The notes: generated by a model from the sequence alone, not told the origin. A stretch of 60,106 bases of DNA, filler included, from Sphacelaria rigidula (GCA_964200075.2; 10 parts of 10 records of this genome joined end to end with filler, not necessarily neighbours in it); one strand, 5' to 3'; positions 1-60,106 are shown, counted from the first letter of the whole stretch. Made by a program: numbers and translations.

Positions 1-574
1 CACGAAAACCGGTGAGAAGTAGCTCCCCCGAGTTCAACGGAGAGAGAAAAGAAAGAAATGAATATCGACCGGAAAAAAAATTGCGATACAATATTTTCAA
101 GATATCGACGTCTCTACCAGTACGCCGATCTCGGTAAAATTTTCGATACACGGAAAATGTTTCTTCAGGTATCGATACTCGATACTAATACTCGATACGA
201 TACGATACGGCTGATTTGGTAGGGACGTAGCTTGCAAGACCTCACGCCAATACACTGACATACTAGCAATCTGACCCTGAGTGGGTGCACGCCTGATTGC
301 ATGAAGGTACACCAGTCAAAGTGTGTGATTTGTCATCTGATGACATCATGGAAGTGGCGGCACAAGACGCGGCGAGATGCTCCGGTTTAACAAAAATGTA
401 TCGCCCTTTTTTTCCGTTCGATATTCAACACTACTGCGAGACAGGTGTTTCATGTCACTGAAAATCCACGTATGCAACCGCAGGGTTAGGAGGATGACCG
501 AAAGTTTCATGAAGTCTATTTTCAGGTGCAGGTACTGTTATGTAATTCGGGTGGGATGCGCGTGAGGTAATGTA

Positions 575-2039
575 CATCTGATCTATTAACAAGCAGTATG
601 GGTCGCCGTAGACAGCTTTCAAAAGGATGTGGCGACCGGCGGGCCGCCCGCCGATTGCGCCTTCGTATGAAATTTTTGTCCTCACCACCTTGCCACATAA
701 CCCTTTGTGGTCGGGGTGGGCTGCAATTCCGCTCTTTGTTGCAAGTGGCAAGTTCTCTTCGAAAGGTATTGGCGTTGCGGCTCACAAACGAGCTGGGTCA
801 GCCAAGAGTAGGTGTGCATCTCGCTCAGGCGACGGACGGCGAGATATTAGGAGTTGGACGCTGAAATTTTGGCAGTAGCTTTTTATGATCGAAATGGAGG
901 AGATCACGTGAGCAGCAAAGAAAAAAAAGAGAAAAAGTTATGGGCATTTGAAATTTCAGCAAAAACAAGATAATGTCGTGAGTCCAGGAAAAAAAGGAGA
1001 ATCTGCAGCTGCTCACGTGAAGTATCAGTTCCTTGGGTGCAAAAGGTCTACCGGAAATTTCAGCTCAAGAGTAGTCGAATTGGGCCGTGCGTTCGACATT
1101 TTCCGTGACGCTGCTGCACCCTACAAATCAAGTGATGGGAGACTCCAATTTTGGAGGTCATGAGTTCATATCCCGACAGATTCTTTTTTTTTTCGTCCGT
1201 CGTAAAGGTTATACATTATGCAGTACATTTTTTCTTCTTTCTTTCATTCAGCGGCGGTGCCGTGTGTAACCGCGTTGGTCTAGACGTCACCGTGATAAAT
1301 GATTACATCAACTTCATTCGGGAAACTGAACTGGGGAAGCTGTGGTGAGGGCAAATTTTAGCCGCTTTTAAGCTGGCCCAGCTTGTACATCTATACAGTG
1401 CAGTACGCCTCTCCGACTGCAGCAGCAGCTGTCAATGCACCCTCCCTTGCACGTTCTGGGCAGTTCTCAGCTACCGAGATGAGTTGACTACAGTATATAC
1501 CGCTTCTTCGTCCCCGCCCAATACATACATGTTAACTGTGTTCTGCAAGGCATCAGCAGAGGGATAGGCAGAACTCATGACGATAGCTTCTTCTCTCCTT
1601 CCACGACCCAGCTGGGCTTAGTGCCTCGTGAATATGACCACATTGTGGCATGTGCGCTTTCCCCTCGTTTCCCCCCCCTGATGTGTTACGTGTTAGTATA
1701 ATACCTACGTTTTAGTATAGGCTGGCGACCCAAGAAAACATGCGAGAAATCATGGGAGCTATACTAAAAGCAAGTAAAACAAGAAATCGTTCCCCGAGCA
1801 TCCCGGCTTTGCATACCTGGGAAGTCGTTTTATCTGGGCCAGGGATAGGGCCCCCACACGATCTTGGTAGTGAAATCACATTCGATAACAATCCCCGCGC
1901 TTGTCGTTCGGATCTGGTCGATAAATTTCACTGCGCTATGATTCGGCAGGTCACTCCCTGATTTCTTTTCATTATTTTGCCACCACATGTTCAACCCCGT
2001 GATCAACCCTGTGTGAGTTGGGGGTCGGTCCCGAAAGGG
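575..2039 (-). mobile_element. Non-autonomous DNA transposon relic, piggyBac-like terminus; same family as 34098-34965
   Basis: Reverse complement aligns block by block with 34098-34965; terminus CCCTTTCGGGACCGACCCCC here vs TTAA|CCCTTTTGAGACCGACCCCC in contig 6; inner boundary approximate. Confidence 0.6.
789..1385. mobile_element. Tc1/mariner-type MITE nested in the element above
   Basis: Imperfect TIR CGAGCTGGGTCAGC...GCTGGCCCAGCTTG, followed by TA; segment is absent from the homologous copy near 34750, where the site reads CA-TA-CA. Confidence 0.7.
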
Positions 2040-2054
2040 TTGCGTTGAATTTTG

Positions 2055-2055
<1 letters not shown>

Positions 2056-2103
<48 letters not shown>

Positions 2104-2225
2104 GATGACATACTGTAGTCGCTCTCCACTGTTGGGCATTGTGTGAGAAACACCCCATATCGCTCCCGAGATTCGAACCCACAACCCAGCCGCCAGAACA
2201 TTTCGAAGTTACCAAGTGAGTCACC
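2056..2225 (-). mobile_element. tRNA-derived SINE with (CAA)n tail
   Basis: Minus strand: A-box-like TGACTCACTTGG, B-box GGTTCGAATC, short body, then about 16 CAA units. Confidence 0.7.
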
Positions 2226-2234
2226 GCTGTGTCA

Positions 2235-2425
2235 GGTCGTGTCTTATCCAATTGTTTTCGACTCGAAAACGGGAGGTGGAGTCGAGTTTGCTCGTACCTG
2301 ATACGTCCACGGCATTCATGTTCTAAACCATCTGAGAAAATAACCAACGTGGACGAATCTGAAACGAGCGAATTCGATTCGACCGCACGTTTTCGACACG
2401 AATTTCAATTTGGTAAGGCACGGCC
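2235..2425. mobile_element. PIF/Harbinger-like MITE (same family as 56491-56680)
   Basis: TIR GGTCGTGTCTT...AAGGCACGGCC, internally palindromic, TCA on left flank; reverse-complement homolog in contig 10. Confidence 0.65.
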
Positions 2426-2899
2426 TCTCAGTAGTATATGAGTACGAGTATTAAAAAGACAAATGTATTTTTCAAACTCAAGCAGAAGCGGCGTAACTCT
2501 TCCGATCATCAATCGATTCATCAATTATTTCGTATACCCTCTGTATGCAGTACATATCACAGTTGATTCGTTGATCGTCGCGCAAGGAGTAACCGACCAT
2601 GGAACAAAATGTGGCCACAAGCTACTGAAGACTTACCCAAAGACAAACACATATCGCAACTCTCGCAGCGCGGAAGTTCGCACACAACACAAACGTGGTT
2701 GAGATAGGCAACAATCCATAAACGTATCGTCACTAAGAAGACTGTCTCGGAGAGAGAAACCATGAACTGTGGAAGAAAGCCGCCGGAACATAATGATTCT
2801 TGATTGTAGCATATGGATGAATGATGAATGTACGTTTGTGGGCGGTGTCCTCCAAATATACACGTTCTTCTACAAACCTCCATCGCCGACTTCAGGTCC

Positions 2900-3020
2900 G
2901 CCAAGGCACACTTTGCCTTTGGCCCTCTCTACACCCCCCGTGCCCGAGGTTTGTCTTGTGCCTTGGTCGGGGTTAGAGTTAGGGTTAGGGTTGGCGGCAT
3001 CTCATTTACAGTACCAACCA
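2900..3020 (+). repeat. Dispersed repeat carrying (TTAGGG)-like units, homologous to 58510-58630
   Basis: GCCAAGGCACACT...GGGTTAGAGTTAGGGTTAGGGTTGGCGGCA...CAGTACCAA is shared with the contig 10 MITE. Confidence 0.55.
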
Positions 3021-3370
3021 TAGCTTCCGATCATTCCGTAAAAAGTAAACAGCCCTCCTTACATGAAGGTTTACATGGGGGATCTCTGGTGCTAAACAGC
3101 ATTCTTTACATGAAGGCTTTGCATGGGGGATCTCCAGTGCTGCCCGCCCTTGCAAGCCTTGCTGTTCAAAATTCAAATCCAATCACCAATCGATCGTGCG
3201 GGGACGCAAAGCCCCGGTTTCTCATTGCACAAGCGGTCACAACATGTGACTGCTGACTGGACGTGTAAGAGACGTATACTGACGGTTGCAGTATACAAGG
3301 AAAATACCTCCTGCTCATCCCCTGTTCGATAACATCTGTACAGTACAGTAGTTGAGTAGACACAAACAAC

Positions 3371-3402
<32 letters not shown>
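3371..3402. repeat. (TAG)n microsatellite
   Basis: Direct reading. Confidence 0.95.
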
Positions 3403-4905
3403 GTGAACGACTGCTGCGAAAGTTCACACTCAATATTCTCAAATAAAACTGCATCAAATTACCCGCGAACACAAACATGGGCAACCCACCCCGTAGGTCA
3501 GTCGGTGACAAACCATGCGCTTAGGTGTACCTCATGAAGTGACCCAACCAAGATGAATAAAAGAGTCCCTTCATCCACTGCTGCCATGCTACTGTACACT
3601 GCAGCCAATGCCTGCACAGCGAGTGCATCAAGTGTATTTTCAGCATAGATTGTAGACTACTGTCGTACAACAGTATTCAATATCCGGTCTTCATCGCACC
3701 TGAAAAAGAAAGGTGTGATGTTGTGAGTTTGTTCCTGTTTATATACTGGACAGCCGTACTGGACTTGGGCTGAAGTGGGGATATATATCCCTCCATCTTC
3801 GCGGACTCAAACAACGTACCTCGTGTCTGTCATACTGTATTCTCTCAGCAATGGCAATTCAAGAGCTTCCCGTACGTCAGCTGGAGCGCTTCGGGTTCCG
3901 TTAATAAAGCTTTAAGACCACCAGACGTCCCCAGGTAGTGAGCGTATATGGTGGGGGGTCGGTAGGGTACGTGCCCATATCAGGTAATTGGCACTAGTCA
4001 TCTCATAGCCATATTTCTGTTGCATGTAAGTACCAATAATTGCGGCTGTGCTGTCGGTGCTGTACAGAAGGGGCAAGGACTGAAGATACGTCCTGAAACA
4101 GGGAGAGAAAGGAACTCACGGGTCGGGCGAGTAATTCGGTAAGGGCAAGGTGTAAACGATAGTATCGATCCTGTACTACTGGATAGGTGGAGGTGTTTCG
4201 CGTGGATTTTTGGCGCGCAGTGTTTTGGCTAGCAAAACTCGCCGTTGGTGTATTATGGCAGCATCTTGCGAGGTGTTCCATTCTCTCTCCTCGGGGACAT
4301 TGAATGCACTAGACTGAATCAGCGCTCTAGTATCCATACACCCCCACGCGTAGAGTAGGTAGGTCACGTGACACATCTAGTATGATTCCACTTATATCGG
4401 AAATATCCGGCCGCATGATGATGCACTGCACTGTCGGCTCTCTCGATGATATGGTCTCTGGTGCACGAAAAATTGCGCGAAAGAAACGGGCAATACTCTA
4501 CATTCTACACCAGTGCAGATAGTTACAGCCGAAGGTACTGATTGTATCACACCGTTTCTACATCTAGAACGTTATCCGTATGACTCTCGGTACTTGGGCT
4601 TGTTACGCACGATGCTGCTGAAAGCAGATGTAAGGGGTGACATGGCGGTGCACAACTCAAACCTCATGGTACAATTGAGGAGGGAAATTGCCTACCTTCG
4701 AGGTAGGAGTGTTCCCACCAATCCTCACAGCGGACCGCGATCACCCGTCTGATCTCTCACACGATCCAACCCAGCTCAGCCCAACCCAGCCCAGCCCAGC
4801 CCAGTCCGGCACAGTGACCGAACATGTAACCATCACGGCAGAAAATATCATCACCGATCGTACCCCCCTTGAAGCAGGTCTATCGGACAAATTTAGCTGC
4901 TTCTC

Positions 4906-5163
4906 ATGTCGGCCGGAGTCACATGCGGCATAGTGGTGGTGGAAGAGCGAAATGCCAAAGGATCATCAGTGCGAAAATCCCGGCGGACGAACACCCTAGT
5001 GCACGCGGCCGGGAGCTCCGCAGGAGGCGGAGCGACGACTCTAGTCCTTGTGGGACAGGCAGGCACGGAGACCTATCCGTTCCGCAAGAGCACATGCCAA
5101 GTGTTTAGCTCGTTCATGGATGAGGGAAAGCTTACCGTTTGCACGGAGGGAATGAGGCAGCAG
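4906..5163 (+). CDS. First exon of a protein with a PIF1/LRR1-type N-terminal PH-like domain (probably PIF1 helicase); rest of gene is off-contig
   Basis: ATG start, 86 codons, CAG|GT donor; pattern C.IVVVEE...G...RK...TYPF...QVFSSFMDEGKLTV resembles the PIF1 N-terminus (C.V.VEE...G...R...FPL...RLFTRF...GRSTL). Confidence 0.55.
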
Positions 5164-5499
5164 GTGCGGATAGGTTGACCCTATAACAGACAGTGACCAC
5201 ACTACTTCATGTCCATCAAGTTGAGCAAAACAGAGCACAACTATTAATTGTACTGTATGATAGCCAGAACGGTAAGGTACAGTAGTACAATACAGTACAG
5301 TACAACTTGAGGGTCCCCTTCGAAATGAGAGTCCCCTTCCGCTACTCGTAGAGTCGCTGAATCTCCATGACGACTGATTTTTCTTCTGTTCTGGTGATTG
5401 CATGTCACCTTGAAACAATATTGTTGTACAGTATAATATCAAAGTGGTTGGGGTAGGGTACGTACGTACGTGTACCCTGGGGTATCCCAGATTTTTATG

Positions 5500-5750
5500 G
5501 CAAGCACGAATCTTGATTTTTTCAAAATCGGGGGGACAAAAAATCGGGGGGTCACGATGTCGGAACGGTTTTCCTCGATNNNNNNNNNNGGGGGGACAAA
5601 AATTCGGGGAACGCATTTTTTGGACACGGATTTGGACCAAGTCGGGGCCGAAAAAATCGGGGGGTCACGATGTCGGAACGGTTTTCCTCGATTTTTCGAA
5701 GAAATCGGGGGAAAACCGTTCCGAGGTCGTGACTCCCCCGATTTTTTTGA
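5500..5750. repeat. Direct and inverted ~50-bp subrepeats (AAAATCGGGGGGTCACGATGTCGGAACGGTTTTCC), probably transposon subterminal repeats
   Basis: Two direct copies and one inverted copy around a 10-N gap. Confidence 0.6.
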
Positions 5751-5921
5751 GGTGACGTACGTGCATTGACGTACATTCCCAGAGTACGAGGCGTTTGAAT
5801 TTTTTCAACAGCAGCAGAAGACAGTCTCTTGACAGTACAGGGCGTGCGTACTGCCGCCCCACCTGCTGAAGCAACTTCGCACGGGGTTTGTCAAGCGAAT
5901 AATAAGTGCTGACGCCATACC

Positions 5922-6021
5922 NNNNNNNNNNNNNNNNNNNNNNNNNNNNNNNNNNNNNNNNNNNNTTAATTAATTAANNNNNNNNNNNNNNNNNNNNNNN
6001 NNNNNNNNNNNNNNNNNNNNN
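5922..6021. other. Artificial contig linker (44N-TTAATTAATTAA-44N)
   Basis: 100-bp spacer with a six-frame stop cassette; identical copies recur every 6020-6021 bp. Confidence 0.98.
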
Positions 6022-6890
6022 TTATTATTATTATTATTATTATTATTATGTTCGTCACATTAGCTCGATCTCTCGAAGCCGTGGTCACAGAGTGCAAGGA
6101 GCATACCACCCATACCCATAAATCAAACAGCCCGCAGAGGAAGGGAAGAAATAAGAAACCTACACGGAAAAGGGCACCTACACTACGATAGATCCGTAGA
6201 CGACCGATTGAACTACGGGAGACTTACTGGAATCTAAAAAGTCCCCGCGTGCGATCTCAACGAGCACCTTGCCACGTACCGGTGTATACACCGAATGGTA
6301 ACAGCGAGTAAGCCGATAACCGAAACGGTCGCGTAGAACAGAAACCAATCCCAAAATATATCTACTGTCTGGAGTGCTGTCCAAAGAGATCCTCTACACA
6401 GTCTGCGCACAGGAGACCGAACAACGTCAGATAGGAAGATGAAAAAAATACAGGAACAAAGAAAACAGGAAGAGCCGATGGTAACGAGGAGGGAAAGCTA
6501 GGAACTACGATCTCCCTTGGATTATGATCAAGCGGCATCGGTATGGAAACACAACAGACAGGGCGTGTCTGGCCTACACACGTCATAACGTCATCAGCAA
6601 AAAATAGAACCTGTTGTGTGCCCTGTATTCAACCATGAAAACATGGGATACCATCTGCACGTAGTATCCACAACAAACAACTGTCAAAAACCCAACGGAA
6701 AAATAATATCCCGCCCTCAACGAACTTAGCCGCCAGCTCTGCTCTTCTCCGCTGCGAGGTCCTCTTCGAAGTTGACCTCCTGACGCTCCCATCTGTCCTC
6801 ACCAGCGTCCATGGCCAACCCAACCGCCCATCCTTTCCGGTGTCCATGATCCCAAACAGTGCCCTCTCTGCTTCCTTTCGTCATGAAACA
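6022..6890 (-). mobile_element. 3' end of an RTE-type LINE with (TAA)n tail
   Basis: (TTA)n followed by CACATTAGCTCGATCTCTCGAA, matching the tail of the RTE at 36841; degenerate ORF end ERALFGIMDTGKDGRLGWP resembles the RTE C-terminus. Confidence 0.6.
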
Positions 6891-9800
6891 CTTCCTCCTC
6901 CGTTATATGCACTCGGGTGCTGGTCTGTAGTAGGTGTGTCGTCCAGGAGGCTCAACCAGACCTAATCCGTCCGTCGACGACCGCTCCTCCTCCATCCTTG
7001 TTGCCGAATCAGCTTACACACCGGCACACGCTCCTTTATATCAAGGGTGTGCGTGCCAGTTTTCGACAGCGGTGTCATCTGCCTCCGCGCACACACCGTA
7101 TCCCAACATGCCCGCACTCAGGGTGTTGACACATTATACTGCGTGTAAAGCAGGATATTCCCACACTCAGGGTGTGACATTATACCGCTGCACTACAACA
7201 GGGGTGGGTGTGCCTGATGAGCACCGCGCTGACCCAACTCTACTACCACACGACAGCCTTGGCCAAGGGTGGTAGTGAGAAGGAATCACTCCTTGAAGGT
7301 GATTCTGACCCTACGCCCGCCGAAAATACCCTCCCCACGTCGTACCGACAAGGCCGGTCATGGCCTTTGTTGGAGAGCGGGGAACGGAGGGCACGATTAT
7401 TTTATCAACGAGAAAATCCGGGCCCGAACGTTTGAGCAGATGGGCACCTTCCCCTCGGTTAGGATTCATACAATATGCGGATCATGGCCCAACTCGCCCG
7501 TGTCGACAATATATTGCTTTGAGAGCTTAAATCCGTGTCCAGGCTGGCTCAGCTCGTAGCTACATCGGGTGGAGAACCGGTGGAATCGCTGGCCGTCCGT
7601 GGAGTTTGCATCTGTCACAGCTTGAAGATACAAACTCAAGCTGCACAATCTGAAAATGTACTATGATAGGATTGTTTTCCAAGATATGTACGGGTCACCA
7701 CTTTCTATTTTACCGTGCACGCGGCATTGTCCACTGTAACACTGTACGCTGTTGTACAGCTGAAGTCTGCTGCTTGAGGAGGAGACACTGGGGTTAAGAT
7801 AGCAGTGGTTATGGTGACTAGACTTGCGCTTGTGTTAAACGAGCATAGGTTTATTTGAAGGATCCCCCTTGATGAAAGCTGCCGTTGGCTACTGTTAGTT
7901 TGGACTTCGATTGCCAAGTCACGAGTCGGACTCGGGTTCATATGTGTTTTCGAGATTTCCTGTGGGATGATGCTGATGAAAATTTAAGATACTGTCGTGA
8001 TCCGTTTTTTCTCTTGGTCAAATATAATGGTTTGATGGATTTTCGGCAGGGCGATACTGATGAAACGCTGAAAAACACTGTCGTCATTCATTATTTTCAA
8101 TCCTCATCGTTCACTGTACTCACGAAAACCTAATTCCATTCATGGTTGATTTTTCTGCTGGGATTAACTGAGTCGCTATGCTGCGATGAGGAGGTTCGTA
8201 CTGTGAGCATTCCACTGCACTGCGCGACGAAGTTTGCAGTCGGCACGAAAGAAACACTGGTTGTGGTTTACATACACACCTGGCGGTACTATGCCCCTGT
8301 GGCTGTTAGCCCCTTACAAGAGTAATACGGACGGCTTGAATCTATCGCCCTTGACAAGATTAGACAAGGTCGGGGCCGAAACAGTGACTAGCGCCACCAA
8401 CTGTTTCAATCGTGCACTTTCATTTTTTATTTTTCATCCTTTTTCGGTTCGATTGGACTAGTGTACCAGTGTTCCAGATTGAATATGGAGGAGGTGGCAG
8501 GCGTACCCACCATTCCTCTGTGTCCGTTTTTTGCTAATTCCTTTCCACTTTATCCTTCCCTGACGTGGTGTATTTGTATGTGTTCTTGTTTATTGAATTA
8601 TGTTCGTACATATGGCTGTCCCTCGAAGTGTCTGCGTACGGCGGGGGTGTGCCTGGTTGAGGAAAACCTAACGTGGAATGGTCTGATATGATGGGGCTGT
8701 ATATCTTGTTTTTGTCTTGGAATGGAGTATACAAGTAACATGGGTGTCTTGATGTTGAAACCGCCCACATGGGTGTGGGTACGTGTGTAAAAAGGGCATG
8801 ACCTGCGCATAGCCGGTGGGTAGTGTACCTCGCCCCGGCAGGGGTACAAGGATGAAGCCATGCGATTTTTACTGTCTTGATCTGTGGTTGTGGGTTTTTG
8901 GTTGTCTTCGCTTGACCCCGCTTTTCTTCGCGTGTTGCGTGGGAACAATAGACCCCGTCTCCTTCCGTCCGAATGGTCGCCTGCGGCATCTATTACTTTG
9001 GGGATTTGTTCTTCATCATTTCATTGTATCGCGCCTGTGTTCTTTCGGGCCTTATTTTATCTTTTCCCTTGATTTCATCATACTGTACCTCATTTTGGGT
9101 GGCTTGAGATCGAAACGGTTTTGAATATGAACATCACAGCAGAGGGAACAAGAATCAACCTGTCATCTCCAACCGTGCCCCCTCCTCTCCGGTTTCTGTC
9201 GAACGTCCATACCCGAATAACAACAGTTGGACTGCAATATGGGGCGCAAAACAGAGATACAGCTGGTGAGCATCGTTTGCATGGTGGGCGCACTCATGGA
9301 GGGCTTAACTGGTACCGCAGCCTGGTCGACGGCTTGGCCTGTTGTCGCTTACGGGGCGGGAAGGTTTGTTTCACATTGTCGAAATATAAGGGAAACGCAT
9401 CTCGGTCCCTGGCAAAGGGTTGTCACATGTCTCGGTTCCGCACCCGCCTTCGCCCTTCAAGTATGTTGGGTTTTTGTGAGCCGTTTTGCAGATGTGAATA
9501 TTTGTCCGTTGGCATGCATACCGTACAGTTTCATTCAACGTTGTTCGAATTTCGTGTTTCGCCTAACTTCTTGTGCATCGATCGATATTATGTACTCTTC
9601 TCGATGAAGCGAACAGAGCGGGCATGTATTGGAGCCGTCCCTCCCTTCCAGCATAAGGGGTAGGTACAGTACTACAGTAGTGAACTCAGCCAGGATTCGT
9701 ATCAGTCTCGTGGAGGTGGAGGCTGGTGAAATTACAGTAGAGCTTGTCCGAGCTGACATTCACGTGTGTACGCATAATCCCCGAGCGTGTGTAGTGGAAT

Positions 9801-11942
9801 ATTTCCCGTTGCTTTCATTTCAAATAACTACTGCTCTACAGCCTTTTTTTGTTTCACTTCCCCCCCGCCCGTCCATCCGTCTGATGTTGGGCCGAGTCGC
9901 AAACATTCCGCATTGGGCCAGGATCAGGTGAAGATATATATTTAGGCATGTGCATCAGCTACAGGATGAGGTAGTGCACGTTTCCACTCCTCGTTAGCTA
10001 CGCTGGTGGTTTCATACCTACTTCGAATTTTATGCGGGTGTGCGGTGATCTCCGGGCAATTATCACCGTACCACAGCGAACTTCTTCCTATCAGTCCCTC
10101 GTCACTTTACTTCGATTCCAGCGTACCGCGTTCATCCCCTGCTGGCCCTTCCCAGCTGTGGGCGTCCTGCGCTCCGATCCTAGTTTTAGCTTCATCACTC
10201 GAGTCGACTTGGGTTTTGAATACGTCTGGAAAGCGTAATTACGTGGATTTACAGGAACTTGGAGTGGGGTGCCAATTGCAAGCGATGTACAACGCCCGTT
10301 GTCTCGGCGAGATATGTTGACGAAAATATATATATCACCGTGCGGCATTTGTCAAATTAAACAGAAACAGAAATTGCTGAGTTGGATGAGGCGAGCCTCG
10401 AGCATATGGCGGCACTTGAGGGCGGCTGAAACTTTTTTTGCACTCCTTCTAGTTTTCCATACGCTCGCCATGTGCTCTTGCTTCACGTCATTATTACTAT
10501 TATCACCTATTGACGGGAAAATATGAGGCTCGAGTGGCTCTTCTCTCGATATTTCCGTCTGTAGTGCAAGTGCTTGAATGCACCACTCCCGGCAATCGGC
10601 TGCGGTGCCATGGCCTGCACGTGCTTCCCTCTCGACATATTTTTGCGAGGACCGGATGCGGCATTATTGTGCGTGATTCAACCACTTCTCACGAGGCCGA
10701 AAGTACAAAGCGAACAAAATTGCATATTTTTTACATGTAGTCTACTTCTTTCGCTTGAAACGACAACCACGCCGATAGTGCCGTCTCGGTATGACGGGTC
10801 CCGCTATCTGAAAGTGTTTCGACACTTTTGATCAATTTTGGTGTGCGCAGCTTGACACCAGGTCGGGAAGTGATGTGTTAACCCGTACAAACCTTGACCC
10901 TAACCGATACATGGGAAATGCGGTTGCCGCGCATATTCCGCGCCTTGGGGATGTTCGCGTATAAGCCGTGGCCAGCGCTATCGCTGTCTCTGAACAGCGA
11001 TTTTTGAAGCAGTACGAAACAGTAGTGGTGATTGCGCCAGCTTAAGTAGATGCATGTGGTCAACGCGCACAGCTGTTGCTGAACAACGGAACGGCGTGGG
11101 GTATTCTGATGGAGGTGAACGTGCTGTGGACGGCGCGTACGGGCGTGGCCATTGCTGTTTTCATTTTGGGTGTGAGGTTGGCTGGGATTTCCACACCCCT
11201 ACCCCAACAATAACTGCTGTACACAAAAAGCAATGTGTAGCCCATGACTGTCTGGAAGTGGCGATAACAGACGTCGAAGCAACTCATCTCAGGCTGTTAT
11301 CCATGTTCAAGATGACTATTACGTTTCAGCCGAACAATCTAAGCAGCGTGCGTGTCACCCTTGATGCGACTCGCCGAACGCGTCATGGCACTTCGCGCTC
11401 GGTGACTGCTAACCTTGTCCAGCGAGAATTCAGCGTACTCCGTTCTGACTTTGTAGGGATGCGAGGTGCATGGTCTCGTGACTACGGCATGCACGATCAT
11501 GAGTACATCCCGGATAGCACACAAGCAATGCGGATGGGACCGGAATGCCAGCGATGAGCTTGTCCCCCTCACCAACCCATGTTGCCCACGCGGGAGCTCG
11601 TGATTCCAAGAGTTGAGGATGAAGACCTCGGATGGTTTATTGGTTTTGAAGTTTTCGGGGAGGAAAAGCCTCATAACCCCACTCGCTCAATCATGGCAGG
11701 CCGCTGTAATTCTAATGGCCAAAACGCAAAACTCGAAATTCGGGTAGCGCCCACCCGTTCTGCTGGTGTCCATCCACGCCTGAATGATTATCATGTATCA
11801 CACCCCAAAAACTGAAGATGGTCGGGGGGGGTAGAGGAGTTGGACGCGTGTTACAGCATGACGACCATGAACAGATACTTCCTCTGTCCCATAAGTGAAG
11901 TCCCTTATGTTTATACGAGCCCTTAACGGTGTCCGATTTGAT

Positions 11943-12042
11943 NNNNNNNNNNNNNNNNNNNNNNNNNNNNNNNNNNNNNNNNNNNNTTAATTAATTAANN
12001 NNNNNNNNNNNNNNNNNNNNNNNNNNNNNNNNNNNNNNNNNN
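11943..12042. other. Artificial contig linker
   Basis: Same 44N-TTAATTAATTAA-44N cassette. Confidence 0.98.
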
Positions 12043-12110
12043 TCACTTAAAGCGAATGATCAAAGCCACTCTCAATCGTATCATCTACTCTCAATCTCAC
12101 GAAAACACTG
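12043..12110. mobile_element. Right end of hAT-like MITE (TIR CAGTGTTTTCGTGAGATTGAGAGTAG)
   Basis: Terminal 36 bp are the exact reverse complement of 54051-54086; a full copy lies at 40977-41267. Confidence 0.7.
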
Positions 12111-12880
12111 TTACGCTCAAAAACTGTCAGCAACAGCACGTTTTCGGTTGCTATTTGACACGCACGCGGCCGTCTCTCATCCAATACTGGACGGGTTTTC
12201 GTCAAACAAAAGACTGTCGTGTGCAGATGATGAATAGCTAGCGCTTGAGCTAATGCGCGTGAGTGGTCGGCGTTCATGCGTCGGTTTTCGTGGCTCGGTG
12301 TGTCGGCGCTATGTTACCTCGTTGCGTCTTGTCCGCGGCATTACAGAGACTTTGGACGAACGGACACTTCCAGAACCGCCGCATTTTTTACCTGTGTGCA
12401 GATATGGGCTTCGATCTGGACCAAACTGCATGTCGAGAAGACGCAGCACTGGTCGTTGTGGGGGCAATTACTGCTCCAAAAGTGATTTTTGGAAAGTGAT
12501 AAATCACTTCTGATAAGAACCCGCCTAAAGTGCTGCTGGAGAAACACGGAACACAAGCAAAGACCGGCGCCCTCCCCCCCCGCGCACGGTTCAAGTACAA
12601 AATAATGAACGCAAAGAAAAAGTGACTGCCCCAATGGGATATACATGTATACCGTCGAAAGACAGACGAGGAACCGAGCACGCTCGGCGCCCTGCGCGGG
12701 AGTTGGAGAGAGAGAGAGCAGGCCCATTAACACTGCATGTACCACCGCGCTCTTACCGTCACGCCCCGCTGGCGCGAGTGAAAAAAAAATATTAGCAAAA
12801 GCTTTGAGGGTGGAAGATGGCGGGTACGAACGCTGGCTAATGTGTGCGCAGGGCTCATTATTGCTGTCGACTACAGTAAG

Positions 12881-12970
12881 CAATGTTTTCGTGAGATTGA
12901 GAGTAGAGGATACAAATGAGAGTGAAAAAGCGGTCAATTAGTGAGTGAATTATTTCAGTTCCGAAATGCC
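12881..12970. mobile_element. Left end of the same hAT-like MITE family (truncated)
   Basis: CAATGTTTTCGTGAGATTGAGAGTAGAGGATAC...AAAAAGCGGTCAAT matches 40977-41060. Confidence 0.65.
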
Positions 12971-13482
12971 AAACTGAATTATCTTCATCATCTAATCCGA
13001 CGGCGGTGTTACTATTTGTACACACACATAAAATCATCACACAAAATTAATATTTATCAATGTCAAGGTGGAGGACGTGCTGAATAATTGTACATTATCT
13101 CGCCGGCAGCACCACTGCGAACAATCCGTCCTACCACAACACCGCCAGCAGCAACTTCTCCATGTGCACGTGAGGCACAGACAATGGTGCTGCTTGTACC
13201 CATCATTGTCAAAGCAACAACTCCCGAAACAAGACATGGAGCACCCACACCACCACCATCACCATCATGCTCATTATATGAGGCGACACGTGCTCAGCAG
13301 TATGACGCAGTACTGCATACGTGCAAACGCGTAACCGTCATCCCATCCCCACGCGCTGATCCATAACAATTCACAATTTGAACAACGTCCAACAACAGCA
13401 ACACCCATCATACCACCAGGGAGACTTGAAAAAATCATGGATTATGACAATATCGCAACCTCATCACCATCATCTTCCTTCA

Positions 13483-13688
13483 CTATGCAGACTTTATATT
13501 GACGCCGCCTGCCGAAGGTGCCGCTGCCTGCGCCGCCGCTGCCTCGGCCCGCCTCAATGCCGCTGCTCGCATCCGGTCTCTCCTGTCGGACAATTCCCGT
13601 TCCCGAGTCCCGTCTCCCCCGGACGTACCGCTACTACCGCTCATACCTGCGTTACCTCCCGCCGTTCCTGATAGGCTCATGCCTGACC
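13483..13688 (-). CDS. DESI2: PPPDE/DeSI isopeptidase, last exon (end of SHP box plus VIM motif, stop TAG)
   Basis: TGTGTTGTGCAG acceptor, phase 1 matches the previous exon; GSGMSLSG...RRDRMRAAALRR...SA*. Confidence 0.8.
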
Positions 13689-15578
13689 CTGCACAACACA
13701 AAAATACGTGGCTTCTGTGAGCGAGGAGCATTGAGCTAGACAGGTGTGATGCCACCAGTTAGACCTTGCCAAAAACGAAACCAACTTTAGCACCAACTTT
13801 AGCACAAAGTGTAGTACTGACTTGTCCAAAGATTACACCTCCGGGTGTGGACAAGGAAAAAGGGTAGAGTAGACAGTACTGGCATTTGCAATTCCTTCGA
13901 GTTTGAGTAGGGAGCGTGGGAAGACCGCCGGACTTCGAGTCACTAGGAGTATTGTATTTATTCTTGTTTTTCCGCACCTTACGCCAATATCTCCAACTCA
14001 TGGCCACAGACGTAGGCTCGTGTTTCTAGTACCGTGACCAATCTATTATATCACCAAAAACGTGTCCATTTTATACATGTCATGTAGGAGGGACCATGCG
14101 AGGTACGTGCAGAAGTAATTCACGCGAGCACGCCTCAACAGACATCATTAACAACGATGGCGTAATGACCAGGGCAAGTGTCAAGTAAACACACCCTGGA
14201 CAATAGATTATGTCACGGTTCAGATCACCGAATCCACGATTATTCAGGCTTGATTGCTCAACAAAGAGAAAAAAGTTGACCGCTGGTCAAAAATGTCTCC
14301 GCGCAATTTTTGCGCCATTCCGCGTGCCTGGGCTGCACGTACCTGGGTTGTAACACTGAAAACAAAGCCTGAGGATCGATTCGTACGGTACGAATCAATC
14401 ATACTAAAATCAAGTAATTTTCAGACGAATCATCAAATCGTCTGACCCTTGTATTCTATTGTAAAAAAATGTACTGTGTACAGAATGGAATATTTTGTCT
14501 GTTGCAATAGGCGCAAAAGTCGATACTATACGCACTACAGTTTTTGAATGTGCACTCTTTTCTCCAGGGTATGCAAGTAACCAGTGTATTAATACTGCAC
14601 GACTTTCTGTCCATGTCGTCGGCATGTCGTCGTGCCCACCTCACGCACACCCTCGACGGTGGACGGCTCTTGTTCGACATGTACATGTATCTTGATTCAA
14701 CCATCGCTGAACCACCCTTCAAAATGCAACGGCTGTGGCAAGTCACGATACCATATGGTTATGTGCATGCGGATTGGTGCCAAAAGGATGACGTAAAACG
14801 GCACGCGAAAGCTGCCAGCCAACATGCACCGACAGCACCTGGGACAGACAGTACCAACACCAACTCGTCAAAGCCTACGCCAGATGGGTAAAGCATCGTG
14901 TTTGGTTCCTATCTCTGAATTGTTCACCCCTTGTTCCTGGTGGTTCCCTGTCTGTTTTTTGCTTCATCTGTGCCCCCCCCCCGCCGAAAACAAGCCTGGA
15001 TCTGTCTTATTGTCTTTTGTATTCCTTTCTCAGCGTTTTATTCTTCTATTTTTTTCATTTCTTTCGTATTTCTCCACTTTTTTCTTCCGTTTTCTGATCA
15101 CGGGCTGGAGTGTTGCAATCAGCGACGTAATGCGAGATAACCATCCCGTTGGTTGTTCGTGTTTGTGTATTGTTGCTGTTGTTGTCGCTGCTTCATTCCT
15201 TCTTTCCTTTCTGTGGATGTTGCTTCTGTCTCTTCTGTTCCTTCCCTCCTTCCTTTCTTATTCTGCTCTCTTTTGCTGCTCCTGACCACGAGCTGGATTG
15301 TCGCAATCAGCTAATGTGAGGTAGTCAATTAATCAATCAATGCGACGCCGTTGCAGGCGATACGGATGACGTTCTACCAAACGTGTTCACTCACGCGGTA
15401 TGAGATATGAACAGTCTCGACGATTATTACCTGACATCGATGACCCTTAATCCTAACAACCACCAGGACCATTAAGAACTACGAGTATAATAACGTGAAA
15501 AACTGCACACGTCTTGACAAGCACAACCATCAGCACCTACGCCGGCACTGCACCAGCAGCGCCATCAATATCACACAC

Positions 15579-15749
15579 CTGCAAAGGCGCTGTACGGTCC
15601 CTTTCCTCCACTCCCAACCCCCCGACCGCCGACAGCACTCGTTCGTCCCGGCGGTGCTATCATTTGGTAACCCGACGATGCCGTGGATCCGTCGTTAACC
15701 GGCGCTTCGCCCAGCAAGTGCGGTGGCACGAGGCATGAGAACCATGACC
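15579..15749 (-). CDS. DESI2: PPPDE/DeSI isopeptidase, internal exon
   Basis: AG/GT bounded, phase 1-1, 171 nt; GSWFSCLVPPHLL continues the conserved NRLA.xG.xC..P motif. Confidence 0.85.
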
Positions 15750-17014
15750 CTGACCACGACACAGCAGCGTTGGGGCAATAGGAGACGTGTGTTTCTTGTA
15801 GCCATGTGCGCTTTGAAAGCGCCTTCCATCGCCTCCCATGTTCTTGCTGTAGTTGTTTTTGCTGTTGTTGTTTCTGACCCGAGCCATTTCCCAAAATCTA
15901 GCGCTCGTGGTGACAAAGCCATGGCACAAAAGTCAGAATACAAGGGGATAATAGATACAACAATAGATACACCAGTACGCCCACGAACATGAAGACACGG
16001 CGTCCCGAAGGGCGGGGTCCTACAATACAGCCACATCGGCGAAAAAAATAAAATACCCACAAATATGCTTAGGACTCCAGAGAACACTCTCAAATGAGAA
16101 AAAAATCATCGGCTGCGCCGTACGTGGGCCATAGGGAGCCAAAATAGAAGGTATGCTGCTTTGGAGAGGAGATAGTCATTGAAATAGGTCATACGGGAAA
16201 GTTTGGCACGCGGGCAGCTTCTCTGAAATCGGCATGTCTGCATATGCAACTAGACCTCGAATAGTGAGTGTGTTTCTTGTTGGTTTTGTGGGTGCATTGC
16301 GTGATTGATTATCATTTGATGATTGATCGTCGCACACATCAAAATAACTGATCCGGCATGGATCACGATCCAGCCACGCTTACAATATAGACGCACCGAA
16401 GGTAACTCAGCGAAAACCTTCGCAAGCGGAAACTCGACAGAAGGATAGAAGGAACAACGAGGAGGGGAACAAGCAGAAAATGAATGACACAAAAAAATAA
16501 AAGAGCATAGCAAGGGAAAAGACAACATCAACAAAATGCCAGTTGCGAGAGAACCGTCGACAGCGCCTTGCCGCATAGAGCTAACTCCACAGTAGGAGGT
16601 CGTCACCATGACCGTGGAAGTAGGTGGAGACGCAGCTATCTGGGGACCGCACCATTGGGGGGAAGGTATGAAAGGGGTATATACTGATGCGTTGAGATAC
16701 TGGTGTGAATAAAACAGCGACGTGGAAAGGCCATATCGAGAGCGATCACGTCTCGTTTCGTTGGAATGGCATGAAACAAAGTGGCATCATCTGCTGCTGA
16801 AAAAAAGTCGCGGTACACTCATGTCTTCCAACGACGTACAGGCTTTTTGGAGAGCAAAAAAGCGCAATCCAGGCCAACAGCTATTTCAACAAATTGCACT
16901 CGATTGCCAGCAGCTCTTGTAGCAAAGAGAACACCTCAACACCTCAATACCGGAGCGCAATAATCGGCCATCCATCACAATCCTGTCAAAAAACGGCAAC
17001 ATCAAAATGCTCAC

Positions 17015-17227
17015 CCATCCAGGCGAGGCGATTCACGTATCCCGGAATAGGCCTGCCCAAGAGTGCTTCGCACAAGGCAGACGAAAACGTGTTGCAATTC
17101 CGTGTGAGTACGTTGTACCGATCAGGTCCAAACTCATCCCGTAACGCGTCCAACGCACGCTCTAGGACCCCTGGCTCCCCGCTGAAGGACCCCATGCTCA
17201 AAGCTTCTCGAAAGCGAGCACCGGGTG
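17015..17227 (-). CDS. DESI2: PPPDE/DeSI (peptidase C97) isopeptidase, catalytic-Cys exon; upstream exons not found on this contig
   Basis: PGARFREALSMG...YNVLTRNCNTFSSALCEALLGRPIPGYVNRLAWMG is the PPPDE NCN motif region; TAG acceptor and GTGAG donor. Confidence 0.92.
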
Positions 17228-17963
17228 CTATGGTTGTAGTAATTCGAAGGGGAAAAGCAATCGACAGAGAACACGCGGAATGTTTTGGGGGGGGGGGGAA
17301 AAGTACTCACTTGTCGCTTGCCTTCTTCATTTGACCAGTGACCACGCACCCCTTTCGAGACAGAGTACCGTTCCTACTCCTAACAGAGATACCTCCTGCA
17401 TTTGGGAGCTTATTAAATTTTGCGCACACAGCACATGAGAAGCTTTTACATGTAGTATCCCCTTCCTGCTTTTCTCGCCACCATCTGATGTGTCAAACTT
17501 CTTCATGTCATGGGCGGGGAAGGGTGAATTCATGATCTCGCATGTCGTAGTCATGAGACCATTGACCTTGCATCCCTATATAGTCGGGACGGAGCACGCC
17601 TGATTTTCACCGGAATAGGCTCGCACTCACGAAGCACGAAGCGCTGTGATGTGTTCGGCGAGTCGCACGAAGGTTGAGTTGCATCCTGCTACGATTGTTC
17701 GGCCCGAAGCGTGCTGATTACCTTGCATTTGGATGGCAGCCTCGAATTAGTTGCTTAATTTTCTGGCATCGCTAATTACAGAGACAGCGACGGGTTACAC
17801 ACTGCCTCGCGGGTGTAACACTACGTAGTACGATCATCCCCTTCGCGCGGTTATAGGAGGTTGTAGGAGGTCTGTTGTAGGAGGTTTGGTCGGTGAGGGA
17901 CATTTTTGTTTTCATTTCCCAAGTCCGACACTACCTGGGTGAGGGGGCACTCCCTCCTTGGTG

Positions 17964-18063
17964 NNNNNNNNNNNNNNNNNNNNNNNNNNNNNNNNNNNNN
18001 NNNNNNNTTAATTAATTAANNNNNNNNNNNNNNNNNNNNNNNNNNNNNNNNNNNNNNNNNNNN
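17964..18063. other. Artificial contig linker
   Basis: Same cassette. Confidence 0.98.
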
Positions 18064-18104
18064 AAAACTGTAGTATGTGGTTTATTGGTTGTTTGCCTCC
18101 GGGC

Positions 18105-18148
<44 letters not shown>

Positions 18149-19420
18149 CGGAGGCGCCGTGCCCGAGGCACGTTTTTACGCGATCTGGGTTCACTACAGC
18201 AAAAAAAAATGTGTTCTGTATGTAGCATACGTAGCCGGTACGGCTTAATAAAGCCTGGAACGGTAAATAATGGTTTGAAACCATTATCCAAAATTATCCA
18301 AAATTTTCATATAGCCATTCCCATCATCACCATTGTGATGATAATGGCCAGCTATATCTGGGACCATTTCCGCGCTCTACTACTAACCCCCGGACCGCGA
18401 TGCGGGTAGTCCATCTGGATTACACATACTTTTTTCAAGTGAAATTGACGGCTATTCAGCAGGTGACCTACCGTCGCAGTCAAGAGGGTTAAACCCTCGG
18501 TACATGTCTCTTGCGACCGCGGCTGGATTCGAAGCAGATACGCAAAGAGAAAAGGAACAAGTAATGTATCGCAATCAAGCAAGCAAGCAGTCAATCAATC
18601 CCCAGGAAAAAAACAATCAATTAACCAATAAATCATCAACAAAATATGAAATATGCTCGTAGACGGGGGTGTTATACCCCGTCATCTTTGTCTAGCTCAG
18701 GCGCATGTTTCATGCAAGACATGCCCCGATGCGGCTATAGGCCGTAGGTACCTTACTCTTCATCCTCATATGTGAAGGAATCCCTACAGTTCAGCACACC
18801 AGGACATAATTGGCAATTGGGTTTCTTCGTTACCTGTTCATAGCCACGTATCGCATCTGCATATCCCCGTTCCTGCTGCTGCTTGTTGCGTGGTTCGGAT
18901 GTGCGGATAACAACTTGGACTGCAACGGAACTACAAACGCTGAGACAAATACCGCACTACATGCACTCAACGCCAAAGTAAGCAGAAGGTATATTGAACC
19001 CATAATCGTTCGCCACCTATAACCTCCGGCGGTACTGTGTGCTGCAATTACTGTACCGACTGCACTCTACACGGTGAATGGGATCAGAGAGAATATTTGC
19101 GGGTCTGAAGAGTGAAGCATATGTGAAATAATAAAACAAATACTGAAGATCATCAGGAAAACGGTAACCGCAAAGGGGGTCAGGGAACAGCGCTTATCAA
19201 GCCGAGCGGGGGTGGTGTACATCTGATGTTGATATTTTCATGAAACGGATAAACGTGGCAGTAAAAATTATCTGAAGGTACAGTCTGAGCGAGAAAAACG
19301 ATTCATTTCAAGACGCAGACGTTTTATGTTTCCAGAGCTTTGAGTCTCGTCTTGTAGCTCCAACATAAAAAAGATCAACTCGGCAGGGGTCAGCCATCGC
19401 GGCGGGCGTGCGGGCGAGTC

Positions 19421-21469
19421 ATGCAGAGGGGCTTCCTGCTCACCGCCAACACGCCAACGGAACAAAAGCAGCTTGATCAAGATGGTTCAAACACATGGAA
19501 ATGTCGGTGCACCCTGGTCAATGAGAGCCACGCTATAAGATGTCTCGCCTGCGGGATTCCCAGACCAAGACAGGCACAGCGAACTGCGGCCGCGGGGCGA
19601 GGTGCATCTCCCACTCTAGGACGCGCCGTTAGCGGAGCAAGTACTTCTAGTGGAAAATCGTCCAGGTCTTCTGAATCGAGTTCTCCAGCTGGTGTCACCA
19701 CCGCCATAGCCGGGGCGGACGGGATCGAGCTAGCTCGCAGAAGTAGGCCGTCGTCATCCAGTAAAGCCGAAAAGTCGGCCGCACCAGCAGCGATCTCAAC
19801 CGAAAAGAAGCGGGGTAACACCATCAGGGTGGCGTCCGGCGGACAGTCGAGATCTGCAGCTAGCCGGTTAGATGTGGGAGGATCTCGCGCGGATGCGGTA
19901 AAGTCGCAGAGGCGCAAGGGTTCTTCGTCGAGCGTGAAGGAAGGAGGAACAAGGAAGGGTGGAGGGGCTCGAGCAACAACAGACAGGAAACGGTCCGCGA
20001 GTGGAAACAAAAACGGTAGTTGCGCCGCGCCTCTCGCGCCGTCGGCCAACAGGAAACAGCGATCAGCTGCAGTGACGTCGTCGGGCACCCCACAAGTAGC
20101 CGTTGCAGCGGGTCTCGTCGTACCTTCATCGTCGCAGTCGATTTCACGGAAGAGTTCATCGTCCATGGAGGAGGGCGATCCCGCAGCTGAGGCAGCTGAG
20201 GCGGCATCGCGACAGCTTCGGGCCGACGAGGCGCACGGGATAAAGCGACGGGCTGTGGCGGCTGCGCTGGCCAGGGCGGCGTATGGACGGGCGAAGAGAC
20301 TAAAATATGATGCCATTGACGTGGACTGGTCCCCTAAAGATCACGTGGAGGGCGCGGCTAGACGCATCTGTGCCACCTTGGGCATAAGCAGCCTGGAATC
20401 TCCGACCGAAGGAAGGACTGGGAGCGGTGGGGGAGGTCGGGGCTACGGTGCTTCTGCGCCTGCGGAATCGGGTGTGTTGAACGGTGCTGAGTGGCAGACG
20501 CTGGAGATGAGTTCATTGTTTCCGTTGCCGCCACCCAAACCTCCTCGATACGTGAAGCGTGGGGTGTACTCGTCGGCACCTGATGCTGCGGCCATCGCTG
20601 TCGCGGCTGGATACGCCGTCTCTATCGAGCAGCCACAGGCGGCAGCGACAGCAAGAGTCTTGGCAGCGGCGCCACCGCCCTTCCGCCCCATTCACCACGC
20701 CGCTATCCCTGAAGGTGAGGTTCTTGTGCAAGCACCGAAGCCCCTCAGGGCTACGGACGGCATCGGCGGCATCGGCGGCGTTGGCAAGTCACGTTCGAGC
20801 TCGGTGTCCTCTGGTGTCAGCGATGTGAGTGGTGTCAACAGCACATCGGCTGACGGAGATGCCTCATCGACAGCCGCTGCGGCAGAGGTTATTGGCAGGG
20901 CAGTCGGAGTGGACGGTGGCGGTGGCACGGGTGGAAGTGCGGGAGGCGGTGGGGACACTGACAGTCAGTCCGCGGACGGCACGGATGATGCCGCCTCTAC
21001 TGGCACTGCAACAACACTCGATTCCACTGAGTCGAGCATGACCCTAATGCAAAGAGCGAGTGCTTACAAGGCTATCTTCAAGAACGGAGGGTTACAACCC
21101 AAGAAGCGTCCGCGGAGCCCGGTCGTAAGCGCCCCACTGCGACTGCCGTATCCCATTGCCCCCTTCGGAGTTAGCCTTGCCACGGACGATCTTGAGCGCC
21201 GACCGCCGTGCACAGACGACCATGGATATGTACAGACTGAGGTGGGATCGGAGTGGGCTTGGGGGTTATTGAGCGAGGACGGCCAGGGCAGAGATGATGG
21301 CGACGGGGTGGCAAGGGTTCCGCACAGAGATTTCCGCCTTCCTTACAACGTGATTTACGACGTCCAATACGGCGCGTTCCGGAAAGAGTTCGGGATTCTT
21401 GGCATACGGGGCGTGAATGACGCAATGAACGAATTCGAAAGCATTCAGTCCAACGTCTACATGGGCAAG
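19421..21469 (+). CDS. SET-domain histone lysine methyltransferase (SET2/ASH1/NSD-like), large exon 1 with a RanBP2-type zinc finger and long low-complexity linker
   Basis: 683 codons; WKCRCTLVNESHAIRCLACGIPRP; ends FESIQSNVYMGK|GT, typical of the segment before the AWS domain. Confidence 0.85.
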
Positions 21470-21821
21470 GTGCGCTCACATTTTGTCTATGCGTGGGTAC
21501 GTACCGCGAAGTGCTACTTCGAACGATAGTTCCCGACCTGTTCAACTGTTTCATCAAGTACGGGCGACGGCGCAGGCCCATCGAAGGCGAATATTAGCAT
21601 CTCTTCCTTCGCCCTGATAAACCATTGGTGGTCGAATCGTTGCGATACTGGAATTGACATCCCGACCAACACGAAAACAAACACGTTTGGGTGACAAGCA
21701 AAAGCAATAACGTCCTCTGTCATTCCCGCCCAAACCCCCCTCCCGTGTTACCCCGACGGTACGCTCCCTCGCCTTTCACGTCCACCCGGCTTTTGTCGAT
21801 GTATGTTTTTTTTTTCATTAG

Positions 21822-21980
21822 CCACCCGCTAGAGACGACGGCGAATCTGACAGGTGCAGGTGTCGTCCCCCACCCGATGGACAAGCTGGCTGTACGGACG
21901 CGTGCTCAAACCGGGCTACTAGGGAGGAGTGCTCAAAGCAGACATGTGGGCTGGGCGCTAAGGCGGTTTGTGGAAACAGA
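21822..21980 (+). CDS. SET methyltransferase exon 2 (AWS domain)
   Basis: Poly-T/TAG acceptor, GTGAG donor, phase 0; CRC...GCTDACSNRATREECSKQTCGLG...CGNR. Confidence 0.9.
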
Positions 21981-22497
21981 GTGAGCATGGGCTGTGTTTG
22001 TCGTGTGTGTTTGTTTGTGTGTAGGGCGGGTGCCTCCGCACGAACCAGGTCCATTCTTATCAGACATCGAATTGTGCAAAGGAGACTGTGTGGAGAGCAC
22101 GTTCTTGCATTTTTTTCAACGTTCAAGGGACGTACATTACTTTTTTTAAGATAATTTGATGCCGCCGTGCCATGTCTGGCATCCTTACGACCCGCAATTG
22201 ACAGACAGAACTCCGATTGGGGTCAGCGCTGATGCATATGATACCGACACCTATCAATACTCAGGGTATATAACATGGATTGCAGCCGCCGTGCTGCTTA
22301 CCGGAACTGATGGGTATCATGTTGTCACAAGTTTGGTCGCTTGATATTTGCGGAGCTAATGGGGTACTCGCCGGTATCTAGTTGTACGGAGAAAGATGTG
22401 AAAACATGACATCCTTCAGTACACTTAGCAGCACTTCTGCCTCGGCGGGTATAAGAGGGGGAATTGTAGGCAATTGTAGACGGTCGATTGCAATATA

Positions 22498-23044
22498 AAG
22501 TAGTGGGCGGCGTAAATATTCATCTTGTGGCATTTTGTGATTTTTTTGTAATTAGCGTTTTCTCGGGCTCTTTCCGCTTGCCACCGCTCATCACATCGAG
22601 GATCTGAAGATATTCGTATCCGCTCCACATTCCAAGAAAAAGAAATATCTGTACTCAATAATGAGTGACTTACGGGCTGACCGGTCATCGGGGGTCCTGC
22701 CATGTTTCAGCCCAGATTGTTTCTCATCTGTATTATCGGTCGATCAAGCCCGTCCCGATCATATTTGTGAAGAAATGTACAGTTTTATTTTTAGAAATTC
22801 TGCTAACCCATTGCCCTGGGGCCGAAAAGCTGTGTTTTACGGTCAATGACACCCTCCTGATAAACGGGGTATGTACTCGTTTCGCCCGACAACGCCAACT
22901 GACACTGACTTGGGCACTGTGTTGCGAGGATGATCTATTTATTGTACCAAAATATGCCGATGCTAGCAATTTCGAGGTGTATCGAAGAGTAGTACGCGAG
23001 GAAATGCCCAAAACATCCCCAAATAGTTAGACCGCCCACTACTG
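22498..23044. mobile_element. Tc1/mariner-type MITE (~545 bp) in a SET gene intron
   Basis: TA|AAGTAGTGGGCGG...CCGCCCACTACTG; homologous over its full length to 30360-30899. Confidence 0.8.
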
Positions 23045-23234
23045 TGAGGTAATGAAGTGCCACGTTCCGAACTCGGTAAAGCGGTGACAGACGCACCGTT
23101 TTACCTTGCTTCGTCACCCTCCTTCGTGCCCTGTTTCAGTTTCCAGTCGTTCACTTTTATAGCCCTAGTCTGTGTCCCTGTCCGGTGTCGCCTACGGCGT
23201 TCGATGCCCTTCGTGTTTTCTGAATTTTGAGCAG

Positions 23235-23321
23235 AGAATTCAGCGATACACGCAATCCAACATGCTGAAGAAAATTGAAATAAAGGAGATGGGCGCAAAG
23301 GGAATCGGTGTGGTGGCTAAG
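23235..23321 (+). CDS. SET methyltransferase exon 3 (start of SET domain)
   Basis: RIQRYTQSNMLKKIEIKEMGAKGIGVVAK; CAG/GTGAG, phase 0. Confidence 0.9.
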
Positions 23322-23532
23322 GTGAGGGACAAAAATACGTGTGCCCACATCGCCTACCTTGCACGCCACACAAGCAATAGGTGACACTGATGATGGCCTT
23401 GCATAACGGGTAGGTGTACTAGTACCCCCCCTCCCCTCCTTCACACACATCAATATTTTCTCGCTGTCACTGTTTTTGTGTTGGAAACTTGTTGCATCTG
23501 TTGTGTCGTTTGCACACGCCTTTTTGGTGCAG

Positions 23533-23610
23533 GTGGCGATCCCTGCGGGAACCCTGATCGGGGAATACGTGGGTGAGGTCATGTCGGAGGATGACTGGCA
23601 AGAGCGGCAG
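23533..23610 (+). CDS. SET methyltransferase exon 4
   Basis: VAIPAGTLIGEYVGEVMSEDDWQERQ (EYVGEV SET motif); CAG/GT, phase 0. Confidence 0.92.
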
Positions 23611-23892
23611 GTACTTTGTTTTTCCATTTTTGCCATGATTGTTGTTGTTGTTGTTGTTGTTGTCGTCGTCGTCGTTGTCGTTGCTGTCAGTGGTGGTTGT
23701 CGGCGCGGTTGGGGGGGGGTATGGTGTGGTACCTTATCAAGCTCGATATTCTGCTGTGTATGCAGCTATTTTTTTCGTTTTTTTTTGTGGTGCTTTGCAG
23801 TATCAAAATAATAACGCGTGCCGTGCGCCTTCAAATGTCCTGATTCCGATCTCTCTGCTTGCGCCCCAAAAGTTTAACAGTATGTTGCTCCT

Positions 23893-23927
<35 letters not shown>

Positions 23928-23984
23928 CCTCCCTCCCATGTGGGGGGGCCTCTGCGCGCACGACTGGGGGAAGGCGGGAGGGTG

Positions 23985-24084
23985 NNNNNNNNNNNNNNNN
24001 NNNNNNNNNNNNNNNNNNNNNNNNNNNNTTAATTAATTAANNNNNNNNNNNNNNNNNNNNNNNNNNNNNNNNNNNNNNNNNNNN
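23985..24084. other. Artificial contig linker
   Basis: Same cassette. Confidence 0.98.
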
Positions 24085-27000
24085 CGGGTTCTCGCCGGAC
24101 CAGGCTTGCACTCAAACCACCAAGCGCGAAGCACCGTGGTGTGTGTGGAGGAGGGGGGTACGTGGGGTCTCGGAGGTTTTGTTTTGGGCACTCTCAAGTG
24201 GCCTGAAAAATATCCTTGAAAGACTCCCACGTACGCTCCTCAACTTCGAAACCAGCCCAGTCGACCAACACGATCAACGAACGATCGTCTGCTTCTGCCA
24301 CTCGGACAATACTAGCCATTTCAAATCGCCCCTGAATGAAGGCGTTCTGGAACACGCTTAACGTCAGCCGTAACATTAAGCTGCGAGTCTGCATAAAACC
24401 GCAAACGAGCTACATGGGCGGTCTGAACACGACCCGAAACAATGTTCGGCATCTCAAACACGTGCGGGCGATGAGCCCCAACCACTCTCCATGGACCAGT
24501 CCATGCCGCCATCAACTTCGGCGTAACGCCCGGACGACGCACGCGTGCATACAAGACAATGTTGCCTACTTCAACATTCGGCAATCCCAGCCCCGACGAG
24601 GACCCCTCACGTCTACGTGCATGTTCAGTGGCAACACGTTCCTGCACTCGAACGTGGAGACGTTCTTGCAAGTCTAAGACTCCTTGCAATGCACACGTTA
24701 TTTAAATAACGTCCAAGACATCACATTTCCAGTCCCCCGCCGACGAAGACGCCAGCACTGAGGAAAACGTCCAAGGAGCACGACCAAGTACGTCCACCCA
24801 CTCGGAAACCGCTCAACACTGCTCGAGAAGAATAGAGCGAAGAGCACGAACTACTTCCTTGATCATGCGTTCATACGTGCCGTCAGACCACGGAGAATAA
24901 GCCACCGCAAACTGGTGATCAACGCGCAAAGCCTCTCGCAATCTGGCGAAGATCGCATTTATGAAATGCGTGGCGGTATCACTCACCCACACACGCGGCA
25001 CCCACAAAGTTCTGCACCAATTTAGCAAAGATGCAGCAGTTGATTCCGCAGTACACACTGTTATTGGTTTCAGAGACACAAACTTTCTCAAATCATCCAT
25101 GATTACCAAAAATGTTTCAAAATCCACCATCCTCCGACAAACCTCGAGAAGCTAGCGGGCCACTCTCGCCCACGTACAAGAAATCAGAATGAACGACTTC
25201 ATTCGGCATGGTTCCATGGACCGTTTCGCCGACAGGGCGGGGAACAACATTGCCCGCCCTCAAGTCAGCATAGTGAAGACACTGGCGGACATATTCGCGC
25301 ACACGAGTTGTTATCCCCTGCCAGAAACAACACTCTTGCAAGTGCACGAGCGTCGAAGCCACACCACGATGCCCGGCGTCGCGCATGTGCGCGCAAATCA
25401 TCAGACGTACCTGCAACTGCTTGTCAGAACTCGGAATCCACAAATTTTTCGGCCACGCACATGCACACAAAATAGATCTTCATTGTCCAAGATAGCAGTA
25501 CCAACGTCCGACTCGAAAGATTGCACATCCGCATCTTCGCCCACAAGGTCTTTTCGTTGCGCTTGGCGGACAGCAGATTTGGACGGCATCGAGTCATCAG
25601 GTTCACACGGACCATACACAGTCACAGCACGCACCGGCATTTGCATTTCAACTGTAGGCACCTGCATAACCAAGCTACCCCAATGGCACTCAGATGCATC
25701 CAGAAACATTGACACCTAACAATCAGGACGAGGGTGGAACAGCGTCACGGAATGAGCCACCAGATCCTTCGCTGCCGCCCACGCCTGAAGCCTGCCCTCC
25801 GTCCAAAATGCAGCATTCTTCGGAAACGCCATATCTGGACTGGACCATCCCGCCTGCATATTCCGCAACATCAGCCCAAGCGCCAAAAGAGCCGCCATGC
25901 ACGACGCCAACCTACTCGACTTCACCGGATCGTACCGCCGCGGCTTCGCCTTCACTGCGGACGCCCTAGGTTGTAGCTGAAGACGCATGGGCTCCACGCG
26001 CGCAGGGAGATCACCCCGCAGCGCACGACGAAACGCGTTGATGCGGCAATGTAATACGCCGCGCAGGCGCTTCGCTTTTGAAACGCTGAGGCCTGTCGCC
26101 CCAGCATCCGTCACGCTCTCCTCCAGCGCGACCTCCCGAGCGAACGCTTCTTCCGCCGGAATCATTGGCATCTTCGGGCCGCGCTCTACCAAGCGTTTCA
26201 CCGCCGCATCCTGCTCCTCGGTCACCTGCCCTCCAACGTCCTGAAAAGCATCCACCGACAAGCTCACGTGGCGACCGCCCAAAACGGGGGGCGTTTCCAA
26301 GCGCGGACTAGGCGGAGACATCCGCGTCTTCATGAGGTCCCACAACCGCCGATCGTCGACTCCAATATCCTTGAGCATCGGCAACCCCAGAGGAATAACG
26401 CCATCCGACCCCGGCATAACCGCAAACGAGATCGGAGGCAACTGCGCCGGCCCCCAGGAAGTCGTGAAAGTCAGCTGCAGCGGAACAGTACGCTCTGTGA
26501 CGTGAACATGCTGGCTCGACGCGATGACGGCCTACCGCGCCCCGAGCGAATACGGCTTGCGCAGCGGCACACCCGGGAGAAGACGCTCCAACATCTCTAC
26601 AATCTGCGCTGACAGACTCACATGACCAGTCCAGTGGGCGCCAAAATCCCACATAGCCCGAACCGCAATGGTTCCACGCTTCTTTTGATTTGGAAGACAC
26701 AGCTCCGCAGGAACGTTCCTATCCACACACTCCACTGGAAATTTATTCGCCAACCGATGCGCCGCTAATCCCACTTGACGCCACGGCTGCGCAAGCTGCG
26801 CAAGCTGCGCAGGCGAAGACGTCCCGGCAGGTCCAAACGGCACCGCCGGCGGGTATGACCCCCAGCCAGCAGACCAAGAATTTGGCGAACCTCCGACCAG
26901 CGCGTCAGCAGGCGTCGCGCCTGGCGCTGCTGGCGGTGTCGCCGCCGGCGCCACCACCGGCGCCGGCGCAGTGTTCGACACTGTAGAAGTCGGTCCCACC

Positions 27001-28086
27001 TGCACCGCCCGTTGCGAAGCAGCAGCAGGGGCAGCGGCGCCGGACTCAGAACCAGACCCATGCTGACGCCGCTGCCCCTGCTGCTTCTGCTGCTGCTGAG
27101 GACTCGACGGCGACCCTCCACCGCCGGAGGATCCGCCGCCGCCACCCCGATTTCCTCGTCTTTTATTCGTATGCTGACCATGCTGATGACGCGCGGCATG
27201 AGACTGCCCAGACTCTCCACCGGAAGACGTTGGGCAATCGCGCGCGTAATGACCGACCTGGCCACAACCGACCTGGCCACAACAGTGGCAAATGCCCGCC
27301 GCATGCCCAGCATGCTTTTTGATCGCCGCAACCAATTGAGGCGGGGTGATTATGATCTTCTTATTCTCCAAACAAGCAAACACTCTCTGCACATGAGTTG
27401 GCATTTGTTGAGCAATTGGCACCACCTGATGCTGCACACCAGTTAGCGTGCTTCACACGCTTCTTGTACTCAAAGTCGTTCGTAATAAAAGTGCGAGACG
27501 CACTCTCTTAGTACTTATCCTCGTATTGAGGAGGTTGCAACTTTTTCCGAATGACCACGGGTGTCGTCATAGCTGTAACCGGCTATCTACGAACCTTTTG
27601 CAGGCCAGCGGACCTTCGCAAATTGCACTCTTCCTTGCTTCGTCGCCGCACCATACAGTTATAGGAGCCCTAAACTCCCGGTGCACATAGCTCCAGCAAG
27701 TCTCCAGTCCGGATCAATCACAAGCCAACCACCTTTCTGCAGCTACCATCAGCTTTGAACCCCCTTCACACGTCCGTGATCCTTCAGGTTGTCCCCAGCC
27801 TCCAGACTCTCCCGCCGAAATCCTTCCCAGAAGGTTTCTAGCACTAACATTGGCACTAAAATCGATATTGTGACGCCAGCCGAAGAAGGACTGGTGGATC
27901 ACTGTTGTTGAGGAACTCCCCAGTCTTACTGGCCTCATTTTCAGTTTTCAGCCTGTACAACATATCATTATCATGGAGTGCTGTTCCAAGGCATCCACCT
28001 GGAAACGCCAGGGTATTAACCTAGTGTCCCCGGTCATTATCCAGATCATCACTACCAACTCAACGTAACGGCGTAATTTCGCCACA
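24085..28086 (-). mobile_element. Degenerate Ty3/gypsy LTR retrotransposon with chromodomain integrase; RT core deleted
   Basis: Gag knuckle CHCCGQVG(CGQVG)HYARDC; protease-like WDFGA; RNase H start FLDASECHWG; integrase H...GHRG...C, SDTATHF, YSPWSDGTYER, WTGPW; chromo-like LVDWAGFEVEERTWES; many frameshifts; probable 5' LTR begins TGTGGCGAAAT at 28086. Confidence 0.9.
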
Positions 28087-28099
28087 GGCCATTGAATGT

Positions 28100-29900
28100 T
28101 GTTGGGGGATGACCATTGAATGTGATCAAGGTTAATGGCTTTGAATTCGCTGAGTCGGAGGACTTTACCATGAAGGAGTAGTTTCCGCGTACCGCAGGCG
28201 TAACTGGTCTCAAGATATCGGCGCTCATGAGTATAAGGTGTTGTTTTCTATGAAGGTGGTGCTGTCTCTCCGAATCAGAATTTCGAAAGGTTAGGCATAC
28301 AGGTATGATTATTTGCCTACGTTTGTCCTGATCCCTGTAAGCGCCGCCGTGCCCCCGGAAGAGGTGCCGACCTAAGCCCGTTATATTCGTAGCCGACAAG
28401 GCGCAGTCACGCGTAAGTCTTGGTCGTACACAGCACGAGTAGGAAGCCTGCTCATGCTGACTCCGACGAGGGAGTTCATTTCGGCGACGACGATTGGTAC
28501 AGGGGGATCGGACTTGACGAGGTCCTGCACGCTGACTCGGTACCGTTGGTGAGGTCGCCGTCAACTATGTGTAAAGAGGCCCCGCAGTCAGTTGTCATGT
28601 TGAAATACACTAGGCCCCAGCCTGACGTCCTGGAATATGCGAGAAACGAGCATCCGATATCAGATGGAGGCTCCGTGGCGACGGTTCTGTAAGGTGTGGT
28701 CGTAGCAGACACCCCGGAGGCTACTGGAGTGAACAGCTGGGCCGGCACCGTGGAGACAGGCGAGTGAACCGCCAAAGTATAGCGGCATCAGCGGCGAAAT
28801 CCATATCATCGTGTCTCATGCTTGACCCCGCACCATTGTTTCCATTACCACATTTGCCGCCGCTGCCACCGTTGCCGCCGTTGCCGCCGTTGCCACCGTT
28901 TCTACCGTTGCGATCGTGAGGGATGCTACGGTAGGGATGCACAAATATTTTCTGGGGTTTGAATCGTTACAAGCCCTGTATCTCATCCAAAACACGAGTT
29001 ATGAAATGTGTGAGAGTATGCTAGGAACCAGTCCAATGTGCTAGGGATGTCCAAAATGAACTTGCAAACGGGGTTACCTTGACCCATATTCTTGTGCATC
29101 TGAATTCTTTAGGAGTCCCTGAAGCAGACAAGATTTCGCGGAAAAAGTGCACCCCTACCGTAGCATTGCTCTCGTCGCCGCCACTGCCGCCGTTGTCGCG
29201 CCTCTGCTGTTGACACGACAATTCGCGTTGTCACGTAAAGTGGTCTTGTGAAAATCCACCAGACTCTTGTGCTGGTATCCCGTATACTAGTAACCCAAAC
29301 CGCGGGTTGTAGGCGTAGTTTCATCGTTGGCTCGGCACGCCGCAAAGCATGGTTTGGACTATTGCAAGCATTCAAGATCTAGGATAAGAACAACAAAAGT
29401 GAAACATGTACAAGACTACAAAAGCCGTTACTCTGCACCAGTGTAAAGAACGTTCCGAGATCCGTTCACAAAAAGACCAGGCACAGTTACAACTGTTGTG
29501 AAAACCGGTTAAATTGATTGAATTCATGTATCCAATGGCAGACATTATTATTTCTGCAAGAGCGGCCTGTGGCGAAAGATTCTGCGTCAGGCTCTGATCC
29601 GAGCTTGAAATGGTCCGCCTCCTCGTGCCCGGGCTTCATGGATGAATTACAGGCAAACTCCCGCCGCCTTCATAGCCGATGCACGCACTTGTTTGCCGGT
29701 ATGTGACGAAGTATTACCGTGAGCAAAACGATCGACGTAAATGTCCCGCACGGTGACGTTCAGCTCCGTGAATCTCACTCCATGGTCAAGCTAGGATTCA
29801 TCATACTCGTCAGTGAGACCCTCCGCTACGATATCGAAAATGCGCACAACATACACTTCCTTAGCAACGATTTTCAACTGCTCGTACAAAATTGATGTAC
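28100..29900 (-). mobile_element. Degenerate Ty1/copia gag-protease relic
   Basis: Fragments IVAEGLTDEYD (gag), HKTTLRDNANC (knuckle-like), MTTDCGASLHIVD (copia DSGAS.H protease), GLGRHLF (VP.L..NL.S motif). Confidence 0.65.
28918..29171. mobile_element. Sola-like MITE (GAG...CTC termini, 4-bp TSD TCGT) inserted in the copia relic
   Basis: TIR GAGGGATGCTACGGTAGGGATGCAC / GTGCACCCCTACCGTAGCATTGCTC; TCGT on both flanks. Confidence 0.85.
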
Positions 29901-29935
29901 GTACGCCTCGAAAACATCTGCTTCACTTCCAGGCT

Positions 29936-30005
29936 GAGCAATGCTACGGTAGGGGTGCACTTTTTTCGCGAAATTTTGTCTGGTTCAGGGGCTCCTAACG
30001 CTTCT
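29936..30005. mobile_element. End of the same Sola-like MITE family, cut by the contig end
   Basis: GAGCAATGCTACGGTAGGGGTGCAC. Confidence 0.75.
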
Positions 30006-30105
30006 NNNNNNNNNNNNNNNNNNNNNNNNNNNNNNNNNNNNNNNNNNNNTTAATTAATTAANNNNNNNNNNNNNNNNNNNNNNNNNNNNNNNNNNNNNNN
30101 NNNNN
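30006..30105. other. Artificial contig linker
   Basis: Same cassette. Confidence 0.98.
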
Positions 30106-30218
30106 GCCGTACCGACAAGACCGGTCATGGCCTTCGTCGGAGGACGGGGAACGGAGTTTTTAATACTTGGACGTTATTTTTCGCCCTGTTTTTGTTTCTA
30201 CCCGTGTTCGTTTGCTAG

Positions 30219-30356
30219 GCGTTGGGGCTAGTGTCGGCGGGTACGAACAACTCTCGAGTGGCGCAGCTTCTCCGACAACTATCGGAGTTCCACAGCAGGG
30301 ATGCGTCTAATCTGTTCGTCACGCGCATTGCACAGGGTCTCAACCACATGGGCAAG
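30219..30356 (+). CDS. RPN1: 26S proteasome regulatory subunit RPN1/PSMD2, internal exon
   Basis: [51 protein letters not shown], phase 0; not in the ORF track. Confidence 0.95.
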
Positions 30357-30359
30357 GTA

Positions 30360-30899
30360 CAGTAGTGGGTCGTCTAACTTTTCACTTCGTGGCATTTTGT
30401 GATTTTTTCCGTATTCGGCGAGTTTCTTGGGCTCTTTCCGCCTGCCACGGTTTATCACATCGGGGGTCTGAAGATATTTGTCTCCGTCCCACATTCCTAG
30501 AAAAAAAAGTCATATGTACTCAATTTTGGGTTACTTACGGGCTGACCGGTCACCGGGGGTCCTGCCACGTTTCAGCCCAGATTCTTACACTTCGGTATTT
30601 TCGGTCGATTGAGCCTGTCCCGATCATGTTCGTTGAGAAATGTACAGTTTTATTTTTTCGAAATTTTACCTACTCATTGCACCAGAGCCGGAAAACTGTG
30701 TTGTACGGTCAAAAACACCCTCCTGACAAACGGGATATTTACTCGTATCGCCCGATAACACCATCACTGACTTGGGCACTGTGTTTCGGGAATGATCTGT
30801 TGATTGTACCAAAATCTACAGACGCTAGCAATTTCAAATTCTATCGAAGACTAGTAGGCGAAGAAACCCTCAAACACCCCTGAACACCGCCCACTACTG
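30360..30899. mobile_element. Tc1/mariner-type MITE with TA TSD, inserted into the RPN1 splice donor
   Basis: TA|CAGTAGTGGG...CCCACTACTG|TA. Confidence 0.88.
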
Positions 30900-32195
30900 T
30901 AGGTGTGCGGATCATGGGGTAGTCTGATGCGTGTCACTCTCCAGTGCATGTTCGTGATAACTTTGGGTTGTGAAAAGCATTTCGTATACTACGGAGTGGC
31001 TGTATAGCCTATTGTCATAATTATTGTGTAGAGCCATTAATATGTATGTGCGTGTGTTTGTTTGTTTTTTCGCTGGATGCAAAAATCTAAACTGTATTTT
31101 TGGTTTTGGTTTTGAGTTGAATACAAGGCATGCTAAACAAATGCCTCTCGCATTATTTATTCTCATGAATGATATTCCAAATTTCATGAGAAGTCCTCGA
31201 GGGGTCATTGATGTAACCCTTTTTGAGCGATAACGAGAGATGAACGACTGTGTGTCTGGATCCACGTTGTTGAAGAAGTGGCATATATGAATATGTTGGC
31301 CTATGCTAAAGAGATGGAAACACGCGCACCTACCTGCCCGTCAGTGTGGACTCTCGTGGTCATAGTGGCACACGACATGTTCCCTCCCCCCGCCCTCATT
31401 CGGTTAAAGCTTGAAAAAACGCGGTGTGATTTTTTGTGGAAGGGAGAGAGGGATTATATAATGCATGAGCGTTTTGCGCCTGCTGCTTTTTTTTCGCTAT
31501 CGGCATTGACCGGTAAAGAAGTCCTTTCACTTTTTGACGAGAGCTGCGCTACGCACTCCTCTATGCCACCGCTACACCTTGACACTACTTCCAGTTCATT
31601 TCAACACTGGTAAAACGGCAACACTCGCAGCATGCATACTAAATACCTTATTCGCGATGATACTGCACACTCAATCTTCATCCACCACGTGGTAGTCTGC
31701 CCGCAGGGAAGACTACACAGTATACACACATGTAGGAATTCAGTTCAACACGTGTACGTGCGGCGGCCGATAGTGTGCAGGGCGATACGAAGTCGTGTCA
31801 CCGTGGGGGTTGTACATTTGGAAACTCAGACGTTTCTCCTTCAGGGAGTCCTAAAGTTAGGAGCCGCACAGGAAAATGGGTCGGGACATTCCCGTTTTGA
31901 AATTTATTCGAGATATTCCTAGATCATTGAAGAGCTAATCGTAGAGTGCTTTAACATGTTTCATTTGTCAGCTTTTATATTCATTTTCGTGAGATGAGCT
32001 CCCAACAACACAAACCCGAGAACATGAATTGTGGAACCCCACCTGTGTACTATGCTGCTAAAAAATCAGCTCACGGTAGATACTAACCGTTATTTCAGTA
32101 GCATTTTTGCGGTGGTGTTTTTGTTTTGGTACTTCCTTATTATGCACGTACATGTTAACCTTTTTTCTGCTTGATACAATTTGTATCTTTGGCAG

Positions 32196-32372
32196 GGGCT
32201 GGTGACACTGCACCCTTTCCACTCCGACCGACTCATCCTCAACCCCGCGGGTTTGGCGGGGGTTCTGACAGTGTTGCACCTGTGCATGGACCTGAAGAGC
32301 ACTCTGCTGGATAAGCACCACTACCTGCTCTACTACATCACAGCGGCCATGAACCCACGCATGCTCATGACG
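32196..32372 (+). CDS. RPN1: RPN1 internal exon
   Basis: GLVTLHPFHSDRLILNPAGLAGVLTVL...HHYLLYYITAAMNPRMLMT; CAG/GTAAG. Confidence 0.96.
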
Positions 32373-32699
32373 GTAAGATAATGCAATTTTTTATGCGCGA
32401 GATACGGCGGGCTTCGCACACATGAACGTTTTCACGTTGATGTTCACGTACACATTGACGTTGACATTCATGTCGGCGTCTAGACTCACTGTTTTTTTCT
32501 TCTACAGAAGTCGTTGGTTTTTTTCGTAAACATCGCATCAGGCCTTTTTGATGCAATACCTGCAATCGAAATTTGCCCGTCGTCGAAAAGTGCTTCCGTA
32601 CAGTACGTAGCTGAAGGCTCTCGTTGCTCAGTTCGTTAGTGCGGTTGCAGAGTGAGCAGCAGGCCCATGGTTCAACTTCGTGCGGGATATGCCTTTGCT

Positions 32700-33147
32700 G
32701 CGCCCCGGTCGTCGAATGGCACAGGGCGGGACAAATGCGGCTTCGTTTCCCGCCAAATGTGTCTAGTTTGGGTTCTTCTCTCGGAAGCATATGATTTCAG
32801 TTGTTGAGAGTGTGAGAACGTGCGTGTGTGTTTTTTTTCTTGTATTTTCGGCTGAGTTTGCTCGACAATAGTTGACACGGTGCAGGAGTAGTGCTGGTCC
32901 AATCCGCAATACCAGGATCTCAGGCATGTATCGGGGGAGATATACGTTGACTCCACACTCTGGATAATATGTGGTCAACAGGTGCAGTAGACGAAGAAAA
33001 TGTACCGGGTGAAAGGCCTATTTCAACTAGTGTTGCAGTACATTTTTTGTCTGTTGCATCTATTGACCTCATATATTGTGCAGTGTGTGGTTGACTCCCC
33101 TGAGACCGCAGAGTCGTCGCGAGGAAGGGGACAAGTTTAAAAAAGAA
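32700..33147 (+). mobile_element. Diverged tRNA-derived SINE (same family as 54835-55151) in an RPN1 intron
   Basis: Shared blocks GTGAGAACGTG, AGTTGAC.CGGTGC.GGAGT, CCAATCCGC and an A-rich tail; boundaries approximate. Confidence 0.6.
32954..33089. mobile_element. 136-bp MITE with 8-bp TSD (GTTGACTC), nested in the SINE
   Basis: GTTGACTC|CACACTCTGGATAATATGTGGTCAA...TTGACCTCATATATTGTGCAGTGTGTG|GTTGACTC. Confidence 0.8.
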
Positions 33148-33491
33148 TAATGGTTGGAGGAAGACGGATTTTGTCTTAGGGGGGGGGGGGTCGTGTCATG
33201 CTATATTCAAGCCTTATTCCCTTAGTTTCGCACAGGATGTTTTCATGGGGTATGCGTATCAGATGGTTGGCAAAAAAAATCACCCGGTAGGTTTTGTTTG
33301 TTTTGGAGTATGAGTACTTTTTTTCCCCCTGCTGTGATGTTCCTTGTATCTTCGTTCACTTCCCGCACCCTCCCGTATCCCCCCTGTCCCATTGTTTTGT
33401 TTCGGGTGACTTATGTCATCACTGACTTCCCCGAGTGTAAGCAACCCCTCCCTTGTTTCTCCCGTTTTTTCCCGTTCTGTTTTCCGACCAG

Positions 33492-33638
33492 GTGGATGAA
33501 GAGCTGAATCCGTTGCCGGTTAATGTTAGGGTGGGACAGGCTGTGGAAACGGTAGGACAGGCGGGGAAGCCGAAGACAATTACCGGCTTCCAGACGCACA
33601 CTACCCCAGTACTCTTGGGTGTGCGAGACCGCGCAGAG
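33492..33638 (+). CDS. RPN1: RPN1 exon near the C-terminus
   Basis: [49 protein letters not shown], a highly conserved RPN1 motif; CAG/GTGAG. Confidence 0.97.
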
Positions 33639-33711
33639 GTGAGGCGCATGCTGCGTTCATGCTGCTCAGTATGACCGACAGCACTTGCTGGTAACATTGG
33701 TTAGATTTTGA

Positions 33712-33968
33712 GAGCAATGCTACGGTAGGGGTGCCCTTTTTTCCCGAAATTTTGTCTGGTTCAGGGGCTCCTGACGATTTTAGACGCACAAGAATATGGG
33801 CCAGAGCATCCCCGTTTGCAGATTTCTTCGGGATATCCCCAGCACATTGGAATAGTTATCCTGGCGTACTCTCGCATATTTTCATGAGTCGTGTTTTGGA
33901 TGAGATGAGGTGCTCCTAACAGTTTTAACCTCGGAATATCTTCATGTACCCCGACTGTAGCATCACAT
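33712..33968. mobile_element. Sola-like MITE, same family as 28918-29171 (opposite orientation)
   Basis: GAGCAATGCTACGGTAGGGGTGC start, homologous body, degenerate right TIR. Confidence 0.75.
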
Positions 33969-34097
33969 GAAGATGTTTGACTATGTCAGTCGTGCCGCGG
34001 TAGGGCCTGCAGATTTTGACCCAGATGTTCATCATCGAGGGCCTTTCCTGAAGCCAGGAGCTACACGAGAATATAGGTGAAGATATTTCCCGTTTAA

Positions 34098-34965
34098 CCC
34101 TTTTGAGACCGACCCCCCACTAACACAGGGTTGACCCTGTGTTAGTGAAATAATCAAAAATAAGTCTTCGAGCGACCTGCCCAATCACGGCGAGGCGAAA
34201 TTTATCGACCAGACCCGAACGACCATTGCTGGGGTTTTCGCGAGTATCATGCCATCATGCCACTGTAAAGATCGTGTGGGGACCCTATCCCTAGCCCAGA
34301 TAAGCCTTCGCAGGTTTCCAAGCGCAGGGCGGTCGGAGCTTGGTTATATGATACGACCTGCACTCAGTATACCGTTCCCGAGTTTTCCGGTGTTTTTTTG
34401 GGGTCTCAATTCCCTACTAGAACGTAGTAATTTACATTAACACAGGGTCGACCGGAAAAGCCGGGAAGGAGTGTACATGCTACCATGTGGTCATTTTCAC
34501 CACGCCCTAAAACCAGGTGGGCTGTGGAAAGACAAAAAGATCTACTGCCATGAGTTCTACTTATCCCTCTGGCGATGACTTTCAGGGTGCAGTCAACATG
34601 TATGTAGTGGGCGGGGATGAAGAAGCGGTATATAGGTAGTTGATCTCGGTAGCTGAGAATTACCCAGAACGTGCAAGGGAGTAAGCAGGGGCAACTGCTG
34701 CTTCAGTTGGAGAGGCGTACTACAGTGTACTGTACTATATACTGCTGTATGTATGCGCGCCGCAACGCTGATACCCTTCGGAGAGAATTTGCCGCATGCA
34801 ACAAAGGGGGCAGTGGCGGCCCGCCCCGAGCACAAAGGGCTGTGCGGCAAGGTGATTGGGACAAACTTATAATCCAAAGCCACAAGTGGCGGGCGGCCCG
34901 CCGGTCGCCGCATCCTGTTGGAAGCTCTCTCCCGCGACACACTGCTTGGTACATCAGATGTACAG
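34098..34965 (+). mobile_element. piggyBac-like non-autonomous element (TTAA|CCC terminus)
   Basis: TTAA at 34094-34097 followed by CCCTTT; homologous to 575-2039; far boundary approximate. Confidence 0.6.
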
Positions 34966-35134
34966 TAGTCAGCGTCAGTAGTATGCAGAATGCGCACTTT
35001 CTTAGTTCCTCAAAGATTGTCCAAAATTGTTTTGCTTGCCATCACTGATCACAGTGACTGTTGGATGCCAAAAAATGGGCATCCGGAGATATTTTATACC
35101 TCTTGACAAATCTTGAAAGAAAAATCATCTGCGA

Positions 35135-35830
35135 TCATGAGTGACTTACGGGCTTGACCGATCTTCAGGGATCCTGCGAAAATACGACCCCAGGCTCTAG
35201 CTTTTCGATATATTCGGTGGACCGACTCGATCCGGATCACATCAATGAAGACTCAAAAATGATTGTTTTTTTTTTAATTCCACCTAGTCAATGCGCTAAA
35301 GCATGAAACTATGTTTCTTGGACCATTTACGGTCAATAACACCCTCCTAATACACGGGGTCTTTACCAGTATCGCCCCCACGACACCAACTTGGGCGATT
35401 GTGATTTGAGCACAGTGTGCTTATTTTGCCAAAACGTTCGACGCTAGCACTTTCGAGTGCTCATGTAAAATGTTATGCGAAAAAACCCCGAAAATAGGTC
35501 ATCCGCAGAAAATGCTACACTGAGGTCTGTGCAGTATAGGAGGGAAACACGATCTCGATCGTTATTGTGAAGAATTTTATGCGTATTCGTTTATCTGAAT
35601 ATTTACCGTTTCGTCGCTGAAAAGCGGGAAAACTGCTTATATTGGACCAAAAACGGTCAATAATACCCTCCTGATAAACAGGGTATCAAGTCCGTATCGC
35701 CCCCAAAACACCAACTTGAGCCCTGCAGTGTGAGCGCGGTCTACGCTTTCTCCCTAAATCTACCGGCGCCAGCACTTTCAAGTAGTAGTGAAGAATAGTA
35801 CTCCAAAAAAACTCACAAAATAGAACAACT
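35135..35830 (+). repeat. Diverged partial copies related to the 22498/30360 MITE body
   Basis: ATGAGTGACTTACGGGC and two ACGGTCAATAA.ACCCTCCT blocks. Confidence 0.55.
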
Positions 35831-36026
35831 ACGAATTCTGAAAACTTCTGATGCTGACTACTATACACCACCTAATGTGCACCCTGCACCTGAAAATAGA
35901 CTACATTAAACTTTCGGTCTTCGTCATAACCCTGCAGTTACATACGCGGATTTACAGCAACACGCCACTGTTTCGTTTAGACGCCAGACACGTCATTCCT
36001 GACCAGCCTCTTGGTCGTTCTGGAGG

Positions 36027-36126
36027 NNNNNNNNNNNNNNNNNNNNNNNNNNNNNNNNNNNNNNNNNNNNTTAATTAATTAANNNNNNNNNNNNNNNNNN
36101 NNNNNNNNNNNNNNNNNNNNNNNNNN
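36027..36126. other. Artificial contig linker
   Basis: Same cassette. Confidence 0.98.
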
Positions 36127-36840
36127 CCGGCCCGAAAGGGATGCGTGGTCAATGGCCGCCCGACTAAGGCAAGCAACAAATGGGTACGCCCCCCCCCCCC
36201 GGCCCGCCCTTCATGTAGCATCCCTAACGGTCACGCTTACTTTCTTCTTTCGTAGTGGTTACGTGGTTATCTGCTTTGATCTCCCCTTCGACGTTTTCTC
36301 CCCAGTTCTCTCCATCTGTGCCTATTTTTTATTTTTTTTAATTCGATTGAGGGTGGTGGGTTGTAACCTTTTTCAGGGCACGTCCCGCGCTCAGCAAAAA
36401 AAAAGGAAAAGTACTTCTATGTGGGGTGTTGAGGGCACGTTTGAAAAGCACTTGAAAAACGGGTTAAATCCCGGGATGTGTCAGCTGCGTGGAGATGTAT
36501 GTGGCGTCTGGATAGGGAGGGCGTTACATTGACGCATGATTTCTCCGTGTCAAGGATGTAGTTCAAATCAAGAGTATCCAAAGAAAGGAAGAAACATGGT
36601 CTATGGTCGATCAAATGTCCTCGAACAGCCCGAACACTTCTCGGAGTTTAGCACCCCTCCGGTGAGCACCTTATCTTGGGGTTGAGGGTCCTTATCTGCT
36701 GATACTAATAAATTGTGTTTAACGTCAGGTTCGCTTTTTGCTCTCGGCCATTTTTGTTCGAAACCTCCACGCGTGCGACACCCGCGGTGTTAGTACCTGC
36801 GGCACTGCTGCCACGCGCGTTAGCCGCGGCTTACCACCAG

Positions 36841-38745
36841 TTATTATTATTATGATTATTGCCGCACATTAGTCCGATCTCTCGAACCCGTCGTCACAGA
36901 CGTAAGCTCGTCTTTCCAATACCGTCCCTGCCATCCCTTGCAAGGTATAGAGTCCTCCGTCATTTTTTTTTATCCAACCTACATACAAGAACAACGCAAT
37001 GAACTAAAATATTACCAAAAAAGTGATAGGAAGAGAGACGTCAAGAAAAACATGGGAAGAAGTAGCTTGCCCGAGTTCAACGGGGTGAAAGAAAAAATTC
37101 AGGTCTACTAAAAAAAGCACACAGACAAAAAAAGGGGGAAGAAGAAAATACCAGAAAATACAGATGACACAAGGCAATTGGCATGGCCACGGAGCAAGGG
37201 TCAAATCAAAGACAACCTCAGGCACCCTCATAGACAACCACCACAGCTGCTCTGAAAGACCGTAGATGTACTAGTGAGTCTTCCACCCGATGGACTACTG
37301 GTTACTCTTTGGAGGTCCCCGGTAGGCACGGAGGTAGCTCCAGTGGTACAACAGCAAGCGGTGTCTTGACATGGCGTGCTTTCGTCCAGGCTGCCATGTA
37401 CACCTTACCCCCCTCCTCTACAACCCGGGGCCATTCTCAGGATCATTCGAACACATCTTGGGCAACCTGCGCCCACGATATCGCATTTATTCCGAAGTAC
37501 GAGCAGTAGTCCGTGGTAGAGTGCTGTAGGTGCCTTGCTGGTCGACCCGCTCTCGTCTTCCCCCCCAACCATGACCCCACGCATGACGATGTTGGGGAGG
37601 CGTTCGTCATGCATGCGCACAACGCGGCCGGCGTGTAGCGAACCTCATCACGGTGGCCTCAATGCACTCGCAGCCAGTTCTTTCGAGGACCCCGTGGTAT
37701 GGCAGTATGTGGTTGTCAGGGGTGCTACGGCTTGAGGTATGCTTATTGAGGCATCTCAGCGGAAATCCTCGAAAGGCCTCCCGTAACGCGCCGAAGTTGT
37801 CGTGTGCGATCGCTCAGGTCACGCAGCCGTACAGCATTACCTCGATCACTTCAGTCTTCAGGAGACGAAACTTGGTGGCCAGGGCGATTATACGGGTTGT
37901 CGCATACCGCTCTGCTGTACTTGTAGAAGCACGTCCAGGCCTGGCCAATGCGGCTGTGGATCTCGGGAGTAACACCACCGATGCTGCTGACTCTTCCGCC
38001 AAGGGAGAGGAACGACTCAACTTGCTTGTTGTATCTTTGGCCCGCTGGCTCCACCTCGATCGTATCCGCCTCCATGTTCGGGGGGCACATGTGCATAGTG
38101 ACCGTCTTCTTTTTCGCCACGAGGAGATCGAATGCCGCACATACTTCGACGACGGCCGTCATCATCTTTGCCAGGCTTACTCGGGACCGCGAGGCGATGC
38201 CAGCGTCGTGGGCGTATAGCATAGCCCAGAGCACTTTGCTGAGTTCGCCCCCGGTCTTGCCGTCCCTTTCAGCGATGCGGATGAAGTCTTGCGCCACCGC
38301 TTTATTGATCAAGAATCGGTCGAACGTTACCGTCAGCAGTACCGCCGCAAAAAAGATGTGGAACAGACTGAGGGAAAGCACACAACCTTGCCGGCGGCCC
38401 TGGTTAACGTTAAACCTCTCAGACGTCTCACCGCTGTCCAGGCGTTTGCATGCCCGCATGCCGTTGTGGAATTGGTGGATGATGGAGGCTCCCATGGCGG
38501 GGATACCCTTGCGTGCTAACCCTTTCCAGAGAAAACTTCAGTCCACTGAGTTGTATGCCTTTTGGAAGTCAATGAAGCACATGTACAGAAGAAGATTCTT
38601 CTCTCTGGCCAGTTCTTGGAGCCTGCGCACAACGAATATTATGTCGACTGTGGAACGGCCAGGTCGGAAACCGCTTTGTGCTTCTGGGAGGATTCTCTTC
38701 CACTCGCCATAGGCGCTGAGGCGAGTCGCAACTATCTTTAGTACC
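36841..38745 (-). mobile_element. 5'-truncated, inactivated RTE-clade LINE
   Basis: RT motifs LPEAQSGFRPGRSTVDIIF, CFIDFQKAYNSVD, QGRRQGCVLS, LYAHD (YADD mutated), HDERLPNIVMRG; stops and frameshifts; (TAA)n tail at 36841. Confidence 0.93.
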
Positions 38746-39111
38746 ACAATGAATAGAAACAAGAAAACCGGCACGCTAGATTGCGGTGGTACCGGTCACG
38801 AGAAAATCGCCGACAGTGTGTCGCCCGTTATAAGGATGAACATGTTCGTAGCAAGTGAAGAAGACGCGGAGGTACCTCCAAACCGATCGAACCCACCATG
38901 CCAGTGATGCGCGTGCCGCGTTTAGCGGGAAGTATGCTGTACACGACGTGCTACCTGCGCCCAGCTTGAACAAAAACTACCCTGTAAGAATTACTAATTT
39001 GCATTCTCGACAGCCCGGTTGCCTCAAATGTTCGTGTAATGCAGCTTACTTGAATGATGCAATCTAACCTCTTCACCCAATCGTCCTCTCCGCTATTTTG
39101 TTCTTCTTCAG

Positions 39112-39231
39112 GCGGTGTACATCACAGGAATCAACATGCTCATGGCATACTACTTGCATTACGGCCTATATGCGATCTTTTATCCGCACGCGGTCGAGTG
39201 CGGCTGTATAATGTACCTCACATGTTACAAG
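39112..39231 (+). CDS. Small membrane protein, PQ-loop/SemiSWEET-like, penultimate exon
   Basis: TTCTTCAG/GTGAGT, phase 0; two hydrophobic helices AVYITGINMLMAYYLHYGLYAIFYPHAVECGCIMYLTCYK; the PQ motif itself is not seen. Confidence 0.6.
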
Positions 39232-39808
39232 GTGAGTCAGTTTTGTGTCCAACGACCGCACGTGGTGGGACCGGGACGTGGTTATGTATTGGGTCGTACT
39301 TGGGGTACGGAAAATACAACGAAGGACCTCGACCACAGGCCTAAATGAAGTGGGAATTTTCCACCTATTATCGAACCCGATAGAACGTCGAGCGTGTGTT
39401 TAGCGTTTGCACAATGCGCTACCTTCACGACGTAGCGAGGTAGCTCCTGGTCTGCGGTGCTGGCACCTTATGACACACAAGAACATCTCGCGTGTTGCTG
39501 ATGGGTCATGGCGTTTACATTGAAGGTGTATTCTTTTTGTCAACACGTACAGTAATGATCCTCATTTGTATGGTAAAAAGCCCGCTGTCGGTGTTGGAAT
39601 TGATGTGATCTCGGAACCCCTGTCAGCATACCGGAGATCTACGATCAGAGCATCTTTACCGCAGCACCGACATGCACCCGGTCATGGGCTTGCCTTGCAC
39701 ACGCGGATAGGTGTATCCAGTTTCATCTCTTACACGTGAAGAAGCACATTCTCGGTGCCACGTTAGTACGGTCCATACGTGACTTGCATTTCCCCCCCCT
39801 CACTGCAG

Positions 39809-39958
39809 GTGTACCTGGAGATTATCGTGCCAAGATTCCGCGCAAAAAACCGTGAGCCGATCGCTGCCCAAGAAGCGGAGTCACCGCTGGGGACGACTGA
39901 TGGAGGCTTTGTCGAATTTACAGACCTTGAGAGTGGCGGAGAGATCACAGCCGTTTGA
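39809..39958 (+). CDS. Last exon of the same membrane protein
   Basis: CTGCAG acceptor, in frame VYLEIIVPRFRAK...ITAV*. Confidence 0.65.
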   Translation: MYLEIIVPRFRAKNREPIAAQEAESPLGTTDGGFVEFTDLESGGEITAV

Positions 39959-40976
39959 TATGCTTATTCTGCTTTGGGGGAGAGACAAGACACGGCGCGG
40001 GAACGAAGGAGCCCCACCCGGCCCCGTCCCCCCTCCAACTGTCATGGCTTTCGTATAGCTCATTCTGGTTCATAGATGATTCCGATTTTGTGTTTAGACG
40101 TACGTGTTCAAGGAGAGTTGCCCGCCCTCCACATGTTTTCCCACGTTGGTGGAATGTTGGACTTCTCACGGTCGGGACTCGAGAGTGGTCAGGGAATCTC
40201 CTCGACCCAATATACTCCTACAGAGACATATGCTGCACATTCTTCCTGCTGGTTTATCTCAGAGCAGTGTGGTACCTCGCTTCATTGTGTTTCTTCATGG
40301 ATGTGAGGGTCCATATCCTAGATAAGGCGGTTGTGGTAGATGAGCTGCAATCATATCTCCTTTCCACGTTTTTTTTTTTTCACGGTCGGTATGAGTGTGG
40401 TTCTGCGCAAGATCTTTTCCGCTGAAGCCATGTGCTAGAAACCGGCCACTTCTTTGCTTTGCTTTGCTTTGCTTTGCTTTTATTTTATTTTATATTATAT
40501 TATTTTATTTTATATTATTTTATTTTCTCTTTTTTTTGCGTCATAGTCTTGTATGTTGTTCTGTCTACCTTTTCTGTTTCCACTTTTTATTATCGAGTGT
40601 TTCAGTTTTGTTTTGTCTCGCGTACGTCTATCATGTGACCACGGCTGGATCATGACTCCTGCTGAGGATCAGTTGAATGGTGACAATCAATCAGTCAAAC
40701 ATCAATGTACGGGGTTTCGTCTGCTTCTGCGGTGCGATTTCACTGCCGACAAAGAATCAAGATACACCAGAGGGATAGTCGATCTTCACTGCTAGCGAAA
40801 CTTGTATCAAGTCACAATCATGAAACATGCGTTGCTTCAGGAGGGATTCAGTGTCGGTAGCCCTGCAAATTGAACTTGAGCTTTACCGTGCGGTTCGGAC
40901 CTGGCTGCCAGGAAATCCCATAGTGAATATGCAGACGTGGTATATTTGTGGTTCACTGTAGTAGGTCTAGTGTTGA

Positions 40977-41267
40977 CAATGTTTCGTGAGATTGAGAGTA
41001 GAGGATACGATTGAGAGTAAAAAGCGGTCAATAATTGGATGGATGGTTTCATTTCCGAAACGCCCCTCCACGAGGCTCGATGCGCTTTCTGTGGTAGCTT
41101 ACCACTGAAGCCCTTGATATCCCTGAGTAGGATATCGACGTGTAGCTATAAGCTCACGCCAGTGTTCCAATAGAAAACATACATGGACTATGCAATTGGT
41201 CACGTTAAAGCGAATGATAAAACCCACTCTTAATGAACGCTCTACTCTCAATCTCACGAAAACGGCG
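40977..41267. mobile_element. hAT-like MITE (~290 bp), complete but diverged
   Basis: TIRs TGTTTCGTGAGATTGAGAGTAGA / TCTACTCTCAATCTCACGAAAAC; no clear TSD. Confidence 0.7.
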
Positions 41268-41971
41268 GTTGCACTGGGAGATTTTGCGGCTCACCTGCGG
41301 GCTTTTGTGTTGCACATTCCAAATTTCAGCATGAAAAATGGTGTTGTCTTGGGCATTTTCTCATGTCACATTCTTTTATTATGACAGAAAACTTGTGACA
41401 GAAGAGTTCGGGTTTCTTTAGTCCCAACGCAGTCGTCAGTATAATAGATAGTACAGTGTGTTACACTGAACACAAGACAGAACTCCAACAGTGTGTAGTC
41501 CAATAGTGCACTGCAGGTCCCCAACGCACAGCATCAGAGGAGTGACACGGACTGTATACAGTATGCATCGCATGCAATACCGTGGCGGCTCGTGCCCGTG
41601 TCTATCGGTCCCAGGGAGGTCCGTGAACAGCCAAAGACTACCGCGTGCATCACCATAGAGACTGCTTCCGGGATCAACACGTGCCAGGATAGCCAGTCAT
41701 CATCCAAAAAGTACGGTGCATTACTGGCGTGGCTAGTTCTTGTACCGAGGAGTAACAGGGTGACCAGTTACTATCAAAAACATTTTCGGGCGTTACCGTT
41801 GCGGTTGATACCATGGTGTATACATGACCCACGTGAAGAAGGCATGCCAACATGAGCTTCGGTTTTCTTGCCCGGAAGAGGGGCGGAATATGGCTGTTTC
41901 CAGGCAGACTGATCACTTCCCGGCGGTTCGACCGCATGATGAGAACCATGAGAATGAAAACAAAAATGAAT

Positions 41972-42046
41972 GAGTCATCCTACGATAGGGGGGGGGTATT
42001 TGATTGCACGAAAAAAAAGGCTGATAAGTGTGTCAGATGACCTGCC
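41972..42046. mobile_element. End of a Sola-like MITE (same family as 53003-53405)
   Basis: GAGTCATCCTACGATAGGGGGG at the contig end. Confidence 0.65.
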
Positions 42047-42146
42047 NNNNNNNNNNNNNNNNNNNNNNNNNNNNNNNNNNNNNNNNNNNNTTAATTAATT
42101 AANNNNNNNNNNNNNNNNNNNNNNNNNNNNNNNNNNNNNNNNNNNN
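42047..42146. other. Artificial contig linker
   Basis: Same cassette. Confidence 0.98.
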
Positions 42147-44311
42147 AGGATCACACCCCCCCCCCCCCCCTCCGAGGGAAACGGCTGAAGGCCCGTCTGC
42201 AATAGTGCCCCCCTGCCCCCCCCCCCCCCCGTCCCATTAGCCTCTGCCTACCGCTGTGTATTCTGTGTGCATTCCGTAGTTTGAGCCGCTCTCACCGAAG
42301 TCATGAGCTTCGGGCTGAGTCGCACTCTGTGCTGCTACTGCATACTGCCGTGCTTACTACCTGCCCTGCTTCGCTTGAAGCACATACGATCCCACGGGAC
42401 TGTACCGCATACTCGTCTGTACCTACCCCGGTGACCTCGCGACAACGCCGAAAACAATGTCGTGACTGTTCTGTCCGTCTTCCCGCACGGTGATGATTTC
42501 ATTCCGGAGTTATAGTACTATCCATCGACATCGGTCTAGCGTATGTTTGTGACAACCTACACTGCATTGTCCCTGCTTCCGTAGCCCTTCCACAGTCCGT
42601 GCCAGCATCACCACTTACTGAACGCATGCACCGACTGAATACAATATTGTACCATCGTATTTACTATTGCCCCTGTCGCGGAAGAATCCTCTTGGGATCC
42701 TCTGTACTACACAGGCTTTTCCTTTTTCGGTAGACGTTCATATCCCAAGTGGTTACCCTACTGCCGACTAAGCCCTGGAATCTTGAAAACAAACGTCCAT
42801 ACGATAGCATTCTTCTCGTGCCAAATCTGACACTCGAGTCTACTTCCTCGCAAGCCCTTTGCTTGCTGACTGCCATTCTTAGCATATAACGCTTGATCAT
42901 GCTGGAAAATAATCGCAGAAGTACTTCCACCAAGAAATGCGGAAGACGGTGCAAGTTATGGAGGGGCTGGGGGGGAACCCCGTCGCCATTCGCGAGATAT
43001 CGATACGTGGAGCTGGGAAAACAGGAGAACTCAACAATATGCTGATATATCAGACGGTAGAGTGGTGCCAGGCTAGGGGCGCACAAAATAATTCTCTGGT
43101 TTGAATTAGTAAGATCCCTTTATATCGTCCAAAAGGTGACCTATGGAATGCGAGCACGCAACGGTTGGCATTCCAATGGCATACGGACGTATCGACTATT
43201 TTTTTATTACGAGACTGTTCTGATCCCATATTGTTGTGTAGCTTGTAACTTCAGGAGACCCTCAATGAGAAGATCCCAGCCCAAATACGTAACCTCTACC
43301 TTGGCATGACTCGGAACTACTCATCTCCAGACACACTAATTTCTTTTCGCGAATTGTATCTTTGGCATTGTCATCCCCGTGCTCTGGACACGCGCTCTCG
43401 AATGCTAAACAAAATCGTTGAATTTAACATAATTACATGAGGCATTTGTCCGTCAACATGAGAAGAGAGCGAAATGTTCAAAACCCCTCTAAACCCGTGA
43501 CGCAATAAAATTGCGAATACGTTGAGACGTCTCTGCTAGGCATGGTCGAGCGAAATGAGGGTTTCCATCATTTGCCGCGCATCATTTTCAACCGTGGTTC
43601 ATTTTCGTCGTCGTTTTCTGTCCTAGATTAAGTATGTGGAGATAATCAGTTTGGTTGTAATTATCATGTTCCCTTGCAATCCGCGCCAACCAGTCATGAT
43701 GGGAAGGTGCTGTCGTAACAAACTCAACAATACTAGCTTGCATGCCTCAGGCCGTCTTGCCCTGGAAGTGATTGCGAATTGCCATTTACGATGACGTTTT
43801 GTACACTCGGCATCGTTTCCTCACATTTCAAGAGGATACGTTGTCACCGCATGTCCTGGGCACTACACGTTACCTGCGGAAAATATTGCGTCATTGAGAT
43901 AGCTGCATCGCCCCCCTTTTCCAAAGCTAGAATGAAGCTTCGCGAAATCACGTCGCTTGAAGCGCAGAACTAGTTGGGATTACGGAACCCCTCGGAAAAC
44001 AATCGTGTTTTCTTCCGAAACAGGACGCGTACAGGAGACACAGGCAGCGTCATCGATTTCTTTGCCGGCAGACAAGCACACGGTAAGTTGGGGAAGTTGT
44101 ATGCTCAGATTGGGGTATGGTGCAGCATAACTCACCTTTTTTCGAGCATAATCTGGAAAAAACGGGTATAAAAGAGGTGGAATAATCGGCGAAAAGAGGA
44201 GCATAAAGGACTCAGACCTGATACGGTCATCGATTTTCGGTCGAGTAACGACCACTAATAGCAGCTGCTGAAGGATGAAGGTCCACATGTGCTTTGAAGC
44301 TTGAAGTATTC

Positions 44312-44520
44312 GTAATGCGTGAGAGAAGCGCGTGCTTAGGGGACCGCCTCGGATGGTAAACACCTCTATGGTTAGGGTTAGGGTTAGGGTTTGTGTTGGG
44401 GCTAGGGTCAGGGGCGTGGTCCCTGCAGGGGCTGGCCCGATTGGTTTTGAAAAACATCGATCCTCAGGCGTTTCGAACAACGATGCGGTCCTCTAAGCAC
44501 GCGGTCCTCTCACGCATTAC
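44312..44520. mobile_element. MITE with 36-bp TIRs, 7-bp TSD and internal (TTAGGG)3
   Basis: AGTATTC|GTAATGCGTGAGAG...CTCTCACGCATTAC|AGTATTC. Confidence 0.85.
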
Positions 44521-45390
44521 AGTATTCGTGATCCGATGGATTTTGTATGATGACTTATTCAAGAGCATGTGGTGTTCGTAGGATGATACGGTAAGAGGTC
44601 ATCGCCGCCTGGCCTCACTTGGTTCCTCATCGCCGATTTGGAAGCTAGCATTACAGTAGAGACTATTTCAACACATCTTCAACGGCTCAACACATCTGCT
44701 GTACACCCAGCGTCCACCTGCTTTGGTGAACGAGTCCTCAACAACGAAGCTATCCAGTGAGTCAGGAGTTTCATGTTGAGTAACACCATATACTGTTGTG
44801 TTGAGTCTGCACTAAGGTTGTGATCATCACCAGGAGATTGTTCACTGTGAGCATCCAGGAGTTCACGACTCTGGAATCTAACGCAAGGCTGGTCCTAGAG
44901 TAGGTAGAACTCTATTGTCTTTTAACTGGTTGGGTATCAGCGAAATCACATTGCAGCAAACTACTCGTATCATATTTTGGACGGCCGTATGAGGTTGAAA
45001 CGCGGTTTATTTCTTGCAATTTCCGAGCAAGGGTGCAACATTTGTCCCCAATTGGAACGCGTGACGAATTCCGAGCCAAAAACGGTTCGTGGGGCATCTT
45101 CCCAATTCTACATCGTCGATCAAAAACAAAATCCGTTCTTACCACAAACGTGAAGGTCCACACTTTCTACACTGAGGTTAATTTGACAGTAGAGTTCAAG
45201 GCAGATGATGAGGAAAGACGACTCCATCCCCTGAGAGGGTGGACTCGCCCCGATGAGGTCGGGAATAAAATGGGACTGAAAGTCCTGAGATAATGGTTGA
45301 AAATACAACGAAAATGTATCACAATAAATACACGAATCCCGCGAAGTATGAGAGACACCCGAATCGAAATGGCATACAGTTGGTACGCAC

Positions 45391-45532
45391 CCCACATCCC
45401 GCCGATGCTGCCCAGCAGCTCCAGCGGATCCAGGGGATCTATGGCCTTGCGAATTGTATGAGAAAGCCGAGGTTGATAAATGTCCAAGAACAACGTTCCC
45501 CTCGTGTAGTTGCCCTCGCTTCCTCCAGGGAA
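45391..45532 (-). CDS. Exon of a putative membrane protein ending in LELLGSIGGMW (DEG/ENaC TM2-like)
   Basis: TGCAG acceptor, GTGCGT donor; FPGGSEGNYTRGTLFLDIYQPRLSHTIRKAIDPLDPLELLGSIGGMW. Confidence 0.55.
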
Positions 45533-46484
45533 CTGCATCGCACAAGGGGTGAAGCACACGTGCACGTTTGGTTGAAATGGCGTAGGTGTAAGGCGCACAC
45601 CACAAAACACGACCATAAATATTGCACGCCTTCCTGTGTGCGCATTTTCATGACAAGCACTGATCAAAGCACAGTATGTTTCATTACTTTGCAGTAGAAA
45701 GCCGCAGGGTTGGTCGAGTAGGAATGTACAGTATGCCGTTATAGTATATATGTAGCGAACACAACAGACTGTGTCAAAAAAAAAAGTGGGACATGCTCCC
45801 CGGGCACCTTGCGCATGGGGTGCTCAACTGTGTTTGAGAGGTACCCAGCCGGCGTGCCGCGCTGTATCAAGATATGAAAATATCGTAGTGTCACAAGATG
45901 TGCCGACGTGCCTTTTCCGTCATCATATCGTGAAGCAAGATATGAATCACATTGTATCGCTTAGGATGTGGATGTATCCTTCGAGTCGAATTCCATTTTG
46001 GCCTGGATGATCCAAAAGCAGTCATGTCTATCCGATGAACCGAGCCAGTGCCAAAACTCAGTGTGGCCTGTAGTGTTTTTTTCTTAGGGAGTACATATTT
46101 TGCACAGGCTGCCAGCGACTGTCACGTACCTTGACAGTACTGTGAGAAATGTTACTTACACAAACTGCTGTTGACAGCGGATCGTGAAAAATGAGGTTCA
46201 TCTCAAAAATGGGGTTGAAGTGGCATTTCTTTCTCGTAGGAAAAATATGAAACAGTAACACAGAGCGAAAGTATCTTCCCCCCCAAAACTCGGCAGGAGG
46301 AGTCAAGCAGCTCTGGCTAGGTGCACCCAACGAATGCGGTGTACACGCGTGTCGATGACGATATCACCAGAGAGAGAAGCAACGGCAGAGAGGAAGCTCC
46401 TCGCCCGTGTCCTTTGCGTGTCGTCGCTCGGCGATTACCAATATCGCTTGAGAGACTGGCATCATCGATGTTACCAGCATGTAC

Positions 46485-46666
46485 CCAATTTTCCATGTTG
46501 TGCCAGAACACCGAGCTGCGGAGATATTTCGTCTCTCCTTCTTGCTTGCTTGATGCGGAGATCAATTTCTCTCTGCCTCTCTTTTTGGACAAGACGCGCG
46601 TCTGTGCGCTGAAAAACATGTCGTTGAAAAACAGGGAAATGTTCCCGTCACCGCTACTACTCTTCT
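46485..46666 (-). CDS. Putative upstream exon of the same gene
   Basis: CAG/GT bounded, open, phase 1-0 compatible with its neighbours; no recognisable motif. Confidence 0.35.
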
Positions 46667-47455
46667 CTGTCACACATGCCAGCAAGGACGGTGCTGCGGC
46701 AATAGCAGATAGATCCAATTTGAACTTAGGGGGTGTTAATCATCGTTGGTTTTCCCCGACCTCCCCGTAACCGGGTGCCCGAGCAGAAGAGCGTGCCACA
46801 CGCCAGTTGAGGGGGGTGTATGAGAGATCAAATACCTGTAGAGACCTTCTTAACATGTGGGGTGAAAACGGATACCTATGGTGGTGACCTAACTGTTGCT
46901 AGTGTGGCGCATAGAAATCCACCCTTGCCGCAATCTGCAGCACACGCTGGCCGCGTAAACACCTAAATAATAGGTACAACAGTACGAGTAGCTTCCCATA
47001 TTATATAAATGTTCCGACGTCAGGAGGTCATGCCTTATTCCGAGTTGGGTGGAGAGACGAGAGTGCTCTACGATCAACCGCATGTCGTTGCATTCGAGAC
47101 CCCCGCCATCAACCGCCGACAGCAAGGGTCGTGTGGCTTTCACGCGACACTGTTGGCTGTACGGCAGGCAAACCCAATCGTAGCTATTTTCCGTTGCTCC
47201 TCCGCACGTACTCCCGTCTGCTCAGAGGTGGTCACGGTAACAACATGCACCGAAGTCCTAACACCTGTGAAAGCTAGAGTGTTTGATTTTTATGAACTGC
47301 ATCGACACAATTGAAACGACTCTCGAAGCCTGAGGGAATGTAGCCGTTCCGGGTCCAGTTAAACGTCCGAAGATGTCATCGAACAGCAATACCAAACGTT
47401 TCTGGGATTGGCATCAGGCAGTCCTTGAAGAACGGAACAGAAATCGACAAGTTAC

Positions 47456-47588
47456 CGTTCGTATCAGAAAACCATGCGCATGAGACGCTTCGCAGGTTGG
47501 AAAACATGGATTTTGATGGAAAGAAACTGTCCCGGTCCCCATTTGTGTTGTATGCGCCTGTAAAAAGTCTTTCCTCGTTCATCAATAC
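47456..47588 (-). CDS. Putative upstream exon of the same gene
   Basis: CCAG/GTAAC bounded, open, ends in phase 1. Confidence 0.3.
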
Positions 47589-47942
47589 CTGGCTGGGGGA
47601 CAGGGAAGCTGTCCTCCCTCAGGTCATGAGAGTCGTTTCAATTGTGTCGATGCAGTTCATAAAAGTCAAACTCTCTAGCTTTCACAGGTGTTGCGACTTC
47701 GGTGCATGTTATTACCGTGACCACCTCTGAGCAGACGGGAGTACGTGCGGTAGAGCAACGAAAGGTAGCTATGATACGGTTTGCCTGCCGTACTGCCGAC
47801 AGCGTCGCGTGAAAGCCACAAGACTCTCAACAGGGGGTTCAATAAAATGAGGTTGATCAATGAAATGAGGTTTGAGGAGGCTAGCCCGTATGCGTCAAAA
47901 ATCCGAGGGAAGTACCGTCCGCAAGTGCCTTCGATCATTACC

Positions 47943-48066
47943 GCGGGGGGGGGCGCGTACTCATTTGTTGCTTGCCTTAGCCGTTTGACCATCGACCACG
48001 ACCCGTCTCGAAAGCTCAATAGTCAAACGACTAAGGCAAGCAACAAATGAGTACGCCCTCCCCCCC
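47943..48066. mobile_element. Short fold-back MITE with G/C-run termini; another end at 36130-36200
   Basis: GTACTCATTTGTTGCTTGCCTTAG / CTAAGGCAAGCAACAAATGAGTAC inverted pair. Confidence 0.75.
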
Positions 48067-48166
48067 NNNNNNNNNNNNNNNNNNNNNNNNNNNNNNNNNN
48101 NNNNNNNNNNTTAATTAATTAANNNNNNNNNNNNNNNNNNNNNNNNNNNNNNNNNNNNNNNNNNNN
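48067..48166. other. Artificial contig linker
   Basis: Same cassette. Confidence 0.98.
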
Positions 48167-48255
48167 GATGCCCTTGTCCCCTGGTCATCATCCAGGATCC
48201 ACTATATACTCAATCGTGTCGGCCGTGATTTCGCCACAGATACCACCCCCTCCAA
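48167..48255 (-). mobile_element. Start of a 3' LTR with polypurine tract, related to the gypsy LTR at 28025-28086
   Basis: Minus strand GGAGGGGGTGGTATC|TGTGGCGAAATCACGG; homologous to TGTGGCGAAATTACG at 28086. Confidence 0.55.
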
Positions 48256-50444
48256 AAGAATCCCCTCAACGTGCATAGAAATCCCCTCTAGAGAGGGGAT
48301 TTCCATGCACCTCGAAGGGGAACATATATGTCACGTTGATAGGGGTACATGCAAAGGCGTACCACACAACCCAACCAATAACAGCTGAACCTGAGGAACT
48401 TGGTGGCTCCGCAAACCAAAAACACACAGCTCAAGCCGTAGCCGCTCATCAGCTGTGCACGTTGTGCGTGATCTTGCTCAAATCTGTTCAGAATTCGTTG
48501 AGAGATGCTGATTTGTGTGAGACGGGCGCGCAACACACGCTCACAAAACGGTCCGCAACGACACGTTTTCGATTGTTTTTTACACGCACGCGGGCGCCAT
48601 TCGTCCAATACAGAACGAATTTCCGTCTGCCTTGTTGCGCGATGTCGGCAGCATTACACAGACCTTGGACCTGCTTGACAAACCGCCACTTCCAGACCCG
48701 CCGCATTTCTCAACCTGCATGCAGGGCTGGGTTCCAACCTGTACAAAACTGCTTCTCAAGGGGGCTCGAGACTGGTCGTTATGGGACCAATCCCCTGTCA
48801 AAAGGGGATCGTGAAACGGGGATAAACCCCTTCGTTACACTATAAGGGAAGTCGCTCTGCAATTGTACTATCTTGCTTCGTTAAGAAGGGCCCTTACCTC
48901 TGCACAAATGATCCCCTATGCGCCCTTCATTCGCTGCCAATATCCGATCGGAATTCCATGGAAATATTCGTTCGAACACGTATTTATATACTCTACCTTA
49001 CCGCAAATAACTACAAGAGGATTCATCGCCTAAATCCCGCTATTTCGCCGCCGAAACGCTATGAACATTTGCCCGGGAGAAGACATCCAAATCGTGCCCA
49101 CATGCCCTCCCGTGCCTCGGTCAACCGACGAATCACCATTACCCTCTCCCTTTTTCCTAAAAAACTTACGATGCCTGAGCTCTGCACCATGCATTCTCGA
49201 CATGCCCATCTCTCCGGCTATATCCCATCAACGTCTATGCTTCCACCATCTCCTTGCCAACGAACAAAGGGCCCCACATCCACTCACTGCCCGGCGATCT
49301 CGCATCTCATGATGTCTTTACCACGATACGATCCCCTCCCCCCTTTAATCATTTCATCCCCGGCTCCAACATAAATAATCTGCACATCATCATTACGGCG
49401 TGCTGCATTGTAGTATACATCGGCCCCCGTTACCCACATTTCGGTCTCAAACAAGACTTGTTGTGTTGTATGTAGTGGAAAACGGATTCGTCGTTACGGA
49501 GGCGCTGATGAAGCAAGGGTACAGGTACCTGCGCGACGGGGTACAAGACATTGCACCTCCCGTCAACGTGGGATTTCTCGGCGTGTGACTATGGCGACGT
49601 CAAGGAGGTGGCCACCGATTTGAAGTCGACAGGTTCAAGGTCAAGGTTAAGGTGGGTCGTCCTGCGGTTTATTTGTTATGCACTCGTTCTGTGCGTAGAG
49701 GCGTTACGTCGTACTGTATTGTGCTGCATAGGTAATGTCCTCCTGTTCTGAGCTCTCTTCGTCGTGACTTTAGACCGCGTGATCAATACGGTTTCTCCGA
49801 CATTTCAGCGATCTAATTTATTTGTAGTATCATGGTGAACTGGAGTAGGCGTCGTTTCCTGTTTGGGTCATCGTGAACGTTGATGTATTTACTATTCTAG
49901 TACTGCTGACATCACAACGCACGATCACTGCGTTTAACAGTACAGTCGTCGTAATTCCCGACTTCAATTCATGACTCCCATTCATACTTTTGCAGTTCAC
50001 TGTACTACGCGTGCTTTATGCACTATGTCCCTCCCTCCTTGCCATCGCCACAGTATTTTTCTTTTTGCTCCCGCTGTTTTTGTCTGTCGCTGTACTGTAC
50101 TGTACTGTGTTCATCGTGACTTTGGATCGCACCATCGCCACGTCTTACACCAGTGTCCTCGTCAATCACCACAGTACTGTACTGTACCGTGCTGCTCCTC
50201 ACTTTCGACCACACGATTTGTTATGTCTTACACCACTGTCCTCGTCATACAATCACAACGTCTTTCATCCTACTTTTCGTCCTCCCTACCTCTTCCCTTC
50301 ACTTTACATGTCCTTCACTGACCCGCTGTCCAATGCGCACATTCGAAATTTATATCTCAACATCTACACCGTCCTGTCGTCCTTCCCTCCTCTTCCCCTC
50401 AGGTCTTCGTGACGAGGACTACCAAGGAGCAGCGCCAAGCTCTC

Positions 50445-50974
50445 GAAGAGTGCGACGTTTTATCTGGGAAGAAACGTGACGACGTTCTCGAGTACCTCAT
50501 GTCTGACGACGACTCCGACAATAACGAACGAGGTAACAGCGAGGAATACCAAACCCCACCCAAGAGACAAGGGCTACAGCACAACAGTCCAGCCCCCGCT
50601 TGAAAGGCCGGAACGCCGACCGGCTCCGTCGACTCCATCTCAGACAGTGCTACTCTGCCCCCCGATTTTGCTCAACTACTGAACAAAGAGTCTATAATCA
50701 ACTACTGAACAAAGAGTCTATAAATAGACTATTTGTTCAGTAATTGAACAAAATCGGGGGGCAGAGTAGCACTGTCTGAAAGGGAGTCGACGGAGCCGGT
50801 CGGCGTTTCGGCCTTTCAAGCGGGGGCTGGACTGTTGTGCTGTAGCCCTTGTCTCTTGGGTGGAGTTTGGTATTCCTCGCTGTTACCTCGTTCGTTATTG
50901 TCGGAGTCGTCGTCAGACGTGAGGTACTCGAGAACGTCGTCACGTTTTTTCCCAGATAAAACGTCGCACTCCTC
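50445..50974. repeat. Long near-perfect palindrome (~250-bp arms, 2-nt loop)
   Basis: Centre AGTCTAT-AA-ATAGACT at 50715-50730; both strands translate to nearly the same peptide; 26-bp tandem duplication in the left arm. Confidence 0.95.
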
Positions 50975-51438
50975 CCGCGGCGGATCCAAGCGGACCTTTT
51001 GGGGTCGTGGGCTGTTACAGCTTTTGAGCGTACGCAGCGAACGCACCCATTCAACACCACCATGGTGCTTTGTGGCGTGAGATTGTGGGCACAAAGCTTG
51101 TATGCGACGAGTACGGGGTACCCCCGGTGCTTCGTCCTTTACATTGTGTGCGTTAAGTTAAAAAAATTGAACTGTTGAATTTTCACAACCCTGGTGGAGT
51201 TGAGTGTTGTTACGAGGTGATTGTACAGACGCCGCTACAGTCAGTACAGACAGTCGAGCAACGAAAGCTAGCTTTGACTGGGTTTTCCGACGTACTACCA
51301 CCAGCGTTGCTTGAAAGCTACAATATCTTTGCGGTCGGCAGTCACAAGACCTGTGCGGTCGGCAGTTGATGGCGTGGGTCGCAAATGCAACGACAAGTGG
51401 TTGATCATGAAGCACTCTTGTTCCTCGTGAAACATATA

Positions 51439-51690
51439 ATTTGAGTAGAGTAGTGGAGGTCGTACTCGATCTACTCCAATTTTGAGTAGAGTATTTCAAG
51501 GGAAGGTCGACGAGTATTTGTATTTGAGGCCGTACTCGACCTACTACTCAGAATTTGAGTGCGGTATTTGAGGTCGTACTTGACCTTGTCAAAATTTGAG
51601 TAGAGATTTTGAGGTCATATTCAATCTACTCAAAATTTGAGTAGAGTATTTGACGTCAAACCCAATCTGCCCGAAAATTGGGTAGGTCAC
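51439..51690. repeat. ~41-bp minisatellite (AATTTGAGTAGAGTATTTGAGGTCGTACTCGACCTACTCAA), about 5-6 diverged units
   Basis: Direct reading; units are internally palindromic. Confidence 0.8.
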
Positions 51691-53002
51691 TGAGGCCGGA
51701 CCCGATGTATCACCGCTGACTCTCCCATGGAGGAGTCACATGTGCGGCCAGTAGAGTCGCTCATTTTGATAATACCTACCCGACAGCCCGTCTCGTCGAT
51801 TACTCGATGATGACGATGAGTAGCGCTCTGTGCTGAAAGTGATATCAAAGGGATCGAGAGGTATCAAGTATGTCCTGCGATGGGTGGGGGATGGTGAGCT
51901 GGGGCAGGTAGGTTCGTTCACCTGCACGCTCTCTTTTGTTTTTCTTGGCCATCAGCCCGTGACGTACCGCCACTCATCTGATTGATCGCCATCGTTCGCC
52001 CATGTATTCAACATAGTCTGTGAAGGGACGTCACGAGGTTGCCGACGGTCACGGTTACTGATCACACCCAAGTGAAACTCTATGCTTAAGTATTACTGAG
52101 AGTGCTTACTCAGTATTTGAGGTGAAACAGCTTCTGCCCTTCGAGAAGGGCGCCGGGCGGAACCCTGCAACAATGCTGTTCCTCAAGCGCCAACCTCGCG
52201 TGACCAGGGAGTATCAGAAGCTACACAGTATTCTCGCCTTCACGCTAGCCGGCAAAGAGGTTCTTCATGCGCTGATTGGGCGAATGGTCAACGGTCCGCA
52301 GGCAGTTGTCGTTCTGTCGTGCTCCGATGTGTCTCAGAAGAAGCCGGGCGATTGTATCGCGTGTTGTTATGTGTTGGGGCCACAAGATCAACAAGAGTGC
52401 CACTAAGCAGAAGGTATATATGGTCCCGCCGAAGAACATCGCGACCAAACCGACGAAGGACCAAGGCAGTCACTCGGCTTTGAAGTCCAAGACCAAGAAC
52501 AATACCATGTACACGCAGAAGCTACTGATGACGGCTTTGCGAGGGATCGTGGGGGTGATCAATATTACTCAGAAGGATACAGAGGGAGTACTTCTCAAGT
52601 TCGGAGCGTCCGTCCCGTTCAGCTTCCTCAATTCCAATGGAGATGAGAGGAACAGACATGATCAATATGTGGTTTAGTTGCGAGAACGATGGGAAATGAG
52701 CACACCTCACGTCGCCCCTTCAGCCGCAGGCAGTTGACAGCCCGCCTCTAACAGTCGTTGCAGAAGTGTTGAAAGTTTTGGTGCACCAATATCAGATTTG
52801 TTCGAATGCATTCAGTTAGCATTGTTAGTATTCCGAACGGGCAGACTGATCTATGCATTTTCCCCTTGACGCGCGTTCATCTTTTCCTCGTGCCGACTCG
52901 TTGGCCGTGCCACCGTGTTAGTCTGCTCAGGTTCAGGACATTCCTACAAACGTGACGTCGGCCTTCGGAAAATGACCCATGAAAAGAGGAACGTATTCAA
53001 AC

Positions 53003-53405
53003 GAGTCATCCTACGATAGGGAGGGGTACTATATTTCGAGCCGCTCTTGCACGAAATTCCAAGTCAAGCTGTCGTTTAAGCAGCAACCGTGGTTCGAACG
53101 AGCTTCTTATACATACATATATATATATAACGCTCATTCACACTGCTTGAGACCGCTTATATCCAAATACAAGCGCACCGCGAGTGTGGCAGGTCGTCTG
53201 GCACACGTGTGAGCCTCTTTTCTCGTACAATCAAATACCCCCCTCTACGGTATCTACGGCGCTTCGCGCTTGGCGATTGAGTGCGAGTCTGGTCCGGCGA
53301 AACCCGGCGTGCTCCGTCCCGGCTTTGTGGGGATGCGAGGTCAACGGTCTTATGACTATAACATGCATGATCATGAGTACACCCCCCACTATCGTAGGAT
53401 GACTC
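53003..53405. mobile_element. Sola-like MITE (403 bp)
   Basis: TIR GAGTCATCCTACGATAG / CTATCGTAGGATGACTC; flanks AAAC/CAAC. Confidence 0.8.
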
Positions 53406-54050
53406 CAACGCTGATGTTATATTAATATTGCACATCAGTCAACCGAAAGCAAGACCAGCCCTCGCGAGGAATTATGCTCACAGGCGTCGTCGCGAAGTGT
53501 TCACGCTTTCCGAGAAGCAAGAAGAATGTACGCCCGAGGGAAACGCACCTACCAGCCAGACAAAACACCATTTGTGGTATGCACAAGTGCGCCAACCTCT
53601 ACAACTAGAAACGTCAGCGTATCCTTCACGCCGGGGTGATGAACTCGCGCCCGCCGCCGCCCCCCCCCCCTTGTATCTTCACTTGAAAGTTACTTCGTGG
53701 CCCAGATTATGAACCCTGGCGGTCAAAATATCGACATCCCGAACATTAAGTCCTTGGATAGATATTCCGGGAGCAAACACCAGCATACACGAATGAAAGG
53801 TGCAAAATATGTACGATATCACAGGTCCTGTACGAATCACTGGTTGCGAAAATGTCACATTATTGGTTCGCCCCGCACTAACCGTGGATGAAATATGGAT
53901 ACGTACGCTTGATTAATACCGCATGAAAGAGAGAAGTATGTGCTTATGTCTCATGCCGTATGAGAGGAAAGTGGGGAACGCGTACGCTTGATTAATCTCA
54001 CATGGATCACAGGTGGAGAACATGAACATGAGATTCATGGTTACATTAAA

Positions 54051-54086
54051 CAGTGTTTTCGTGAGATTGAGAGTAGATGATACGAT
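54051..54086. mobile_element. Left TIR of the hAT-like MITE at a contig end
   Basis: CAGTGTTTTCGTGAGATTGAGAGTAGATGATACGAT. Confidence 0.7.
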
Positions 54087-54186
54087 NNNNNNNNNNNNNN
54101 NNNNNNNNNNNNNNNNNNNNNNNNNNNNNNTTAATTAATTAANNNNNNNNNNNNNNNNNNNNNNNNNNNNNNNNNNNNNNNNNNNN
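54087..54186. other. Artificial contig linker
   Basis: Same cassette. Confidence 0.98.
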
Positions 54187-54353
54187 GGTACGTGGCCAAA
54201 TGACTCCTCCTTGCTTGGATTATTTTTCTAACCGTTTGGTGTACTTTCTGCCCTCCCCCCCCCCCGTGCGTGTGTGTGTGTGCTTGTGTGTTTACTTCGT
54301 GGTTACCGGATTTCGGGGGTGGTGATGGTACATGTTATGATGGTGTGACATAG

Positions 54354-54521
54354 GACGTGTCGCTCGTGGTGAAGGGGTCCACCGGGAAGAGGAATTCCCG
54401 GAACGTTCCATACACGCAGTTTTTCGTCACGGGCATCAAGGACGAGGCGAACCAACAGGTGTACTGCTTCGTTTCCCTGCAGCCGGTGTCTGGGCCAGAG
54501 GCAGAGCCTTCACAGACTATG
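54354..54521 (+). CDS. Tandem PAS/LOV protein: exon with the C-terminal (PAC) strands of a degenerate LOV/PAS domain
   Basis: TAG/GTGAG, phase 0; DVSLVV...YTQFFVTGIKDEANQQVYCFVSLQPVS aligns by eye to aureochrome-type D.SVCLLNY...FWNQFFIAALRD.GG..TNFVGVQC.VS. Confidence 0.7.
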
Positions 54522-54611
54522 GTGAGCGCTGAGCCCTGAATCGGTTGACCGGGGAGCAGTCAATTCAACGTGGCGTCCCGTGTATCACACCAATATAACG
54601 CACTACTGTAT

Positions 54612-54615
<4 letters not shown>

Positions 54616-54650
<35 letters not shown>
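54616..54650. repeat. (CT)n microsatellite
   Basis: Direct reading. Confidence 0.95.
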
Positions 54651-54656
<6 letters not shown>

Positions 54657-54834
54657 TTGGGTAGGGTCTACGCGATATTTTGGTATTTTCAAAGGCGGAG
54701 ATCCAATTCATACCCACACTGGCGGCCAGGCCAGTGCTGTTGTTCCCCTCTTTGAAGCCCATAAAAGTCACCGGAAATAGGTTGGGCAGGTGATGTACGA
54801 CGTATCAACATACCGCAATATCGGATACACCCTA

Positions 54835-55151
54835 GCCCCGCGCCGGTGGTGTAATGGTCCGACCGTCGCTGTCAGGGTAAATAGAACGAGGGTTCGATTC
54901 CCGATGCGTTGGGTTTTCTTCCTCACAGTATGTGATTTCCACCGTGGAAAGCGTGAGAACGTGAGTGAACGAAGTAGTCGACCGGGTTTGTGTGGCGTGA
55001 GTTGACGCGGTGCGGGAGTCATGATAGTCATGACCCAATCCGCGAGACCAAACTGCAAGGCGTGTGTACCGGGAGAGATGGGCTGATCCCTGTAGACCAC
55101 AGACTCGAGCCGAAGAAAGAGGGGGGGTTCGAAGTGCGACAAGAAAAAAAA
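54835..55151 (+). mobile_element. tRNA-derived SINE (tRNA-Asp-like head) in an intron
   Basis: A-box TGGTGTAATGG, CTGTCA anticodon-like loop, B-box GGTTCGATTCC, ~240-bp body, A-rich tail; second copy at 32700. Confidence 0.75.
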
Positions 55152-55418
55152 TACTTTTATTATACTTAGATTGAGGGCTGGACTATCGGAAGATGGATCA
55201 TGATCGTGTACGTCCATGGCCGAACGCTAGATTGTGATAATGCACGTCCCTACCCAAACGTGAAATTTTGACGGTATCATGTGCGCCTCTCCTGGCCCAA
55301 ACATCAGATTGTGATCATGTACGTCCCTGATCCATGGTGACCCCCCTCCTCCGTCTATCACCGTTTCGACGTTGTTTTTGTTGCTGTTGTGTTCGGTCGG
55401 TTACGTCATTCTCCACAG

Positions 55419-55532
55419 CCATACCGATTCAGGCGGGCATGGGAATGCCTGAAGCCCTCGACGGTGTGGAGCCTTTTCACTCCGTACAAGACCCTGTGCG
55501 AGGCAGACGCAGGATTAGTTAGCGCGTTGCAG
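55419..55532 (+). CDS. Tandem PAS/LOV protein: linker plus A'alpha N-cap helix exon
   Basis: CCACAG/GT, 38 codons, phase 0; ends TLCEADAGLVSALQ, like aureochrome D.SLVKALQ; this frame is not in the ORF track. Confidence 0.75.
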
Positions 55533-56490
55533 GTATCTTGAGAAGAAAATAAGCACATGTATACATGTATATATATACATGATTTGTATTGGTGTGCTTA
55601 TTGTTGGATGTGTGAGGAATGTGGGGAAACAAATCATCAAAAAGTAGGCAAAATATATATTTTTCTGGGACACAATTTGCTTCATTGAATTAGCGGGCGA
55701 AGCTCATCACAGATAAGGGTAACCCGAAGTGAAAAGAAAGAAGCGCGACGATGGCCGAGCTTTCACACTCGGTACTGGCCCAAACTTACTTGAGGACTTC
55801 TCCAAAATCAGACGGAGGACTAGAACACGGGACATATCCTGTATCAGTACAGTGCCGCAGCGAAAACGCTCAAGCCCTGTCTCATGCGTTAAAGCTTCCA
55901 TCGCCTGTACCGTCGTGGTGTGTTCACACATTGCAAGGATGATCTGGATCGCATGAGCTGCGATATTTTCGTTGTGCTTGTCTCTGCAGAAAACAGTGTC
56001 GGTCGGCATGCAGTGCTGGCTGCACACTGTCGAAAACTTGATGGGTGTGTTGACTGTTTCCTCTTCCGTAAGACGAACAACGCGCTGTCCGTTGCTGCGA
56101 CACTCCTGCTGGTGCTGTGCGTTGGGGGCCTGTACTGTACCGTACTATTTGTGTTGTGTTGGATGAAACTGTAATATGCTGAAACGCTCTACGAAATTAG
56201 ACCGCACGAGCACTAGGTGTCAGACTACTCCCCTGGCTATTCCCAAGCCAAACTGAATCAATCCAGCCGAAAACAATTTCATGAGGCACGGCCTGAGGCC
56301 AGGCCTTGTCTTTTTGTGAGCAAATATTTCTTCGATCGAAAAAGTGCGGTGGGGAACAAAAATGCCGATCTGATGAGTCGTGAATTCAACCTAAAATGCT
56401 ATGGTTGAAATCACGACCTATCATATCGGAATTTCCCTTTTCTATTGCACATTTCCGATAGGAATTTTCACACCCCAAGAAAGGGCCTCA

Positions 56491-56680
56491 GGCCGTGTCT
56501 TCTCGAATTGTTTTCGTGTCGGAAACGTGTGGTCGAATCGAACATGCTCGTTTCTGATTCGTCCACGCTGCTAATTTTCTCACATGGTTGAAAACATGAA
56601 TGCCGCGGACGAATCAGGTACGAGCAAATTCGATTCCACCGCACGTTTTTGAGTCGAAAACAATGTGATAAGACACGGCC
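56491..56680. mobile_element. PIF/Harbinger-like MITE with adjacent partial copies (about 56260-56770)
   Basis: TCA|GGCCGTGTCTT...AAGACACGGCC|TTA. Confidence 0.75.
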
Positions 56681-56891
56681 TTATCAAATTGTTTTCGACT
56701 CGAGAACATGCGGTCGAATCGAACTGGTCGTTACGAGGCCGATTCTGATACGTCCACGGCATTTATGTTCCTAGATGGCTTCAAGTCCATTTTGTAATTC
56801 GTTGCGTGCGACGGGCAGGGTCAAAAACAAAAAAGCTTAGCTTTTTCGAGCGAAACGAGCGGCGGAATGAACGAAGCGGCACGTAACTCCC

Positions 56892-57943
56892 ATGTTGCAG
56901 ACAACCGTGCCAGATACCAGATACTACCCTTTCACAGAGGTACGCAAAACCCAAATTGTTCGTTCGCAGCTACTTACTCAACCTTCCAGCGCAGATCACG
57001 AACTGAGCGCAGGGATATACACACTGCAGTGGATGGAAACTGACACCACCACTGTTTTGGCGTGGTGTGTTCCTTTTTGTTAGCGAAAACTTGGGCATCT
57101 AATTTTGTTGCAGGATCCACCGACGGAGTTGCGTGTCGGGATGGGCGATCGAATTCCCAACGCGCTCATGAACAGTTGAGACGGTGCAAAACTGCACACG
57201 GTTCAAATCTGCTTCGCACCCTCATGTATGCAGAGAGTCAGAAAGCTGTCTCGTCTGTCAAATCTGCTGTATGTCGCGTTGCCCGCTTGTTTTCCACGTC
57301 TCGGCTGCATGCTGCGCGATACACACACACTACCTACACGGCACAGTAGTACAGGCTGCCACTGCTGGACAGTCTGTACTGTCTGTACCATACTAAATAT
57401 AGGTAAAGAAGTACCTATGTTGCAGACAACCGTACCACATACCAGGTACTACCCTTTCACAGAATCACGCAAAACCCGAAATGGTTCATTCACAACTACG
57501 TACCCAACCCTGCGGCATGAATCACGAACTCAGCACAGGGATATATACTGCAGCAGAGACAGGAAACCGATACCACCACACTTTTAGCATGATGTGTTTC
57601 TTGTTGTTGGCAAACACTTGGGCATCTAACTCTGTGGCAGGATCCACCGACGGGGTTGCGTGTCGGGGTGGGCGATCGATTTGCCAACGCGCTCATGTAC
57701 AGTAGAGGCGGTGAAAAACTGCACGTGGTTCAAATCTGCTCCGCCTCGTCCTGTATGCAGAGAGTCAGAACTTTGTGCTGTCTGTCAAATCTGCTGTGCG
57801 TCGCGTTGCTCCCTTCTTGTCCACATCGCGCCCGCATGCTGCGCGAAACACGCACCATTTGGACAGTTCAGGCCGCCACTGTACTGTTGTGCAGTCTGTA
57901 CCGTCTGTTCTATACCTAAATTGAATATAAGTGAAGAAGTACC
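56892..57943. repeat. Diverged tandem duplication, period 526 bp, intronic
   Basis: ATGTTGCAGACAACCGT at 56892 and 57418; both units end AAGAAGTACC. Confidence 0.9.
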
Positions 57944-58353
57944 GCTTCACAAATTTCGCTTCGCCTTTTCGATTCGAAGCGTGCCAATTCGCTCGGATCC
58001 AAACCTCGCAAAGTAAACTGAATCAGTTCCGCCGCACAATCTCGTTGGAGTCGGAGAAAATTTGGTACGACAACGCCACAGGTGGAGGTCGCGGTGTTGC
58101 GCGAACACCGAATCCACCGATCTCTATTATGGGACCTTCTCTCTGAACCTCTTCTCTGAACTCATGCTTGAAACTTTCAATACGGAGTTGCGTGATATTC
58201 TGACTCGGCTGAATCACACTAGCTCCAGTACTGGTTTCATGAACCGTTCCTTTCGATGTCTCGCGCTGAACCGTACTGGCTTCTGATGTTCATGTAGAGC
58301 ATATCGCTTGGATGTACCGAAGCATGATATTGTTTGCTTCCAGTAGACCCAAA

Positions 58354-58648
58354 GAAATGTTTGTACACAATGGTTGGTATTCGATTGTCCTTGATTCCAG
58401 ACTGGAAAAAGACGCGAGAAAATTCATGTTTAGGGGCAAATGAGCAGTAAAGCCAGCTCGTCCAGAACGTGTTTTCGTCCATGATGGGCACCTGGGTGTC
58501 AATTTTAGCTCTGCCAAGGCACACTGTGCCTAGGGAACACCTTGCACCTTCCTTGTCCGAAGGTTCTTCTACGCCTTGGGTCGGCGTTAGGGTAAGCGTT
58601 GGGGTTGACGGCACCTCCTCAGTACCAATCCTTGTGTACGAACATTTC
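58354..58648. mobile_element. MITE with ~26-bp TIRs and degenerate TTAGGG units
   Basis: GAAATGTTTGTACACAATGGTTGGTA / TACCAATCCTTGTGTACGAACATTTC. Confidence 0.7.
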
Positions 58649-59353
58649 GTTAGATGCCCTCATTATTGAAACCGGTACACTCACAATCACCCTTGCCCTC
58701 ATGACGCCTTCTCATTTCTCTTGCCTCGTTCGAACGGGGCGTAACGACCCCAACACGGGGTAGTAATGTAATTATTTTCGAATGGTAACCCCTTCTTGGA
58801 CGAGAGGGGTTCCGTGTTTCTCCTGATGTTTGTTTGTACAGAGTAACGAGTACAAGGATTGTCATTTTTCATGCAGCACGATCTGCAAGTAATTGTCATG
58901 ATTTATTTCAATGGATCAGTGGGTATGCGGTCTTCCGTCACGAGAAATGACTCTTCTCTTTCTCTTTTTCGATATGTTCTTCCTGATCATGCTCCATTTT
59001 CTGTGTCCCGTCATTTTTCACGTTCTCCCCTACCGACCGTGGCATGGTTTCCTCCCCGAATACTCATAACGCGACTAAAAATTTTCATGGGAGAACACCA
59101 CGGGTAGTAATCGAAGAGGGACGAAAGTATAGATGAGACTTGATTTTATTTGCATGTGCTTCAGAAAAAAAGCAGCATGGGTTTGCGTTGGCCCTGGATG
59201 TTGTGCATGTTGAACGCCCACCGGTTTTTCACGGGCGTGTCCGTCCGTTCTGTTTCGTTTTCCCAACTCCCACTACTGACTGTGTTGGCCTTGATATGAC
59301 ATGCGCTTCCGTCGTGTTTTTTTTTCGTCTTTTTGCTCTAAAAAATTGCACAG

Positions 59354-59408
59354 GACCGAAGAGAGATGTTCTGCATCACTGATCCAGAGCTATGGGACAA
59401 CCCGATTG
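59354..59408 (+). CDS. Tandem PAS/LOV protein: start of a canonical LOV core
   Basis: GCACAG/GTGAG; DRREMFCITDPELWDNPI(V) is the LOV F.ITDP..PDNPIV signature, in frame with the previous exon; not in the ORF track. Confidence 0.88.
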
Positions 59409-60106
59409 GTGAGCGTGCTTTTATACACGTGGTGGAAGTGAAATCATCAAAGAGGCCATTTTTTTGTAGCCGTCGTTTTCGGTTGTAATAACGAACAGAG
59501 AAAGGAAGGTGTGGCTGCGGGTTAGAGAAAGTCGAGCGCCAAAAACCTGCCACTATGCGTGTTCCCCGCATCCAGCGCAGTAGAGAGGTGTGTCAGATGT
59601 GCACAATAGCCGGTGATTCAGATGACGTTTACAAACGATGAAAATCAAAATCAAGCCATGTTTGTCCAGACTGATGGATCATGATTCATCTCATTTGTAC
59701 ATTTTCTGATTTTTTCCCATCACAGGACGGAAAATTTGAAAATTCCAGCCGGCGCGACGTTGACTGATTTTTGGTACAAATGTTCAAATGGTCTCGGCTG
59801 GTGTCCAAACTCATTTCAATCCTGACGCTATTGCCGCACAGCGTTTCTTCCTTTTGTCCTTTAGTTTGAGATTTCCGTGTTACAGATTGTGCCGACAGCT
59901 TTCAATTTTTATCGGGTGTTGCGTATTAATAGTGATTTTCGTGATAAATCCAGTGTGTGTCTGGTGGGGAGGGGGGGAAGGGGGGGGGGGGGGGTTTCCT
60001 TACCTCTTCCTCTGCCATTGTCATGCGCCATACTAGAACATATAGAAAAGCGTCAACAGCTGCCGACTACTATCGTGTGTTTTTCATGTTTTTTCGGTTT
60101 GCTTTT

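What the first reader, a model, noticed from the sequence alone, without database searches (positions are those of the whole stretch)
54354..59408. Spliced tandem degenerate-PAS + LOV protein: candidate atypical blue-light receptor, mostly missed by the ORF track
Seen: three in-phase exons spread over 5 kb splice to DVSLVVKGSTGKRNSRNVPYTQFFVTGIKDEANQQVYCFVSLQPVSGPEAEPSQTM-PYRFRRAWECLKPSTVWSLFTPYKTLCEADAGLVSALQ-DRREMFCITDPELWDNPI. Known: D..LV.ALQ followed by F.ITDP..PDNPIV is the A'alpha cap and start of a LOV domain. In canonical aureochromes the LOV is preceded by a bZIP; helmchrome has paired LOVs with RGS domains. Here the upstream module looks like a second LOV/PAS C-terminal half. It keeps QFF, the (R/K)D turn and the FVxxQ glutamine but lacks both flavin-binding asparagines (LLNY, FWN). 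Inference: a flavin-less pseudo-LOV coupled to a LOV, either helmchrome-like or a distinct LOV-LOV receptor. The photoactive NCRFLQ exon is not seen on this contig.
Basis: partly seen in the sequence, partly recalled or inferred. Interest (0 to 1): 0.72.

Follow-up and report, generated by a model that had tools for sequence, protein, structure and literature searches.

The report
Brown-algal tandem pseudo-LOV/LOV photoreceptor gene
Three small exons in this brown-alga DNA are truly spliced together and form the middle of a conserved, so far unstudied blue-light sensor that pairs a burnt-out light-sensing domain with an intact one.

Summary
Exons 54354-54521, 55419-55532 and 59354-59408 (+) have GT..AG borders. 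They match brown-algal 409-451 aa "putative LOV domain-containing proteins" exactly at the exon borders. One contig in each of three runs of one study joins them with no mismatch.

Orthologues show the whole protein. It has an N-terminal MG...C lipidation-type signal and a PAS domain that aligns end to end with the protein's own LOV but has lost 7 of 8 flavin/adduct motif residues. Then come a conserved linker, an intact LOV with NCRFLQ, a conserved post-LOV helix and an acidic tail.

There is no bZIP, RGS or kinase domain. In trees the LOV nests with aureochrome-type LOVs (99/95), apart from the RGS-LOV (helmchrome-like) and phototropin/plant-LLP clades. An LLP affinity is not formally rejected (AU p 0.057).

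The family also occurs in Vaucheria, Tribonema and Chrysoparadoxa. Chrysoparadoxa also has a colinear relative with two intact LOVs.

The gene is not helmchrome-like. Its sequences are already catalogued, but I found no functional description. The most likely mechanism, which is inferred, is a membrane-tethered blue-light switch that acts through light-gated protein binding.

The parts
54187..54353 (+). 3' end of the upstream intron (the piece starts here after the linker); acceptor AG at 54352-54353
   Evidence: sequence, linker; the spliced contigs carry other sequence before 54352, which reads as the previous coding exon.
54354..54521 (+). Exon A, 168 nt / 56 aa, phase 0. It encodes the C-terminal half (last three beta strands) of the flavin-less pseudo-LOV domain plus the conserved EPSQTM end.
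   Evidence: tblastn P0001 aa131-186, E 1.3e-26. 68-88% identity to 17 proteins. Joint 54520->55418 in X1-X3. Strands 133-138, 151-160 and 166-176 in the model.
54522..55418 (+). Intron, 897 nt, GT..AG. It holds a (CT)n run and a very high-copy repeat at about 54784-55179.
   Evidence: Skipped in X1-X3 contigs and covered by X5. Depth in X5 is 1.6-3.0e5 in bins 54784-55179, against about 70 in single-copy bins.
55419..55532 (+). Exon B, 114 nt / 38 aa. It encodes the conserved inter-domain linker (PYRFRRAW.C...W.LFTPYK.LC) and the A'alpha cap of the LOV domain (D.GLV.ALQ).
   Evidence: tblastn E 1.7e-21. The linker is 94% identical among 11 brown algae. It is modelled as helix 186-195 and A'alpha 214-225 at pLDDT 85-92.
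55533..59353 (+). Intron, 3821 nt, GT..AG, full of repeats: hairpin-type inverted repeats at 56490-56723 and a ~527-nt tandem duplication at 56889-57852.
   Evidence: Skipped in X1-X3 contigs. Repeats. No Pfam match on the 4 ORFs of 128-145 aa that lie inside it (4 of the 6 scanned in the piece).
59354..59408 (+). Exon C, 55 nt (18 codons + 1 base). It encodes the start of the LOV core (DRREMFCITDPELWDNPI + G..).
   Evidence: tblastn E 6e-7. Joint 55529->59351 (cut +3) in X1-X3. The loose end after 59408 reads on as VFVSDDFVDM.
59409..60106 (+). Start of the next intron (GTGAGC donor). The NCRFLQ exon is not within the window.
   Evidence: No tblastn match downstream. The spliced contigs leave the stretch at 59408.

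Best explanation
**What it is.** The three exons are the middle of an expressed brown-algal gene. The gene belongs to a conserved family of effector-less, two-domain LOV proteins of about 330-450 aa. The domain order, read from full-length orthologues, is:

1. Met-Gly N-myristoylation-type signal, with Cys8 in brown algae.
2. A pseudo-LOV domain: LOV fold with A'alpha cap, but with the flavin/adduct residues lost.
3. A conserved ~35-aa linker.
4. An aureochrome-type LOV with every flavin-binding and adduct residue intact.
5. A conserved post-LOV helix.
6. A variable acidic tail.

**How it most likely works (inferred).** The protein is tethered to a membrane by its lipidated N-terminus. In blue light the intact LOV forms the FMN-cysteine adduct. 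This shifts its A'alpha cap and post-LOV helix. Through the rigid conserved linker, that changes which surface of the pseudo-LOV/linker unit is free to bind. The output would be a light-gated protein-protein interaction (binding or release of a partner, or self-association) rather than an enzymatic or DNA-binding activity. The plant PAS/LOV protein PLP works this way.

**What is shown.** Exon structure, splicing, family membership, domain folds, loss and retention of motif residues, and LOV lineage.

**What is inferred.** Flavin binding and photocycle, lipidation, membrane location and mode of output.

**My odds.** Gene structure 0.98. Family identity 0.95. Functional blue-light LOV 0.8. Lipid anchoring 0.6. 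Output by light-gated binding 0.5.
For: **Splicing and identity.** See. The window peptide keeps 72 of the 73 columns that are invariant in 10 brown-algal orthologues over aa131-242. The only change is Y238W.

**Architecture.**
- PAS_9 scores above its cut-off in 7 of 7 orthologues at about aa226-333.
- No bZIP, RGS, kinase or F-box appears in any of the 7, nor in the 5 non-brown members P0032-35 and P0054.

**Intact LOV.**
- N264, C265, R266, Q269, R282, N297, N307 and Q328 are invariant in 17 family sequences.
- The best solved relative is the PtAUREO1a LOV, E 8.8e-34.

**Pseudo-LOV.**
- hhalign of the N-domain against the protein's own LOV: probability 92%, E 6e-8, 22% identity.
- The replacements are N264->G, C265->F, R266->V, Q269->K, R282->T, N297->G and N307->T. 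Q328 is kept.
- AlphaFold model of the N-terminal 187 aa: pLDDT about 90 over aa40-180, with A'alpha plus a 5-stranded PAS topology.
- The Foldseek top ten are all aureochrome LOV chains (best 6i20_A, E 2.6e-7, TM 0.72, 20% identity).

**Internal duplication.** P0001 is colinear over 290 aa with Chrysoparadoxa P0043 (29% identity, E 4e-34). P0043 has two NCRFLQ LOVs and the same linker motif.

**Lipidation signal.** 14 of 16 full-length family members start MG with the PROSITE-type myristoylation pattern. All 11 of 11 brown-algal ones also have Cys8.

**Conservation by region.** Among brown algae: linker 94%, LOV 95%, post-LOV helix 93%, pseudo-LOV 68%, tail 39% identity.

**Lineage.** The careful ML tree of 97 LOV domains gives:
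- family LOVs, 16 rows, support 100/96;
- nested with the P0043 LOVs and short ochrophyte LOVs, 21 rows, 99/79;
- then with bZIP (aureochrome) and CAP-Gly LOVs, 30 rows, 99/95.

**Precedent for the output mode.** Plant PLP has a non-functional first LOV plus a functional LOV and no effector. [quoted passage not shown]
Against: - No experiment on any family member was found. Flavin binding, photocycle, lipidation, location and partners are all untested.
- The window itself holds only 112 of about 430 residues. The Cys-bearing exon, the N-terminus and the tail are known only from orthologues and from the loose ends of the spliced contigs.
- 2 of 16 family members lack the MG start pattern (P0032, P0034). 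Several genome-derived models (P0052, P0053, P0057, P0081, P0085, P0174) carry in-frame extensions upstream of the MG, so the true start is inferred from conservation only.
- In the full-length AlphaFold model the LOV core (aa260-310) has only pLDDT 55-65 and the post-LOV helix 40-65. No domain arrangement can be read from it.
- That X1-X3 are RNA runs is the tool's guess. They come from one study.
Confidence: 0.6

Rival explanations
1. It is a member by descent of the plant/green-algal PAS/LOV (PLP, also called LLP) family, acquired or inherited by ochrophytes. It would then do the same job, light-dependent inhibition of a metabolic enzyme such as GDP-L-galactose phosphorylase.
For: - The layout is the same: a dead first LOV plus a live LOV, about 400 aa, no effector (for PLP; here).
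- Many effector-less 2xLOV proteins of 340-500 aa, including a Chlorokybus one (P0058), are among the best library hits.
- The AU test does not formally reject a tree that holds the family with phototropin and 2xLOV domains (delta lnL 25.3, p 0.057).
Against: - The free ML tree puts the family with aureochrome/CAP-Gly LOVs at 99/95, and puts the phototropin and 2xLOV domains outside.
- BLASTP against P0058 aligns only the live LOV (46% and 44% identity to its two LOVs). The N-domain matches over just 33 aa at E 0.015. The ochrophyte P0043 is colinear over 290 aa.
- In plant PLP, LOV1 lost only the cysteine and is restored by a single change. Here 7 of 8 motif residues are gone.
- The N-terminal lipidation-type signal is not a described PLP feature (recalled). 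The PLP paper reports cytoplasm and nucleus.
Confidence: 0.1
2. It is a bZIP-less partner of aureochromes. Its aureochrome-type LOV would heterodimerise with aureochrome LOVs in blue light, so that the tethered protein titrates or relocates these transcription factors. This would be a regulator of the VVD type rather than a receptor with its own pathway.
For: - The LOV, with its A'alpha cap, is nearest to aureochrome LOVs in sequence, fold and tree.
- Solved aureochrome LOV entries include light-state and parallel dimers (titles of 5dkl and 5a8b).
- The family co-occurs with aureochromes in ochrophytes.
Against: No test of any interaction was made. The family is restricted to the brown/yellow-green algal branch in my searches, while aureochromes are found across photosynthetic stramenopiles (passages of PMC12558739). 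The strong conservation of the linker and pseudo-LOV is not explained by LOV-LOV pairing alone.
Confidence: 0.12
3. The N-terminal domain is not a passive scaffold but a second sensor. It would be a PAS pocket re-tooled for another ligand or cofactor, so that the protein integrates blue light with a chemical signal.
For: - The domain folds confidently as a complete PAS.
- It is under constraint: 68% identity among brown algae, with invariant blocks such as ALTHHRTPFAV and GKRN..VP.TQF.
- It has been kept without flavin residues in all 16 members across several algal classes.
Against: Between brown and non-brown members the domain is only 22% identical, and the pocket-lining positions are not conserved. 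This argues against one shared ligand. Flavin-free LOV-like PAS domains that act as interaction modules are well known (EAG/hERG PAS are among the Foldseek hits).
Confidence: 0.12
4. It is helmchrome-like, that is, part of a flagellar RGS-LOV receptor.
For: Brown algae have helmchrome (passages of PMC8017926). RGS multi-LOV proteins score high against the family profile because they carry many LOV copies.
Against: No RGS domain appears in 7 of 7 brown-algal orthologues or in the 5 non-brown members. Transcript-derived orthologues are complete at 409-451 aa with start and stop. RGS-linked LOVs form their own clade (100/97), outside the 74-row clade (99/91) that holds the family.
Confidence: 0.02

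Closest known systems
Plant PAS/LOV protein (PLP, also called LLP; Arabidopsis At2g02710, tomato Solyc05g007020)
   Same: About 400 aa, no effector domain, a photochemically dead first LOV-type domain followed by a live LOV. It acts through light-dependent binding to a target protein (PMC10291033, abstract and passages).
   Different: - The LOV here belongs to the aureochrome-type clade rather than the phototropin/LLP clade (99/95; AU p 0.057).
- The first domain has lost 7 of 8 motif residues, not just the cysteine.
- It has an N-terminal MG...C lipidation-type signal.
- It has its own conserved linker and post-LOV helix.
- The target is unknown.
Aureochromes (bZIP-LOV transcription factors of photosynthetic stramenopiles)
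   Same: Nearest LOV by sequence (5a8b, E 8.8e-34) and by tree. The A'alpha cap is conserved. Both occur in the same organisms.
   Different: No bZIP. The LOV is preceded by a pseudo-LOV and a lipidation-type signal, not by a DNA-binding domain. It is therefore not a transcription factor by itself.
Helmchrome and other RGS-LOV proteins
   Same: Stramenopile proteins with several LOV domains.
   Different: No RGS domain. The protein is small (about 430 aa against 1300-4200 aa). The LOV clade is different.
Phototropin LOV1-LOV2 module
   Same: Two tandem LOV-type domains joined by a linker. The second carries the conserved flanking helices. Membrane association (recalled for phototropins).
   Different: No kinase. 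The first domain is flavin-less. Anchoring would be by lipidation. The LOV lineage is different.
Chrysoparadoxa australica 322-aa LOV-LOV protein (P0043, CAM9180844.1; uncharacterised)
   Same: Colinear over 290 aa, with the same F.P...L...D pre-cap motif before each domain, the same linker motif, and an MG start with a nearby Cys.
   Different: Both of its domains keep NCRFLQ. It looks like the undegenerated form of the same architecture.

Membership tests
LOV photosensor domain (C-terminal domain of the protein) | GxNCRFLQ motif with the adduct-forming cysteine | tested here: met
   GINCRFLQG is invariant in 17 family sequences. The exon that carries it is outside the window. The spliced contigs read on into the LOV after 59408.
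LOV photosensor domain (C-terminal domain of the protein) | Flavin-contacting Arg, Asn, Asn and Gln of the core (the position list is recalled from phototropin/AsLOV2 work) | tested here: met
   R266, Q269, R282, N297, N307 and Q328 (P0001 numbering) are invariant in alignment A3. PAS_9 scores above its cut-off in 7 of 7.
LOV photosensor domain (C-terminal domain of the protein) | Binds FMN and shows a blue-light photocycle | not testable with these tools
   Needs recombinant protein and spectroscopy.
LOV photosensor domain (N-terminal domain; exon A of the window) | Same motif and flavin-contact residues | tested here: not met
   N->G, C->F, R->V, Q->K, R->T, N->G and N->T. Only the last Gln is kept (hhalign mapping). 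The fold is LOV-like, hence 'pseudo-LOV'.
Aureochrome | bZIP domain N-terminal to the LOV | tested here: not met
   No bZIP at E <= 1 in 7 orthologues. bZIP was found by the same scan in 5 control hits: P0145, P0159, P0160, P0165 and P0172.
Aureochrome | LOV of the aureochrome lineage | tested here: met
   A 30-row clade of family + P0043 + short LOVs + bZIP-LOV + CAP-Gly-LOV, support 99/95.
Helmchrome | RGS domain(s) with multiple LOVs | tested here: not met
   No RGS. The RGS-LOV clade is separate, 100/97.
Phototropin | C-terminal Ser/Thr kinase after LOV1-LOV2 | tested here: not met
   No Pkinase in the orthologues. It was found in many control hits.
Plant PLP/LLP | Two LOV-type domains, no effector, first one photochemically inactive | tested here: met
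   PLP description in PMC10291033.
Plant PLP/LLP | Common descent with streptophyte LLP domains | tested here: inconclusive
   The free tree separates them (99/95). The AU test of the joint clade gives p 0.057. The N-domain does not align with LOV1 of a Chlorokybus 2xLOV protein beyond 33 aa.
N-myristoylated / S-acylated membrane-tethered proteins | Met-Gly start fitting G-{EDRKHPFYW}-x(2)-[STAGCN]-{P}, with a nearby Cys | tested here: met
   14 of 16 family members fit. 11 of 11 brown-algal members also have Cys8. The N-terminus of the window's own gene is not in the window.
N-myristoylated / S-acylated membrane-tethered proteins | Actual lipid modification and membrane location | not testable with these tools
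   Needs labelling with a lipid analogue and localisation of wild type against G2A/C8A mutants.

The most novel reading that the evidence does not exclude
This lipid-anchored pseudo-LOV/LOV family could be the missing membrane-associated blue-light receptor for fast, directional responses in brown and yellow-green algae. Such responses include photopolarisation of zygotes, phototropism and chloroplast positioning. These lineages have aureochromes, which act on transcription, but no phototropin (recalled; the table in PMC13436692, lists phototropins for Chlorophyta only). The family would then be a kinase-less functional substitute for phototropin, evolved from an aureochrome-type LOV by tandem duplication and decay of the first copy.
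Probability: 0.15. Interest if true: 0.8.

Novelty: new variant of a known kind. Interest (0 to 1): 0.5.

Why it matters
Blue light dominates under water. It controls polarity, tropism, reproduction and photoperiodic development in brown algae. The only LOV receptors discussed for them in the reviews and papers I could read are aureochromes and helmchrome.

This family has several properties that mark it as a candidate worth testing:

- It is found in every brown-algal order sampled here, including Ishige and Dictyopteris.
- Its LOV, linker and post-LOV helix are 93-95% identical among those algae.
- It is transcribed and spliced.
- It carries a membrane-targeting type of N-terminus.

It is therefore a concrete, testable candidate for the non-transcriptional blue-light pathway of these algae. 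It is also an independent evolutionary case of the 'dead LOV + live LOV' design known from plant PLP.

For annotation, the deposited gene model on this contig is truncated (exon C is missing and the donor is read through). Spliced small-exon genes of this kind are easily lost in fragmented brown-algal assemblies.

Tried and rejected
- **Pfam on the three exon peptides one by one** found nothing relevant, because they are too short.
- **No whole genome** is held for the window.
- **A false lead at 52062-52406 (+).** By eye this ORF looked like it might be the missing PAS half. It lies on another concatenated piece and has no tblastn match to any orthologue, so I dropped it.
- **ARAGORN** finds no tRNA in the window, so the tRNA-like look of the intron-1 repeat is unconfirmed.
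- **Rfam at E <= 0.1** gives one sub-threshold mir-1781 match (30.7 bits against a gathering score of 68) on an intron hairpin. I take it as chance.
- **The look-up of sequencing runs:** no RNA holder is listed by record. X1-X4 are 'RNA?' by the tool's guess. Parts of the stretch without cover in X1-X3 are not used as evidence.
- **Complex prediction**, two copies of aa40-365 of P0001: no answer (score 0.00). This counts neither for nor against self-association. The job was accepted after queue-full answers.
- **The search of earlier findings** gave nothing by place, sequence or words.
- **ESM Atlas by features** for aa40-226: the nearest clusters are PAS_9 families (0.96). This is only a consistent lead.
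- **Literature.**
  - Glantz et al. 2016 (PNAS), which I recall as the source of the 'putative LOV domain-containing protein' entries, is not held, so I could not check how it classifies these proteins.
  - The search was swamped by unrelated PLP/LLP abbreviations. One search found only papers citing Glantz et al.
  - I read passages of PMC13737086, PMC8017926, PMC12558739, PMC11774855, bioRxiv 2025.06.20.660589, PMC3384632, PMC3652789 and PMC13436692.
  - None mentions a PAS/pseudo-LOV plus LOV protein of brown algae.
  - I did not open their supplements. Domain-combination tables there (Coesel 2021; Commun Biol 2026) may list it.
- **Pseudo-LOV placement in the tree.** The quick tree placed the pseudo-LOVs of P0032 and P0034 near the family on very long branches. 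I left them out of the careful tree and draw no conclusion from their position.

Full report
**1. What the window is**

The 60-kb window is not one locus. It consists of ten pieces of about 5.9 kb joined by N44-TTAATTAATTAA-N44 linkers (N runs listed; linker seen). The finding lies wholly in the last piece, 54187-60106. Only about 5.9 kb of context is available, and no whole genome is held.

The other pieces look like a repeat-rich eukaryotic genome with retroelement-like ORFs. An NCBI partial protein identical to exons A+B is labelled Sphacelaria rigidula, a brown alga.

**2. The observation**

The three open frames exist at the stated coordinates, and each is bounded by AG|...|GT. Exon A is 168 nt, exon B 114 nt and exon C 55 nt. 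Together they give 112 codons without a stop.

A word-based search with exon A alone (56 aa, lengths 'longer') returned 17 proteins at E <= 10 among 22 candidates. All cover the whole exon at 68-88% identity. Every named one comes from a brown alga: Scytosiphon, Petalonia, Pylaiella, Colpomenia, Desmarestia, Saccharina, Ectocarpus, Dictyopteris and Ishige. The full-length ones are 409-438 aa and carry PAS_9.

tblastn of four of them against the whole window hits exactly the three exons, and the protein coordinates abut at the exon borders: P0001 aa131-186, 187-224 and 224/225-242, with E 1.3e-26, 1.7e-21 and 6e-7. Every other match in the window has E >= 0.33.

**3. Direct evidence of splicing**

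Eight public runs hold part of the stretch. I laid four of them. In each of X1, X2 and X3 (one study; 'RNA?' is the tool's guess), a single contig of 2779, 3140 or 3197 nt matches 54352-54520, 55418-55529 and 59351-59408 consecutively with 0 mismatches. It skips 897 nt (GT..AG) and 3821 nt (GT..AG).

The DNA-like run X5, from another study, shows neither joint and covers the introns.

The contigs run on beyond both ends. After 59408 they read ...VFVSDDFVDM, the next LOV residues. Before 54352 they read the end of the previous coding exon. That the runs are RNA is inferred from the clean removal of two canonical introns. It rests on one study.

**4. What the whole protein looks like (from orthologues)**

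- *Pfam.* PAS_9 scores above its cut-off in 7 of 7 orthologues at about aa226-333. A weaker PAS_4 match covers about aa66-178. It is above its cut-off in 3 of 7, below it in 3, and not listed in 1. No bZIP, RGS, kinase or F-box appears.
- *C-terminal domain.* This is a complete LOV. GINCRFLQG, the Arg of the F-alpha helix, both Asn and the final Gln are invariant across 17 family sequences. Its best solved relative is the LOV of Phaeodactylum aureochrome 1a (5a8b, E 8.8e-34, aligned from the A'alpha cap at aa215 to aa344).
- *N-terminal domain.* Exon A encodes its second half. It aligns end to end with the protein's own LOV, cap helix included (hhalign probability 92%, E 6e-8, 22% identity, 130 columns).
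The list of positions is recalled from general LOV literature.
- *Fold.* An AlphaFold model of the N-terminal 187 aa (17-sequence alignment) has pLDDT about 90 from aa40 to 180, with A'alpha, five strands and four helices in PAS order. All of its ten best Foldseek matches in the PDB are aureochrome LOV chains (6i20_A, E 2.6e-7, TM 0.72, 20% identity). Vivid, hERG/EAG PAS and phototropin LOVs follow.

'Flavin-less pseudo-LOV' is therefore a fair name.

**5. Other conserved features**

- *N-terminus.* 14 of 16 full-length members begin MG with the PROSITE-type N-myristoylation pattern. All 11 brown-algal ones also have Cys8. Some genome-derived models carry extensions upstream of this MG, so the start is inferred from where conservation begins.
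- *Conservation by region.* Among 11 brown algae the linker (exon B) is 94% identical, the LOV 95% and the 28 residues after the LOV 93%. The pseudo-LOV is 68% identical and the acidic tail 39%.
- *Full-length model.* The linker is predicted with pLDDT 85-92 (helix 186-195, A'alpha 214-225). The LOV core and the post-LOV helix are poorly predicted, so I read no domain arrangement from this model.
- *Constraint on the window's own peptide.* It keeps 72 of the 73 invariant columns, which fits a gene under constraint.

**6. Distribution and origin**

A profile search of 1.84 billion representatives found 19,851 proteins at E <= 0.001, mostly through the LOV. Single-stretch matches spanning both domains outside brown algae were P0032, P0033, P0034, P0035 and P0054, plus the partial P0037. 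The named ones are Chrysoparadoxa australica and Vaucheria litorea. Tribonema minus has family-type LOV fragments.

In all of them the first domain lacks NCRFLQ. Chrysoparadoxa also has a 322-aa protein (P0043) that starts MGVCAS. Both of its domains are intact LOVs. It is colinear with P0001 over 290 aa (29% identity, E 4e-34) and shares the linker motif.

The pre-cap motif F.P...L...D stands before both domains of P0001. This fits a tandem duplication of a cap+LOV unit followed by decay of the first copy.

A word-based search with aa1-226 alone found 21 proteins among 1408 candidates. All named ones are from brown algae.

**7. Which LOV lineage**

I labelled the best library hits by Pfam architecture. 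I then cut their LOV domains with an HMM of the family LOV and built trees.

Rows dropped before the careful tree were:
- P0028, P0029, P0039 and P0041 (RGS proteins);
- eight 2xLOV and three kinase proteins, removed for thinning;
- the long-branch rows: the pseudo-LOVs of P0032 and P0034, both domains of P0117, and three domains of P0036.

The careful tree (97 rows, 108 columns, LG+G4) gives these nested groups:

| Group | Rows | Support |
|---|---|---|
| Family LOVs plus a Tribonema fragment | 16 | 100/96 |
| + short LOVs of Sargassum and Synura, the unnamed P0151, and both LOVs of P0043 | 21 | 99/79 |
| + bZIP-LOV (aureochromes) and CAP-Gly-LOV | 30 | 99/95 |

Phototropin and effector-less 2xLOV (LLP-like) domains lie outside this group. 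RGS-linked LOVs form a separate clade (100/97), further out.

An AU test of the alternative 'family with phototropin/2xLOV domains' gives delta lnL 25.3 and p 0.057. That is not a formal rejection, and I named the group after seeing the quick tree. With few columns for so many rows, I treat the aureochrome-type affinity as likely, not proven.

**8. Mechanism**

Nothing here has been tested at the bench, so the mechanism is inferred from anatomy and precedent.

The intact LOV should bind FMN and form the cysteinyl adduct in blue light. There is no enzymatic or DNA-binding domain. The parts most strongly conserved, besides the LOV, are the linker and the post-LOV helix. These are the elements that move in other LOV proteins (recalled). 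The output is therefore most likely a change in what the pseudo-LOV/linker unit binds.

The plant PAS/LOV protein gives a worked precedent. It has a dead LOV1 and a live LOV2 and no effector. [quoted passage not shown]

The MG...C start adds a likely membrane tether, which PLP is not described to have.

The rivals are common descent with PLP, an aureochrome-titrating partner, and a second ligand in the N-domain. Each is given in its own section with the tests that would separate them. A homodimer prediction gave no answer and is not used.

**9. Comparison with what is known, and novelty**

- It is not an aureochrome (no bZIP).
- It is not helmchrome (no RGS, different LOV clade).
- It is not a phototropin (no kinase).
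- It works most like plant PLP/LLP but is probably not of that lineage.

The sequences themselves are already in UniProt and GenBank as 'putative LOV domain-containing protein'. I recall these as coming from the 1KP-based survey of Glantz et al. 2016, which I could not read.

In two full-text searches (13 and 36 papers) and in passages of eight papers and reviews on algal LOV receptors, I found no description of this architecture, its lipidation-type signal or any function. I did not open the supplements, and many subscription papers are not in the library, so 'undescribed' is provisional.

I rate it a new variant of a known kind.

**10. The rest of the piece**

Both introns are full of repeats:
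- a very high-copy element at about 54784-55179;
- hairpin inverted repeats at 56490-56723;
- a 527-nt tandem duplication at 56889-57852.

Six other ORFs of 90-152 aa on either strand of the piece have no Pfam match (0 of 6). I see no second gene in the piece.

Noticed in passing
window 5922-6021, 11943-12042, 17964-18063, 23985-24084, 30006-30105, 36027-36126, 42047-42146, 48067-48166, 54087-54186: The window is ten ~5.9-kb pieces joined by N44-TTAATTAATTAA-N44 linkers. Neighbouring pieces need not be neighbours in the genome, and any feature that crosses a linker is an artefact.
   Followed up: partly
window 54784-55179 (intron 1): A very high-copy repeat. Summed contig depth is 1.6-3.0e5 in the DNA-like run X5, against about 70 for single-copy bins, with many variant joints. 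Part of it looks tRNA-like by eye, but ARAGORN calls no tRNA. It may be a SINE-type element.
   Followed up: partly
window 56490-56723 and 56889-57852 (intron 2): Two nested hairpin inverted repeats (93-nt arms 77% complementary; 44-nt arms 89%) that look MITE-like, and a ~527-nt tandem duplication (83-87% identity). There is a sub-threshold Rfam mir-1781 match on the hairpin.
   Followed up: partly
P0043 (Chrysoparadoxa australica, 322 aa; not in the window): A small MG-Cys-start protein with two intact NCRFLQ LOV domains and the same linker motif as the family. It looks like the undegenerated form of the architecture.
   Followed up: partly
P0155 (955 aa), P0169 (436 aa); not in the window: Proteins that join a CAP-Gly domain (microtubule-binding type) to an aureochrome-type LOV. 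In the tree they sit with the bZIP-LOV proteins. I did not check whether this combination is described.
   Followed up: no
P0028 (4197 aa), P0029 (3055 aa), P0041 (2567 aa); not in the window: Giant multi-LOV proteins. One has 9-10 LOV copies with RGS and one has RhoGEF + RGS. One has RGS + 4 LOV + an ion-transport domain + a cyclic-nucleotide-binding domain + ankyrin repeats. These may be fused gene models.
   Followed up: no
window 19358-21529 (+), and ORFs to about 23811 (+): A 723-aa open frame rich in Ser/Ala/Gly. It is followed by frames with Cys-rich and GEYVGEV-type stretches that recall a SET-domain methyltransferase gene (by eye only, not searched).
   Followed up: no
window 24321-27452 (-) and 37851-38537 (-): Long ORFs that look like retroelement parts: a Gag-type zinc knuckle, integrase-like and reverse-transcriptase-like stretches (by eye only, not searched).
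   Followed up: no
P0144 and five cluster members (168 aa; Sargassum species; not in the window): Brown algae also have a separate short single-LOV protein. Its LOV is the nearest outgroup of the family LOV in the tree.
   Followed up: no
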